Shown piece after piece: positions 1 through 51,933 of a DNA stretch of 51,933 bases. The stretch lies in sequence record SRR22947725_4333; one strand, given 5' to 3'. The translations under genes were made by a program, and so were the position numbers. A model generated the notes under the pieces. The model saw only the letters and a list, made by a program, of their open reading frames with translations. It was not told the DNA's origin and did not search any database. Every line of letters starts with the position of its first letter. Position 1 is the stretch's first letter.

Positions 1-653
1 TTGAAGTGGTCAACTCTGGCCTGCCCCCAGAGCGCCAGCCAAATCTCTCCATTTGCATCAAAAGTTAAGCCATCGGGGGTGCCGTTTGTGGTGAAGCGCC
101 TATCGGTTGCCTCCAAGCCTGAGTAGCCGAAGTTATAGCAACGAATCTCCTCAACTGGGCCATCGACAAACCAGAACTCATTTCCCCACCAATCAAGGCC
201 GTTTGGAATGGTCAAATTAGAAAGTAGCTTCTGACAATCCCCCGATCTCGAGACTCTCCAAAGGCTCCCGGCCCCGTCGACGGCGTCGTAATCCATGACT
301 CCGACCCAAAGCGCTCCGTCGGGACCGATCTTTGCATCGTTGCTTCTGAGATTCTTTCCCTGTAACGGGACATCGGTTATCTTTTCGCGAGTCCCGTCCG
401 GGTACCGAATCACGATTTCTTTATTTTCACAGAGCACAAACTCGCCACCCAGCAGCGGCAGTGCCGCACCTACATCTCCCTCGGTCTCGAAGGATGATCG
501 GTGGACCGGAGTTGAGTTTTCAAGGTCAAATAGGTGAACGCGTCTATGAAAGATGTCAACAGTAGACAGCTGCTTGGTTACTGGATTCCAAACCGGTCCC
601 TCGCCAAGTTCAAATGAGTGGGCTCCGGTTGGCTTCGCCACAAAGTGTGTCAT
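1..653 (-). CDS. SMP-30/gluconolactonase/LRE family protein (3' end runs off the window)
   Basis: Hand translation from the ATG at 653 (ATGA overlap with the eda stop): MTHFVAKPTGAHSFELGEGPVWNP...RSNDAKIGPDGALWVGVMD...IPNGLDW...GTPDGLTFDANGEIWLALWG. GEGP, ND, PNG and PDG motifs of the family. Absent from the ORF track. Confidence 0.9.
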   Translation of the reverse strand, partial: MTHFVAKPTGAHSFELGEGPVWNPVTKQLSTVDIFHRRVHLFDLENSTPVHRSSFETEGDVGAALPLLGGEFVLCENKEIVIRYPDGTREKITDVPLQGKNLRSNDAKIGPDGALWVGVMDYDAVDGAGSLWRVSRSGDCQKLLSNLTIPNGLDWWGNEFWFVDGPVEEIRCYNFGYSGLEATDRRFTTNGTPDGLTFDANGEIWLALWGQARVDHF

Positions 654-1273
654 TTGGCGGACTCCTTTGCCGCTTTTGCGCGCCTTGTAATCTCCGCAAA
701 CTCTCCCTGAGCTATGAGATCCTTTGGCGCAATCCAGCTGCCAGAAACAGCAAAAACATTGGGCTGGGAGAGGTACTCCAGGTAGTTGTCCTGAGATACC
801 CCGCCACTTGGCATAAAGCTCAAATCCTGGAAGACAGCGCCCATTGACTGAACAAAACTTGGACCTCCAAGCAACTCCGCTGGGTAGATTTTGAGGCTGT
901 TGAAACCTTGACTTCTTGCGGTCAGAGCCTCCGAGGCCGAGGCAACACCAGGAATCCATGGGAAGCCACTTTCAGAGGCCGCCTCTGAAAGCTCCGCGGT
1001 AAAAGAAGGTGAAATGGCAAAGTCTGCGCCCGCCTGGATCACCTGACTGAACTGCTCGGCTGTTAGCACAGTGCCGGCAGCAACTGTCATGTCCCCCCTT
1101 TTTGCGGCTATCTCAAGTGACTCCATGGCACGGGGGGTACGCAGTGCAATCTCTACCAGATTCAACCCAGCCGCCAAGAGCGCATCTAAAAGCGGTTGTG
1201 TTTGACTGGTCTCTTCGATTACGACAAGAGGCACTATGCGAGAGCCAGTCCAAGGATTTGAGTTAGCTGACAC
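650..1273 (-). CDS. eda: KDPG/KHG aldolase
   Basis: EIALRT, AGTV, ISP, PGV, LKIYPA and MPSGGV motifs. Confidence 0.92.
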   Translation of the reverse strand: MSANSNPWTGSRIVPLVVIEETSQTQPLLDALLAAGLNLVEIALRTPRAMESLEIAAKRGDMTVAAGTVLTAEQFSQVIQAGADFAISPSFTAELSEAASESGFPWIPGVASASEALTARSQGFNSLKIYPAELLGGPSFVQSMGAVFQDLSFMPSGGVSQDNYLEYLSQPNVFAVSGSWIAPKDLIAQGEFAEITRRAKAAKESAK

Positions 1274-2563
1274 TTACTTCTGATCACTCACTCGAACTGA
1301 AGTAGCTGCATCGTTGAGAAACTCGGCCCTGAGTTCGGCGCCATGACCAGCCGTTTCCTCGATTTGGATTGAACCGCCAATCAATTTTGGGTAGGCCGTG
1401 GCCATCTGTCCGTACCAAGTGTGCCAAAATGCCCTTGCCACTTCTTGAACCTTAACGTTTGGACTTGCAAGCGACACCTGAGTCGCAACTGCCAGGGACA
1501 CAGGTCCAGTGCAGTCGTGGAATGCAGCGCTCATGCCAGCCTTATTCGACTCGTGGACAAGTGGAAGCGCGTCACTCAGGCCACCGCACCAACCCAAATC
1601 CATAATCATCACGTCAACGGCCCTTTGCTCGATTAGTAACTGATAACCGTTGAAGCCCGACCCGAGGTTCTCCCCACAGGCAACGGGCATTGAGGAGGCA
1701 TCCCTAAGCTTCGCGAGTTCGGGTGCACGATCGGCACGAATCGGATCTTCAATCCATGCCAGTGAGAATCTCTCGAGTTCCTGAATCAAACGGTGAGCCG
1801 CCTCCGGCTGCCACAATGAATGCAGTTCCAGATAGAGGTCCATCTCCATGCCGACCTCTTCCCTGATTGCCTCAAGTACGGAGATGCCGAAGCTGAGATC
1901 CGCATCTATGGCACCATTTGCCGCCTCGGCAGCGAGATCGAAGGGCCAAACCTTCATGCCGCGGTAGCCAGCGTCTAGTAGTTCTCTGGCCAATCTGGCA
2001 GGTTCGTGAAGGAATGCCCAAAGGTCTTCGTAGTCACCCTGCGGCCTCTCATCACCAGAGATGCCCCAGTTGCTGGAGGATTGCCTCGATTCAGCGCTCA
2101 CATATCGGTTACCCGAGCAGGTGTTGTAGGTATCCATCTGATTTGCAGATCTTGGATTCAAAAACTTTGCCAATGGTTGCTTGGCTCTTTTTGCGGCGAT
2201 GTCCCATAGTGCGATGTCGATTGCAGACCTAGCCCGAACCTCGGCTCCAGAACCAGAGTAGCCCACGTAACCATGAAGCATCTCGGTTACCTGTGCGGGG
2301 GAGGCATAGGGTTTCTCAGCCTGCAGGGTCGGATAAATGACATCGTGGACGTGAGCCTCCACAGAACTTGCCCCATAGAAGGTTTCGCCTAATCCGGTGA
2401 ATCCATCGCTGTCAGTCACTAGTACATGCGTGACGTTTGGTTGCAGAGGCGACCTGACCGTCTTTATGCTCTCGATTTTTGCCGTGGTATCGCTGAGCGC
2501 TTGAAGCTCGGCTAATTTTCTCAGTCCGGCTGAGTCCACCTCGGCAGTTTCAAATGAATTCAA
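1274..2563 (-). CDS. Mandelate racemase/enolase-superfamily enzyme, probable sugar-acid dehydratase
   Basis: GLGET, SAIDIALWDI, KVWPFD; metal ligands in LELH, WIEDP and CGENL; HDCTGP. Confidence 0.85.
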   Translation of the reverse strand: MNSFETAEVDSAGLRKLAELQALSDTTAKIESIKTVRSPLQPNVTHVLVTDSDGFTGLGETFYGASSVEAHVHDVIYPTLQAEKPYASPAQVTEMLHGYVGYSGSGAEVRARSAIDIALWDIAAKRAKQPLAKFLNPRSANQMDTYNTCSGNRYVSAESRQSSSNWGISGDERPQGDYEDLWAFLHEPARLARELLDAGYRGMKVWPFDLAAEAANGAIDADLSFGISVLEAIREEVGMEMDLYLELHSLWQPEAAHRLIQELERFSLAWIEDPIRADRAPELAKLRDASSMPVACGENLGSGFNGYQLLIEQRAVDVMIMDLGWCGGLSDALPLVHESNKAGMSAAFHDCTGPVSLAVATQVSLASPNVKVQEVARAFWHTWYGQMATAYPKLIGGSIQIEETAGHGAELRAEFLNDAATSVRVSDQK

Positions 2564-3498
2564 CCCACGAGCTCCCCTCTAGCCGCGTTTAGCTGTTCGC
2601 GAGTGACATACCCTTCCCAGTCACCAGGATTGGTGCAGGCCCGCGCACCACAATATGTTGCTCGAAAAAGTCTCTCTTCAGCTGGCTCATCATCCAGACA
2701 CGCACTCAGGTATCCAGCAACAAAGGCGTCGCCTGCACCCACAGTGTCAACGACTTCCACCTCGACAGCGGATCTTGCCATAACCTCTCCACCACTGAGA
2801 GAAATAGCTCCCTCATCTCCCAGCTTCATGACCACATGCTTAGGACCGAGCTGGGCAACTCGGTCCAGTAGGTCAGCATCATTCAGGGACTCTCCGGCAA
2901 TTAAGGACAGTTCTTCTCTATCTCCAAACACCACATCAGCCTCACGACAAAACTCCAAGTAGGTCGCTTTTGCAGCAAGCCCGTCCCAGAGCGCAGAGCG
3001 GTGGTTTACATCAAAGCTAACTAGAGCTCCGTTGCTCTTGCAGGTAGAAACCGCCTTACGCATCAGCTCTGCACAAGAGGAGGAGAGCATTGGTGTGATT
3101 CCAGAAAAGTGGAATAGCTTTGCCCCTTCAAAATCAGCTTCAGATATATCTGCTGGTCCCATGTTGCTAGCAGCCGAGCCTGACCTGTAGAAGCTTACAA
3201 ACCTCTCCTTTGACTTCGAGGGGCTCTTCACCATAAGGCCGGTTGGGTGGGAATTTGAAAACCGAACCGCGGTCTCGACACCCTCAGATTGAACACCTCT
3301 TGCGATCATTGACCCAAGCTCGTCATCACCCAGTGCGCTTATCCACTTTGAACTGTGGCTAAGCCTTGCAAGGGCGATTGCCACATTTGAATCAGAGCCT
3401 CCAAAACCTAGGGTTCCTCTAGAGCCATTCACAGGCGCACCAACATCATCAATACGCCAAAGCGCCATGGTCTCACCTAGGGTGACAACATCTGCCAT
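2560..3498 (-). CDS. kdgK: PfkB-family sugar kinase, 2-keto-3-deoxygluconate kinase-like
   Basis: LGETM, GGSDSNVAIALARL, FDVNHR, DTVGAGDAF; in an operon with eda. Confidence 0.8.
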   Translation of the reverse strand: MADVVTLGETMALWRIDDVGAPVNGSRGTLGFGGSDSNVAIALARLSHSSKWISALGDDELGSMIARGVQSEGVETAVRFSNSHPTGLMVKSPSKSKERFVSFYRSGSAASNMGPADISEADFEGAKLFHFSGITPMLSSSCAELMRKAVSTCKSNGALVSFDVNHRSALWDGLAAKATYLEFCREADVVFGDREELSLIAGESLNDADLLDRVAQLGPKHVVMKLGDEGAISLSGGEVMARSAVEVEVVDTVGAGDAFVAGYLSACLDDEPAEERLFRATYCGARACTNPGDWEGYVTREQLNAARGELVG

Positions 3499-3547
3499 AG
3501 AAGACTCCAGCGTACTTTCTGAAACTCTCGGCTAAGTATACGGGAAT

Positions 3548-3567
3548 TGGTCAAATTGGTAATACCA
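3548..3567. promoter_or_regulatory. Putative FadR/GntR operator between divergent promoters
   Basis: TGGTCAAATTGGTAATACCA contains TGGT-N3-ACCA. It is flanked by -10-like TATACT (minus strand) and TAGAAT (plus strand). Confidence 0.6.
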
Positions 3568-3640
3568 CTAGAATTGCCTGACCTGATGCAACAAACTGTA
3601 GCCAGGCTATTTAGTTCCAAATCCGCACAAGGAGGTCTGC

Positions 3641-4408
3641 ATGGCTGAGAAGAGGCCGGGGCAGGGGCTGGCAATCATTACCGGCGGTGCCGGTGATATT
3701 GGTTCGGCAATAGCCATGGAACTTGCGAGCGATGGCTGGGACCTGGTGCTTCTAGACGTTCGAGACCAGGAAGTCGGCAGCGCCAAGGCGTCAATGATTT
3801 CAGCTGCAACTGGAGCATCGGTCGACTACCGGGTCGCAGATCAGTGCAACTCAGAGCAGATGAATGCTGTGGTTGGTTCAATGCCCCGGCTGTCGCTAGT
3901 AGTTATTACCGCTGCCACCGTGAAGGCACAGCCATTTTTGGAAATCGAATTAGAGCATTGGAAAAATCAGATTGACCTGAATCTGACAGGTTCATTTATA
4001 GCCTCTCAGGCCGCGGCAAAGAGCATGAAGGCCAATGGCGTAAAAGGCCATGTGATTTTCATCAGCTCGTGGGTGGCATCGAGACCTTGGCCAGAGATAA
4101 CTGCCTACACTGCCTCAAAGGCGGGTGTTGAGCAGCTCATGCGACAGCTTGCTCTTGAGCTTGCTCCCGATGGAATCCGTGCCAACGCGATTGCACCCGG
4201 AATTGTGAAAGCCGGCCTTGCAAAGCATCAGCTAGAAACTGAACCCGCATACGCAAAACGGGTTGCATCAGCCATTCCGCTGGGAGAGCTCCAGGAGGCA
4301 AGCGATATTGGATCTGCGGTTAGGTTCATGGCCTCTAGCGGAGCGAAGACGATGACTGGCAGTGTCTTGACGGTGGACTCTGGATGCACCCTCGGACAGG
4401 TTAGGTAG
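3641..4408 (+). CDS. SDR family oxidoreductase
   Basis: TGGAGDIG, YTASK, NAIAPG. Confidence 0.92.
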   Translation: MAEKRPGQGLAIITGGAGDIGSAIAMELASDGWDLVLLDVRDQEVGSAKASMISAATGASVDYRVADQCNSEQMNAVVGSMPRLSLVVITAATVKAQPFLEIELEHWKNQIDLNLTGSFIASQAAAKSMKANGVKGHVIFISSWVASRPWPEITAYTASKAGVEQLMRQLALELAPDGIRANAIAPGIVKAGLAKHQLETEPAYAKRVASAIPLGELQEASDIGSAVRFMASSGAKTMTGSVLTVDSGCTLGQVR

Positions 4409-4413
4409 AGAAA

Positions 4414-5184
4414 GTGAAGCAAATTGATCTAAGTCGAGGCATGGTTTTTGTCACTGGAGGCGGCGGCTCAATTGGAGGCGCAATTTGTGTAGAGGCCGCT
4501 CGGGCCGGAGCGAAAGTAGCGGTGGCTGACTTCAATCTCGACGCGGCCAAGGCAACCTGCGAAAAAATCGAGGCAATCGGTGGCACAGCCTTGGCTTATG
4601 AGATAGATGTCACAAACCGCAATAACGTTGGTGAGGTCATGAAGAAAGCCGTCGCAGAACTGGGCGAAATGATTGGGCTTGTCACCGGTGCTGCTGTTCT
4701 TCGCACTGGTCCCGTTGCCGACCAGTCCGAGCAGGGCTGGAGAGACATCATGTCAGTAAACGTCGATGGGACATTTCATGCAGTTCAAGCTGCGGTGCCA
4801 CATTTGAGCGAATCCAAAGGCGCAATCGTGACCTTGGGGAGCGTCTCAGCGTTCATCGGATCCGATGAGGGAGCTGCCTACACCACTACCAAGGGTGCGG
4901 TGTTAAGTTTCACCTACGCCGTAGCCGGTGACCTGGCTCCTAGGGGAATTCGGGTAAATGCAGTTTCCCCCGGGTGGGTAGATGGTGGATTCACCCACCA
5001 GGCAATGAGCCAAATGGAAAATCCTGAGGAACTCGTCGAGACCGCGAGGAGAATGCACTATCTCGGACGAATGGCGACGCCAACCGACGTCGCCAATGCC
5101 GCAGTGTGGTTGCTATCCGACCAAGCCGCATTTGTCACCGGGACCTCACTCCTGGTTGACGGTGGCTACATGGTGAAGCACTAA
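4414..5184 (+). CDS. SDR family oxidoreductase
   Basis: TGGGGSIG, YTTTK, RVNAVSPG, VDGG. Confidence 0.92.
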   Translation: MKQIDLSRGMVFVTGGGGSIGGAICVEAARAGAKVAVADFNLDAAKATCEKIEAIGGTALAYEIDVTNRNNVGEVMKKAVAELGEMIGLVTGAAVLRTGPVADQSEQGWRDIMSVNVDGTFHAVQAAVPHLSESKGAIVTLGSVSAFIGSDEGAAYTTTKGAVLSFTYAVAGDLAPRGIRVNAVSPGWVDGGFTHQAMSQMENPEELVETARRMHYLGRMATPTDVANAAVWLLSDQAAFVTGTSLLVDGGYMVKH

Positions 5185-6023
5185 GACCAAGTAGTTCTCA
5201 AGAACAGGTGGTTGCCTGCTCGCCTGACACTTGTCAGATTCGCCCTCTTGTCGTTTCCCGGTGCAAGTGCAAGTCCCTCAATCAGCCCTGGCCGCTGCTC
5301 AGAGTCTGAGGAACCCACAATTACTGGGCTGAGGGTGAGAAACTCTTCGTCCAAGAGATTGGCAACGATCAAAGAGGCGTAAAGCCTTGGCCCGCCCTCA
5401 CACAAAACCGTCCGGCAGCCATATTCGTTGAAAAGTGCCTGATAGAGCCGCGGTAGGTCAACCTCTTTTCCAAAGCTGACTATCTCTGAGTTCGGCAGGT
5501 CATAGGCTTTGGCAACCTCCAAACCCGAATCTGTCGTGGCTATCAGAACCCGGAACCTAGGGTCAGAAAATATCGTCGCTTCAGGATTTAGCACTCCTGA
5601 GCCAGTGACGATTACTTGCAAAGGAGTTGGCTGCCGATTTTCAAGAGCCCTCAGCTCCGCAAAGGCTTCGGCGTCCGAGGGAAAAATGAACTCGGCTGTC
5701 CACTCATGTTCAAATTCAGTTCGGAGAGTGTTGGCTCCAACAACCACAGCATCGGCTCTTGCTCGAGCAAGAGCCATTACCCACTGATCATGTGGATTGA
5801 AGTCGCTCACATCTCCCCCGCCTTCATGCCCCGGGGTGCTGAAAGATACCCTTCCATCGTGGGAGAGAACAAAGTTTGAGTAGCTGTAGGGGCGCCCGAT
5901 TAGATCTGGTACCAACCACTCACCTCGATATATATCTCTCAGTTCTTGAGGCAGCCCTCGACCCAGACCAGCCGCTGCTTCCCAAAGCAATTCAAAATTG
6001 CTCCCCGGCCCGTGATAACTCAT
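5181..6023 (-). CDS. Stand-alone RibD C-terminal/dihydrofolate-reductase-fold reductase
   Basis: NFVLSHDGRV, ARADAVVVGANT, LCEGGPRL, LLDEEFLTLSPVIVG. Confidence 0.82.
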   Translation of the reverse strand: MSYHGPGSNFELLWEAAAGLGRGLPQELRDIYRGEWLVPDLIGRPYSYSNFVLSHDGRVSFSTPGHEGGGDVSDFNPHDQWVMALARARADAVVVGANTLRTEFEHEWTAEFIFPSDAEAFAELRALENRQPTPLQVIVTGSGVLNPEATIFSDPRFRVLIATTDSGLEVAKAYDLPNSEIVSFGKEVDLPRLYQALFNEYGCRTVLCEGGPRLYASLIVANLLDEEFLTLSPVIVGSSDSEQRPGLIEGLALAPGNDKRANLTSVRRAGNHLFLRTTWS

Positions 6024-6742
6024 GCCACTGGTCCGTTCACAACAATGGTTTGGCCGCTGATGCCGCTGGATTCTTGTGAGATTAGCCAGGAGCAGGTTGC
6101 GGCAACCTCCTGGGGTTCTATGAGCCTCCGGTAGCTAGTTTCGTTCTCCATTAGTTCCAATATCTCCCGCTCGGTTTTGCCTTGGCGCTGAGCAATTTTG
6201 GCGGCTAACGTCTTAAGCATCGGGCTAGCAACGTTGCCCGGACAAACAGCATTTGCTCTACCACCAAGTTCTGCAATTTCTGCTGCATAGGACTGCATAA
6301 AGCCAATGAGTGCAAATTTGCTGGCCACATAAACCGACCCGCCTGCTTCGCCTTTTAGGCCAGCCGTGGAGGAAATAAAGACGCATGAGAACCTTCGAGG
6401 ATTTGACCTCGCTGCACGCTGAATTGCGGCGCCTGTGTGAAAAGCGCCCTGAAGGTTTACTGCCATTAGACGGGAGTACTCCTCCCAATTGGTATCGGAA
6501 ACAAAGCCCGTGAGATTCAGACCCGCCGCATAAACAACACCGGTGATTGGCCCGCTGGCCTCGAGCTCAGCAACCAGCTCATCAACTGCGCGGCTTTGGG
6601 TGACATCGAGAGCAAAATTTCTGGCCCCTGGAAGCTCTATCTCGTCACGATCCGCTCCCACCACCTCTTGACCGGAGGCTATCAGCGACTCAACGCACGC
6701 TCTTCCAAGTGTTCCTGCTGCCCCAACTACTAGAACTGTCAT
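6020..6742 (-). CDS. SDR family oxidoreductase
   Basis: VGAAGTLG, YVASKF, NAVCPG. Confidence 0.9.
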   Translation of the reverse strand: MTVLVVGAAGTLGRACVESLIASGQEVVGADRDEIELPGARNFALDVTQSRAVDELVAELEASGPITGVVYAAGLNLTGFVSDTNWEEYSRLMAVNLQGAFHTGAAIQRAARSNPRRFSCVFISSTAGLKGEAGGSVYVASKFALIGFMQSYAAEIAELGGRANAVCPGNVASPMLKTLAAKIAQRQGKTEREILELMENETSYRRLIEPQEVAATCSWLISQESSGISGQTIVVNGPVA

Positions 6743-7734
6743 TCGCTTCTCACCAATCGCTGTGCCGCAACAAATATTGACTCCTCTCCCGGAACCACCG
6801 CCTCCTCGAGAGTGACAGCTCCCGGAATTGGTACATCGGGAACGGCGTGACGACCGAACTTCTTCATCTCAATTCCCGACTCCAAAACTCGAGTAACTAG
6901 CTCGGCAGAAAGACCAAAGCTTAGATAGTCCTCATCAACTACCAAGAGCTTTCCGGTCTTTGCAACAGATGCGGAAACGGTCTCGACATCCAACGGAACT
7001 ACGCTTCGAAGGTCAATCAGTTCTGCAGAAATGCCCTCTTTCTCTAATCTCTTTGCAGCTGCATAGCTCGAGAGTACGGTCCCACTCAGAGTTGCAATTG
7101 TCAGATCACTCCCTTCGAGAACAACACTTGCCTTGCCAATTGGAATCTCGTAGCGCTCCTGCGGAACATCAGACCCGAAGGGAAAATCCTCGGCACGAGT
7201 TAGCAGTAGCTTCTTGTGCTCAACGAAGACGACCGGATCATCAGAGACAATCGCCGCAGCCATAAGTCCCTTAGCGTCGAACGGGTTTGAGGGGGCAACC
7301 ACCTTTAGTCCCGGCAGGTGGGCAAATGTCCCCCACAGGCACTGTGAGTGCTGGGCACCAGAACCAATGCAGCCCCCGGCTGTCTTGATCACAATCGGCA
7401 TCCGAACCTTGCCGCCTGACATGTAATGGTTCTTGGCAATAGCGTTGTAAATCTGGTCCAGGCACACTCCCATGAAGTCAACGAACATAATCTCCAGGAT
7501 CGGTCGGTAGCCCTCCATTGCAAGTCCGACCCCCATTCCAGTTATTGCCGTCTCCGATATTGGCGTGTCAAGAACCCTTGTCGCGCCGAAGCTCTTCTGC
7601 AAACCCCTGGTGGCACCAAACACTCCACCTTGCTTGCCAACGTCCTCGCCGAGAACTACAACAGAATCATCACGCTCCATCTCAAGCTTGAGTGATTCCG
7701 CTATGCACTGGGAGAGATTTAAGTTTCTTGCCAT
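6739..7734 (-). CDS. TPP-dependent 2-oxoacid/acetoin dehydrogenase E1 beta subunit (AcoB-like)
   Basis: GEDVG, DTPISE, EIMFVDF, AQHSQ, IDLRSVVPLD. Confidence 0.92.
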   Translation of the reverse strand: MARNLNLSQCIAESLKLEMERDDSVVVLGEDVGKQGGVFGATRGLQKSFGATRVLDTPISETAITGMGVGLAMEGYRPILEIMFVDFMGVCLDQIYNAIAKNHYMSGGKVRMPIVIKTAGGCIGSGAQHSQCLWGTFAHLPGLKVVAPSNPFDAKGLMAAAIVSDDPVVFVEHKKLLLTRAEDFPFGSDVPQERYEIPIGKASVVLEGSDLTIATLSGTVLSSYAAAKRLEKEGISAELIDLRSVVPLDVETVSASVAKTGKLLVVDEDYLSFGLSAELVTRVLESGIEMKKFGRHAVPDVPIPGAVTLEEAVVPGEESIFVAAQRLVRSE

Positions 7735-7736
7735 AA

Positions 7737-8690
7737 TTACTCGCCCCCCACAAACACATGCTGGAGAGCCATTTCTGAAGAGGGCTTGGGGTCCAGCCTC
7801 ACCTCACTGAGCATCTTTTTTACTTCCCGCGCTATCGAGGATTCTTCTGCCTCAAGCTCCGCCTGAGTTGCAAGCTGAGAGTCCAAAACCTTTTTGCGGG
7901 TAATTGCAAGTGGGTCAACCGATCGCCTGTCCTCTTTCTCCTGCTCGGTGCGGTAAGTATCCGCATCGCCCTCGAAATGGCCGCGGAATCGGTAGCACAT
8001 TGCCTCGATAATTGTGGGCCCCTCACCACGCCTAGCTCGCGCCACCGCCTCTCCAAAGGCGCTCGCGACAGCCTCGACATCATTGCCGTCTACTCGCATT
8101 CCCTGTGCAGCCCACATCTGTGCCCTTTCGGCGATGGTTTCGGTTGCGCTTGCGGCTGAGAATGGAACCGAGATGGCCCACTCGTTATTCTCGACAACTA
8201 CAACCAACGGGAGTTTCAGCACGCCCGCAATGTTCATCGCCTCGTGGAAGGCTCCGGTGTTCACGGCTCCATCGCCGACAACCGCAACGGCAACGCTGTC
8301 TGAACCCCTGAGCCTTGAGGCGTAGGCGTGGCCGGCAGCAACCGGCATACCGGCCCCGACAATGCCCGTTGCAGAGAATTTCAAGCTTGAGTCCATTAGA
8401 TGCATATGCCCACCAAAGCCTCCGCAAAGACCACTCTCTCGCTCAAAAATCTCAGCCAACATCTTGCGCATGTCTACGCCCTTGGCTATCGCATGAAGGT
8501 GATTTCGATGGGTACTGCACATAGCATCATCAGCCCTTAGGAATCCGGCCATGCCTGCACCGATTGCCTCTTGACCAATTGCGGTGTGAAGCTCACCGTG
8601 AATTTCGCGAGTCGCTACTCCCTCGAGGCAAGCAAGTTCGAACTCTCGCATCCAGACCATGTATGAGTACCGCTGTCTAAGTGTTGCCAT
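7737..8690 (-). CDS. TPP-dependent dehydrogenase E1 alpha subunit (AcoA-like)
   Basis: GQEA, THR, GGHMH, TPP motif GDGA...ENN, YRFRGH. Confidence 0.92.
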   Translation of the reverse strand: MATLRQRYSYMVWMREFELACLEGVATREIHGELHTAIGQEAIGAGMAGFLRADDAMCSTHRNHLHAIAKGVDMRKMLAEIFERESGLCGGFGGHMHLMDSSLKFSATGIVGAGMPVAAGHAYASRLRGSDSVAVAVVGDGAVNTGAFHEAMNIAGVLKLPLVVVVENNEWAISVPFSAASATETIAERAQMWAAQGMRVDGNDVEAVASAFGEAVARARRGEGPTIIEAMCYRFRGHFEGDADTYRTEQEKEDRRSVDPLAITRKKVLDSQLATQAELEAEESSIAREVKKMLSEVRLDPKPSSEMALQHVFVGGE

Positions 8691-9132
8691 CGGGCTGTGC
8701 CTCCTCTAATTCGACTGCGTACCCCGCGGGGTCGGATAGGTAAGCGGCTCTTCCCTCCGAAAATTCTGTGACCTGTCCAACCAGCTTCCCTCCCGCAGCC
8801 AAGATCTCAGCAATCGCCTGGTCCAGATTGGAGACTAGAAATGCGACATGAGACCGACCAGGCTCAACGGGTGCCTGACCCTGATAGTTGGGGGGTATGT
8901 TGCGAAACTGAATAAGTTCGAGAACAGTTTCAGAAATTGGCGAGCTGCACTGCACCAGATCCGCCCTTAGCCCTGGGATGCCTGTGATGCTCTGAATTAG
9001 GTCTGACATATCCATCGCCTCAAAGACCGGCTCAAAACCAAAGCTCTTGCGGTAGAAGGTCAATGCAGTAGACAGGTCACGGACCGAGACGCCCGTGTGA
9101 TGCCAGTTTGTCGACGACAGAATCTTGCTCAT
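8677..9132 (-). CDS. VOC (glyoxalase/epimerase) family protein
   Basis: HHTGVSV, LELIQF, HVAFLV, DPAGYAVELEE (H/E/H/E ligands). Start at 9132 chosen for its ATGA overlap with the TauE stop. Confidence 0.88.
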   Translation of the reverse strand: MSKILSSTNWHHTGVSVRDLSTALTFYRKSFGFEPVFEAMDMSDLIQSITGIPGLRADLVQCSSPISETVLELIQFRNIPPNYQGQAPVEPGRSHVAFLVSNLDQAIAEILAAGGKLVGQVTEFSEGRAAYLSDPAGYAVELEEAQPDGNT

Positions 9133-9899
9133 TTTCTTGACCGCCAAACCATTTGTGCTCCTGCAAAGATTAGGACTACCGCAAATGCAGTCTGCAATGC
9201 ACTGGGGTCCGTTGCAAGAGCAAGTGATGCACCCGCGACGGCTGAGAAAGCGGCCACGCTTCCGATTCGAACTCCCTGTCCCCAGTTGGTGAAGCCACCG
9301 GAGGTGAGTCGAAAAGCGCCAAGGAGCGTCACAGGGATCATTACCGCTAGAGATGTTCCAGCGGCTAGCTGCTGTGTGAAGCCAAAGACGCTAATTAGAA
9401 GCGGAACAACGACGACTCCTCCCCCAACGCCAAAGAACACCGAGAAAAAGCCCATTGCAAGCCCAGCTGCTAGATACCCAAGGGATGTTGCCGAATTCAC
9501 TGCCAATGGGACGACCGTCGAAATTTGCCAGGCTTCAAATCCAATCTGGACCGCAACCAGAATCAATATGATTCCAAAGCCCAGGGTCAAAAATCTGTCT
9601 GGAGTTTTCCTAACCAGATTAGATCCAAACCATGTTCCAACAAGGCCACCTGCGATCAAAAGCGGAACAGCCTGCCAAAAGATTGACCCACCGACTGCAT
9701 ATGTAATCGCGCCTAATACCGCTGAAAAGGCGACAACAACCAAAGAGGTAGCCTGTGCCTTCTTTTGCACGACCTTGAAAACCAAGACCAAGATTGGGAC
9801 CAGAACTATGCCCCCACCTATTCCAAAGAGCCCAGACAACATACCCACTAATAGGCCGAGCCCGACGTCGCGCAGCGCTTGGTATGACCAGTTGGACAT
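9129..9899 (-). CDS. TauE/SafE family (sulfite exporter-like) membrane protein
   Basis: Two repeats, GLFGIGGG..VP..AQATSL and FFGVGGG..VP..AAGTSL. Probably leaderless (TACTAT-N6-ATG at 9899). Confidence 0.88.
   Translation of the reverse strand: MSNWSYQALRDVGLGLLVGMLSGLFGIGGGIVLVPILVLVFKVVQKKAQATSLVVVAFSAVLGAITYAVGGSIFWQAVPLLIAGGLVGTWFGSNLVRKTPDRFLTLGFGIILILVAVQIGFEAWQISTVVPLAVNSATSLGYLAAGLAMGFFSVFFGVGGGVVVVPLLISVFGFTQQLAAGTSLAVMIPVTLLGAFRLTSGGFTNWGQGVRIGSVAAFSAVAGASLALATDPSALQTAFAVVLIFAGAQMVWRSRK
9880..9899. promoter_or_regulatory. Putative FadR/GntR operator
   Basis: TGGTATGACCA; the reverse complement ATGTCCAACTGGTCATACCA aligns with the sites at 3548 and 17150; located at the divergent TauE/GGT junction. 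Confidence 0.55.
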
Positions 9900-9935
9900 G
9901 TTGCTATAGTAGAGCATTCATCCTGGAGCTAACCT

Positions 9936-11639
9936 ATGAGTTCGAGCACTGAGCGAGGCGGGATGGGCGGCGGCCTGGTTCCTGGCAGCTACCCAAGCCC
10001 TGAGGCAATGAGGCCCACCCTCGTGGGTGAATCTTGGTCAGTCGTTGCCGGCCATCCTCAAACAGCTCAGGTGGCGGCAAAGATTTTCGAAGCGGGCGGC
10101 AATGCCGTCGATGCTGGCGTTGCTGCCGGAATAGCCAGCAATGTTGTGCAGGTGGACATGTCCAATTTTGGCGGGATTGCTCCCATTTTGGTTCGCCCCG
10201 CAAATTCCGAGGTTGCCTATTCGGTTGCCGGCATTGGCCGCTGGAGTCGGTCGGCATCTCTTGATCAGCTCCTCGAGCGTTACGGTGGCAATTTGCCGCT
10301 GGAGGGTGCCCCGGCCATAGTTCCAGGGGCTCCCGCGGGTTGGATTCGGGCCCTTCGTGAGTTTGGCACCATGAGCTTCGCAGAGGTGGCGCAGCCCGCA
10401 ATAGAGCTGGCAAAACAGGGGTTCGTAGTAGACCGCCGACTTGCAGAAAGCTTAGAGATCACGGGTAGGCGCTATACGAAGTGGGCATCGTCGGCGGCCA
10501 TTTATCAACCCCACGGACGCCCACTCATGGAGGGGGAACGACTTCGACAAGTTGCTTTGGGTGAGCTGCTGGAAAAGCTAGTGGGGGCAGAGAAAGCTCG
10601 CGGTGGCTCAAGGATTGATGGACTTCAAGCTGCTCATCTTGCCTTTTACTCAAATGAGGTGGCGAAAACAATCGCAGATACTGTTACAAACCGCGGCGGT
10701 TTCATGACAATAGAAGACTTAGCGGAATTCGAGGCAGAGGTTGACAGCGCCCCCCAGATTCGCTTTGGCGAATGGCAGATGTTTGCGACACCATCTTGGT
10801 CCCAGGGACCAGTTGCGCTCGAGTTACTGGGACTCTTTGAGAGATCCGGGCGAACCCTCCACGATCTCGTGGAATCAATCAGTCTTGCTTTCAATGACCG
10901 TGAGGACTTCTTCAGTTCACCAGACACCATGGAGAGGGATATCGCCGAGTTCTTGTCTGATGAATATCTCAGCGTGCTTGCCTCCGCAATCACAAACAAC
11001 GCCGTTGCAGGCAGAGGCCTGGGCATTGGCTCAGAGGATGCATCCAATCTGGGAAGCACCACCTCGGTTGTAACCATGGATGCATCCGGCTGCACTTTTG
11101 CCACTTCACCTTCGGACACCCTGGACGGGGGTCCGATTATTGAAGAACTTGGAATCATCTGCTCGCCTCGAGGGGTACAAACCAGGCTTAACCAGAGGCA
11201 TGCAAATCGAATGCGACCATGGGGCAGGCCAATGGTTACTCCCGCGGCACTAATTGGGATCAACGGTTCAGACTCTTGGGCTCTTGCCTGTCCAGGTGGA
11301 GACGTAATTGTGCAGGCAATTGCTCAGGTGGCCATCAACATGAATTCTGGACTCAGCCCCCAGCAGGCAGTTGAAGCTCCACGGATCGCTGCCTTCAACG
11401 CACCGAGTGCATTTCACCCCCACCCGTCCGCGGATCGGCTCGTGTATGCGGAGTCCCGAATTGAAGAGCAAGAGATACAAAAACTCTTGTCGCAGGGCCA
11501 CAACGTTGAGCTTTGGCCAGACTTCGAATTCGATGCAGGGTCTGTTCAAACCATAGTTTCCAAGACAAACCCCGAGGGCGAACGCTACTTACTCAGCGGC
11601 GCAGATCCCAGACGCAGTGCTTACGCCCAATCTAGGTAG
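9936..11639 (+). CDS. Gamma-glutamyltransferase-family (Ntn) amidohydrolase, cytoplasmic
   Basis: GGNAVDAGVA, VPG, STTSVVTMD (Thr nucleophile), PGG, AVEAPR, GADPRR; no signal peptide. Confidence 0.88.
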   Translation: MSSSTERGGMGGGLVPGSYPSPEAMRPTLVGESWSVVAGHPQTAQVAAKIFEAGGNAVDAGVAAGIASNVVQVDMSNFGGIAPILVRPANSEVAYSVAGIGRWSRSASLDQLLERYGGNLPLEGAPAIVPGAPAGWIRALREFGTMSFAEVAQPAIELAKQGFVVDRRLAESLEITGRRYTKWASSAAIYQPHGRPLMEGERLRQVALGELLEKLVGAEKARGGSRIDGLQAAHLAFYSNEVAKTIADTVTNRGGFMTIEDLAEFEAEVDSAPQIRFGEWQMFATPSWSQGPVALELLGLFERSGRTLHDLVESISLAFNDREDFFSSPDTMERDIAEFLSDEYLSVLASAITNNAVAGRGLGIGSEDASNLGSTTSVVTMDASGCTFATSPSDTLDGGPIIEELGIICSPRGVQTRLNQRHANRMRPWGRPMVTPAALIGINGSDSWALACPGGDVIVQAIAQVAINMNSGLSPQQAVEAPRIAAFNAPSAFHPHPSADRLVYAESRIEEQEIQKLLSQGHNVELWPDFEFDAGSVQTIVSKTNPEGERYLLSGADPRRSAYAQSR

Positions 11640-11646
11640 GAGAAAA

Positions 11647-12807
11647 ATGATTAATTTAGACAGGGTCATCGAAGACACTCAGCAGTTGATTCGCATTGAC
11701 AGCCAAAATCCTGGGGTTCAGGAATCCGGGGCAACTGAGTGGGTGGGAAACCGCCTGAGTGATATGGGCCTTGCACCCAAACTTCAAATTGTTGAGTCAG
11801 GTCGAGAGAACGTAATTGCTGAGATTCCCGGAGACCCCTCCGTCCCAAGACTGGTCCTGCTTGCACACCTGGACACCGTACCTATTGGGGGTGGCTGGAC
11901 CGAGGATCCGCTTGGCGGAGAAATCAAAGGCGGACTCATCTTTGGCCGGGGTGCTTGCGACATGAAAGGCGGGGTAGCGATCTCACTTGGGTTGATGGAG
12001 GCTCTTCAGACTAGAAAAGCTGGCATCGCTGGTGACGTCGTGTTCGTTGGAACCGTGGATGAGGAAGCCCCGGACATGCTTGGGGCCCAGAAGCTGGTGG
12101 CTGAGGGACTTATTCGCCCCGATGATCAGGTATTGGCGATGGAGCCAACCGGCACCAAGCTTCGAATTGCGCAGATGGGGCTTAGGTGGCTAAGGGTAAA
12201 TGTCACCGGACGAATGGCTCACGCCGGCAGAGCTCACCTCGGGATTGACTCCGCTCATGTGATGGCAAGGATTGTTGACCGGCTCAAGACTGAGGTTGCC
12301 CAGCTCGAACACGAGGATGAGATCTTGGGTAGAGCGAGATTCACGTGTGGAACTTTTCATTCTGGAGTCGCTACCAACGTCGTTCCGCCAAGTGCCGAGG
12401 CATACTTCGACATGCGCATCGTGCCGCCCATGCACATAGAGGACGTTATCCCTATGGTCAGCAGCGTCGCAAACAGTGTTATCTCTGAGTTCCCTGGGGC
12501 AAAGTTTGAAGTGAATCCGCTCGGCGCTCCCAGACCCCCAGTTCGTGCGTCCGACGAGTCCAAGATTGTCACTGCACTCAGGGCGTCTTATGAGAGTCAG
12601 ACCGGCAAACAAATGCCTTTTGGGGGCGATGACGGGCATGAGGCCTACACCGATTCCTCAATGGTGGCGGCTCTGACTGGCAGCAAATCATGCACCGTTT
12701 TTGGTCCAGGATCTACCGATAGAGCACATACCGCTGATGAATTTGTTCCGATAGCCGACCTTGAATTGGTTTCGAAGGTAATCTGGCAAATGGCAGACAA
12801 CTGGTAA
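11647..12807 (+). CDS. M20 family metallo-amidohydrolase (ArgE/DapE-like)
   Basis: AHLDTVP, GRGACDMKGG, VDEE, MEPT, AHTADE; RBS AGGAG before the ATG at 11647. Confidence 0.9.
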   Translation: MINLDRVIEDTQQLIRIDSQNPGVQESGATEWVGNRLSDMGLAPKLQIVESGRENVIAEIPGDPSVPRLVLLAHLDTVPIGGGWTEDPLGGEIKGGLIFGRGACDMKGGVAISLGLMEALQTRKAGIAGDVVFVGTVDEEAPDMLGAQKLVAEGLIRPDDQVLAMEPTGTKLRIAQMGLRWLRVNVTGRMAHAGRAHLGIDSAHVMARIVDRLKTEVAQLEHEDEILGRARFTCGTFHSGVATNVVPPSAEAYFDMRIVPPMHIEDVIPMVSSVANSVISEFPGAKFEVNPLGAPRPPVRASDESKIVTALRASYESQTGKQMPFGGDDGHEAYTDSSMVAALTGSKSCTVFGPGSTDRAHTADEFVPIADLELVSKVIWQMADNW

Positions 12808-12832
12808 TACCTATCAAACCAAAGGGGAAGTA

Positions 12833-13567
12833 ATGATTATTGATGCCTACAACAACGTCTGGCAGGCGGGTGGAACATCGGATTACCTAACTGCAGAGTC
12901 CTACACCCCTGAGGACATGATGCGCATAATGGACCAAGCAGGGGTAGACATGGCGGTCGGTTGCTCGCTGGGTCAGATGGTGGACAACACCTTTATTGCC
13001 GAGACCATGAGGAAGTACCCAGATCGAATAATTGGGTTCGGTCAGGTCAACCCACGTTTTCCCGATGCGACCGAGAAGATTCGTGAGTGTGCCCAGGACC
13101 TGGGACTGAAGGGCCTCAAGCTGCACCCAACTATGCATGGCTACCACTTCGCAGATCACGGCCTGCTAGATCCAATCTTTCAGGCCGCGGATGATCACAG
13201 CCTTGTTGTTCTTGTAAACGCACTCGATGATCCATTCTGTGCCCCGCTATCGATCGAGGAGATTTCGCGAAACTTTCCCAACACACCTGTTCTAATCGCT
13301 CACATGGGCACCGTCTGGAATCTCAACGAGGCCATCCTTGTCGCGCAGCGAAACCCCAACATCTACTTAGAGACCTCTGGTTCACAGTTGATTGATGTAA
13401 AGCTCTCGTATCGCGCAGTCGGCGCGGGGCAACTCGTCATGGGTACCGATTGGCCCGGCAATGACTTCGATCTTGAGCGGGCCAAGATTGCTAGGGCCAT
13501 CCCCTCCCCAGATGACAGAGAGCTAGTCGAGGGAAAGAACCTCGCGAGACTTCTCGGGATTGGATAG
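12833..13567 (+). CDS. Amidohydrolase_2 family protein with atypical metal ligands
   Basis: IIDA, GLKLHP, IAHMG, NIYLETS, GTDWP. Confidence 0.85.
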   Translation: MIIDAYNNVWQAGGTSDYLTAESYTPEDMMRIMDQAGVDMAVGCSLGQMVDNTFIAETMRKYPDRIIGFGQVNPRFPDATEKIRECAQDLGLKGLKLHPTMHGYHFADHGLLDPIFQAADDHSLVVLVNALDDPFCAPLSIEEISRNFPNTPVLIAHMGTVWNLNEAILVAQRNPNIYLETSGSQLIDVKLSYRAVGAGQLVMGTDWPGNDFDLERAKIARAIPSPDDRELVEGKNLARLLGIG

Positions 13568-13572
13568 AGCTC

Positions 13573-14718
13573 ATGGTTGTCTTTGAAACTTCCGGCTTCA
13601 TAGACTCCCACTCTCACCTGCGCGCCAGCTCGCTTTCCAGTCAGGGAATCGGCCAATGTGAAAACCTTGAAGAGGCTCTAATTCGGTTTTCTGCCATGAC
13701 CGCGGTGGACCCCTATGACGAAGCCTTAGTTGCCTGCAGCGAACTGATCCTTGGTGGAGTCACCGGAGTTCAATTCATGTTTCATGTTTTTGGGGACAAA
13801 GAGCAATATCAGCGCCAGTTGGCTGAAGTATTGCGCGGTGTTTACGACTCTGGCATCAGAGCTCTGGCGATTCTCGGGGTAACTGATCAAGCAGAGTATT
13901 TGCCGACGAGTTTCTCTGGACAAAGCCCATTGCCTAAATGGACCGAGCCCGCCCGCGGGCTGAGCGGGACAGAACTGGGTGAGATCTACGAGTGGGCAAA
14001 ATCTCACTACCCAAGCCTGGAGTTTGGAATTGGTCCAGTTGGACCGCAGTGGTGCTCAGACGGTCTTATGGAAGAACTCGGCGAACTTGCGGCTGAGGGG
14101 ATGAGAATTCATAGCCACCTTTTAGAAAGTCCCAGACAGAGAAAATGGGAAAGCGAGAATCCCCTCGACCGTCTTGACAGATTCGGACTTTTAGGACCCA
14201 GGACATCACTTGCACATTGCGTTTGGTGCAACGACCAGGAGCTAAATACTCTTGCGGAAAAGGGAGCTCAATCTGTCACCTGCCCAGGATCAAACAGGAT
14301 TCTCGGAGCTGGAAAAGCAAATATTGAAGCCTGGAGTGAATCGGGGGTGCAGTTTGGGTTTGGACTCGATAGCTCAGCAGAGGAAATACTCCCTATTGAA
14401 ATTGCAGAGCTCGCAATGGACCGAGACTCTGCTCTGGAGGCACTGACATCTGGAGGCCGCTCCTGCACTGATCTTGAAACTCACCTCGACACTGTTAGAT
14501 GGGCAGATGAAGAGCTAACCCGTTGCTTGGAAGTGTGGATCGACGGAAAAGAAATGGTCTCGGAGGGCGCCCTAAAGGATGCCGAAAAATACCAAGCTGC
14601 CAAGGAGCGAATCTCGCACACCTTGTTCGAAGACCAAGCCAACAGGGAGGGCCGCATAGCAGAGCTGGATCGGGCCATGCCCAATTACCAACGAGAGTTG
14701 GACTCATGTCTGGGCTAA
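13573..14718 (+). CDS. Metal-dependent amidohydrolase/deaminase family protein
   Basis: GFIDSHSHL, IHSHLLES, AHCVW, CPGSN, GLDS. Confidence 0.82.
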   Translation: MVVFETSGFIDSHSHLRASSLSSQGIGQCENLEEALIRFSAMTAVDPYDEALVACSELILGGVTGVQFMFHVFGDKEQYQRQLAEVLRGVYDSGIRALAILGVTDQAEYLPTSFSGQSPLPKWTEPARGLSGTELGEIYEWAKSHYPSLEFGIGPVGPQWCSDGLMEELGELAAEGMRIHSHLLESPRQRKWESENPLDRLDRFGLLGPRTSLAHCVWCNDQELNTLAEKGAQSVTCPGSNRILGAGKANIEAWSESGVQFGFGLDSSAEEILPIEIAELAMDRDSALEALTSGGRSCTDLETHLDTVRWADEELTRCLEVWIDGKEMVSEGALKDAEKYQAAKERISHTLFEDQANREGRIAELDRAMPNYQRELDSCLG

Positions 14719-15638
14719 TCGCAGAACTCAAGATTGACGCTAGGGCGAGACTTGGGGAGGGCTTGCAGTTGTTCCCGGATGGCTCCATGTGGTGGGTGGA
14801 CATTCCCGCCGGCAGAATTCACAGAATTCGTGATGGCAGGAGCGAGCTCGTGTTAAAGGTAAGAGGAGAGGTATCAAAGGTACTCCCATGGGATCAGGGC
14901 TTCTTGGTTTTTGGGAGGGAGCAGATAGTTGGGTACGAACCAAGCGGTGAGGAATTGCTTTCTTTTCAAATCAACAGCCCGGAGAGTAACTTGCGTTGCT
15001 CCGATGCCACAGTGCTGCCTGATGGATCTGTTGTGTTTGGAACCATCCACCGAGAACTTGCAGATGCCAGCGGCTCGCTAATGTGCCTAAGCCCCGAGTG
15101 GAAACTATCTGTCATTGAACGGGGACTGGAAATACCCAACGGCCTAGGAGTGCTACCAGACGATAGCGGCACCCTTTTCGTTGATTCAACTTCACAGACA
15201 GTGTTCCAATACTCGCTCGCGGACTCTGAGCTGGCACCGCTGACCAACAAAAGGGTTTTCGGAGAAATCGATTCCGACCTTGGAGTTCCCGACGGGCTTG
15301 CCATGGACTCTGAGGGGTGCTGCTGGATTGCTCTTTGGGGAGGGGGCAAGGTCATCCGGTTGAATCCAAGTGGAGAGATAGATTGCCAGATTGAGATTCC
15401 AACCCCCAATCCCACCTCTTGCGCATTTGATAGTGAGCACAACCTCTGGATCACCTCGGCCACTGAGACTCTGCTTCACACAGACTTCAATTCGAGTGGT
15501 GCTGGCGGTGTTTGGATGGTACCAGCGATGATTCATGGGGCTCGGGGGTTGACTCCGCATATTGCGAAGCTCAAGATTGATGCAAATTTGATTTCCCATG
15601 CGACATCACCGCTACACCCTTCATCGACGAGGACCTAG
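14706..15638 (+). CDS. SMP-30/gluconolactonase family protein
   Basis: LGEG, WWVDI, IPNGLG, VPDGLAMDSEG, PTSCAF; start at the ATG at 14706. Confidence 0.88.
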   Translation: MSGLIAELKIDARARLGEGLQLFPDGSMWWVDIPAGRIHRIRDGRSELVLKVRGEVSKVLPWDQGFLVFGREQIVGYEPSGEELLSFQINSPESNLRCSDATVLPDGSVVFGTIHRELADASGSLMCLSPEWKLSVIERGLEIPNGLGVLPDDSGTLFVDSTSQTVFQYSLADSELAPLTNKRVFGEIDSDLGVPDGLAMDSEGCCWIALWGGGKVIRLNPSGEIDCQIEIPTPNPTSCAFDSEHNLWITSATETLLHTDFNSSGAGGVWMVPAMIHGARGLTPHIAKLKIDANLISHATSPLHPSSTRT

Positions 15639-15648
15639 GAGACAAACT

Positions 15649-17073
15649 ATGAAAAGAGATCGCGAGGAGCTGATTCAATGGCTTCGTAATTCAAAGCCCG
15701 AAACAGTTGTCGGCGAGATTGCAAAGAAGCTAGAGGACGGCGTCTCTACCGATGAGCTGTGGGCAATAGGAGCACTCACGGCTTCGAGGTATGTGAGCAA
15801 CCAAGCCCGCAATCTACTGGGTTTTGTATCCCACGCAATGATTGGCTGTGAGGATGCCAGAGCTGCTGCCGACCAGCAACCCGAAAGCATCCAAAGGTTG
15901 ATGCTAATTCAAGCGCTCTCTCAAGTTGTCATGGACCTTCAGGATCCTTGCTTTGCACCTTATGAACTAAGCGATGTTTGGGGAATCGAGGAGGCCACTG
16001 TCGATCAATCAATCGCACTTCTCAGGTCCGACGTCAGATTTGGGGAGTGGCTCAGGGCAGACCACCGGCTGGTAGGGCTCGAGAGAACAATCCCAAGGGC
16101 CGAGCTTATTGACCTAATTCTGGACATCGGCCTGGAGGGCATCGTGACCGATGACCACACGCTAATTACTCCAGCACTGTCTCTAGATATGATGAAGTTA
16201 ACTGGGTGGGAGGACGGCTTCGCAATGTTGCGCGGCACCATTCGCTACTCCTGCACCTTCCCGAGAAACTTCGGCCCCTACGATCTCGCTAGCAGCTTGG
16301 TCGATGAATTTGAGCTTGCCGAAAGTCTTACTCAGGGGGCTGAGGACCCAATATTGGCTGAGCAGCTCAGGGTTTCCATTCTTGAGGCCAAACCGGCTGA
16401 CCGACCTCGACTAGTGGCTTCCTCGCTCGCATCAGGTATTAGCGCGGAAACCATGATGTCAGCCCTGTCTCTTGCTGCCTGCGACATGTATCTGCAGGTA
16501 GAACCTGTCCCACACGATGACTATGACGCGGTGAGTCGAGAGGTTGCCCCAATTCACATCGGAACAACGCTCAACATACTTAGGGCGTCTCTGAGCAGAA
16601 TGTTTCGAGGCACCGCCGCCAGAGCAGTTGTGATGGGCGGTTGTTTGTTGGAGCGGGGTCCAAGCATTCTCAATGAGGACTTTGAGTTCATTGCTTTCGA
16701 CCCTGGACCCGCATACCCCCGGGCTGAGGATGTTCAAGCGGCAAGATCCAAGGGCACTTACGAACTACTGGAGGAGCTAGAAAAATCGCTCTATTCCCAC
16801 GATGTGGCCCTCGCTACCGCCTCGGTGAAGGCATACGAGCTTGCAAGTGGAGACCCAGAGGAGCTAATAACTCTCTTGGTGAGAGTGGCCTGCACGGACG
16901 ACGGAACCCTTATGCACAACGTCAAGCATCTCCACTCTTGCCTGGGAGAGTTCAGGGCCTCAAGTAATCCAGATCGATGGAACTTTCTCATTTCCGCTGT
17001 GAAATGGGTTTCTTGGTATGCAGGTAAAAACACCAAGACCTATGAGCGGGCAGTTGGCCTGATTTCCGCCTGA
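15649..17073 (+). CDS. Hypothetical helical protein with four His-centred sub-repeats
   Basis: Long ORF with RBS AGGAG, last gene of the operon; family not recognised. Confidence 0.75.
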   Translation: MKRDREELIQWLRNSKPETVVGEIAKKLEDGVSTDELWAIGALTASRYVSNQARNLLGFVSHAMIGCEDARAAADQQPESIQRLMLIQALSQVVMDLQDPCFAPYELSDVWGIEEATVDQSIALLRSDVRFGEWLRADHRLVGLERTIPRAELIDLILDIGLEGIVTDDHTLITPALSLDMMKLTGWEDGFAMLRGTIRYSCTFPRNFGPYDLASSLVDEFELAESLTQGAEDPILAEQLRVSILEAKPADRPRLVASSLASGISAETMMSALSLAACDMYLQVEPVPHDDYDAVSREVAPIHIGTTLNILRASLSRMFRGTAARAVVMGGCLLERGPSILNEDFEFIAFDPGPAYPRAEDVQAARSKGTYELLEELEKSLYSHDVALATASVKAYELASGDPEELITLLVRVACTDDGTLMHNVKHLHSCLGEFRASSNPDRWNFLISAVKWVSWYAGKNTKTYERAVGLISA

Positions 17074-17149
17074 TAACTGATAACCGACAGGAAATCTCAA
17101 TAACAAATTGGTCACATGCACCACTTGAGTTGAAGTTTTGTGTACGCTT

Positions 17150-17171
17150 TGGTACAACTGGTCAAACCAGT
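17150..17171. promoter_or_regulatory. Putative FadR/GntR operator upstream of the ABC operon
   Basis: Perfect palindrome ACTGGT-CAA-ACCAGT preceded by an extra TGGT half-site. Confidence 0.65.
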
Positions 17172-17253
17172 ATTGGCGATTGTCGCAACTGCGGCAATTA
17201 ACGACAGTGTGCGGTGCTTTGCAAAAGGCCCGCAGAAACAAGGAGAGGACTGA

Positions 17254-18669
17254 TTGCCAAACGTGAAAGAAACAAAGAAGTTACGTCGCACTTGGCGCTT
17301 AGCGGGCTTGACAGCTATGTCGGCCATCACCGCTCTAGTAGCGGCTGGCTGTGCTCCGGGCGGAACCACAACTGAAACAGCAGCACCTACCGCTAGTCAG
17401 AACAACTCTTCTGAGACCTCGGAGACTTCGGGGATCAGCAAAGAGGTTCCGACTGACGTCGACATCACTCTTACCCTCGCAACTTGGGAAGTTGGTGGTC
17501 TCTTTGACTCGATTCAGTCAATTGTTGACGCTTACGAGGCAAAGTATCCAAACGTAACAATCGAGATTGCCACCTCATCGTTTAACGACTACGGGCAGAA
17601 CATCAAGCTTCAGATGTCTGGCGATGACGCTCCTGACATTGTTCAGGCGGGTCAGGCCTTCACCATGATGGGACCCCTGGTAGAGGCCGGCCTAATGCGA
17701 CCTCTCGATGACTACGCAGAGCTTTACGGCTGGGCAGACCGTTTCGGCCCAGGACTGCTTGACCAGGCTCGCTTTGAGCCAGACGGATCCAAGTTTGGAA
17801 CTGGCAACCTCTACGGCCTTGCCAAAGGTGGCAACATGGTTGGTATCTTCTACAACCGTGCGATCCTTGAAGAGCTGGGCATCTCCGCACCATTCGCAAG
17901 CTTGGCGGACTTCCAGGCTGCTCTGGATGCTGCCGAGGCCGCAGGCTACACCGCTATGGCGCTTGGAAATGCTGACCAGTGGCCAGCAAACCACACGCTT
18001 TCAGTTCTCATGTCACAGACCTGTGACAACGCAGAGATGCTGGGTTGGATCTATGGAAACGACGGTTCGGACTTCACCGCGCCTTGCTTCCTTGAGGCAT
18101 CCCAGATCATGGAGGACTGGGCAGACAGCGGTCTGATTGACAAGAACGCTAACAGCCTCAGCTTCGATGACGGCATTAACCGCTTCGCAGAGGGCAACAG
18201 TGCATTCTTCGTTACCGGTAACTGGGCTCTTCCAACCATGGCGGACAAGATGGGTGACAACGTAGGTTTCACCGGCTTCCCACCTAAGAATGCAGGTGGT
18301 CCTGCTAGGGCTACCGGTGCTACCACCTCACCATTCGGTATTGGAGCGAACACGGAGTGGCCAGATGTCGCGGCCAACTTCATTGACTTCATGACTGGAC
18401 CGGAGACCTATGAGCTCCGTGCCAATGGAGGCTACGCTCCGCTGCTAACCGATGTTGCCATTGCAGACTCGACTCAGCTAATCAACGAGTACAACGCGCA
18501 GTGGCAGTCAGTCATTGCGGACGATGGTCTAACCCTCTTCCTTGACTGGTCGACTGTTGGAATGGGTGCAGTGATGTTCCCTGGAATCCAGGAGCTCATC
18601 GCTGACCAGGTTGGATCCGCTGAGCTAAACGAGCGAATCCAAGCGGAATGGGAGTCCGGACGAAGCTAG
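17254..18669 (+). CDS. Carbohydrate ABC transporter substrate-binding lipoprotein
   Basis: Lipobox AAGC, T/S-rich linker, APDIV, FYNR. Confidence 0.92.
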   Translation: MPNVKETKKLRRTWRLAGLTAMSAITALVAAGCAPGGTTTETAAPTASQNNSSETSETSGISKEVPTDVDITLTLATWEVGGLFDSIQSIVDAYEAKYPNVTIEIATSSFNDYGQNIKLQMSGDDAPDIVQAGQAFTMMGPLVEAGLMRPLDDYAELYGWADRFGPGLLDQARFEPDGSKFGTGNLYGLAKGGNMVGIFYNRAILEELGISAPFASLADFQAALDAAEAAGYTAMALGNADQWPANHTLSVLMSQTCDNAEMLGWIYGNDGSDFTAPCFLEASQIMEDWADSGLIDKNANSLSFDDGINRFAEGNSAFFVTGNWALPTMADKMGDNVGFTGFPPKNAGGPARATGATTSPFGIGANTEWPDVAANFIDFMTGPETYELRANGGYAPLLTDVAIADSTQLINEYNAQWQSVIADDGLTLFLDWSTVGMGAVMFPGIQELIADQVGSAELNERIQAEWESGRS

Positions 18670-18684
18670 TCCAGACAACCTGAG

Positions 18685-18730
18685 CTGAAGTGAGCCCAGT
18701 CTTGCCTCGCGAGACTGGGCTCACCTTCAG
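18685..18730 (+). other. Intercistronic stem-loop after the binding-protein gene
   Basis: 13-bp perfect stem GTGAGCCCAGTCT...AGACTGGGCTCAC, extended by CTGAAG/CTTCAG; no U-tract, so probably an mRNA-stabilising hairpin. Confidence 0.7.
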
Positions 18731-18749
18731 AGCAGAAACGTAAGCAAAG

Positions 18750-19679
18750 ATGGAGACGATGGCGTTGACAAGGACCAAGGATCGCCCGCGTAAGAGGCTG
18801 CGGTGGCGACCTGAGTATGTTGGTTACTTTTACCTGCTTCCTGCAGCTCTTTTCTTCGTCACATTCATGCTCTTGCCACTTATTCAAACCTTCAATCTTT
18901 CCCTCTGGGATTGGACCGGAATCAAAGGTGCACCTGCCGAGTTCGTCGGTTTCGACAACTATGCAGAAGTGCTCACAAATCCGGACACACTGAGCGCCCT
19001 AAGTCACTCTGCAGTCTTTCTGATGACCTTCTGCCTTATACCGGTGACTCTCGGTGTCACCTTCGCAGCCTTGTTCACGAGACAAAAAATAACGGGGCTC
19101 GTATTTTTTAGAACCGTTGTCTTCCTGCCCCAGGTCATTGCCAGCGTTGTTATCGGTGTCACATGGCGCTGGGTCTACCAAGACCGCGGAAGCCTTAATC
19201 AATTCCTAGCAATCATCGGGATCGAGAGCGAGCGAGGCTGGCTCGGAGACTTTGACTGGGCCTTGCCAGCAGTTGGACTCATCGGAAGCTGGGTAATGAC
19301 CGGGCTCTGCATGGTTCTTTTCTTATCAGGTGTGGGAAGAATCGACTCTGATCTATATGACTCGGTGAAGGTCGATGGAGGAGGTGCCTTTAGAGAGTTT
19401 TTCTCAGTGACTCTGCCTGGCTTGAGACCCGAGTTCACCGTAGCCACCACCATCACCATCATCGCGGCATTGAGAACATTTGACCTTGTTTTCGTTACCA
19501 CCAGAGGAGGTCCGGGCAAGGAAACCATTGTTCCCGGTACTGAAATCTACCGACTTGCCTTCCGAGAGGGTGAGGTTGGTGAAGCCGCAACAATGGCAGT
19601 TCTGCTCGCTGTATTGGTCTTTACCCTGGTCAGGACATTCCAGTGGGTATTGAGGGATAGGGACGGAATTTCAAGATGA
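18750..19679 (+). CDS. Carbohydrate ABC transporter permease
   Basis: FVGFDNY, EAA-like DSVKVDGG, FDLVFVTTRGGP. Confidence 0.93.
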   Translation: METMALTRTKDRPRKRLRWRPEYVGYFYLLPAALFFVTFMLLPLIQTFNLSLWDWTGIKGAPAEFVGFDNYAEVLTNPDTLSALSHSAVFLMTFCLIPVTLGVTFAALFTRQKITGLVFFRTVVFLPQVIASVVIGVTWRWVYQDRGSLNQFLAIIGIESERGWLGDFDWALPAVGLIGSWVMTGLCMVLFLSGVGRIDSDLYDSVKVDGGGAFREFFSVTLPGLRPEFTVATTITIIAALRTFDLVFVTTRGGPGKETIVPGTEIYRLAFREGEVGEAATMAVLLAVLVFTLVRTFQWVLRDRDGISR

Positions 19680-20560
19680 GCACTCAAACCACAAGCCCCG
19701 CAGTTACCACCCCTCGCAGAAAAAAGCCATTCAGCGCCAAGGACTTCGTCTTCCGGGTGCTGCTATACGCATTTCTCACTATGTCCGCGAGCGTGGTGCT
19801 GATTCCGCTACTCAGCTTGCTTTCGGTTGCGCTGCAACCACCGGAGTCGACTCAAACTGGTCTTAGCTGGCCAAGCGACCCCACCTGGAGCAACTTTGAA
19901 ACCGCCTGGACGAAAGGTGACTTTCCACTGCCGGTGCTAATGGTTAACTCGCTATTCGTGGCATCGATGGTGGTGCCGCTGGGAGTAACCATCTCTGTGC
20001 TTGCGGGTTACGCATTTGGAACCATGAAATTTCCTGGATCGAACTTGCTCTTCTACGTCTTCATGATTGGGCTGGTTATGCCTTTCGAAGCGACGATTGT
20101 TCCGCTCTACTACCAGCTAAGAGACATGGGGCTGATCAATAACCCCTGGGGAGTGATACTGCCGGAGGTGGCTCTGTTCTGTGCCTTCGGTATTTTCTGG
20201 ATGCGCCAATTCTTCATGGCTGCACCGCCGGCACTAGTTGAGGCAGCGAGAATTGACGGAGCGGGTTCACTGAGAATCCTCCGTTCAGTACTTTTGCCGA
20301 TTGCTTGGCCGCCGGTTCTTACCCTGGCGACCCTGATGTTTATTTGGAGCTGGAATGAATTTATTTTGTCGCTGGTGGTGCTTGATCGAGAGACCAGAAC
20401 TGCTCCATCGGGCCTTGGCATCTTCACAGGTCAATGGACCAGTGAAATCCCAGCCCTGAGTGCCGCGGCGCTAATCATCGCGCTTCCGACAATACTTCTT
20501 TATGTATTACTAAACAGACGCATTATCTCTGGAATTCTTCAGGGTGCAGTCAAAGGTTAG
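19676..20560 (+). CDS. Carbohydrate ABC transporter permease
   Basis: EAARIDGA, SWNEF, GAVKG. Confidence 0.93.
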   Translation: MSTQTTSPAVTTPRRKKPFSAKDFVFRVLLYAFLTMSASVVLIPLLSLLSVALQPPESTQTGLSWPSDPTWSNFETAWTKGDFPLPVLMVNSLFVASMVVPLGVTISVLAGYAFGTMKFPGSNLLFYVFMIGLVMPFEATIVPLYYQLRDMGLINNPWGVILPEVALFCAFGIFWMRQFFMAAPPALVEAARIDGAGSLRILRSVLLPIAWPPVLTLATLMFIWSWNEFILSLVVLDRETRTAPSGLGIFTGQWTSEIPALSAAALIIALPTILLYVLLNRRIISGILQGAVKG

Positions 20561-20578
20561 CTAGGAAAGTGAAGTGAG

Positions 20579-21346
20579 ATGACAAACGTGACGATCTCGA
20601 TGCCAGCTCGGAAAGCAGACATCATCCAGCACATGCAGAGCAGGGTGCTTGGAGGTGAGTGGAGTCCAGGATCGCAATTGCCATCTGAGCGTGAGCTCGC
20701 CCTCGAGTATGGGGTGTCAAGACCAGTTATCAGAGAGGCGCTTTCTGGACTGGTTGAGCAGGGCTTCATCGAGATTCATCCAGGGAGGGGCTCATTCGTC
20801 CGCGGGGTTATGGTGGACGACCTCTCCAGTTCTCTAAACCGCGCTGCCACTCTTGCAAAGATCACAGCCCGTGAGCTTGTTGCCGCTCGCCTAGGCCTTG
20901 AATGCACAGCCGCAGAACTTGCGGCCAACCAAGACTCTTCGCTGAAGGCAAATTTGGAAAGGGCATTGCGGGAGCACTCGGAGGCTTCCTCGCTGCAGTC
21001 AATGGCTGATACAGACTTAGCCTTCCACGAGTCAGTGGTCGCGGCGTCGGGTAACCCACTACTTGTTTTGATGTTTGGAGCAATCCGGAACCAGGTGCAT
21101 GCGCTGATGCTAAGAAGCCACTCTGACCCGAGCGTGCGGGATAAAGGGGAGCCATATCACGAGCGAATTGTTGAGGCGGTTCATAACAGTGACGGCAAGC
21201 TCGCTCGCGAGCTTATGCGCGAGCACCTGGAGCTGGCTCTAACTCTTTACGGAACAGATCTAGATAAGCCACTCAGCGAGGTGGTCGAGTCTCGCGGATT
21301 GAGATTCGCATCAATGCTCAGCTCGAGAGAAACCAACTCCAACTAG
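20579..21346 (+). CDS. FadR/GntR family transcriptional regulator
   Basis: LPSERELALEYGVSRPVIREAL wHTH; FCD domain with DLAFH, ASGN and H...H. Confidence 0.93.
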   Translation: MTNVTISMPARKADIIQHMQSRVLGGEWSPGSQLPSERELALEYGVSRPVIREALSGLVEQGFIEIHPGRGSFVRGVMVDDLSSSLNRAATLAKITARELVAARLGLECTAAELAANQDSSLKANLERALREHSEASSLQSMADTDLAFHESVVAASGNPLLVLMFGAIRNQVHALMLRSHSDPSVRDKGEPYHERIVEAVHNSDGKLARELMREHLELALTLYGTDLDKPLSEVVESRGLRFASMLSSRETNSN

Positions 21347-21361
21347 CCAGAAGGACCCCAG

Positions 21362-23554
21362 TTGACGCACATAGCGAGTAGCGATTCGCCCTTTGCAATT
21401 TCCATAGATGAAAAATCAGGTCTGCCAAACAGCCTCACGGTTGAGGATGGCAAGGGCAAAATAACCAGACCCATCTCAATCTCCGTAACAGTCGAGACTG
21501 GCGGACAGGAAAAGCGCCACCCAACTGGAGGCCTGCTTTATGAACAAACTGAGTTTCTCTCTGGAGTCACCGCAGCGGGAGAACTGAGGCGCATCCACAA
21601 GGGTGTCTACGATGAGTACCAGCAGGCAGCAACACTTGGTGAGTTGGATCTAACCCTTCATTACCGCTTGTATCCAACTGCTCCTTATTTCGAACTCTCA
21701 GCAACCTTTGCAGCCGCCACGAGTGTGCTGATTCGCAACATCGTTGTAGAGATTGAGAGCGCTGCAATGCCAAAGGCTCTGGTCAATACTCCAGGCAACC
21801 TGCTCAGAAGAAACCTGCCGATAGAGAAAATTGGCTCTCTACCGACAGGAATTGCAACCCTTGGAGGCCTGAGAGGCTCGAGCGGCATCATTGGAGTCTC
21901 TGACGATGAATCAACCTTGGTCATCTGGCCAAACCAGCCAACTGAAATTCCAGATGTCGAGCTCTCGCAGCAGGATTCGAAACTGAAGGTCAAGACACTG
22001 GTGAACTTTGCTGCGGATATCTCCCCCGCCTCCGCTGCCGAAGTGCTACTGGTTACCCTAAATCTAGAACGAGGAGACTTTGAGCTGGTTCGCCGTCATT
22101 GGCCTGCGTGGGCTTCCAGATACGGCCTTACCAGTCCGAACGACCCCCCCAGCTGGATGCATGGAGCTGCAATCTACGAGGTTCAGATTGGCACCTCGTA
22201 TTTCTGGAAGAACAACGCCTACTGCCGTTACGAGGAAATTCGCGACCTGATAGGTGATCTTGATCGCGTGCAGAAGATGGGCTTCAGTGTCATACAGCTA
22301 ATGCCCAAGCAGCCCTATCCTTCATACAACGTTCACGACTACGCAGATGTAACCACCTCCTATGGAAATGAGAAGGAGCTTCGGGAACTTGTTAGGGACT
22401 GCCACAAGAGGGGAATGCGGGTAATCCTGGACGTTCTGCTTCACGGCGTATTGGACAACGAGTCTATGGATTCGGCCATTCAGGGAATCATTGACGGGCC
22501 ACTATACGCCCACCTCGACGACGAGGTAAGCCAGACCCTTTCCGGTGATCTAACCGATGATGATGACTACTGGATTGCCTGGTCACGCCACATTCTCGAT
22601 TTCTCCGAATACTGGAAGGGGGGTTCGCCGATGCGAACTGAACTTCAAGAGACTCATCCAGAATGGTTTGCCACAGACTCCGAAGGCAAGGTCTCCGGCG
22701 TTTATACAAAGGCCTTCGACGCAAGAAACCCTTCCTGGCAAAGGTTTTTCCGTGAGTCGATGATGAACCTCATCAACGGTTACGACATTGACGGCTTTAG
22801 ATTCGATGCCCCTACTTACAACCTCTTTGCGAACTGGGCACCATGGGCAAGAGCTCGGGCCTTCATGTCGCCGCTCGGTTGCATCCCGCTATTTGTCGAT
22901 ATGAGGCACGACATGAGGGAGGCAAAACCCGATTCACTCTTGTACACCGAACCATCAGGCCACCTACTGCGCAGATCTATGGACGTCAACTACAACTACG
23001 ACGAACAGTGGCTTGTATCCGCTCTCATGAAAGGTAATCACGCAGAGCGTTCTGTCAGAAACGGGCGAGACTTCATGCTTTGGATCCAGGACCGCGACGA
23101 CTTCCTTCCCGTTGGCTCTCAAACGGCTCACCACATTGACTCTCATGACACTTTCTGGTGGCCGCAGTGGGGTAAGAAGTGGCGTCGTGAGCAGTATTCC
23201 CTCGAGGCCGTGCGCTCGCTGGCAGCAACGTTCTTGGCTCTAGACGGTCCCTACATGATGTTCACCGGCGGTGAGGAAGGAATTCAAGAAGAGCTCGCGG
23301 AGCTCCTAAATTTCCGCAACGACCACGCAGCCCAATGGGCACAGAGGGGCACCTTCGACACCGAGTGCGACCCGACCGGCTCCCTGATTGTTGTATCTCG
23401 CTCAGCAAACGGCAAATCCGTGGTGAGTATTGTGAATCCCTCCAGCAACAAGGTTGATATCCCTAGCCAGTACCAAGGGTGGAAGGTCGGGCCTTCTCAG
23501 GGACTGAACGGCTCTTCGCTCGAGCCCTATGGCTACTTCATGGCTGAAAAGTAG
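21362..23554 (+). CDS. GH13 (alpha-amylase-like) glycoside hydrolase with a long N-terminal domain
   Basis: IYEV, CHKRGMRVILD, DGFRFDA (nucleophile), YTEP (acid/base), DSHD. Confidence 0.82.
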   Translation: MTHIASSDSPFAISIDEKSGLPNSLTVEDGKGKITRPISISVTVETGGQEKRHPTGGLLYEQTEFLSGVTAAGELRRIHKGVYDEYQQAATLGELDLTLHYRLYPTAPYFELSATFAAATSVLIRNIVVEIESAAMPKALVNTPGNLLRRNLPIEKIGSLPTGIATLGGLRGSSGIIGVSDDESTLVIWPNQPTEIPDVELSQQDSKLKVKTLVNFAADISPASAAEVLLVTLNLERGDFELVRRHWPAWASRYGLTSPNDPPSWMHGAAIYEVQIGTSYFWKNNAYCRYEEIRDLIGDLDRVQKMGFSVIQLMPKQPYPSYNVHDYADVTTSYGNEKELRELVRDCHKRGMRVILDVLLHGVLDNESMDSAIQGIIDGPLYAHLDDEVSQTLSGDLTDDDDYWIAWSRHILDFSEYWKGGSPMRTELQETHPEWFATDSEGKVSGVYTKAFDARNPSWQRFFRESMMNLINGYDIDGFRFDAPTYNLFANWAPWARARAFMSPLGCIPLFVDMRHDMREAKPDSLLYTEPSGHLLRRSMDVNYNYDEQWLVSALMKGNHAERSVRNGRDFMLWIQDRDDFLPVGSQTAHHIDSHDTFWWPQWGKKWRREQYSLEAVRSLAATFLALDGPYMMFTGGEEGIQEELAELLNFRNDHAAQWAQRGTFDTECDPTGSLIVVSRSANGKSVVSIVNPSSNKVDIPSQYQGWKVGPSQGLNGSSLEPYGYFMAEK

Positions 23555-23558
23555 ATAA

Positions 23559-24785
23559 ATGGCAAAGCCTGGACTCAAGCGAAGGTTTCCCAGCCCTAAA
23601 GACCTGGCGCAACTTATGCGCTTTCGGAAGGTTCACTTTCGTCGCACGGACCGGCTTCTCTCGAGAGCATTCACAATTGAAGACCTCAGGAGCATTGCGA
23701 AGAAAAGAACTCCAAAAGGCCCCTTCGACTACACCGACGGTGGTGCTGACAAGGAACTGAGCATGCTGAGGGCCCGGCAGTCCTTTGAATCGGTGCAGTT
23801 CATTCCATCAGTCCTCAAAGACGTAAGCGAAGTAAGCCTCTCTCAAAAAATACTCGGCAGGGAAACGAAGCTTCCCGTAGGAATATCTCCTACGGGCTTC
23901 ACCAGAATGATGCACTCAGAGGGAGAAATTGCTGGTGCAATGGCCGCAGAGGCCTTTGGTATCCCCTTCACCCTCTCAACCATGGGCACCCGATCCATCG
24001 AAGAGGTTGCCCAAGCTGCCCCGAACGGCCGCAACTGGTTTCAGCTCTACATGTGGAAAGAGCGCGATCGCTCGATGGCGCTCGTTGAACGAGCAGCCAA
24101 GGCAGGCTTCGAGGCACTGGTTATGACGGTGGATGTGCCAGTTGCAGGCGACCGACTCAGAGACAAGTACAACGGGCTCACCATTCCTCCTGCCTTGAGT
24201 CTGAGAACCCTGACAAATGCTGCTCCGCGAATTGGTTGGTGGTGGAACTTCCTAACCACAGACCCCCTGAGGTTCGCATCCTTGGACTCATGGAATGGCA
24301 CCGTTGCCGAGCTGTTAGACAGCATGTTCGACCCAACAGTTACCTTTGATGACCTCAAATGGATTAGGAAGCAGTGGAGCGGAAAACTCATAGTGAAGGG
24401 TGTCCAGAACTCCCTAGATGCCCTCTCAGCAACCCGGGCTGGTGCAGATGCTGTAATCCTGTCAAATCACGGTGGTCGACAGTTAGACAAAGCGCCTGTC
24501 CCGTTCAAACTAGTTCCTGAGGTTGTGAAGAAGGTGGGTAGGGATGTCGAGGTTTACATGGACAGCGGCATCATGCACGGAGCAGACATTGTTGCCGCGA
24601 TTGCAAGCGGTGCGAAGTTCACAATGGTTGGACGCGCCTACCTATACGGGCTCATGGCGGGAGGCCGCCAGGGCGTGGATGCGACTTTCAACATCCTCAC
24701 TCAACAAATGACTAGGACAATGAAGCTGCTTGGTGTGCGCGAGCTTAGTGAGCTCACTCCTAGTCATGTTGTTGACTACAGGTAG
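23559..24785 (+). CDS. lldD: FMN-dependent alpha-hydroxy-acid dehydrogenase (L-lactate dehydrogenase-like)
   Basis: FDYTDG, WFQLY, TVD, VKG, SNHGGRQLD, DSGI, GRAYLYGL. Confidence 0.85.
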   Translation: MAKPGLKRRFPSPKDLAQLMRFRKVHFRRTDRLLSRAFTIEDLRSIAKKRTPKGPFDYTDGGADKELSMLRARQSFESVQFIPSVLKDVSEVSLSQKILGRETKLPVGISPTGFTRMMHSEGEIAGAMAAEAFGIPFTLSTMGTRSIEEVAQAAPNGRNWFQLYMWKERDRSMALVERAAKAGFEALVMTVDVPVAGDRLRDKYNGLTIPPALSLRTLTNAAPRIGWWWNFLTTDPLRFASLDSWNGTVAELLDSMFDPTVTFDDLKWIRKQWSGKLIVKGVQNSLDALSATRAGADAVILSNHGGRQLDKAPVPFKLVPEVVKKVGRDVEVYMDSGIMHGADIVAAIASGAKFTMVGRAYLYGLMAGGRQGVDATFNILTQQMTRTMKLLGVRELSELTPSHVVDYR

Positions 24786-24870
24786 TAACTCACAAACAGC
24801 GATCACGAGTTAGCAGGATATTTACCCCGATGACTCTTTTCAGGTCTAACCTGAGAGAGGCCTACTGGAG

Positions 24871-26271
24871 GTGGTTGTCATTCGCATAGAGCACGACCTA
24901 ATTGGTGATTACGAGCTTCCCGCTACCTCGCTATGGGGGGTTCACACCGCAAGAGCGGTAGATAACTTCCACATCTCCGGTGTCCCAATCGGACACTACC
25001 GAAACCTAATTCGTGCCCTAGGGCTAACAAAGGCCGCAGCGGCAAGAGTGAACGCTGCCATAGGAGGATTAGACAAGGACAAGGCCCACTTCATTGAACT
25101 TGCCGCGCTAGAGGTGGCCGAGGGCAAGCTAGACAAGTACTTTGTTGTCGACGCTATTCAGGGTGGTGCCGGAACCAGCACCAACATGAACACCAATGAG
25201 GTGATTGCCAACAGGGCCCTGGAGCTGATGGGCAAGACTCCGGGTGACTACAAGGTCATTCACCCGCTGAACGATGTGAACCGCTCGCAGTCCACAAACG
25301 ATGTCTACCCCACCGCTCTCAGGCTCGCGCTAATTTTTGAAATTGAGCTGCTTGATCAGTCACTTTGTGAGCTGAGGGACTCCTACCAGCGCAAGGCGGA
25401 TGAGTTTTCCGACATCCTGAAGATGGCGAGGACTCAGCTGCAGGATGCGGTCCCGATTACCCTCGGACAAGAGTTTCAGGCCTTTGCCGTCTCCACATCA
25501 AAGGACATTGCCCGCCTACACGAGCTGATTCCGCTGCTCTCTGAGGTAAACCTCGGTGGCACCGCAGTTGGCACCGAGCTGAACACCCCAAAGGGTTACA
25601 CCAAAAAGGTGGTTGCCGAGCTCAGCAAGCTTTCTGGGATCAAGCTCGAATCGGCCCATGACCTTGTCGAGGCAACCCAATCCTCTGGAGTTTTGGTCAC
25701 TTACAGCTCAGTGCTAAAACGCATAGCCGTAAAGCAGTCCAAGATTGCCAGCGACCTAAGGCTCCTAAGCTCCGGCCCAAGAGCCGGATTCAATGAGATA
25801 AATCTGCCAGAGAAACAGGCTGGCTCTTCGATCATGCCCGGCAAGGTGAACCCGGTAATCCCGGAGGTAATCAACCAAATTGCCTTCACTGTTATCGGCA
25901 ACGATCTCACCGTAACCATGGCGGCCGAGTCCGGTCAGCTTCAGCTAAACGCCTTTGAACCAATCATGGCCAGGTCGATCCTGATGAGCATCACGTACTT
26001 GCGAAACGGTTTTGCAACCTTCACCAAGAACTGCGTGGACGGAATCACCGCGAACACCGACATCCTGCAACAGACCGTCGAAAACTCAATAGGACTTGTC
26101 ACGGTGCTGAGCCCACAGCTCGGTTACGAAAACGCTACAAAGGTTGCCAAATACGCACGCAAGCAAAACTGCTCTGTGAGGCAGGCAGTGGTGGACCTGG
26201 AGCTAATGACCGAAGCAGACTTCGATGCCGCGCTTGGCGACCTAGTCTCCATCGCCAAGCGGGCGAGATAG
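24871..26271 (+). CDS. aspA: Aspartate ammonia-lyase
   Basis: RIEHDLIG, QGGAGTSTNMN, SQSTNDVYPT, GSSIMPGKVNPV, QLQLNAFEP. Confidence 0.92.
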   Translation: MVVIRIEHDLIGDYELPATSLWGVHTARAVDNFHISGVPIGHYRNLIRALGLTKAAAARVNAAIGGLDKDKAHFIELAALEVAEGKLDKYFVVDAIQGGAGTSTNMNTNEVIANRALELMGKTPGDYKVIHPLNDVNRSQSTNDVYPTALRLALIFEIELLDQSLCELRDSYQRKADEFSDILKMARTQLQDAVPITLGQEFQAFAVSTSKDIARLHELIPLLSEVNLGGTAVGTELNTPKGYTKKVVAELSKLSGIKLESAHDLVEATQSSGVLVTYSSVLKRIAVKQSKIASDLRLLSSGPRAGFNEINLPEKQAGSSIMPGKVNPVIPEVINQIAFTVIGNDLTVTMAAESGQLQLNAFEPIMARSILMSITYLRNGFATFTKNCVDGITANTDILQQTVENSIGLVTVLSPQLGYENATKVAKYARKQNCSVRQAVVDLELMTEADFDAALGDLVSIAKRAR

Positions 26272-27678
26272 TTAGCTGCGCAGCGCCTTCGCTAGCTCAG
26301 TAAACGAATCGACAAGCTTGTCCATATCGCTCTGCTTGTGAGCGAGCGAAACCAACCACTGCTCATCAAGTCCCGGAGGGGTTAGCACACCGCGGTTCAC
26401 ACCCCAAAGCCAGGAAAGCTCAGCAACATCAAAGTCAGTTGCCTTGAAGTCTCGGTAGTTTCGGACCGGGGTTTCAGACCAGATCACAGCGCCCTTGACA
26501 CCAAATCCGATGGTGTGGGCAGGGAGCTCATACTTGGCAATCACAGCATCTAGCTTCTTGAGGGTTTCGATGTTGATTGCCTCGGCTTTGCCAACGGCTG
26601 CCTCGGTGGCCAGCTCGTCCACGGCTATGGCGGCAGCCATAACGAGAGGATTGCCGTTGTAGGTGCCGAAGTGAGCCATGCGGCCATCAACGACGGCATC
26701 CATGTACTTCTGCTTGCCGCCAAATGCCGCTAGCGGGAAGCCGCCGCCAATGCTCTTGGCAAGACAAATAATGTCTGGCTCAACACCGAGCTTCTTAGCA
26801 GCTCCAGCGACCCCAGCGGTTAGGCCGGTCTTGACCTCATCAAAAATCAGAGCGATCGAATACTTGTCGCAGAGCTCTCTAACGCTCTTCAGGTATCCGG
26901 CATCGGGCATGATGATCGACAGATTCTCAACCACCGGCTCGACAACGAAGCAGGCGATTCGGTCGCCGTGCTCAATGAAGATTTCCTGAAGTCGCTCGAG
27001 GTTGTTATAGGGAACGGTAAAGACCTCACCGGGCTCAACGTCAAAGGGAACCTGTGGAGTTGGAGCATGGGCATCGCCAATCTCATCGAGAGCTGGCTTT
27101 ACAGAAACCTGAAGTGGGTCATAGCCGCCGTGATAGCCGCCCTCGACCTTGACGATCGCCTTCTTGCCGGTGACGGCCCTGGCGGTTCTGATCGCATACA
27201 TCGTCGACTCGGTGCCTGAATTAGTAAACCGAATCATGTCTAGGCCAAAGCGCTCTTTGAACCTCTCGGCCGCCTCGGTTGCAATTGGGGCTGGAGTAAC
27301 AAAGAGTGTGCCAACGCTGCGCATAGCCTTCTTGGCTGCTGCGATGACCTTGGGGTGAAGGTGGCCTACGAGCATTGCTCCAAAACCCATGGAGAGATCT
27401 AGAAGCTTCCTGCCATCAACATCCTTCACATAGGCGCCCTTGGCGGAGACGATGGAGATGGGATATGGGTCCCAGTGCTGGAAGCTTGATGTCACACCCA
27501 GGGGCAAGGCCTTCTTGGCTCTTGCGTTGTGACTGCCTGAGCCGCCGGTGGTGGCTTCGAATCTTTCCCATTCGCTGGCCAGAAGTTTTTCCACCTTGGC
27601 TCTGTCGATTGGCTTTGAGGACGCTGGGACATTTCTCCAGCCCGCAGGATCATGTTGCAGATTAAGCTCTGTTTTCAC
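26272..27678 (-). CDS. Class III PLP aminotransferase (glutamate-1-semialdehyde aminomutase-like paralog)
   Basis: NSGTE, GGYHG, FDEVKTG, AKSIGGG, GTYNGNPL. Confidence 0.88.
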   Translation of the reverse strand: MKTELNLQHDPAGWRNVPASSKPIDRAKVEKLLASEWERFEATTGGSGSHNARAKKALPLGVTSSFQHWDPYPISIVSAKGAYVKDVDGRKLLDLSMGFGAMLVGHLHPKVIAAAKKAMRSVGTLFVTPAPIATEAAERFKERFGLDMIRFTNSGTESTMYAIRTARAVTGKKAIVKVEGGYHGGYDPLQVSVKPALDEIGDAHAPTPQVPFDVEPGEVFTVPYNNLERLQEIFIEHGDRIACFVVEPVVENLSIIMPDAGYLKSVRELCDKYSIALIFDEVKTGLTAGVAGAAKKLGVEPDIICLAKSIGGGFPLAAFGGKQKYMDAVVDGRMAHFGTYNGNPLVMAAAIAVDELATEAAVGKAEAINIETLKKLDAVIAKYELPAHTIGFGVKGAVIWSETPVRNYRDFKATDFDVAELSWLWGVNRGVLTPPGLDEQWLVSLAHKQSDMDKLVDSFTELAKALRS

Positions 27679-27794
27679 TTTGTACTCCTTTGTCCTGCCA
27701 TTGTCACCTAAGCGGTGCTTTTAAGCGAACTTAGAAGCCTTATTAGACTAAATCAGTTGAAAAACTAATGCTTTTCTGCGAAATAAGCAGGTTT

Positions 27795-28265
27795 TTAGTC
27801 AAACCACTCGGTTGGTGGACCGAGAAACAAAAGGAAGCCAAAGATTGCCGGGAGGACCAAAACGATCAAAAGCACAAGTATCACGGGCCTTGCGATAAAC
27901 CACCTGAAGAGCCTGTCAATTACACCCTTGTCTCGAGGATCTTCGGTTGGCTCGGTGCGCCAGGAACCCTCGAGAGCATTTTGTTTGAGCAGCCTCCGGT
28001 CAAAGGGAACGGTCGCAAATGGAACGATTGCAAGCGCTACTGCCCCGGCGATTTTGCCTATTGCCCAGCGCTGGTTCAGCCCTACCAATACCGCCACCAC
28101 GCAGTAGCTGAGGAACATGGCTCCGTGAATGCTTCCGGCAATCGTGACAGCGTGAGGGATCAGGTCACCGAGCGCCCTTGAGAGAAGCGCCGCTATCAAT
28201 AGTCCCCAGGTAATTGCCTCACCGGTTGCAAAGAATCTATAAATGGATTTCGGGCTGGTATTCAA
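27795..28265 (-). CDS. DUF3817-family membrane protein
   Basis: EAITWGLL, GSIHG, AIVPFATVPFD; TTG start at 28265 after AGGAG. Confidence 0.78.
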   Translation of the reverse strand: MNTSPKSIYRFFATGEAITWGLLIAALLSRALGDLIPHAVTIAGSIHGAMFLSYCVVAVLVGLNQRWAIGKIAGAVALAIVPFATVPFDRRLLKQNALEGSWRTEPTEDPRDKGVIDRLFRWFIARPVILVLLIVLVLPAIFGFLLFLGPPTEWFD

Positions 28266-28314
28266 GGTCTCTCCTATCAACCCAAGCTTAAGTCACTGCC
28301 CTAGGCTCGTTGGT

Positions 28315-29232
28315 GTGAGTGACGCTTCAAGTAAGGCAATTGCTATCGCAATCTCAGTCCTTGCTGGCGGGTTCATGGCCGTTCAGGCCAGGGTTAATTC
28401 GGGTCTTGGGGTCGCACTCGAAAATGGCATTCTTGCGGCTTTAATTTCGTTTTCTTCAGGGCTAGTGATCATTGGGGTAATCGTCGCCATATCAAAGCGT
28501 GACCGAGCCAAGCTCCGGGCTTTTACTAGCCGTATCGGCAGGGGCTTTCCGCTTTGGGGGCTCGCTGGTGGACTGCTTGGTGGTCTGTTTGTCATCACCC
28601 AGGGCACTGTCGCCGGGGTCATAGGCATCTCGCTTTTCGCGGTCTCAGTAGTCACAGGCCAAGCTCTTGCCGCTCTCACAATTGACGGTCGGGGTCTACT
28701 TGGAATGACAAGGCGTCCCCTTGGTCTCCTAAGGATTCTTGGGACGGCGTTTGCAGTCGCCGGGCTGATTGTCACCGGTGACTTTGCCAACTACAGCTTC
28801 CAACCAATCTCTCTGCTGCCTTTTTTGGCCGGTATAGGCATTGGATTCCAGCAGGCATTAAATGCCAACCTCGGCAGGCAGACCGAATCAGCGGTGGTTG
28901 CAACGCTTATCAACTTCGTCCTAGGTACTGCCCTGATTGCAATCGCACTACTGGTCACCAACGGTGGCTTCCAGTTCTCCGGAGAGTTTCCCACCGAGCC
29001 GGTTCTCTATATCGGTGGCCTTGTGGGGGTGGTGTTTATCTTTGTTCAGGTCGTGCTTGTGCCAAAGATCGGGACCCTGGCCATGGGAGTGTCCCTCCTG
29101 GTGGGTCAGCTGATTAGCTCGCTGCTATTGGACCTAGTCGCACCAATCTCATCAAGAGAAGTTACTGGCTACACCCTCGCGGGAGTGCTGCTCGCTCTTG
29201 TTGGTGCAACCCTGGTGGCAAAAAGACGCTAG
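28315..29232 (+). CDS. DMT family transporter (double YdcZ/DUF606)
   Basis: AVQARVN, GGLLG, GQ repeated as QQALN, GGLVG, GQ; GTG start after -10 TAGGCT. Confidence 0.82.
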   Translation: MSDASSKAIAIAISVLAGGFMAVQARVNSGLGVALENGILAALISFSSGLVIIGVIVAISKRDRAKLRAFTSRIGRGFPLWGLAGGLLGGLFVITQGTVAGVIGISLFAVSVVTGQALAALTIDGRGLLGMTRRPLGLLRILGTAFAVAGLIVTGDFANYSFQPISLLPFLAGIGIGFQQALNANLGRQTESAVVATLINFVLGTALIAIALLVTNGGFQFSGEFPTEPVLYIGGLVGVVFIFVQVVLVPKIGTLAMGVSLLVGQLISSLLLDLVAPISSREVTGYTLAGVLLALVGATLVAKRR

Positions 29233-29822
29233 AGCTTCTCAATCAAGACATCAGGGTGGGCATCAAAGCGGTAGCCCTGTCCGCGAGCGGTCCTGACGAT
29301 GTCCTCATATAGCCCGAGCTTCGAGCGCAGCCTGCGAACGTGAACGTCGATGGTCCTGAAGTTTGGGGTTCCCTCTCCGCAGCGCTCAGAGATTGAGGCG
29401 ATGGTCTCCCGCGTCACAGTTTGACCCTCGTTCTCGATCAGCAGTGCCAAAAGTTCATACTCCTTGCAGGTGAGTGGAGCGTGGCTGCCGTCAACGAAGA
29501 CCTTCTTGCGGCTCAGGTCCACAACTACTCCCTTTGCTGCCTCAACTTCGTCGGGCTCTGGCTTAGCCGCACGAACCGCTCTTGGCTCCCCCAGCGCTAG
29601 CCGAGTGATGTCCAGGGGCCTACCGGATGATTCCTCTGGGGCAATCGCGAGCGCCGCATAGGTTTCATTGGCTGATGTTGGAACTAGCTCGGAGAGCTTG
29701 GCTTTCAAAGCCGATGCAATCTCGGCGAGGCTAAGGCCTGCGGCCTCTGCCTGCTGCTCTGTGATGCCTACGTATAGAGCGAAGCCCTTGGCCTCGGTCT
29801 GCTTCTTTAGTGCTGTTGTCAT
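29229..29822 (-). CDS. Orphan OmpR/PhoB-type winged-helix regulator with a non-receiver N-terminal domain
   Basis: C-terminal LTCKEYELL...RTIDVHVRRLRSKLG...RTARGQGYRF; RBS AAAGGA before the ATG at 29822. Confidence 0.88.
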   Translation of the reverse strand: MTTALKKQTEAKGFALYVGITEQQAEAAGLSLAEIASALKAKLSELVPTSANETYAALAIAPEESSGRPLDITRLALGEPRAVRAAKPEPDEVEAAKGVVVDLSRKKVFVDGSHAPLTCKEYELLALLIENEGQTVTRETIASISERCGEGTPNFRTIDVHVRRLRSKLGLYEDIVRTARGQGYRFDAHPDVLIEKL

Positions 29823-29920
29823 TTTTATGAGTCCTTTGTGAGTGCATGAAATTGGGTGCACGAATCACGTGCGTTTGTTGGGGTGCTGGTGCCTAATTGC
29901 TAATCAGTAAGCAAGGTTGA

Positions 29921-30010
29921 TTAGCGGCACATGCGCATGCACATGCACATTGCCATCGAGCAGGAGAAGCTAGCGCCAGTGGCGCCCGTCTCAACTGATC
30001 GACTACTCAT
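29921..30010 (-). CDS. Putative Cys/Met-rich leader peptide, 29 aa: MSSRSVETGATGASFSCSMAMCMCMRMCR
   Basis: Hand translation. 4 Cys and 5 Met in the last 13 codons; directly downstream of a TTGACA-N18-CATTAT promoter; ends 98 nt before the wHTH gene. Confidence 0.75.
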   Translation of the reverse strand: MSSRSVETGATGASFSCSMAMCMCMRMCR

Positions 30011-30018
30011 TGAAATAA

Positions 30019-30048
30019 ATAATGGGCTAGATAGGCCGCCTGTGTCAA
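30019..30048 (-). promoter_or_regulatory. SigA-type promoter for the leader peptide/wHTH transcript
   Basis: TTGACA (30048-30043), N18, CATTAT (30024-30019), 8 nt, ATG. Confidence 0.6.
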
Positions 30049-30074
30049 ATTCTTACGCTTTGTTACGGCAGGTC

Positions 30075-30887
30075 TTAGACCCTAGCGAGTAGCCACTCAA
30101 AGATGTCCTCTTCGACCTCGCTCTTGCACAGGTCGTTGAGAAGCTCGTGGTGGCCACCCGGGTAGATCTTGAGCTCTTTGTCAGGACTTGCGATCGCCTG
30201 GTGCAGCCCCATGGAGTTTAGGTGTGAGGTGGAGGTGTCCTTGTTGCCGTGAATTATCAGGGTGGGCGCCTTCCAGTTTCCGGTTGCCGCCCAGACCTGG
30301 TCCGATACCTCCAAGACTGTCTTGGCAACGAGGTTCTTTGCCTTGCCCTGATAGAAAAGCTCGTCCTTTTCAACCTCTGCCAAAAACGCCTTGTCCCTCG
30401 AGAGGGCCTCGATGCCGGGTCTTGGAAGTGGCATTGGGGCACCTGGGGCAAAGCGGGTGGAGACGTTTGTCAAGATGCGCTCCCAGCGCTTTGAGGGAGT
30501 CTGCATGGCGCTGGCGTCAATGATTGCGCCTGTGATGTTGCCTCGCTCGCGGACAATGCTGGCGCCTGTTATCAAACCGCCGAGGGAGTGCCCGAACAGC
30601 ACAGTTGGCAAGCCAGCTGGCAGTCTTGAGCGGGCCTGGAGATGCAGGGCCACCCCTTGATTGACATCGACAAGCCCGCGCTCACCCGCGGTTCTGCCGT
30701 GACCTGGCAAATCAAATGCGTAGACGTCGATGCCCTGCTGATTGAGCTTGGGTATTAGTTCGCTGTAGTAGGTGAGGTACCGCTCGGAATACTCACTAAG
30801 ACCGTGCATCAAAAGTAGTTGTGCCCGAGGGCTAGCGGACTTCCAACTAAAGGCCGCTACCGGAGCACCAATGTCCCATGTAGCCAT
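30075..30887 (-). CDS. Alpha/beta hydrolase (lysophospholipase/monoglyceride lipase-like)
   Basis: HGLSE, DLPGHG, GHSLGG, HG..D, HELLND; leaderless TACCCT-N6-ATG. Confidence 0.9.
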   Translation of the reverse strand: MATWDIGAPVAAFSWKSASPRAQLLLMHGLSEYSERYLTYYSELIPKLNQQGIDVYAFDLPGHGRTAGERGLVDVNQGVALHLQARSRLPAGLPTVLFGHSLGGLITGASIVRERGNITGAIIDASAMQTPSKRWERILTNVSTRFAPGAPMPLPRPGIEALSRDKAFLAEVEKDELFYQGKAKNLVAKTVLEVSDQVWAATGNWKAPTLIIHGNKDTSTSHLNSMGLHQAIASPDKELKIYPGGHHELLNDLCKSEVEEDIFEWLLARV

Positions 30888-31047
30888 GGGATAAGGGTAG
30901 GGGAGCTGCGAGCAATTGTGCTGCTGGTCGTTCGGCGATGCTTATCCCTCGGCCACGCCGAACAGGAGCTGAATCATTGGGCTAACCTATTAACCACTTC
31001 AGCGCCCAGCGCCGCGCGAGAGACTTCTTTATCTAAGGATCAAAGCA

Positions 31048-32484
31048 ATGACTGAAAAAGCAAATATCGGTGTCGTGGGGCTCGCCGTGATGGGCTCTAA
31101 CCTCGCTCGTAATCTTGCCTCTCGCGAAGGTAACCGCGTGGCCATCTATAACCGCAGCGTTGAGAAGACCAACCAGCTCACAGCGGACCACCCAGAAGCA
31201 AACTTCATTGCCAGCGAGAGCATTGACGACTTCGTTGCGTCGCTGTCAAAGCCAAGAACGGCAATCATCATGGTGCAGGCAGGTGCCGGCACCGACGCCG
31301 TCATCAGCCAGCTGACCGAGCGGTTTGAAAAGGGTGACATCATCGTCGATGGTGGCAATGCCCTCTACACCGACACCATGAGGCGTGAAAAAGAGGTCTC
31401 CGAAAAGGGCATTCACTTTGTTGGTGCCGGTATCTCCGGGGGTGAGGAAGGTGCGCTGAAGGGTCCCTCGATCATGCCCGGTGGCACCAAGGAGGCCTAT
31501 GCGACTCTGGGTCCAATTCTGGAAACCATTGCGGCTGTCGCTGAGGGCGAGCCCTGTGTCACCCACATCGGCTCCGATGGTGCCGGGCACTTTGTAAAGA
31601 TGATTCACAACGGCATCGAATATGCCGACATGCAGCTCATCGCAGAGGCCTACGACCTGCTGCGTCAGTCCGGAGGTTTCAGTCCGGAGGAGATCGCCGA
31701 GATCTTCACCGAGTGGAACAACGGAGAACTCGAGAGCTACCTCATAGAGATCACCGCAGAGGTTCTCAAGCAAAAGGACGCTAAGACCGGTAAGCCACTG
31801 GTTGATGTCATCCTGGATGCCGCAGGCAGCAAGGGCACAGGTGTCTGGACCGTGCAGACCGCTCTAGACCTTGGGACCCCGGTCTCGGGAATTGCGGAGG
31901 CAGTATTTGCCCGTTCTCTCTCTGCCCAGTCCGCTCAGCGAGAAGGCAAGCCTGAGCTGCCGGCTGCAAACCAGGTGTGGGCGGTAGAGGACAAGCCGGC
32001 ATTTGTTGAGGCGGTGCGCAGAGCGCTTTATGCCTCGAAGATCATTGCCTATGCTCAGGGCTTCGACGCCATCAGGGCCGGCGCCAAGGAATTTGGTTGG
32101 GAGATCAATCTTGGTGAGGTCGCGAAGATTTGGCGCGGCGGCTGCATCATCCGAGCACAGTTTTTGAACCGCATTACCGACGCCTACCGCAAGGACGAGA
32201 GCCTACTCTCGCTTCTTTTTGACGACTACTTCATCGCGGCCATCGCGGGAACAGTTGCCTCCTGGCGTGAGATTGTCGCAATGGCCGCCCTAACCGGCGT
32301 CCCATCGCCAGCCTTTGCCTCTTCCTTGAGCTACTACGACGGACTAAGGGCAGAGCGTTTGCCAGCGGCTTTGGTGCAGGGACAAAGGGACTTCTTTGGC
32401 GCTCACACCTATAAGCGCGTCGACGCCGAGGGTAGCTACCACACCCTCTGGTCGGGTGACCGCTCAGAGATAAAGACCGACTAA
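31048..32484 (+). CDS. gndA: NADP-dependent 6-phosphogluconate dehydrogenase
   Basis: GLAVMG, SGGEEGA, GHFVKMIHNGIEY, KGTG, QRDFFGAHTY. Confidence 0.96.
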   Translation: MTEKANIGVVGLAVMGSNLARNLASREGNRVAIYNRSVEKTNQLTADHPEANFIASESIDDFVASLSKPRTAIIMVQAGAGTDAVISQLTERFEKGDIIVDGGNALYTDTMRREKEVSEKGIHFVGAGISGGEEGALKGPSIMPGGTKEAYATLGPILETIAAVAEGEPCVTHIGSDGAGHFVKMIHNGIEYADMQLIAEAYDLLRQSGGFSPEEIAEIFTEWNNGELESYLIEITAEVLKQKDAKTGKPLVDVILDAAGSKGTGVWTVQTALDLGTPVSGIAEAVFARSLSAQSAQREGKPELPAANQVWAVEDKPAFVEAVRRALYASKIIAYAQGFDAIRAGAKEFGWEINLGEVAKIWRGGCIIRAQFLNRITDAYRKDESLLSLLFDDYFIAAIAGTVASWREIVAMAALTGVPSPAFASSLSYYDGLRAERLPAALVQGQRDFFGAHTYKRVDAEGSYHTLWSGDRSEIKTD

Positions 32485-32485
32485 C

Positions 32486-33385
32486 TTGCTAGGCCACTGG
32501 GTATTCAAATTCATACCTATGGCCCTGATTTGGGGCTCTAGCTTTTTATTCATTGAGCTATCGCTGGAGCTCACCACGGCATTTGGCGTCGCTTTCTGGA
32601 GGACTGCGCTGGGAGCTTTGGCAATGCTGGCACTCGGTTTTGTCTTCAAGATTGCTCTTCCAAAAAAGCTGAGCCAGTGGGGGCATTTGTGGGTGGCGGG
32701 GTTCTTAATGTCGGCCTTTCCCTTCACGATGTATGCATTCGCTCAGCAGTTCACCACCAGCATCTTGGCTGCAATCCTGAATGCCACCACACCTATTTTT
32801 ACGCTGCTTGCGATCCTGACAATCTTCCGAGGCCAGAGGCAATCAGCAACCGCAATCATCGGGCTGCTGGTGGGGCTTGTGGGAGTGGGAGTGACCCTGG
32901 GGGTCTGGCAGGGCTTTGGCGATAACGACCAGCTCGCGATCCTGGCGCTGGTGATGGCCAGCATCTCCTACGGAATCGGAACCCCGTATATTCGCAAGCA
33001 CATCACTCCCATGGCACTGGCTCCCACCTCAACCGCTGCGGTCCAGGTCCTTACTAGCGCGCTGACGCTGCTGCCTTTTTATGTCCTGACCGGGCCACTG
33101 TTCATCGCAGAACCCCGGGTTGAGACCGTCGGGTCACTGATTCTGCTCGGAGTGCTTGGCAGCGGAGTTGCCTACTGGCTCTTTCACCAGATTGTGGCTC
33201 AGGCAGGCAGTGCGGTTGCGGCGACTGTCACCTATACCAACCCAGTGATTGCAACCTTCTGGGGAGTGCTGCTGCTTGGTGAAACCCTGCATTGGTATGA
33301 GCCGGTTGGCGCCATTCTGGTAATCACCGGCGCCTACCTAGCTCAGGGCAGAAGGCTAAAGCTCTTCCGAATCCGAAAAGGCTAG
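32486..33385 (+). CDS. EamA/DMT family transporter
   Basis: IWGSSFLFI, NATTP, SGVAY, YTNP. Confidence 0.88.
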   Translation: MLGHWVFKFIPMALIWGSSFLFIELSLELTTAFGVAFWRTALGALAMLALGFVFKIALPKKLSQWGHLWVAGFLMSAFPFTMYAFAQQFTTSILAAILNATTPIFTLLAILTIFRGQRQSATAIIGLLVGLVGVGVTLGVWQGFGDNDQLAILALVMASISYGIGTPYIRKHITPMALAPTSTAAVQVLTSALTLLPFYVLTGPLFIAEPRVETVGSLILLGVLGSGVAYWLFHQIVAQAGSAVAATVTYTNPVIATFWGVLLLGETLHWYEPVGAILVITGAYLAQGRRLKLFRIRKG

Positions 33386-34255
33386 CCAAATATTCATCGG
33401 TCTAAACCCGGCTTTCTCGTAGAGCGCAACCGCGCCGGTGGAGTTTCCCGTATCAACCGCGAGCGCTACATCTTTGAAACCTCTTGCCACCGAGTAGGCG
33501 CAGCCCCAGAGCAATAAGAGCTCGCCATAGCCCTTGCCGCGGTGAGAGGCGAGAACGCCAATCTTGTCGATGAAGCCGCCGTTATTTTCGGCCCTGTGGT
33601 TGGTGCAGACCAGAAGACCAACGGGCACCCCGGCCTCCTCTAGAAAAAACACGCCCTCTGGATCTTGCAGCACCTGCTCGCGCTGCTTCTTCTCCCACTC
33701 TGCATAGTCCTTTGGTTTGAAGCCGTAGTGCTCTGAGAAGGACTCCATGAGCAGTTTGTGCCAAGTCTTACGCTCTGTTTCAAAGTTTGCTTGCCGGATT
33801 GAGACATTCTTTGGCAACTTTGGAAATGCCCTTGCTGGCTGATGGTTTCGCATCGTCCAATATCTGCGCACCAAGTAAAAGCCGGCGTTTTCGTTTGCAG
33901 CTCTCAGCTCTGGATCTTTTGAGTTGCAGGTTCCGCGCAGCTCAAACCCTGGGTAATTCTCCTTTGACCACGAGATTGCTCTTTCTAAGCTGCGCGCATA
34001 GTCGTGGCTTGCGGGAAGCCCGAAGGCATCTATTTCGACCCGTTTGCGCTTCTTGTCCACCTGAGCGGTGACGAGGTCGGTGATAACGCCATCTACTTCA
34101 AAGACCTCGGCTAGGACGTCGTCGTAGAAACCACCCAGCTCCTCTTTGATTTCCTCAACGCTAGAGTCTTCAAACTCTGGGTCGATGGCGCTGTCGTGAG
34201 CGTTGCAGAGGGCAACCAGCTGGTCAAGATCCTCTGGTTTCCAGGTTCTAAACAT
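33356..34255 (-). CDS. GNAT family N-acetyltransferase (tandem domain)
   Basis: IGVLASHRGKGYG, VDTGNSTGAVALYEKAGF. Confidence 0.85.
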   Translation of the reverse strand: MFRTWKPEDLDQLVALCNAHDSAIDPEFEDSSVEEIKEELGGFYDDVLAEVFEVDGVITDLVTAQVDKKRKRVEIDAFGLPASHDYARSLERAISWSKENYPGFELRGTCNSKDPELRAANENAGFYLVRRYWTMRNHQPARAFPKLPKNVSIRQANFETERKTWHKLLMESFSEHYGFKPKDYAEWEKKQREQVLQDPEGVFFLEEAGVPVGLLVCTNHRAENNGGFIDKIGVLASHRGKGYGELLLLWGCAYSVARGFKDVALAVDTGNSTGAVALYEKAGFRPMNIWLAFSDSEEL

Positions 34256-35507
34256 CGGCTTTCCTCAAGTCGGGCAGCTCCCAGGGGCGGGAAATAACCA
34301 TGAGGGTTATAAACGATCCGGCGTAGAGAAGGCCAATCAAAACTCCCAGGTCAGCAGTCGAGTCGGTGTCAAGCATGAAGTAGATGCCGGAGATCAGACT
34401 CGCCAGAGTGAAATTGAACACACCCAACAGTGACGAGGCGGTGCCGGCCTCTGAGCCGTGGTTGTAGAGGGCAATTGTGGGTATCACCGTCAGACCTGCA
34501 CCGAAAATCATTAGCTCTATCAAGAAAAATGTCTCTGCCCAGAAAAAGCTAGTTCCTGAGGTGACGAATAACCCGATACCGACTCCCGTGCCAATCAGCC
34601 CGTAGGCGGCAAGCAGCCAGTGCCCTTGAATGAATTTTGCAAGGTAAGCGCCCAGTTGCACTCCTATGTATGAGGCTGCACCATTTACGGCCATCCAGAC
34701 CCCAGTCTCCGTGGCGCTCACTCCAAACCCCTCTTGAAATACAAACGGCACAAAGTTCAAATACGTGAACAGTGCGCTGAGCTGCAGCGCTGCATAAAAC
34801 ATCAAGCCAATGAAGACCCGGTCCTTTAGGACATTTAGATATCCCCTGGCAAGCCCCAGCGGAGAACTACTTCTCCTGGCCGAAACCGGCAGAGTTTCAA
34901 TCAGGAAAGCGTTGGCAAATAGCAGTAGCACCAGAGTCACGATTGCAAAGAATAGAAAGACACCCTGCCAGGCAATCAGCTCTGTGAGCTGCGAACCCAA
35001 AATGGGTCCAAGAATCGGAGCCAGCGACTGGACCAGGAAAACCCTTGCAAGCATCTGCCGCATCGGTTGCCCCCGGAACAGATCCCTGATCACAGCCCTG
35101 GCAACCACATCACCACCAGCTGCGAAGAAGCCCATGAAGAACCTCAGCAGAATGAAAACTTCGATGTTTGGAGCAAAGAAGGCAAGAATCGTGGCCAGTA
35201 GATAACCGCTCATGGTTATTAGCAGTAGCGGCCTGCGACCAAAAGCATCCGAGAGTGGGCCAATGAGTAGCTGGCCAGCTGCGATACCGACTGTGACACC
35301 AGTGAACGAGGCCTGCACCACACCATTGGCGACCCCGAAGAACTGCCCAATGGCGGGGAAGGCCGGAAGATAGGGGTCAATTGTGAAGGGAATCAGGCTC
35401 ATCGAAAGCGCGAGGATGAAGATGTAGACCATCAGCATCTTCTTGCTGAGCTGGTCTCCAGAATCTATGACCCTGCCCTTGACGATAGGAAGCTTGGGTA
35501 GGGGCAC
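34248..35507 (-). CDS. Bcr/CflA-family MFS efflux transporter
   Basis: IDPYLPAFP, GQLLIGPLSDAFGRRP, ARAVIRD, APILGP; GTG start at 35507 just after the Dyp stop. Confidence 0.88.
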   Translation of the reverse strand: MPLPKLPIVKGRVIDSGDQLSKKMLMVYIFILALSMSLIPFTIDPYLPAFPAIGQFFGVANGVVQASFTGVTVGIAAGQLLIGPLSDAFGRRPLLLITMSGYLLATILAFFAPNIEVFILLRFFMGFFAAGGDVVARAVIRDLFRGQPMRQMLARVFLVQSLAPILGPILGSQLTELIAWQGVFLFFAIVTLVLLLFANAFLIETLPVSARRSSSPLGLARGYLNVLKDRVFIGLMFYAALQLSALFTYLNFVPFVFQEGFGVSATETGVWMAVNGAASYIGVQLGAYLAKFIQGHWLLAAYGLIGTGVGIGLFVTSGTSFFWAETFFLIELMIFGAGLTVIPTIALYNHGSEAGTASSLLGVFNFTLASLISGIYFMLDTDSTADLGVLIGLLYAGSFITLMVISRPWELPDLRKADV

Positions 35508-35508
35508 C

Positions 35509-36705
35509 CTAAGAGAATAGTGGTTCGGCGATGAGCTCAGAGCCCTGAACCCCACCCGGAATTGCGAATACCGCAGACCCGATTGGCACGGTCCACTTGT
35601 TGAGTAGGTCCAGCTTCTGCAGCCGCCTTTGAATCGGCAAATACTGCCTAGAAATATCGCGCTGATAGGCAGTCCACAAAAGCCCAACGTCCATGCTGCC
35701 GCGCTCGTTCATGCCGTTGTCATAGCTAAATGGTCGGCGGAAGATACGCTCCGCGCTCTCCGCTGGAGCCGCCCTTCTGATGTGGGCGAACTCGGGAATC
35801 ACAAGCAGGCCGTTTGGGTGCCTCGCACCCAGATCAGGAACATCGCTCTCATCGGTTCCGGTAAGTGGGGCTCCGTTCGAGAGGTTGCGTCCAATCACCT
35901 CCTCCTTAGAGGGGGTCCCGAGCTGGTCCCAGGTATCGAGCTGCATCGCGATTCTGCGGAAGACCATCAGGGTTCCTCCCCTAATCCACTTTGGACCCTC
36001 GTCTATCCACACCACCGAATTGAAATCCTCCGAACCAAGCTCTGGGTTTGCGGTGCCATCAACTTGGCCCATTAGGTTTCTGTGGGTGAGGCCGGCGGGA
36101 ATCATTCCAGGCGAATGGGCAAAGCCTGGCTGCACCCACCTAACGCTCGCAAAGGGCATCGAGTCTCTAACCAGTCCCCTGGTGCCATGAGCCAGCACAA
36201 CAGGATCGTCGGCGGCAATGTGAATGAGCACATCTCCGCCCGAGTAGCGATCCTCCAACTGGTCCACACTAAAAGCTGGCAGCTCGGCAAAGCCTTCGGG
36301 TAGCTGAGAATCCAGGCCGAGCTTTGCGAAAAGGCTGGGGCCGAAGCCGACATAGGCGGTGAACCTGGCGGCCCCAATCGAAAGCTCAGGTGCGGGATCG
36401 GCAAGCACGGGCTCTCCGCGCGTGAGCCTGGAGATGTCATCGGTGAGAAGCCGCATCCAGCGCAGCATGTCTTCCTTGGTGACGCTGTCTTTGATGTCGA
36501 GCGCAACCATGTTCGTAACCGCTTGAATATCTAGCTCGATGCCGCTCTGATGGGGACCAAAGAACTGCGCTTCTCTCGAAGCGGCAAAGGTTTCTAGGTT
36601 TTGTTCGGCAGCCACACCTGCTGCAGAGGCTCCGGCGACAGCGCCTACCGCGCCAGCTGCCGCAGCGGCTGCACCGCTAGCCAAAAAACCTCTACGTGAA
36701 ACCAA
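35509..36705 (-). CDS. Tat-exported Dyp-type peroxidase
   Basis: SRRGFL Tat motif, HQSGI, GQVDGTAN, HIR, RRPFSY. Confidence 0.9.
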   Translation of the reverse strand: MVSRRGFLASGAAAAAAGAVGAVAGASAAGVAAEQNLETFAASREAQFFGPHQSGIELDIQAVTNMVALDIKDSVTKEDMLRWMRLLTDDISRLTRGEPVLADPAPELSIGAARFTAYVGFGPSLFAKLGLDSQLPEGFAELPAFSVDQLEDRYSGGDVLIHIAADDPVVLAHGTRGLVRDSMPFASVRWVQPGFAHSPGMIPAGLTHRNLMGQVDGTANPELGSEDFNSVVWIDEGPKWIRGGTLMVFRRIAMQLDTWDQLGTPSKEEVIGRNLSNGAPLTGTDESDVPDLGARHPNGLLVIPEFAHIRRAAPAESAERIFRRPFSYDNGMNERGSMDVGLLWTAYQRDISRQYLPIQRRLQKLDLLNKWTVPIGSAVFAIPGGVQGSELIAEPLFS

Positions 36706-37191
36706 TTAGTTGTCCATCTCCATTTCGCCGCTGTGGTACTCCTCGTCGCCGCCCTCGGCCGGCTTGGCAACTACTCCATTGGCGGTTATGTCTTCTGCAC
36801 CATCAAAATCAAAAGTGACTGAGATTTCTTCCCCAGCTTCAAGATCGTCGGTGAGCATCATGAGCATCAGGTGGTTACCACCTGGTTCGAGAACTATCGA
36901 CTTGCCGGCTGGGATAGTCAGTCCGCCATCGATCTCTTGCATCTTCATCTCGCCACCAATCATGGCCATCTCGTGCACCTCGACAACTCCCGCTATCTCC
37001 GTGGCGCCGCCGACCAGCACCACATCTTGAGAGGAATTATTTGTCAGCGTTCCATAGACGGCGGTCATACCTCCCTTGATGCTCATTTCAGAGGACTTCA
37101 CCCAGAGATCCTGGGCAACTACCTCGCCATCAGAGGCACAACCTGAGAGAAAAAGGGAAATTGAAATAAAAAGTAAGGAGGTCTTCCGCAT
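36706..37191 (-). CDS. Copper chaperone PCu(A)C lipoprotein
   Basis: Lipobox LSGC, VHEM...M...PGGNHLML. Confidence 0.9.
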   Translation of the reverse strand: MRKTSLLFISISLFLSGCASDGEVVAQDLWVKSSEMSIKGGMTAVYGTLTNNSSQDVVLVGGATEIAGVVEVHEMAMIGGEMKMQEIDGGLTIPAGKSIVLEPGGNHLMLMMLTDDLEAGEEISVTFDFDGAEDITANGVVAKPAEGGDEEYHSGEMEMDN

Positions 37192-37246
37192 TTCTTTTCC
37201 TAGATGTCGGTTTACAGGCGCATAATTCATGAGCCTCAAGCATTGA

Positions 37247-37263
37247 TTCTACAGCCTGTAGAA
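37247..37263. promoter_or_regulatory. Perfect palindrome overlapping the -10 of the PCuAC-Dyp operon
   Basis: TTCTACAG-C-CTGTAGAA; minus-strand TAGAAT at 37251-37246. Confidence 0.55.
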
Positions 37264-37385
37264 CTTAAGTTTTAGGAAATTGGGTAAACAAGTCCCGACA
37301 CGCGGGAGTTATTACCGCCTTAAAGTTCAAGTTGTGGGTTAATGTTCGAGAAAATAACTAAATAAGTGAACTTTTTCGCATTTCA

Positions 37386-37401
37386 CTACTAGATGTAGTG
37401 G
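37386..37401 (+). promoter_or_regulatory. NrdR box
   Basis: CTACTAGATGTAGTGG matches the consensus acaCwAtATaTwGtgt upstream of nrdH; only a degenerate second box near 37355. Confidence 0.75.
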
Positions 37402-37498
37402 TTTGGTGCTAATGTTTGAAGTCTGAAATTTGCGAGAAATTTCACAAGAATTTGCCGAAAATGAGCCCGGAGGGGCCATAGAAATGGGGAGGGAACCA

Positions 37499-37723
37499 AT
37501 GGCGGTGACCGTCTACACATTGCCAGCCTGCGTTCAGTGCGACAGCACGAAGCGCATGCTGCAGCGCAACCAGGTCGATTACAACGAGGTAGACATGAGT
37601 CAGGACCCGGTTGCTCTCGAGATGGTAAAGACCATGGGGTACACAGCCGCACCGGTAGTCGTCGCAGACGAAGAGCACTGGTCGGGCTTCCGCATGGACA
37701 AGATCCAGGCTCTTTCGGCCTAG
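37499..37723 (+). CDS. nrdH: Glutaredoxin-like NrdH
   Basis: CVQC, APVV, HWSGFR. Confidence 0.95.
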   Translation: MAVTVYTLPACVQCDSTKRMLQRNQVDYNEVDMSQDPVALEMVKTMGYTAAPVVVADEEHWSGFRMDKIQALSA

Positions 37724-37735
37724 CTGAGGTATGAG

Positions 37736-38124
37736 ATGTTCGACGTGGTTTACTTCTCGAGCGTCTCGGAAAACACCAAACGCTTCGTAGACAAGCTAGA
37801 AGCCCAGTCGGTTCGAATCCCGATTCGCACCGAAGAGGCAGCAGAGTTTGTACACGATCGGGACAGCGTCCTAGTCGTCCCCACCTACGGTGGCGGAAAC
37901 GACAACTCGACTGTCCCAAAACAGGTAATCAAGTTTTTGAATAATCCTGAAAACCGGAAACACATCAAGGCAGTAATTGCCGGAGGGAACACCAACTTTG
38001 GTTCTCACTTCGGCAAAGCCGGTGACATAGTCGCCGACAAGCTGGGAGTGCCAGTGCTTTATCGCTTTGAAATCACTGGCACACCAGAAGACGTAATAGA
38101 GGTCAAGGAAAGGCTGGCACAGTT

Positions 38125-38143
<19 letters not shown>
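37736..38143 (+). CDS. nrdI: Class Ib RNR flavodoxin NrdI
   Basis: [24 protein letters not shown]. Confidence 0.95.
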
Positions 38144-41284
<3,141 letters not shown>

Positions 41285-41294
41285 GGAGGGACTC

Positions 41295-41345
41295 ATGGAC
41301 TGCAATTGCGGCAAAGACACTTGCGGCTGCGGCGGCAAGCACTAA
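41295..41345 (+). CDS. Putative 16-aa Cys-rich, metallothionein-like peptide MDCNCGKDTCGCGGKH
   Basis: SD AAGGAGG overlapping the nrdF stop, 5 nt before the ATG; CxC-x4-CxC plus His; lies before the operon terminator. Confidence 0.7.
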   Translation: MDCNCGKDTCGCGGKH

Positions 41346-41359
41346 GCATCAAATAAAGT

Positions 41360-41391
41360 GCCGGGTGACCAATTGGTTACCCGGCTTCTTT
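41360..41391 (+). terminator. Intrinsic terminator of the nrdHIEF-peptide operon
   Basis: GCCGGGTGACC-AATT-GGTTACCCGGC followed by TTCTTT. Confidence 0.8.
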
Positions 41392-41408
41392 GTCCCTAGA
41401 GTGAAGGA

Positions 41409-42245
41409 ATGACCATGGACAGTGCAGTGATCCTCGCATTTGCTGTCACCCTTGCTGCCGGACTGGCAACAGGTATTGGTTCGACCATCGCCTTCTTCGC
41501 AAAGACCACCAACAAGAGTTTCTTCGCGCTCTCGATGGGGTTCTCAGCTGGCGTGATGATCTATCTCAGCTTTGCTGAGATTCTGCCTAAGGCCACCCAG
41601 TATCTAAGCGAGTACGTAACAGCCAATGAGGCTGCCGGACTGGCAGCGGGGGCGTTGATTGCGGGTCTTGTGCTGATGGCCATTATTGATGCGTTAGTTC
41701 CCTCTGGAGCTAACCCCCACGAAAACACGGACGTAGAACTGCTTGGTAACACCGACACCCCACTACCGAGTGTTGATGAGGTGCAGAACAAAGCCCTTCT
41801 TCGAATGGGTGTATTTGTTGCCCTAGCAATCGCCATCCACAACTTCCCCGAGGGTCTCGCCACATTCCTGCTCGTGCTTGACGATCCAGAAATTGGCATT
41901 GCTCTGGCTATAGCCGTCGCCATGCACAACATCCCAGAGGGTATTGCCGTCTCGGTTCCCGTCTACTACGCAACCAAGTCAAGGCTGAAGGCCTTTCGGC
42001 TCAGCTTCCTATCGGGATTGGCTGAACCAGCGGGTGCAGTTATTGGATATCTGATCCTGGCTCAATTTTTGAACCACTTTGTTCTTGGCATCATCTTCGC
42101 AATGGTTGCCGGAGTCATGATCTTCCTAGCAATCGACACCCTCCTGCCAACAGCTAGGAACTCAGCCAGAGGTCACCTGACCGTCTACGGTGTGATTGCA
42201 GGTATGGCTGTGATTGCTCTTAGCTTGGTGCTGCTGCGGGTATGA
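41409..42245 (+). CDS. zupT: ZIP-family divalent metal transporter ZupT
   Basis: GFSAGVMIY, HNFPEG, HNIPEG, SGLAEP; possible leaderless TAGAGT-N6-ATG. Confidence 0.92.
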   Translation: MTMDSAVILAFAVTLAAGLATGIGSTIAFFAKTTNKSFFALSMGFSAGVMIYLSFAEILPKATQYLSEYVTANEAAGLAAGALIAGLVLMAIIDALVPSGANPHENTDVELLGNTDTPLPSVDEVQNKALLRMGVFVALAIAIHNFPEGLATFLLVLDDPEIGIALAIAVAMHNIPEGIAVSVPVYYATKSRLKAFRLSFLSGLAEPAGAVIGYLILAQFLNHFVLGIIFAMVAGVMIFLAIDTLLPTARNSARGHLTVYGVIAGMAVIALSLVLLRV

Positions 42246-42272
42246 AAAAACCCCACCCTCAATGGGTGGGGT
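42245..42272 (-). terminator. Intrinsic terminator of rplJL (possibly bidirectional)
   Basis: ACCCCACCC-TCAAT-GGGTGGGGT with an A6 tract (U6 on the minus strand). Confidence 0.82.
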
Positions 42273-42290
42273 CCTTTCAATGCTTGAGAG

Positions 42291-42677
42291 TTACTTGAGG
42301 GTAACCTTGCCGCCTGCAGCCTCAATCTTGGCCTTAGCGTCCTCAGCTGCTTCCTTCTTCGCACCCTCTAGCAGGGTTGAAGGAGCTGCATCAACGAGGG
42401 CCTTTGCCTCACCCAGTCCTAGACCAGTGATGCCACGAACCTCCTTGATGACCTGAATCTTCTGGTCACCAGCTGCCTCGAGAACAACGTCAAACTCGTC
42501 CTTCTCCTCAGCTGCCTCGGCAGCGCCGCCTGCGGCACCGCCAGCTGCTGCAACAGCAACTGGAGCTGCAGCGGTTACTTCAAACTCCTCCTCGAACTTC
42601 TTGACGAAGTCAGAAAGCTCGATCAGGGTTAGCTCCTTGAAAGCCTCAATGAGCTGGTCGGCAGTCATCTTTGCCAT
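42291..42677 (-). CDS. rplL: 50S ribosomal protein L7/L12
   Basis: [25 protein letters not shown]. Confidence 0.97.
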
Positions 42678-42702
42678 TTTTATCTCCTAGTGGTTATTAC
42701 GT

Positions 42703-43215
42703 TTAGTTGGACTCTTGCTTTTGACGCAGCGCGTCGACAACGCGTACCGCCTTTGAAGGCAGTGCGTTGAAGGTGTAGGCAGCCTTGAATAGAGATGCCT
42801 TGAAGGCGCCTGCGGCCTTGCCGAGCAGCACCTCCCTGGTCTCTAGTTCGGCTAGCTTCTTGACCTCTGCATCGGATAGTGCAACGCCGTCCATGAGACC
42901 GGACTTGACTACCAGCAGTGGCTGTGCCTTTGCGAACTCCTTCAGGGCCTTTGCTGCGTTAACTGGGTCGCCGTGAACAAATGTCATGGCGGTTGGTCCA
43001 GCAAGCTGACCATCGAAGGCGGTTACCCCGGCCTCTTTGGCTGCAATGGTTAGAAGGGTGTTCTTTGCAACGACGTATGTTGCGTCATTAGCCATTGAGC
43101 GACGGAGCGTCTTTAGCTCTGTCACGGTGAGTCCGCGGTATTCAGTCAGGTAGATTGCGCTTGAGTCAGCAAATAGCTGCTTCAGCTCTGCAACCTTCTC
43201 CTTCTTGTCTGCCAT
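42703..43215 (-). CDS. rplJ: 50S ribosomal protein L10
   Basis: EYRGLTV, VAKNTL, GPTA. Confidence 0.97.
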   Translation of the reverse strand: MADKKEKVAELKQLFADSSAIYLTEYRGLTVTELKTLRRSMANDATYVVAKNTLLTIAAKEAGVTAFDGQLAGPTAMTFVHGDPVNAAKALKEFAKAQPLLVVKSGLMDGVALSDAEVKKLAELETREVLLGKAAGAFKASLFKAAYTFNALPSKAVRVVDALRQKQESN

Positions 43216-43393
43216 GGCACTCCTTTAGTTGGTGCCGGCCTGAAAAATCAAAAAAGCTCCGGCGCAAATGAACACCGGAGCGAAAGCTCTAATACTCACC
43301 TGCGCGGGCCGTCTCTTTGGACTCTTCGTAGGCCAGGCGAATCTAGAGAAAGTTTCTTTTGATTACCTGGACCTAGACCGGCGGTCTTTGGCT
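43216..43393 (-). promoter_or_regulatory. L10 leader (autogenous control element) with a terminator hairpin
   Basis: Minus strand CCAAAGACCGCCGGTC...GACGGCCCGCGCAGGTG, then GCTCCGG...CCGGAGC-TTTTTT (43281-43250). Confidence 0.75.
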
Positions 43394-44853
43394 GCGTATA
43401 GCTTATTTGGGCGGTGCTTGGCCCGCAAGTCCTTTTTTACCTTGTTCTTGCTTGGGACATCAAACCTGGAATCTCCAAAGTCTAAGGAGTCAACAATTGG
43501 TGGCGGTGCAATTGGTCCGGCAAGCTCCTCAAGAAGCGGGTCGCCTGGTGCTACCTGGTGGAAGATCGCTTCGCGATCTGCCATCTTCATGATGGTCTCG
43601 ACTTTTCTAGTTCTGCCAACCGGCACCATCGATACCACGCTGCCGCTGCGGCCGGCACGACCGGTCCTTCCAGCGCGGTGGAGGTAGGTCTTGTATTCCT
43701 CTGGGAGATCTAGCTGAATCACCAGCTTCACGTCATCGACGTGAATGCCTCTGGCAGCCACGTCAGTTGCAATCATGACCCGGGCTGCTCCCTTGGTGAA
43801 GCGCTCTAGGTTTCGGGTGCGCTGGGCCTGGTTGAGGTCACCGTGCAGCCTTGCAGTTGGCACACCAGTGTCATTTAGCGACTGAGCTAGCGCCTCAGCG
43901 GTCTGCTTGGTTCGGACAAAGACGATGCTGCGTCCTGCGCCCTGAACTAGGCGGTGGAAAACCTTGGAGCGGTGAGATGGCTCAATAACCAAAACGATGT
44001 GGTCAATGTCCGAGGTTTCCTGCATCTCGCCCGGAACCTCATAAACAAAAGGAGATGGCATGAACTTGCGAACAAGTGCTGAAACCTCTTTGTCCAGGGT
44101 TGCCGAGAACAGAAGCTTCTGGCTCTCGCCTGTCTGCTCCAAGATTCTGGTTACCGGCTCAATGAAGCCAAGATCGCACATGTGGTCGGCCTCGTCGACT
44201 ACGACCTGGGTGCAGTCGGAGAGATCCATTAGTCCCTGGCGAATTAGGTCCTCAAGTCTGCCCGGGGTTGCAATTGCAATATCAACACCGCGCTTTAGGG
44301 CCTGCTCCTGCTTGAACTGGGAAACACCGCCGTAGATGGTGGTGGTGAAGAAACCTACTGACTTGGCAAGCGGTGAAAGGGTCTTGTTGATCTGCTCCGC
44401 TAGTTCCCTGGTTGGTGCGATGACCAGTGCCCTTGGCTTACCCGGAACTCTGGTCTGGTTGCCACCTTCAGCTAGCTTCACAACCAACGGAACACCGAAT
44501 GCAATTGTCTTGCCACTACCGGTCTTGCCTCGACCAAGAACGTGCTTGCCCTCAATTGCAGCTGGAATTGTCGCCGCCTGAATTGGAAATGGGGTGACAG
44601 CTCCGAGCTTTGCTAGCTCCTGGGTAATGCGCTCGGGAAGGTCCATCTGCTGGAAGGTGTCGAAAATCTGGTGCTGCTCTGAGGACTCGAAGCGCTCCTG
44701 CTTTTCAAAAACAGGTCTTGCGCTTCTGGCCCTTGGGCTCTGACCCTGGGGCTTTGAGGCCTTGTGGCGCGGTTTATAGTCGTCGCGCTTGGAGGCATAG
44801 CCCTTGCGACCGTTGGTCTTGGTCGGGGCAGCAGAAAATGATTTATTTGGCAT
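43363..44853 (-). CDS. DEAD-box RNA helicase
   Basis: Q motif PFPIQ, GKTGSGKT, PTRELA, TPGR, DEAD, SAT, ARGI, HRAGRTGR. Confidence 0.95.
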   Translation of the reverse strand: MPNKSFSAAPTKTNGRKGYASKRDDYKPRHKASKPQGQSPRARSARPVFEKQERFESSEQHQIFDTFQQMDLPERITQELAKLGAVTPFPIQAATIPAAIEGKHVLGRGKTGSGKTIAFGVPLVVKLAEGGNQTRVPGKPRALVIAPTRELAEQINKTLSPLAKSVGFFTTTIYGGVSQFKQEQALKRGVDIAIATPGRLEDLIRQGLMDLSDCTQVVVDEADHMCDLGFIEPVTRILEQTGESQKLLFSATLDKEVSALVRKFMPSPFVYEVPGEMQETSDIDHIVLVIEPSHRSKVFHRLVQGAGRSIVFVRTKQTAEALAQSLNDTGVPTARLHGDLNQAQRTRNLERFTKGAARVMIATDVAARGIHVDDVKLVIQLDLPEEYKTYLHRAGRTGRAGRSGSVVSMVPVGRTRKVETIMKMADREAIFHQVAPGDPLLEELAGPIAPPPIVDSLDFGDSRFDVPSKNKVKKDLRAKHRPNKLYAAKDRRSRSR

Positions 44854-44940
44854 CTTTGGGGGGTTATCTCTCGTCGGTGAAACCGGAGAGCCCGAGATCA
44901 CTAGCTAAAGCCTAGGGCCTAGCTGCCAAAAAGGATAGAG

Positions 44941-45192
44941 CTAGTCGATTAGGCCGAGAACCTTAAGTTCGGCATGCAAGATGGCATCCGAAGGCTCGAC
45001 CAGGTGGGTGCCGTCTTTGAACCTGATGACCGGGATGTTTGTCCGTCCGGAGATCTCGTGAGCCTTCTCAGCATTCTCTTTGCTCTGTTCAACATCAAAT
45101 ACGTCGTACTCAACCTCGAGGGTGTCCATTAGTGACCGCGAGCGCCGGCAGTCGCCGCACCACTGAGCTCCGTAGTACTCAACCTCAGCCAT
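44941..45192 (-). CDS. Glutaredoxin/mycoredoxin-like protein
   Basis: WCGDC, NIPVI, LVEPS. Confidence 0.85.
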   Translation of the reverse strand: MAEVEYYGAQWCGDCRRSRSLMDTLEVEYDVFDVEQSKENAEKAHEISGRTNIPVIRFKDGTHLVEPSDAILHAELKVLGLID

Positions 45193-45194
45193 GA

Positions 45195-45836
45195 TTACCT
45201 CAATCTCTTGCTATCTGGTAGTTCTAATTTGCCGCCCAGAAAACTAATTCCCTCAAGCGAGGAAATGACAATGTCGGCCTTGGATTCCAGGACCTCTTCG
45301 CCAATACCGATCACAGCCCTCGCGCCCGCTGCAACTCCTGCCGCAACACCGGATGGGGCATCCTCAAAGACAATGCACTGAGATATATCTAAGGAGAGCT
45401 TCTTGGCTCCCATTAGGTAGGGCTCCGGGTTTGGCTTGCCGCTACTAACATCGTCTGCACTCACCAGCTCGTTAGGAACCGGCAAGCCTGCCGCTTTGAG
45501 CCGGGATGCGCCAAGGTCTCTGCCTGCCGAGGTCACCACAGTCCAGGTGCCGCTCTCAAGAGACTCGAGAAGCTTTTTGGCTCCCGGCATCGCGGTGGTG
45601 AGGTGAGTAAGTTCTAGCTCGAGCCGGTTTATCTCGGCTAGAGCCTCTTCAAAGACCTCTTCCCCAACAAGGCTTGCGACTATCTCGCTTGCCCTGCGGC
45701 CATGGTGCTCATAGGAGATTTGGAAACCTGGGGAGTAGGTCTTGCTCCATACGCCCCAAGAGCCATCGACCGTGCCCATGGAATCGACCAGCACTCCGTC
45801 GTTATCGAAGAGCAGGCCCGAGGCCTCAAAAATCAT
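45195..45836 (-). CDS. HAD-IA family sugar phosphatase-like hydrolase
   Basis: FDNDGVLVDS, VTS, GKPNPEPY, FEDAPSG. Confidence 0.9.
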   Translation of the reverse strand: MIFEASGLLFDNDGVLVDSMGTVDGSWGVWSKTYSPGFQISYEHHGRRASEIVASLVGEEVFEEALAEINRLELELTHLTTAMPGAKKLLESLESGTWTVVTSAGRDLGASRLKAAGLPVPNELVSADDVSSGKPNPEPYLMGAKKLSLDISQCIVFEDAPSGVAAGVAAGARAVIGIGEEVLESKADIVISSLEGISFLGGKLELPDSKRLR

Positions 45837-46871
45837 CTAGTTGGTCTTGGCTTCCTGGTTACGAATTATCACCGTGCGATAGATTCCCCACTCGGCTAGA
45901 AGCAGTAGCAGTATCGGCGGCAGCATGTCCTCAATCAGCCAGCCAAAAGACGGTGCTGCCATGATTCGCTCGTAGTTGTAGACCTCCCGGCCGTCAATGA
46001 CCTCCATGCGGTCTGAGTATTCGAACAGGCTGGCAACACCTGCGAACCCGAGGGTAAAGGCCATTATCAACACCACCACCGCGAAGACAATAGAGAGCAC
46101 AAAATTCAAATTCACGGCCGCCACCCCGCTCTTGCGCTCTCTTGGGGGTAGTGCCCTTGCTGATCTCGCGCGGGCTGCAAAGGTGGTGCCGAGAATAATT
46201 GAAAAGCCGATGATGGCCTGAATGATTACCCATATCCATGCATCCAGCGAAGTCTTCGTGATGTCGTAGACGGTGAGGCCAAAGATGATTGCAATTGCGG
46301 TTCCGATTACCGGAACTGCGTAGGCAAGTCCCACGGCCCGCTGGAGCTTGGCTCTGTCCTCGTCTTTTTCACCCTCTGGGATATCTGGTGCATTCTTCCT
46401 AAAGACGAAGGCGGAGAGCAGAGTGTAAACCACCAGAATCGTGGCCAAAACGATTGGCAAATACACATTTATGAGCCGCATCCAGACCGGTTCGTCTCTT
46501 AGGTCATAGCTGTCCCAGGCTCCCAGGAAGTTGCCCACTGCAAACACCGCCCCGGCAACCAAAGAGAGAATTACACCAAGGTTTGCAAAGCGGTGAGCTG
46601 ATTTAGCAAGTGGGTTTTCCCAGCTGACCCTGAGCCCAACTGCCTGGTGCAAAGACCGCAGTGCAACCAGCGCAAATACGGTGATGCCCAGCAAAAAGAT
46701 GTAGACCTGCCACTGAATAGTTGGCTCGGGGTAGATCGGTCCGCCCTCAACCCACTGGGTCTCGGGTGCAGCCAGGTCGATGTAGCTACCAAGCATGAAC
46801 AGAACCCAGGTTGCAATGAGTGCAAGAAGTGGGTTTCGGATAGAACTCTTTGCCGTCTTTAGTTGAGCCAT
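45837..46871 (-). CDS. Hypothetical multi-pass membrane protein
   Basis: About 8 hydrophobic segments; family not recognised. Confidence 0.75.
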   Translation of the reverse strand: MAQLKTAKSSIRNPLLALIATWVLFMLGSYIDLAAPETQWVEGGPIYPEPTIQWQVYIFLLGITVFALVALRSLHQAVGLRVSWENPLAKSAHRFANLGVILSLVAGAVFAVGNFLGAWDSYDLRDEPVWMRLINVYLPIVLATILVVYTLLSAFVFRKNAPDIPEGEKDEDRAKLQRAVGLAYAVPVIGTAIAIIFGLTVYDITKTSLDAWIWVIIQAIIGFSIILGTTFAARARSARALPPRERKSGVAAVNLNFVLSIVFAVVVLIMAFTLGFAGVASLFEYSDRMEVIDGREVYNYERIMAAPSFGWLIEDMLPPILLLLLAEWGIYRTVIIRNQEAKTN

Positions 46872-46893
46872 AGCTAAAGCCTAGACTTGCCGC
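46872..46893. promoter_or_regulatory. Bidirectional overlapping -10 elements for two leaderless genes
   Basis: Plus strand TAGACT-N6-ATG(46894); minus strand TAGGCT-N6-ATG(46871). Confidence 0.7.
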
Positions 46894-47862
46894 ATGATTT
46901 TGGTTATCGGGGAAGCACTAATTGACCTCATCGGCGAAGAGGGTTCTGGGGGACATTACACCGCGGTTGTTGGCGGTGCTAATGCGAACGTGGCGCTGGC
47001 CCTCGCAGTTCGAGGAGAACGGCAGAGATTTCTAGGACGCATTTCCTCTGACGGCTTTGGCAGGCAAATTGCTTCGCACCTCTCTTCTCACGGCGTAGAC
47101 CTCTCGCTTTCTATCGATGCGGCTGAGCAGACCAGCCTTGCTGTGGCAACAATCGACTCCTCTGGCGTTGCCTCCTACTCCTTCTATACCAAGGACACAG
47201 CCGACTGGGGCTGGACAGCTGATGAACTCCCCTCTGCCGAAGCTGCCGAGTCGCTTGGCACCAAGGCAATTCAATACGGCTGCCTCGGCATGGCAATTGG
47301 CCCCGGCAACCTGGTAATCGAGGCCTGGCTCGGAAGCTTCTTCAAAGAAGACTCACTAACGCTCTCGCACGATCTCAACATCCGCCCGGCTCTGGGTTTT
47401 GATCGAGAGGCGGAGCTTGAAAGGGTTTTGAGAGTGAACAACCAGAGCCACATCATCAAGGCATCGGATGCCGACATCGAGTGGCTTTATGGCCTTCAGG
47501 AGGGTGCGGATCTAGATGCGATTGCGGCCAAGTGGTCGAAAGGAAAACTGGTCGTCATCACAAAAGGTCCAGCGGGGGTTAGCCTCTACCGCGACGGCAA
47601 CCGCACTGACGTGGCGGGTCAAAAGATCAACCTCGTTGACACAGTTGGAGCAGGTGACACCTTTATGGCCAACTTCCTCGGAGAGCTTTCCTCTCTGGAT
47701 GCCCTGGGAGACAAGCCGTCAAGCCGGCTTTCGAGGCTGAGCGACGACGAACTTGCCTCTGCTGCAAATGTTGCGAACGTAGCTGCTGCGATTGTTTGTG
47801 AGCGGACAGGGTGTCAGCCTCCAACGCGCGCCGAAACCGAATTGAGATTGAAGCGGAACTAG
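46894..47862 (+). CDS. PfkB-family carbohydrate kinase (fructokinase-like)
   Basis: GEALID, GGANANVA, DLNIRP, DTVGAGDTF. Confidence 0.9.
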   Translation: MILVIGEALIDLIGEEGSGGHYTAVVGGANANVALALAVRGERQRFLGRISSDGFGRQIASHLSSHGVDLSLSIDAAEQTSLAVATIDSSGVASYSFYTKDTADWGWTADELPSAEAAESLGTKAIQYGCLGMAIGPGNLVIEAWLGSFFKEDSLTLSHDLNIRPALGFDREAELERVLRVNNQSHIIKASDADIEWLYGLQEGADLDAIAAKWSKGKLVVITKGPAGVSLYRDGNRTDVAGQKINLVDTVGAGDTFMANFLGELSSLDALGDKPSSRLSRLSDDELASAANVANVAAAIVCERTGCQPPTRAETELRLKRN

Positions 47863-47911
47863 TGGCAGCCAAATAGGCAACATTGTCACCGACTCATGCG
47901 AGTCTTAGAAA

Positions 47912-49498
47912 GTGAAAAAGCGTGGCCAGCACTGGAGCTTTGACTCGAGAGACCTGATGCGGGCAAAGTGCTCCCACTGCGTGAGGGTTTCAACGGCCAG
48001 AGAACTTGGGGTGAGCGGTCTCAAGGAGCTAATTGACCAGTTCTATGTGAGGCCAGACAACTTAGCTATCCGCTATGGCATGAGATTTGAAGAGGCTCTC
48101 GAGCACGAGCTCATTGAAAACCTAGGCGAGAAAATAAAAATGCCCCTAGACAGAACCATGGATGCAACCTTGGAGCTGATGAACGAGGGTGTCCCCGTTA
48201 TCTACCAGGGTGTGCTGCAGGGAGGCTCCGGGGCCATGGCCTTTTCCGGAAGACCCGACTTCCTCCTGCGCAGCGACTACCGGTTTGAGTTCACAGAGGG
48301 CGGCTTGAGTGCGCATCAGGTGGACGGCTGGTCTGGTGGCTACACCGCTTGGGATGCCAAGCTTTCCTCTTCCCCCAAACCCGAGTATCAGACCCAGGTC
48401 GCGCTCTATGCCGATGTCCTAAAGGAACTCGGCTACGCGGCCGAGCAGAATCACGGCTTGATTCTTGGTTCCAGGGAGCTTGCGGCCTTTGCCGCAGAAC
48501 CGCTAATTGCCCAGATGGTTCAAGAGCGCAACAGCTACCTCAAGAAAGTCTTTAGCTTTATCGATGAGGATCCGCAGCGAGTCGAAGATATTGGTGAGCT
48601 GATCTGTGACGCATCGAGCTACTGCGACATCTGCGAATACCCGGAGCTCTGCGAGCACGAAAGGCGCCAGACCAATCACCTGCAGCTTGTTGCCGGAATC
48701 ACCAGGCCCCAGATCGAGTCGCTCCATCGCAGTGGCGTCAAGACTCTGGCTCAACTGGCAACCCGTGAAGATCCCACCGACAAGCTCTCCCATGAGCAGG
48801 TGCAAAAGCTTTCTCGCCAGGCAAGGCTTCAGCAGCACACCTACGACACCGGTGAACACATTGTTGAGGTCATAAATCCTGCGGAGCTAAACAAGCTGCC
48901 GGCAGAGAATCCTGGAGACATCTTTTTTGATCTGGAGGGCTTCACCTTCTCTGGAGAACCTGGAGGCCTCGAGTATCTCTTTGGCTACACCTCAATTGCT
49001 GACGGCGAAAAGTTTCACGCGGACTGGGCGGATACGAGAGAAGAAGAACGCGAGGTATTTGAGAGGTTCATGCATGAGCTGATGAACCGCCTGCAGCAGT
49101 ATCCAGATGCCAAGGTTTATCACTACGCAAACTACGAGCAGGCTGCCCTGAAAAAGCTTGCGGAGCGCTACGGCTGCTATCAGCATGAGGTGAATGAGCT
49201 AATAGATAAAGGTGTGTTCGTTGACCTCTACAAACTGGTCAAGGCCTCGATCATGATCTCTCAAGAGAGCTACAGCATCAAAAAACTAGAGAACTACTAC
49301 AGCTTCGATAGGGCCTCAGATGTCAAAGAGGCCATGGGCTCCATGGAGTACTTCGACCAGTATCTCTCTGCACTCGAAACCGACAGGGCAGCCGCAGAAA
49401 ACCTAAAGCGCCAGGTGATTGCATACAACCAAGATGATTGTGCAAGCACGCTGGCGCTTACGAGGTGGCTTAGATCTTTAGTAAACCGAGACGTCTAG
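47912..49498 (+). CDS. TM0106-family RecB-like nuclease with a C-terminal RNase H-like domain
   Basis: GRPDFL..WDAK (PD-D/ExK), C..C...C, FFDLE, YHYA.YE, YSIKKLE, YNQDDC. Confidence 0.85.
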
Positions 49499-50167
49499 CG
49501 GGATGCCAGGACCGAAGGTGGTCGAGACGGCACCCTTCTGGATGTACTTGCCCTTAGAGGTCGAAGGCTTGAGCCTTACAACCTCATCCATCGCAGCATT
49601 CAGGTTGTCTGTTAGCTGATCCGCAGAGAAGCTTGCCTTGCCAACAATGAAGTGAAGGTTTGACTGCTTGTCGATGCGGAACTCAATCTTTCCGCCCTTG
49701 ATGTCGGTGACTGCCTTGGCGGTATCCATCGTGACAGTTCCGGTCTTTGGGTTTGGCATTAGGTTACGAGGACCTAGAACCTTACCCAGGCGTCCAACCT
49801 TGCCCATTAGGTCTGGGGTTGCAACTGCCGAGTCGAAGTCGGTCCAACCGGCCTCTACCTTCGCGATGAGGTCGTCATCTCCAACCTCGTCGGCTCCGGC
49901 TGCCCGGGCTGCGTCTGCTGCGGCACCTGTAGCAAACACTATTACCTTGGCGGTCTTGCCAGTTCCGTGAGGAAGGGAAACCGTGCCACGAATCATCTGG
50001 TCGGCTTTTCTTGGGTCAACCCCAAGCTTGAGGGCAACCTCTACGGTTGAGTTCTTCTTTGCTCCGGCGGTCTCAACAGCTAGTCCTGCTGCCTCCGCTG
50101 AGGAGTAGAAACGTCCCTCTTCGATTTTCTTTGCGGCATCTAGATATGCCTTTGAGCGCTTTGCCAT
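49478..50167 (-). CDS. rplA: 50S ribosomal protein L1
   Basis: [31 protein letters not shown]. Confidence 0.97.
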
Positions 50168-50193
50168 TCTGCTTTTCCTTTTCGGTCACAGTC

Positions 50194-50225
50194 CGTGGTT
50201 GGTGGGGAAGCTGACCCCTCCCACG
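50194..50225 (-). promoter_or_regulatory. L1-binding autoregulatory RNA site between rplK and rplA
   Basis: Minus strand CGTGGGAGGGG...CCCC...AACCACG, a stem/internal-loop/stem at the position typical for actinobacteria. Confidence 0.6.
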
Positions 50226-50240
50226 AGCTTTATTGGGGTT

Positions 50241-50672
50241 TTACTTGTCGACGGTGATGCCCATTGAGCGGGCGGTTCCGGCGATGATTTTTGCAGCACC
50301 TTCAAGATCATTTGCGTTGAGGTCCTTCATCTTGGCCTCAGCAATGGTCTCGACCTGCTGCTTGGTTAGGTGTGCGACCTTGTCCGTGTGAGGGGTAGAA
50401 CTACCCTTCTTGACTCCGGCTGCCTTCTTGATTAGCTCAGCAGCTGGTGGGGTCTTTAGGACGAAGTCGAAACTACGGTCTTCATAGACGGTGATCTCCA
50501 CTGGGACAACGTTGCCGCGCTGGTCAGCGGTGGCATTGTTATAGGCAGTGCAGAACTCCATGATGTTCACGCCGTGCTGACCTAGAGCAGGTCCAATTGG
50601 AGGTGCTGGGTTAGCAGCGCCCGCCTGGATCTGAAGCTTGATCAGTCCGACAGCTTTTTTCTTCGGTGCCAT
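50241..50672 (-). CDS. rplK: 50S ribosomal protein L11
   Basis: [23 protein letters not shown]. Confidence 0.97.
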
Positions 50673-50684
50673 TTTCTTCTTTCC

Positions 50685-51605
50685 TTAGTTCAGTGGGCCG
50701 ACCTGGTCAAAGGACAGCTCAACTGGAGTCTCTCGCTCGAAGAGCGAAACCAGTACGGTGACCTTGCCCGATTCGGGCTTGATCTCCGAGATTGTGCCAG
50801 GGAGGCCTGCAAACGAACCATCCTTGATGAGGATGCTCTCGCCAACCTGGAAGTCGATAGTCATCGGCACAGCCTTGCTCTTTGCCTTGCCGCCTGTGAA
50901 GGTGCCAGCTGCCTTGGCGGCTGCAACCTCTTCGGTCTCTTCTGGGGTGAACAGTGGCTTCAGCATCTCAAAGGCCTCGTTTGGGCGAAGCGGGGTTGGG
51001 TGCTGGGAGTTGCCAACGAATCCGGTTACGGCAGGGGTGTGACGAACAAGTGCCCAGCTGTCCTCGGTCATGTCCATGCGAACCAGAACGTAGCCGGGGA
51101 CGCGAACCTTGGTCACCAGCTTGCGCTGGCCGTTCTTGATTTCAATGGTCTCTTCCATTGGGACCTCGACCTGGAAAACTTCGTCGCCGCCTGCAAGTGA
51201 TGCCTTACGAACCTCGATGTTCTGCTTGACCCTGCGCTCGTAGCCTGCATAGGAGTGGATTACGTACCACTTGCCTGGCTGAGTTCGAAGCTCCTCACGG
51301 AACTTACGGTATGGGTCCTCTTGCTCGACCTCTGGCTCGGCTGCAACCGCTGGCTCCTCGATTTGGAAGCCGTCCATCTCGTGCTCTTGCTCGCTCTCGG
51401 CCTGAGCTAGGTCGGTGGCATCAAGGTCAACATTCTCATCGACCGCAGGCTCGCCAATCTCCACCGGCTCACCTGCGTCAACAGCCTCCGCTGGCTCGAC
51501 AGTCTCGGAAACCTCTAGGGTCTCTGGCGCCTCTGGGGTCTCGACGGCCTCAGCTGGTGCATCGGCCTGGTCGACACCAGAGTCACTGAAATTCAAATCT
51601 GACAA
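50685..51605 (-). CDS. nusG: Transcription factor NusG with an acidic N-terminal extension
   Basis: WYVIHSYAGYE, PGYVLV, VTGFVG, KOW domain, FERETPVEL. Confidence 0.96.
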   Translation of the reverse strand: MSDLNFSDSGVDQADAPAEAVETPEAPETLEVSETVEPAEAVDAGEPVEIGEPAVDENVDLDATDLAQAESEQEHEMDGFQIEEPAVAAEPEVEQEDPYRKFREELRTQPGKWYVIHSYAGYERRVKQNIEVRKASLAGGDEVFQVEVPMEETIEIKNGQRKLVTKVRVPGYVLVRMDMTEDSWALVRHTPAVTGFVGNSQHPTPLRPNEAFEMLKPLFTPEETEEVAAAKAAGTFTGGKAKSKAVPMTIDFQVGESILIKDGSFAGLPGTISEIKPESGKVTVLVSLFERETPVELSFDQVGPLN

Positions 51606-51619
51606 CTAACTACCTCTAA

Positions 51620-51883
51620 CTAATCTGCGAAAACAAAAGTCACTACGTTTAGGAACACCCAGTCCAGGGCAGAGATGATCACCATGACCACAGCAACGAA
51701 TGCCAGCACTACACCGGTGAACTTGACCAGCTCCTGGCGGGTCGGCTTGGTTACCTTGCCAAGCTCTGCAAGCACCTGCCTGATAAATAGCGCAGCGCGC
51801 TGAATCGGGTTGCGAGCTTTCTCGGCATCAGCTTTGGCCTTTTCGACCAGGTCTTCCGAAGCCTTCTCGTTCTCTTCTGCCAC
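51620..51883 (-). CDS. secE: Preprotein translocase subunit SecE
   Basis: FIRQVLAELGKVTKPT plus one TM segment; upstream of nusG. Confidence 0.93.
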   Translation of the reverse strand: MAEENEKASEDLVEKAKADAEKARNPIQRAALFIRQVLAELGKVTKPTRQELVKFTGVVLAFVAVVMVIISALDWVFLNVVTFVFAD

Positions 51884-51906
51884 TTGGTTACCTTCCTAGT
51901 GTTTCG

Positions 51907-51933
51907 CAGGGCGGACAGGACTCGAACCTGCAA
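51907..51933 (-). tRNA. 3' part of a tRNA, probably tRNA-Trp (anticodon outside the window)
   Basis: Minus strand GCAGGTTCGAGTCCTGT-CCGCCCTG gives the T-arm and acceptor strand. Trp is inferred from its position before secE. CCA is not encoded. Confidence 0.85.

Follow-up and report, generated by a model that had tools for sequence, protein, structure and literature searches.

A cysteine- and methionine-rich, putatively leaderless reading frame conserved ahead of a wHTH regulator in Microbacteriaceae

In mycobacteria, leaderless polycysteine sORFs (Ms5788A, the 'Cys ribulon') carry Cys codons that pair with the SD region, and stalled ribosomes are proposed to block this duplex, as described in the accessible portion of Canestrari et al. 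(10.1101/834739). Rho has also been proposed for actinobacterial Cys leaders, according to the part of PMC1262725 that is available. A leader uORF can likewise control a transcription factor, as reported for whiB7 in the accessible text of Poulton et al. (10.1101/2023.06.02.543512).

We analyzed a 51,933-nt stretch of DNA (record SRR22947725_4333; hereafter the window) in which a 29-codon sORF on the minus strand (MSSRSVETGATGASFSCSMAMCMCMRMCR) precedes a gene for a wHTH regulator (Table 1). Nine of its 13 final codons specify Cys or Met (ATG TGC ATG TGC ATG CGC ATG TGC). A sequence-only reading had proposed the sORF as a Cys/Met attenuator of the regulator, and re-reading found its account of the ORF correct in every detail. 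The TTGACA-N18-CATTAT promoter that it placed 8 nt before the sORF ATG was recovered by our consensus scan. Also accurate was its description of the 98-nt spacer between the sORF and the regulator ATG (29822), which contains the C-rich tract CACCAGCACCCCAACAAAC, a GCACG-TGATT-CGTGC hairpin (29872-29858) and CATGCAC ahead of the SD. The two GTGCATG copies that it noted in the sORF are present and overlap (29948-29936), and the mycobacterial precedent that it invoked matches what the accessible text of Canestrari et al. describes. As it had stated, there is no U-tailed terminator: scanning the minus strand of the leader gave no site resembling one, so this is not an attenuator of the terminator type.

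Table 1. Positions in the window of the sORF, the regulator and the elements around them
Feature	Position	Strand	Basis or detail
Candidate operator: direct repeat GTAAC-AAAGC-GTAAG, 3 nt upstream of -35	30052..30066	-	one mismatch to GTTACN5GTTAC
Promoter TTGACA (30048-30043), N18, CATTAT (30024-30019)	30019..30048	-	consensus scan
sORF, 29 codons, putatively leaderless	29921..30010	-	ORF reading, genus conservation, coding-constraint analysis
P1 hairpin within sORF, GGCGCC-ACU-GGCGCU	29972..29986	-	6/7 pairs changed on both sides across genus
Sensor core: TGC TCG ATG GCA ATG TGC ATG TGC ATG CGC ATG TGC CGC	29924..29962	-	
P3 hairpin GCUAAUCA...UGAUUAGC, includes sORF stop codon	29899..29925	-	8/8 pairs changed on both sides
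Genus-invariant 37-nt block GGCACCAGCAC-CCCAACAAAC-GCACG-UGAUU-CGUGC-A	29857..29893	-	genus alignment
P2 3' strand	29893-29883	-	inside invariant block; pairs with Cys/Met codon run
P4 hairpin	29872-29858	-	inside invariant block
Pre-SD anti-sensor CAUGCAC, complement of sORF GUGCAUG	29842..29848	-	sequence and pairing analysis
Regulator RBS: SD AAAGGA (29837-29832), ATG (29822-29820)	29820..29837	-	
wHTH regulator, 197 aa	29229..29822	-	Pfam domain search, predicted structure

Like the Ms5788A type, as far as its accessible description goes, the locus has an unannotated, putatively leaderless actinobacterial sORF whose C-terminal Cys codons are complementary to the region around the SD, and no terminator. 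It differs in that Met is conserved beside Cys, the two alternating without a Cys-Cys pair in the window's genus; in an obligatory CGA-AUG (UCG-AUG in the window's genus); in additional hairpins that are conserved and a further segment with which the codon run can pair; in a downstream gene that encodes a wHTH transcription factor rather than a Cys-metabolic operon; and in its taxon, Microbacteriaceae. The likeness to whiB7, judged from the available text and from the function proposed for our locus, is that of a uORF enriched in a single amino acid that governs a factor answering that starvation, with a feedback loop to a biosynthetic enzyme. However, whiB7 works by antitermination, its uORF is Ala-rich and its factor is of the WhiB type, whereas here a putatively leaderless Cys/Met sORF without a terminator precedes an OmpR-type wHTH protein. 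With leaders of the trpL type, and with a metY leader from another actinobacterial family (L089), the locus has in common a short ORF with an excess of regulatory codons, RNA segments that can pair in alternative ways and, as proposed here, regulation in cis. The L089 peptide, MCMCCR(CGA)MM, carries the same MCCR(CGA)M motif and lies roughly 100 nt ahead of metY, with a hairpin and U-run after it; unlike these leaders, that of the window has no U-run terminator hairpin and its start is probably leaderless rather than SD-led.

The sORF, its promoter and a structured 190-nt leader were kept in 30 of 30 loci of the window's genus (relatives named Aquiluna), so the sORF is more than a chance observation. 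Outside the genus, 27 Microbacteriaceae loci were compared, and 24 of them, representing 17 of 18 other genera, carried a homologous sORF (..MMM..MCCRMCA) ahead of this regulator; one other family had it as well (L060, MRCCRMHA, with a GTG start 6 nt past a -10). The sequence-only reading had named absence of a conserved sORF from orthologues as grounds for abandoning its proposal; the sORF is instead conserved in the genus, these other genera and this further family. The strict pattern ATGYGYTGYCGAATG matched in 16 of 20 family genomes, each time at this sORF, versus 14 of 381 other genomes of the class. On the other side, genus g33 has the regulator but no sORF, and metY and cysK are still present in one g33 genome; no Cys/Met sORF lay within 1.1 kb of two more distant regulator homologues (G046, G060).

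All 50 gap runs within the sORF were multiples of three, compared with 24 of 124 downstream of it, and the sORF is therefore under coding constraint. Codon 2 alternates between AGT and TCT/TCA, and in all 27 sequences stops interrupt the +1 frame. The number of Cys residues per sORF ranges from 3 to 5 and that of internal Met from 3 to 6; together, Cys and Met account for 32% of residues across the 27 distinct genus sORFs. The five Cys codons of the window sORF include no two that are adjacent, which sets it apart from polycysteine sORFs; adjacent Cys-Cys is found in some genus members (MMCCSM, FCCSM) and in most other genera (MCCRMC). Conservation of the peptide extends beyond Cys and Met, to an MS[ST]R start, LTS.EA.G.AGMMMP, and CRMC two codons before the stop, and an Arg that precedes Met is encoded by CGA every time (37 of 37; regulator ORFs use CGA in 40 of 569 Arg codons). 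The peptide matched nothing in Pfam or NCBIfam. Comparison across these loci shows that what is maintained is an open frame with many Cys and Met codons.

Within 29150-30150, TTGACA-18-CATTAT is the sole promoter-like site, agreeing with 10 of 12 consensus positions (0.4 sites expected from shuffles). TTGAC is invariant among 29 aligned promoter sequences of the genus; in other genera TTGAC and a -10 are followed after 6-7 nt by the sORF ATG, and the spacing from -10 to start codon is held at 6-8 nt in the genus and the other genera. From these alignments, the promoter is predicted to be strong and to place the mRNA start at the sORF AUG or 1 nt earlier, so the mRNA would be leaderless. Metatranscriptome contigs from three studies end at 30004, 30000 and 29990, stopping 6-20 nt before they reach the ATG, although a contig end is no proof of a transcript 5' end. 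RNA depth is zero at 30006-30036, and contig X6 (29988-30100), of low depth (3.9), spans the promoter and argues against a leaderless start. Some RNA runs leave parts of the window uncovered.

Sequence comparison across the genus indicates that three conserved hairpins, P1, P3 and P4, form in the leader. Sixteen pairs in the leader were changed on both sides, versus 9.1±1.5 in shuffles (none of 500 as high) and 5-8 in slid controls, the alignment used (A2) being one fitted to the very structure under test. P2 is invariant, allowing G-U-compatible changes only, plus one double change. A 30-mer core of the invariant block occurs once per genome in 50 of the 62 genomes of the genus and was found in just 1 of 101 genera of the family, and Rfam gave no match at E≤1 in 28500-31000. 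Base composition of the spacer is skewed: C/G is 0.31/0.16 in the genus (strand background 0.27/0.26) and 0.41/0.23 in other genera, and the best 60-nt C>G spacer window falls in the top 5% of its own locus in 29 of 29 genus loci and 20 of 23 loci from other genera.

Across the aligned loci, the Cys/Met codon run appears complementary both to the invariant GGCAC-CA-GCAC and to a variable segment 5' of the regulator SD, giving the window's sensor two alternative partners, 29893-29883 (P2) or 29848-29842. Perfect complements of at least 7 nt between the last 15 codons and positions -27 to +3 were present in 15 of the 29 loci of the genus (locus-wise p≤0.05 at 9 of the 29) and in 16 of the 23 loci outside it (p≤0.05 at 10 of the 23). 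At least 10 different complementary k-mers are involved (GTGCATG, TCGATGTG, CTATGTGC, ATGCGAA, TGTCGAAT, TGATGATGC and others); the complement changes along with the codons from clade to clade and in some genera lies inside the RBS. Own sensor/pre-SD pairs scored -13.5 kcal/mol against -11.9 for cross pairs (0 of 20000 permutations reached the observed value), and the same comparison over 15 clades gave -12.7 versus -11.1 (54 of 50000). The ACUCAU of the regulator's SD-ATG spacer is complementary to AUGAGU at the sORF 5' end, and here too own pairs exceeded others (-4.05 versus -3.00; 148 of 50000 permutations); the clades of these last two tests were grouped by ourselves from the same sequences. 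Measured against dinucleotide shuffles, duplex energy is ordinary (mean z -0.8; p≤0.05 in 9 of 52 loci; window p=0.126). The sensor of the window pairs no worse at 44 of 52 other ORF starts, a comparison that speaks against special stability of the duplex.

Trans_reg_C (PF00486, 9.6e-17), at residues 115-186, is the only domain matched in the regulator, and neither Pfam nor NCBIfam detected a receiver domain in it. The predicted model has a helical N-terminal domain, residues 22-86, of no known family. Foldseek explained the DNA-binding domain, matching it to those of GlnR, PhoB and ArlR, but not the N-terminal domain. GlnR was the best match to the DNA-binding domain in both structure and sequence (36-38% identity). 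The recognition helix also resembles that of GlnR, but its motif is common to the whole family and therefore cannot assign the GTnAC repeats described below to the regulator. GlnR is an actinobacterial orphan OmpR/PhoB regulator whose half-site, gTnAc in the accessible text of PMC10235972, resembles these repeats. As far as that text goes, the regulator differs from GlnR in lacking a receiver domain and in its helical N-terminal domain of about 90 residues, and the repeats are spaced by 10 bp, not 11 bp. The sequence-only reading called the regulator an orphan; in the sense of rare, this did not hold, as 194 of 201 genomes of the family have one copy of it and 98 of 101 genera sampled contain it.

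Repeats similar to the candidate operator were seen by eye in about half of the genus promoters, the others having no clear repeat. Another genus has GTCAY three times at the sORF promoter, and a high-GC genus has related repeats at its sORF, metY and cysK promoters. GTAAYN5GTAAY has three matches in genome G026, at the metY, cysK and rhodopsin promoters, and seven in G009, where the only two promoter-proximal intergenic ones are at cysK and metY. At both genes the repeats occupy activator-like positions. Over the whole window the repeat is not more frequent than chance (14 found, 16 expected), and the link from repeats to regulon rests partly on inspection by eye. The spacing GTTACN6GTTAC was rejected as wrong; N5 fits. 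The regulator looks wired to cysteine and methionine synthesis genes. The earlier suggestion of a sulfur master switch gains indirect support from the metY-leader peptide, the shared GTnAC repeats and their activator-like positions; GTnAC is also the GlnR half-site, and GlnR rather than the regulator may bind the repeats.

On balance, we think it somewhat more likely than not that the leader senses the supply of sulfur amino acids in cis, by way of the ribosome, and so sets translation of this conserved Microbacteriaceae transcription factor. When Cys-tRNA and Met-tRNA are plentiful, the ribosome would clear the sORF and the codon run would pair with the pre-SD segment, assisted by pairing of the sORF 5' AUGAGU with the SD-AUG spacer; the RBS would be enclosed and little regulator made. 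If either charged tRNA were scarce, the ribosome would stall on the codon run, no duplex would form, and the freed RBS would allow the regulator to be made. The regulator would then probably activate cysK, metY and its own promoter through the GTnAC-N5-GTnAC repeats. We infer the mechanism (RBS unmasking or Rho), the sensing of Cys and Met, and the regulon. The attenuator of the sequence-only reading is partly supported: the predicted leaderless architecture, coding constraint, retained Cys and Met codons and co-varying RBS complement fit it, and the pairing energy by itself is unremarkable. RBS unmasking leaves the roles of P2, which is a competing invariant partner, of CCCRACAAAC and of the P4 loop unexplained.

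The same sORF sensor could have a transcriptional output, with the C-rich, G-poor spacer as a rut site for Rho; rut exposure would depend on pairing of the codon run with GGCACCAGCAC (P2), and where the ribosome stands on the sORF would determine whether Rho loads and ends the transcript early, ahead of the regulator. We regard this as unlikely. The C>G skew of the spacer in the genus and in other genera, the lack of an intrinsic terminator and the near-complete constancy of P2 agree with it, the conserved spacer suiting Rho just as well as RBS unmasking, but C/A richness is expected of any complement to AUG/UGY codons, and the co-varying pre-SD complement would be unneeded. Moreover, a stalled ribosome would expose the tract and yield less regulator in starvation, which fits poorly with activator-like repeats at cysK and metY.

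Two further readings look beyond low charged tRNA as the simple signal, and we give each of them only a slim chance. An arrest peptide (..M-C-C-R-M-C-x-stop) with an obligatory CGA-AUG pair might stall the ribosome, the trigger being a small molecule or the codon pair itself rather than simply low charged tRNA. Peptide conservation that exceeds Cys/Met content, the constant CGA and the recurrence of the motif in the unrelated leader ahead of metY would suit such a peptide. However, the CGA-AUG nucleotides belong to the complement of AUUCG elements near the RBS, so constraint at the nucleotide level can explain their invariance; the window's genus has UCG AUG, and no ligand is indicated. Alternatively, the frame may be no tRNA-charging sensor, the element being a structured RNA (riboswitch-like or protein-bound) or a free small protein, rich in Cys and Met, that binds metal or has a redox role. 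Both Cys and Met can act as ligands of soft metals, and the peptide is conserved in sequence; the 37-nt invariant block and covarying hairpins are what a structured RNA could leave. Against this, frame, start spacing and three-fold indels are kept across groups that differ in nucleotide sequence, the invariant block is confined to one genus while the sORF is family-wide, the element always lies in cis to one gene, and the Rfam search of the leader and the Pfam/NCBIfam searches of the peptide were empty.

In the favored reading, that of the ribosome-read sensor, the ribosome on the tiny sORF probably passes word of sulfur amino-acid supply to the regulator. If this is true, a regulon spanning the family takes its signal from an unannotated gene of 29 codons, with charged tRNA read on the sORF setting the level of a transcription factor and, through it, of cysK and metY. 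Ribosome-read sensing would extend from single operons, as with the mycobacterial Cys sORFs, to a hierarchical circuit, for which whiB7, on its accessible description, is the only comparable case found. Methionine would join the amino acids sensed by such leaders, and the conserved regulator would gain a testable function.

In eukaryotes, GCN4 and ATF4 exemplify uORFs that control master regulators. It is possible, though we hold it doubtful, that MCCR(CGA)M is an old, portable Met/Cys sensor, read by the ribosome, that gates single enzymes such as metY in some lineages and in Microbacteriaceae has shifted onto a GlnR-like activator of cysK, metY and itself. Such a sensor would be a bacterial counterpart of the GCN4/ATF4 logic and would supply the missing sulfur amino-acid regulator of Microbacteriaceae, where Rfam at gathering score found nothing at metY and paralogue loci. 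We found no description in the open-access literature of how sulfur amino-acid synthesis is controlled in this family, including its streamlined Aquiluna-type lineages. These lineages are abundant in freshwater and marine settings.

The neighboring genes, compared in the genus and in other genera, gave no functional hint for the locus. Synteny with a hydrolase and YdcZ is restricted to the genus, and upp lies upstream in other genera.

All of the elements described in the sequence-only reading, which had proposed a Cys/Met-rich leader peptide upstream of a wHTH regulator as a candidate sulfur-amino-acid attenuator, are present in the window at the positions it gave. A consensus scan of 29150-30150 detected one promoter-like site and found no terminator on the minus strand of the leader. 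The stop codon of the small open reading frame (sORF) lies 98 nt from the start of the regulator gene, whose only recognized domain is Trans_reg_C. Purines and pyrimidines alternate strictly over the 24 nt of the Cys/Met codon run. At its 3′ end, the regulator gene overlaps a convergent YdcZ-family gene by 4 nt.

Coordinates of the leader, neighboring and comparison features, with complementary stretches of the segment preceding the Shine-Dalgarno (SD) sequence and the codon run
Feature	Location	Strand	Sequence or remark
Promoter-like site	30048-30019	-	TTGACA-18-CATTAT
sORF	30010-29921	-	encodes MSSRSVETGATGASFSCSMAMCMCMRMCR
Cys/Met codon run	29927-29950	-	ATGTGCATGTGCATGCGCATGTGC; contains palindrome CATGCGCATG
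37-nt block	29857-29893	-	includes ACGUGAUUCGUGCAC (part of hairpin P4)
Regulator gene	29229-29822	-	197-aa wHTH protein
YdcZ-family gene	28243-29232	+	overlap with regulator gene, 29229-29232
Pre-SD/codon-run pair, window			CAUGCAC with GUGCAUG
Pre-SD/codon-run pair			CACAUCGA with UCGAUGUG
Pre-SD/codon-run pair			GCACAUAG with CUAUGUGC
Pre-SD/codon-run pair			UUCGCAU with AUGCGAA
Pre-SD/codon-run pair			UUGCCA with UGGCAA
Leader before metY-like gene (G653)	L089:1440-1660		sORF MSSRQMCMCCRMMFIAGA, then CCCCGG..CCGGGG and U-run
Triple direct repeat (G026)	L113:1480-1515		GTTAC-N5-GTTAC-N6-GTTAC

We compared the leader with those of regulator orthologues (64-98% identity) from 29 genomes of the window's genus, which are small (0.7-1.9 Mb) and whose proteins some sources call Aquiluna sp. 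The sORF, promoter and leader are kept in all 29 loci and the window. Of 62 genus genomes, 50 carry one copy of a 30-nt leader core, including 24/24 high-quality ones; the core was found in just one of the 101 genera of Microbacteriaceae. The regulator itself is family-wide (194/201 genomes, 98/101 genera), single copy and 51-61% identical. The conserved sORF before orthologous regulators, for which the attenuator proposal had called, was found across the genus and, as a homologous sORF at 24 of 27 loci, in 17 of 18 other genera, typically as MT..R.LTS.EA.G.AGMMMP...VMCCRMCA. We scanned with a stringent nucleotide pattern of the sORF core. It matched one time per genome in 16 of the 20 family genomes, always at this sORF (16/16), versus 14 of 381 genomes from elsewhere in the class; reversing the pattern as a control gave 7 matches in 401 genomes. 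One locus from another family of the same order also carries the sORF (..MRCCRMHA), while none was found at two more distant regulator homologues. Among the 18 other genera, the sORF is absent only from one. The three loci from this genus come from streamlined genomes (1.3-1.4 Mb) that keep the regulator with no Cys/Met sORF upstream; metY is missing in two of the three and cysK is present in all. In several other genera, the sORF is preceded by a gene of the same orientation that ends in ..IVPGLGDAGDRLYG, which we take to be the signature of uracil phosphoribosyltransferase (upp).

Every one of the 50 gap runs that fall within the sORF in the genus alignment has a length divisible by three, versus 24 of 124 downstream. 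Codon 2 is AGT in some sequences and TCT/TCA in others, and stops interrupt the +1 frame in 27/27 distinct sequences. Cys codons number 3-5 per sORF, and internal Met codons 3-6. By these sequence patterns, the sORF is a reading frame. The -35 element is invariant, and the -10 element lies 7-8 nt from the start codon (6-7 nt in other genera); the sORF is probably leaderless. Metatranscriptome contigs from three studies span the 5′ part of the regulator gene, the leader and the sORF. Three contig ends fall at 30004, 30000 and 29990; two of them lie in adapter sequence, and depth is zero over 30006-30036. The promoter is crossed by a low-depth contig from a fourth run, and the ends are only a weak hint of a transcript 5′ end. 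In minimum free energy folds from three loci of other genera, AUGACCG at the sORF 5′ end pairs with CGGUCAU directly before the Cys codons. After transcription of the whole sORF, such pairing would mask its leaderless start, suggesting a possible single-round sensor.

We drew a structure by hand, built a covariance model from it and realigned 32 sequences with that model. Double changes occurred at 6/7 pairs of P1 (inside the sORF) and 8/8 pairs of P3 (containing the stop codon). Across the leader, 16 pairs had double changes, compared to 9.1±1.5 in shuffles (0/500) and 5-8 with slid partners, in an alignment whose fitting to the model favors the structure. P2, predicted by RNAalifold, would join GUGC-A-UG..GUGCC of the codon run to an invariant GGCAC-CA-GCAC; its columns hardly vary, the exceptions being G-U-compatible substitutions and, in another genus, one double change. 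CCCRACAAAC is also invariant. The 37-nt block is invariant in the genus, and its P4 part resembles the ribosome-binding site (RBS) region AAGGAUUCGACAC of other genera, where the N-terminus of the regulator is longer and rich in Pro/Ala (MSLATL..). This block may be what is left of an earlier start site.

Immediately 5′ of the SD, a variable segment complements the codon run of its own lineage. In other genera, AUUCGACA between SD and AUG faces UGUCGAAU or, alternatively, GCAUCAUCA faces the MMM codons. Perfect complements of at least 7 nt occur at 15/29 genus and 16/23 other loci, with locus-wise p≤0.05 at 9/29 and 10/23. Own pairs were more stable than cross pairs (0/20000 permutations; 54/50000 for 15 clades that we grouped from the same sequences), and the SD-AUG spacer complements the first sORF bases (148/50000). 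Against such pairing, duplex energies are ordinary (mean z = -0.8 versus dinucleotide shuffles), and 44 of 52 other gene starts pair with the window's sensor at least as well as the regulator's does.

On our analysis, the most likely mechanism is that a ribosome would stall on the Cys/Met run and unmask the regulator RBS, such that starvation would result in more regulator. Ms5788A, a mycobacterial polycysteine sORF, offers a precedent of RBS control by a stalled ribosome (10.1101/834739). Rho-dependent control by the sORF, which the conserved C>G skew of the spacer (29/29 genus loci, 20/23 others) also fits, is a less likely alternative. Leader peptides with Cys codons have been described in Actinobacteria (PMC1262725; 10.1101/834739), as has control of a transcription factor, whiB7, by a uORF (10.1101/2023.06.02.543512). 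In the open-access literature searched, we found no Cys/Met leader before a regulator, before metY or in Microbacteriaceae.

In the sORFs of other genera, the Arg codon preceding the Met codon is CGA in 37/37 cases, whereas CGA makes up 7% of the Arg codons of the regulator genes. The peptide MCMCCR(CGA)MM also precedes metY in another actinobacterial family, where an SD-led sORF with a hairpin and U-run behind it lies ~100 nt upstream of a metY-like gene of 438 aa. From its sequence, this leader is a terminator-type Met/Cys attenuator with the MCCR(CGA)M motif. In the window's genus, similar repeats lie at metY (GTTAC-N5-GTTAC, 9 nt before the -35), cysK (GTAAY-N5-GTAAY, ~27 nt before the -10) and the sORF promoter (GTAAC-N5-GTAAG, 3 nt before the -35). 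The activator-like position fits increased regulator under starvation. In a high-GC genus, examined mostly by eye, GTCAY occurs three times at the sORF promoter, metY has GTGAC-type repeats and cysK has GAAAT-GGAAT-GTAAC. GlnR has the DNA-binding domain closest to the regulator's, and the GlnR half-site, gTnAc (PMC10235972), resembles these repeats. Thus, the repeats suit the regulator but could belong to GlnR. Exact GTAAYN5GTAAY has three matches in one genome (G026), at the metY, cysK and rhodopsin promoters, and seven in a second (G009), where the promoter-proximal intergenic ones are at cysK and metY only. The rhodopsin match in G026 belongs to a triple direct repeat ~120 nt upstream of the gene (Bac_rhodopsin, 1.7e-35).
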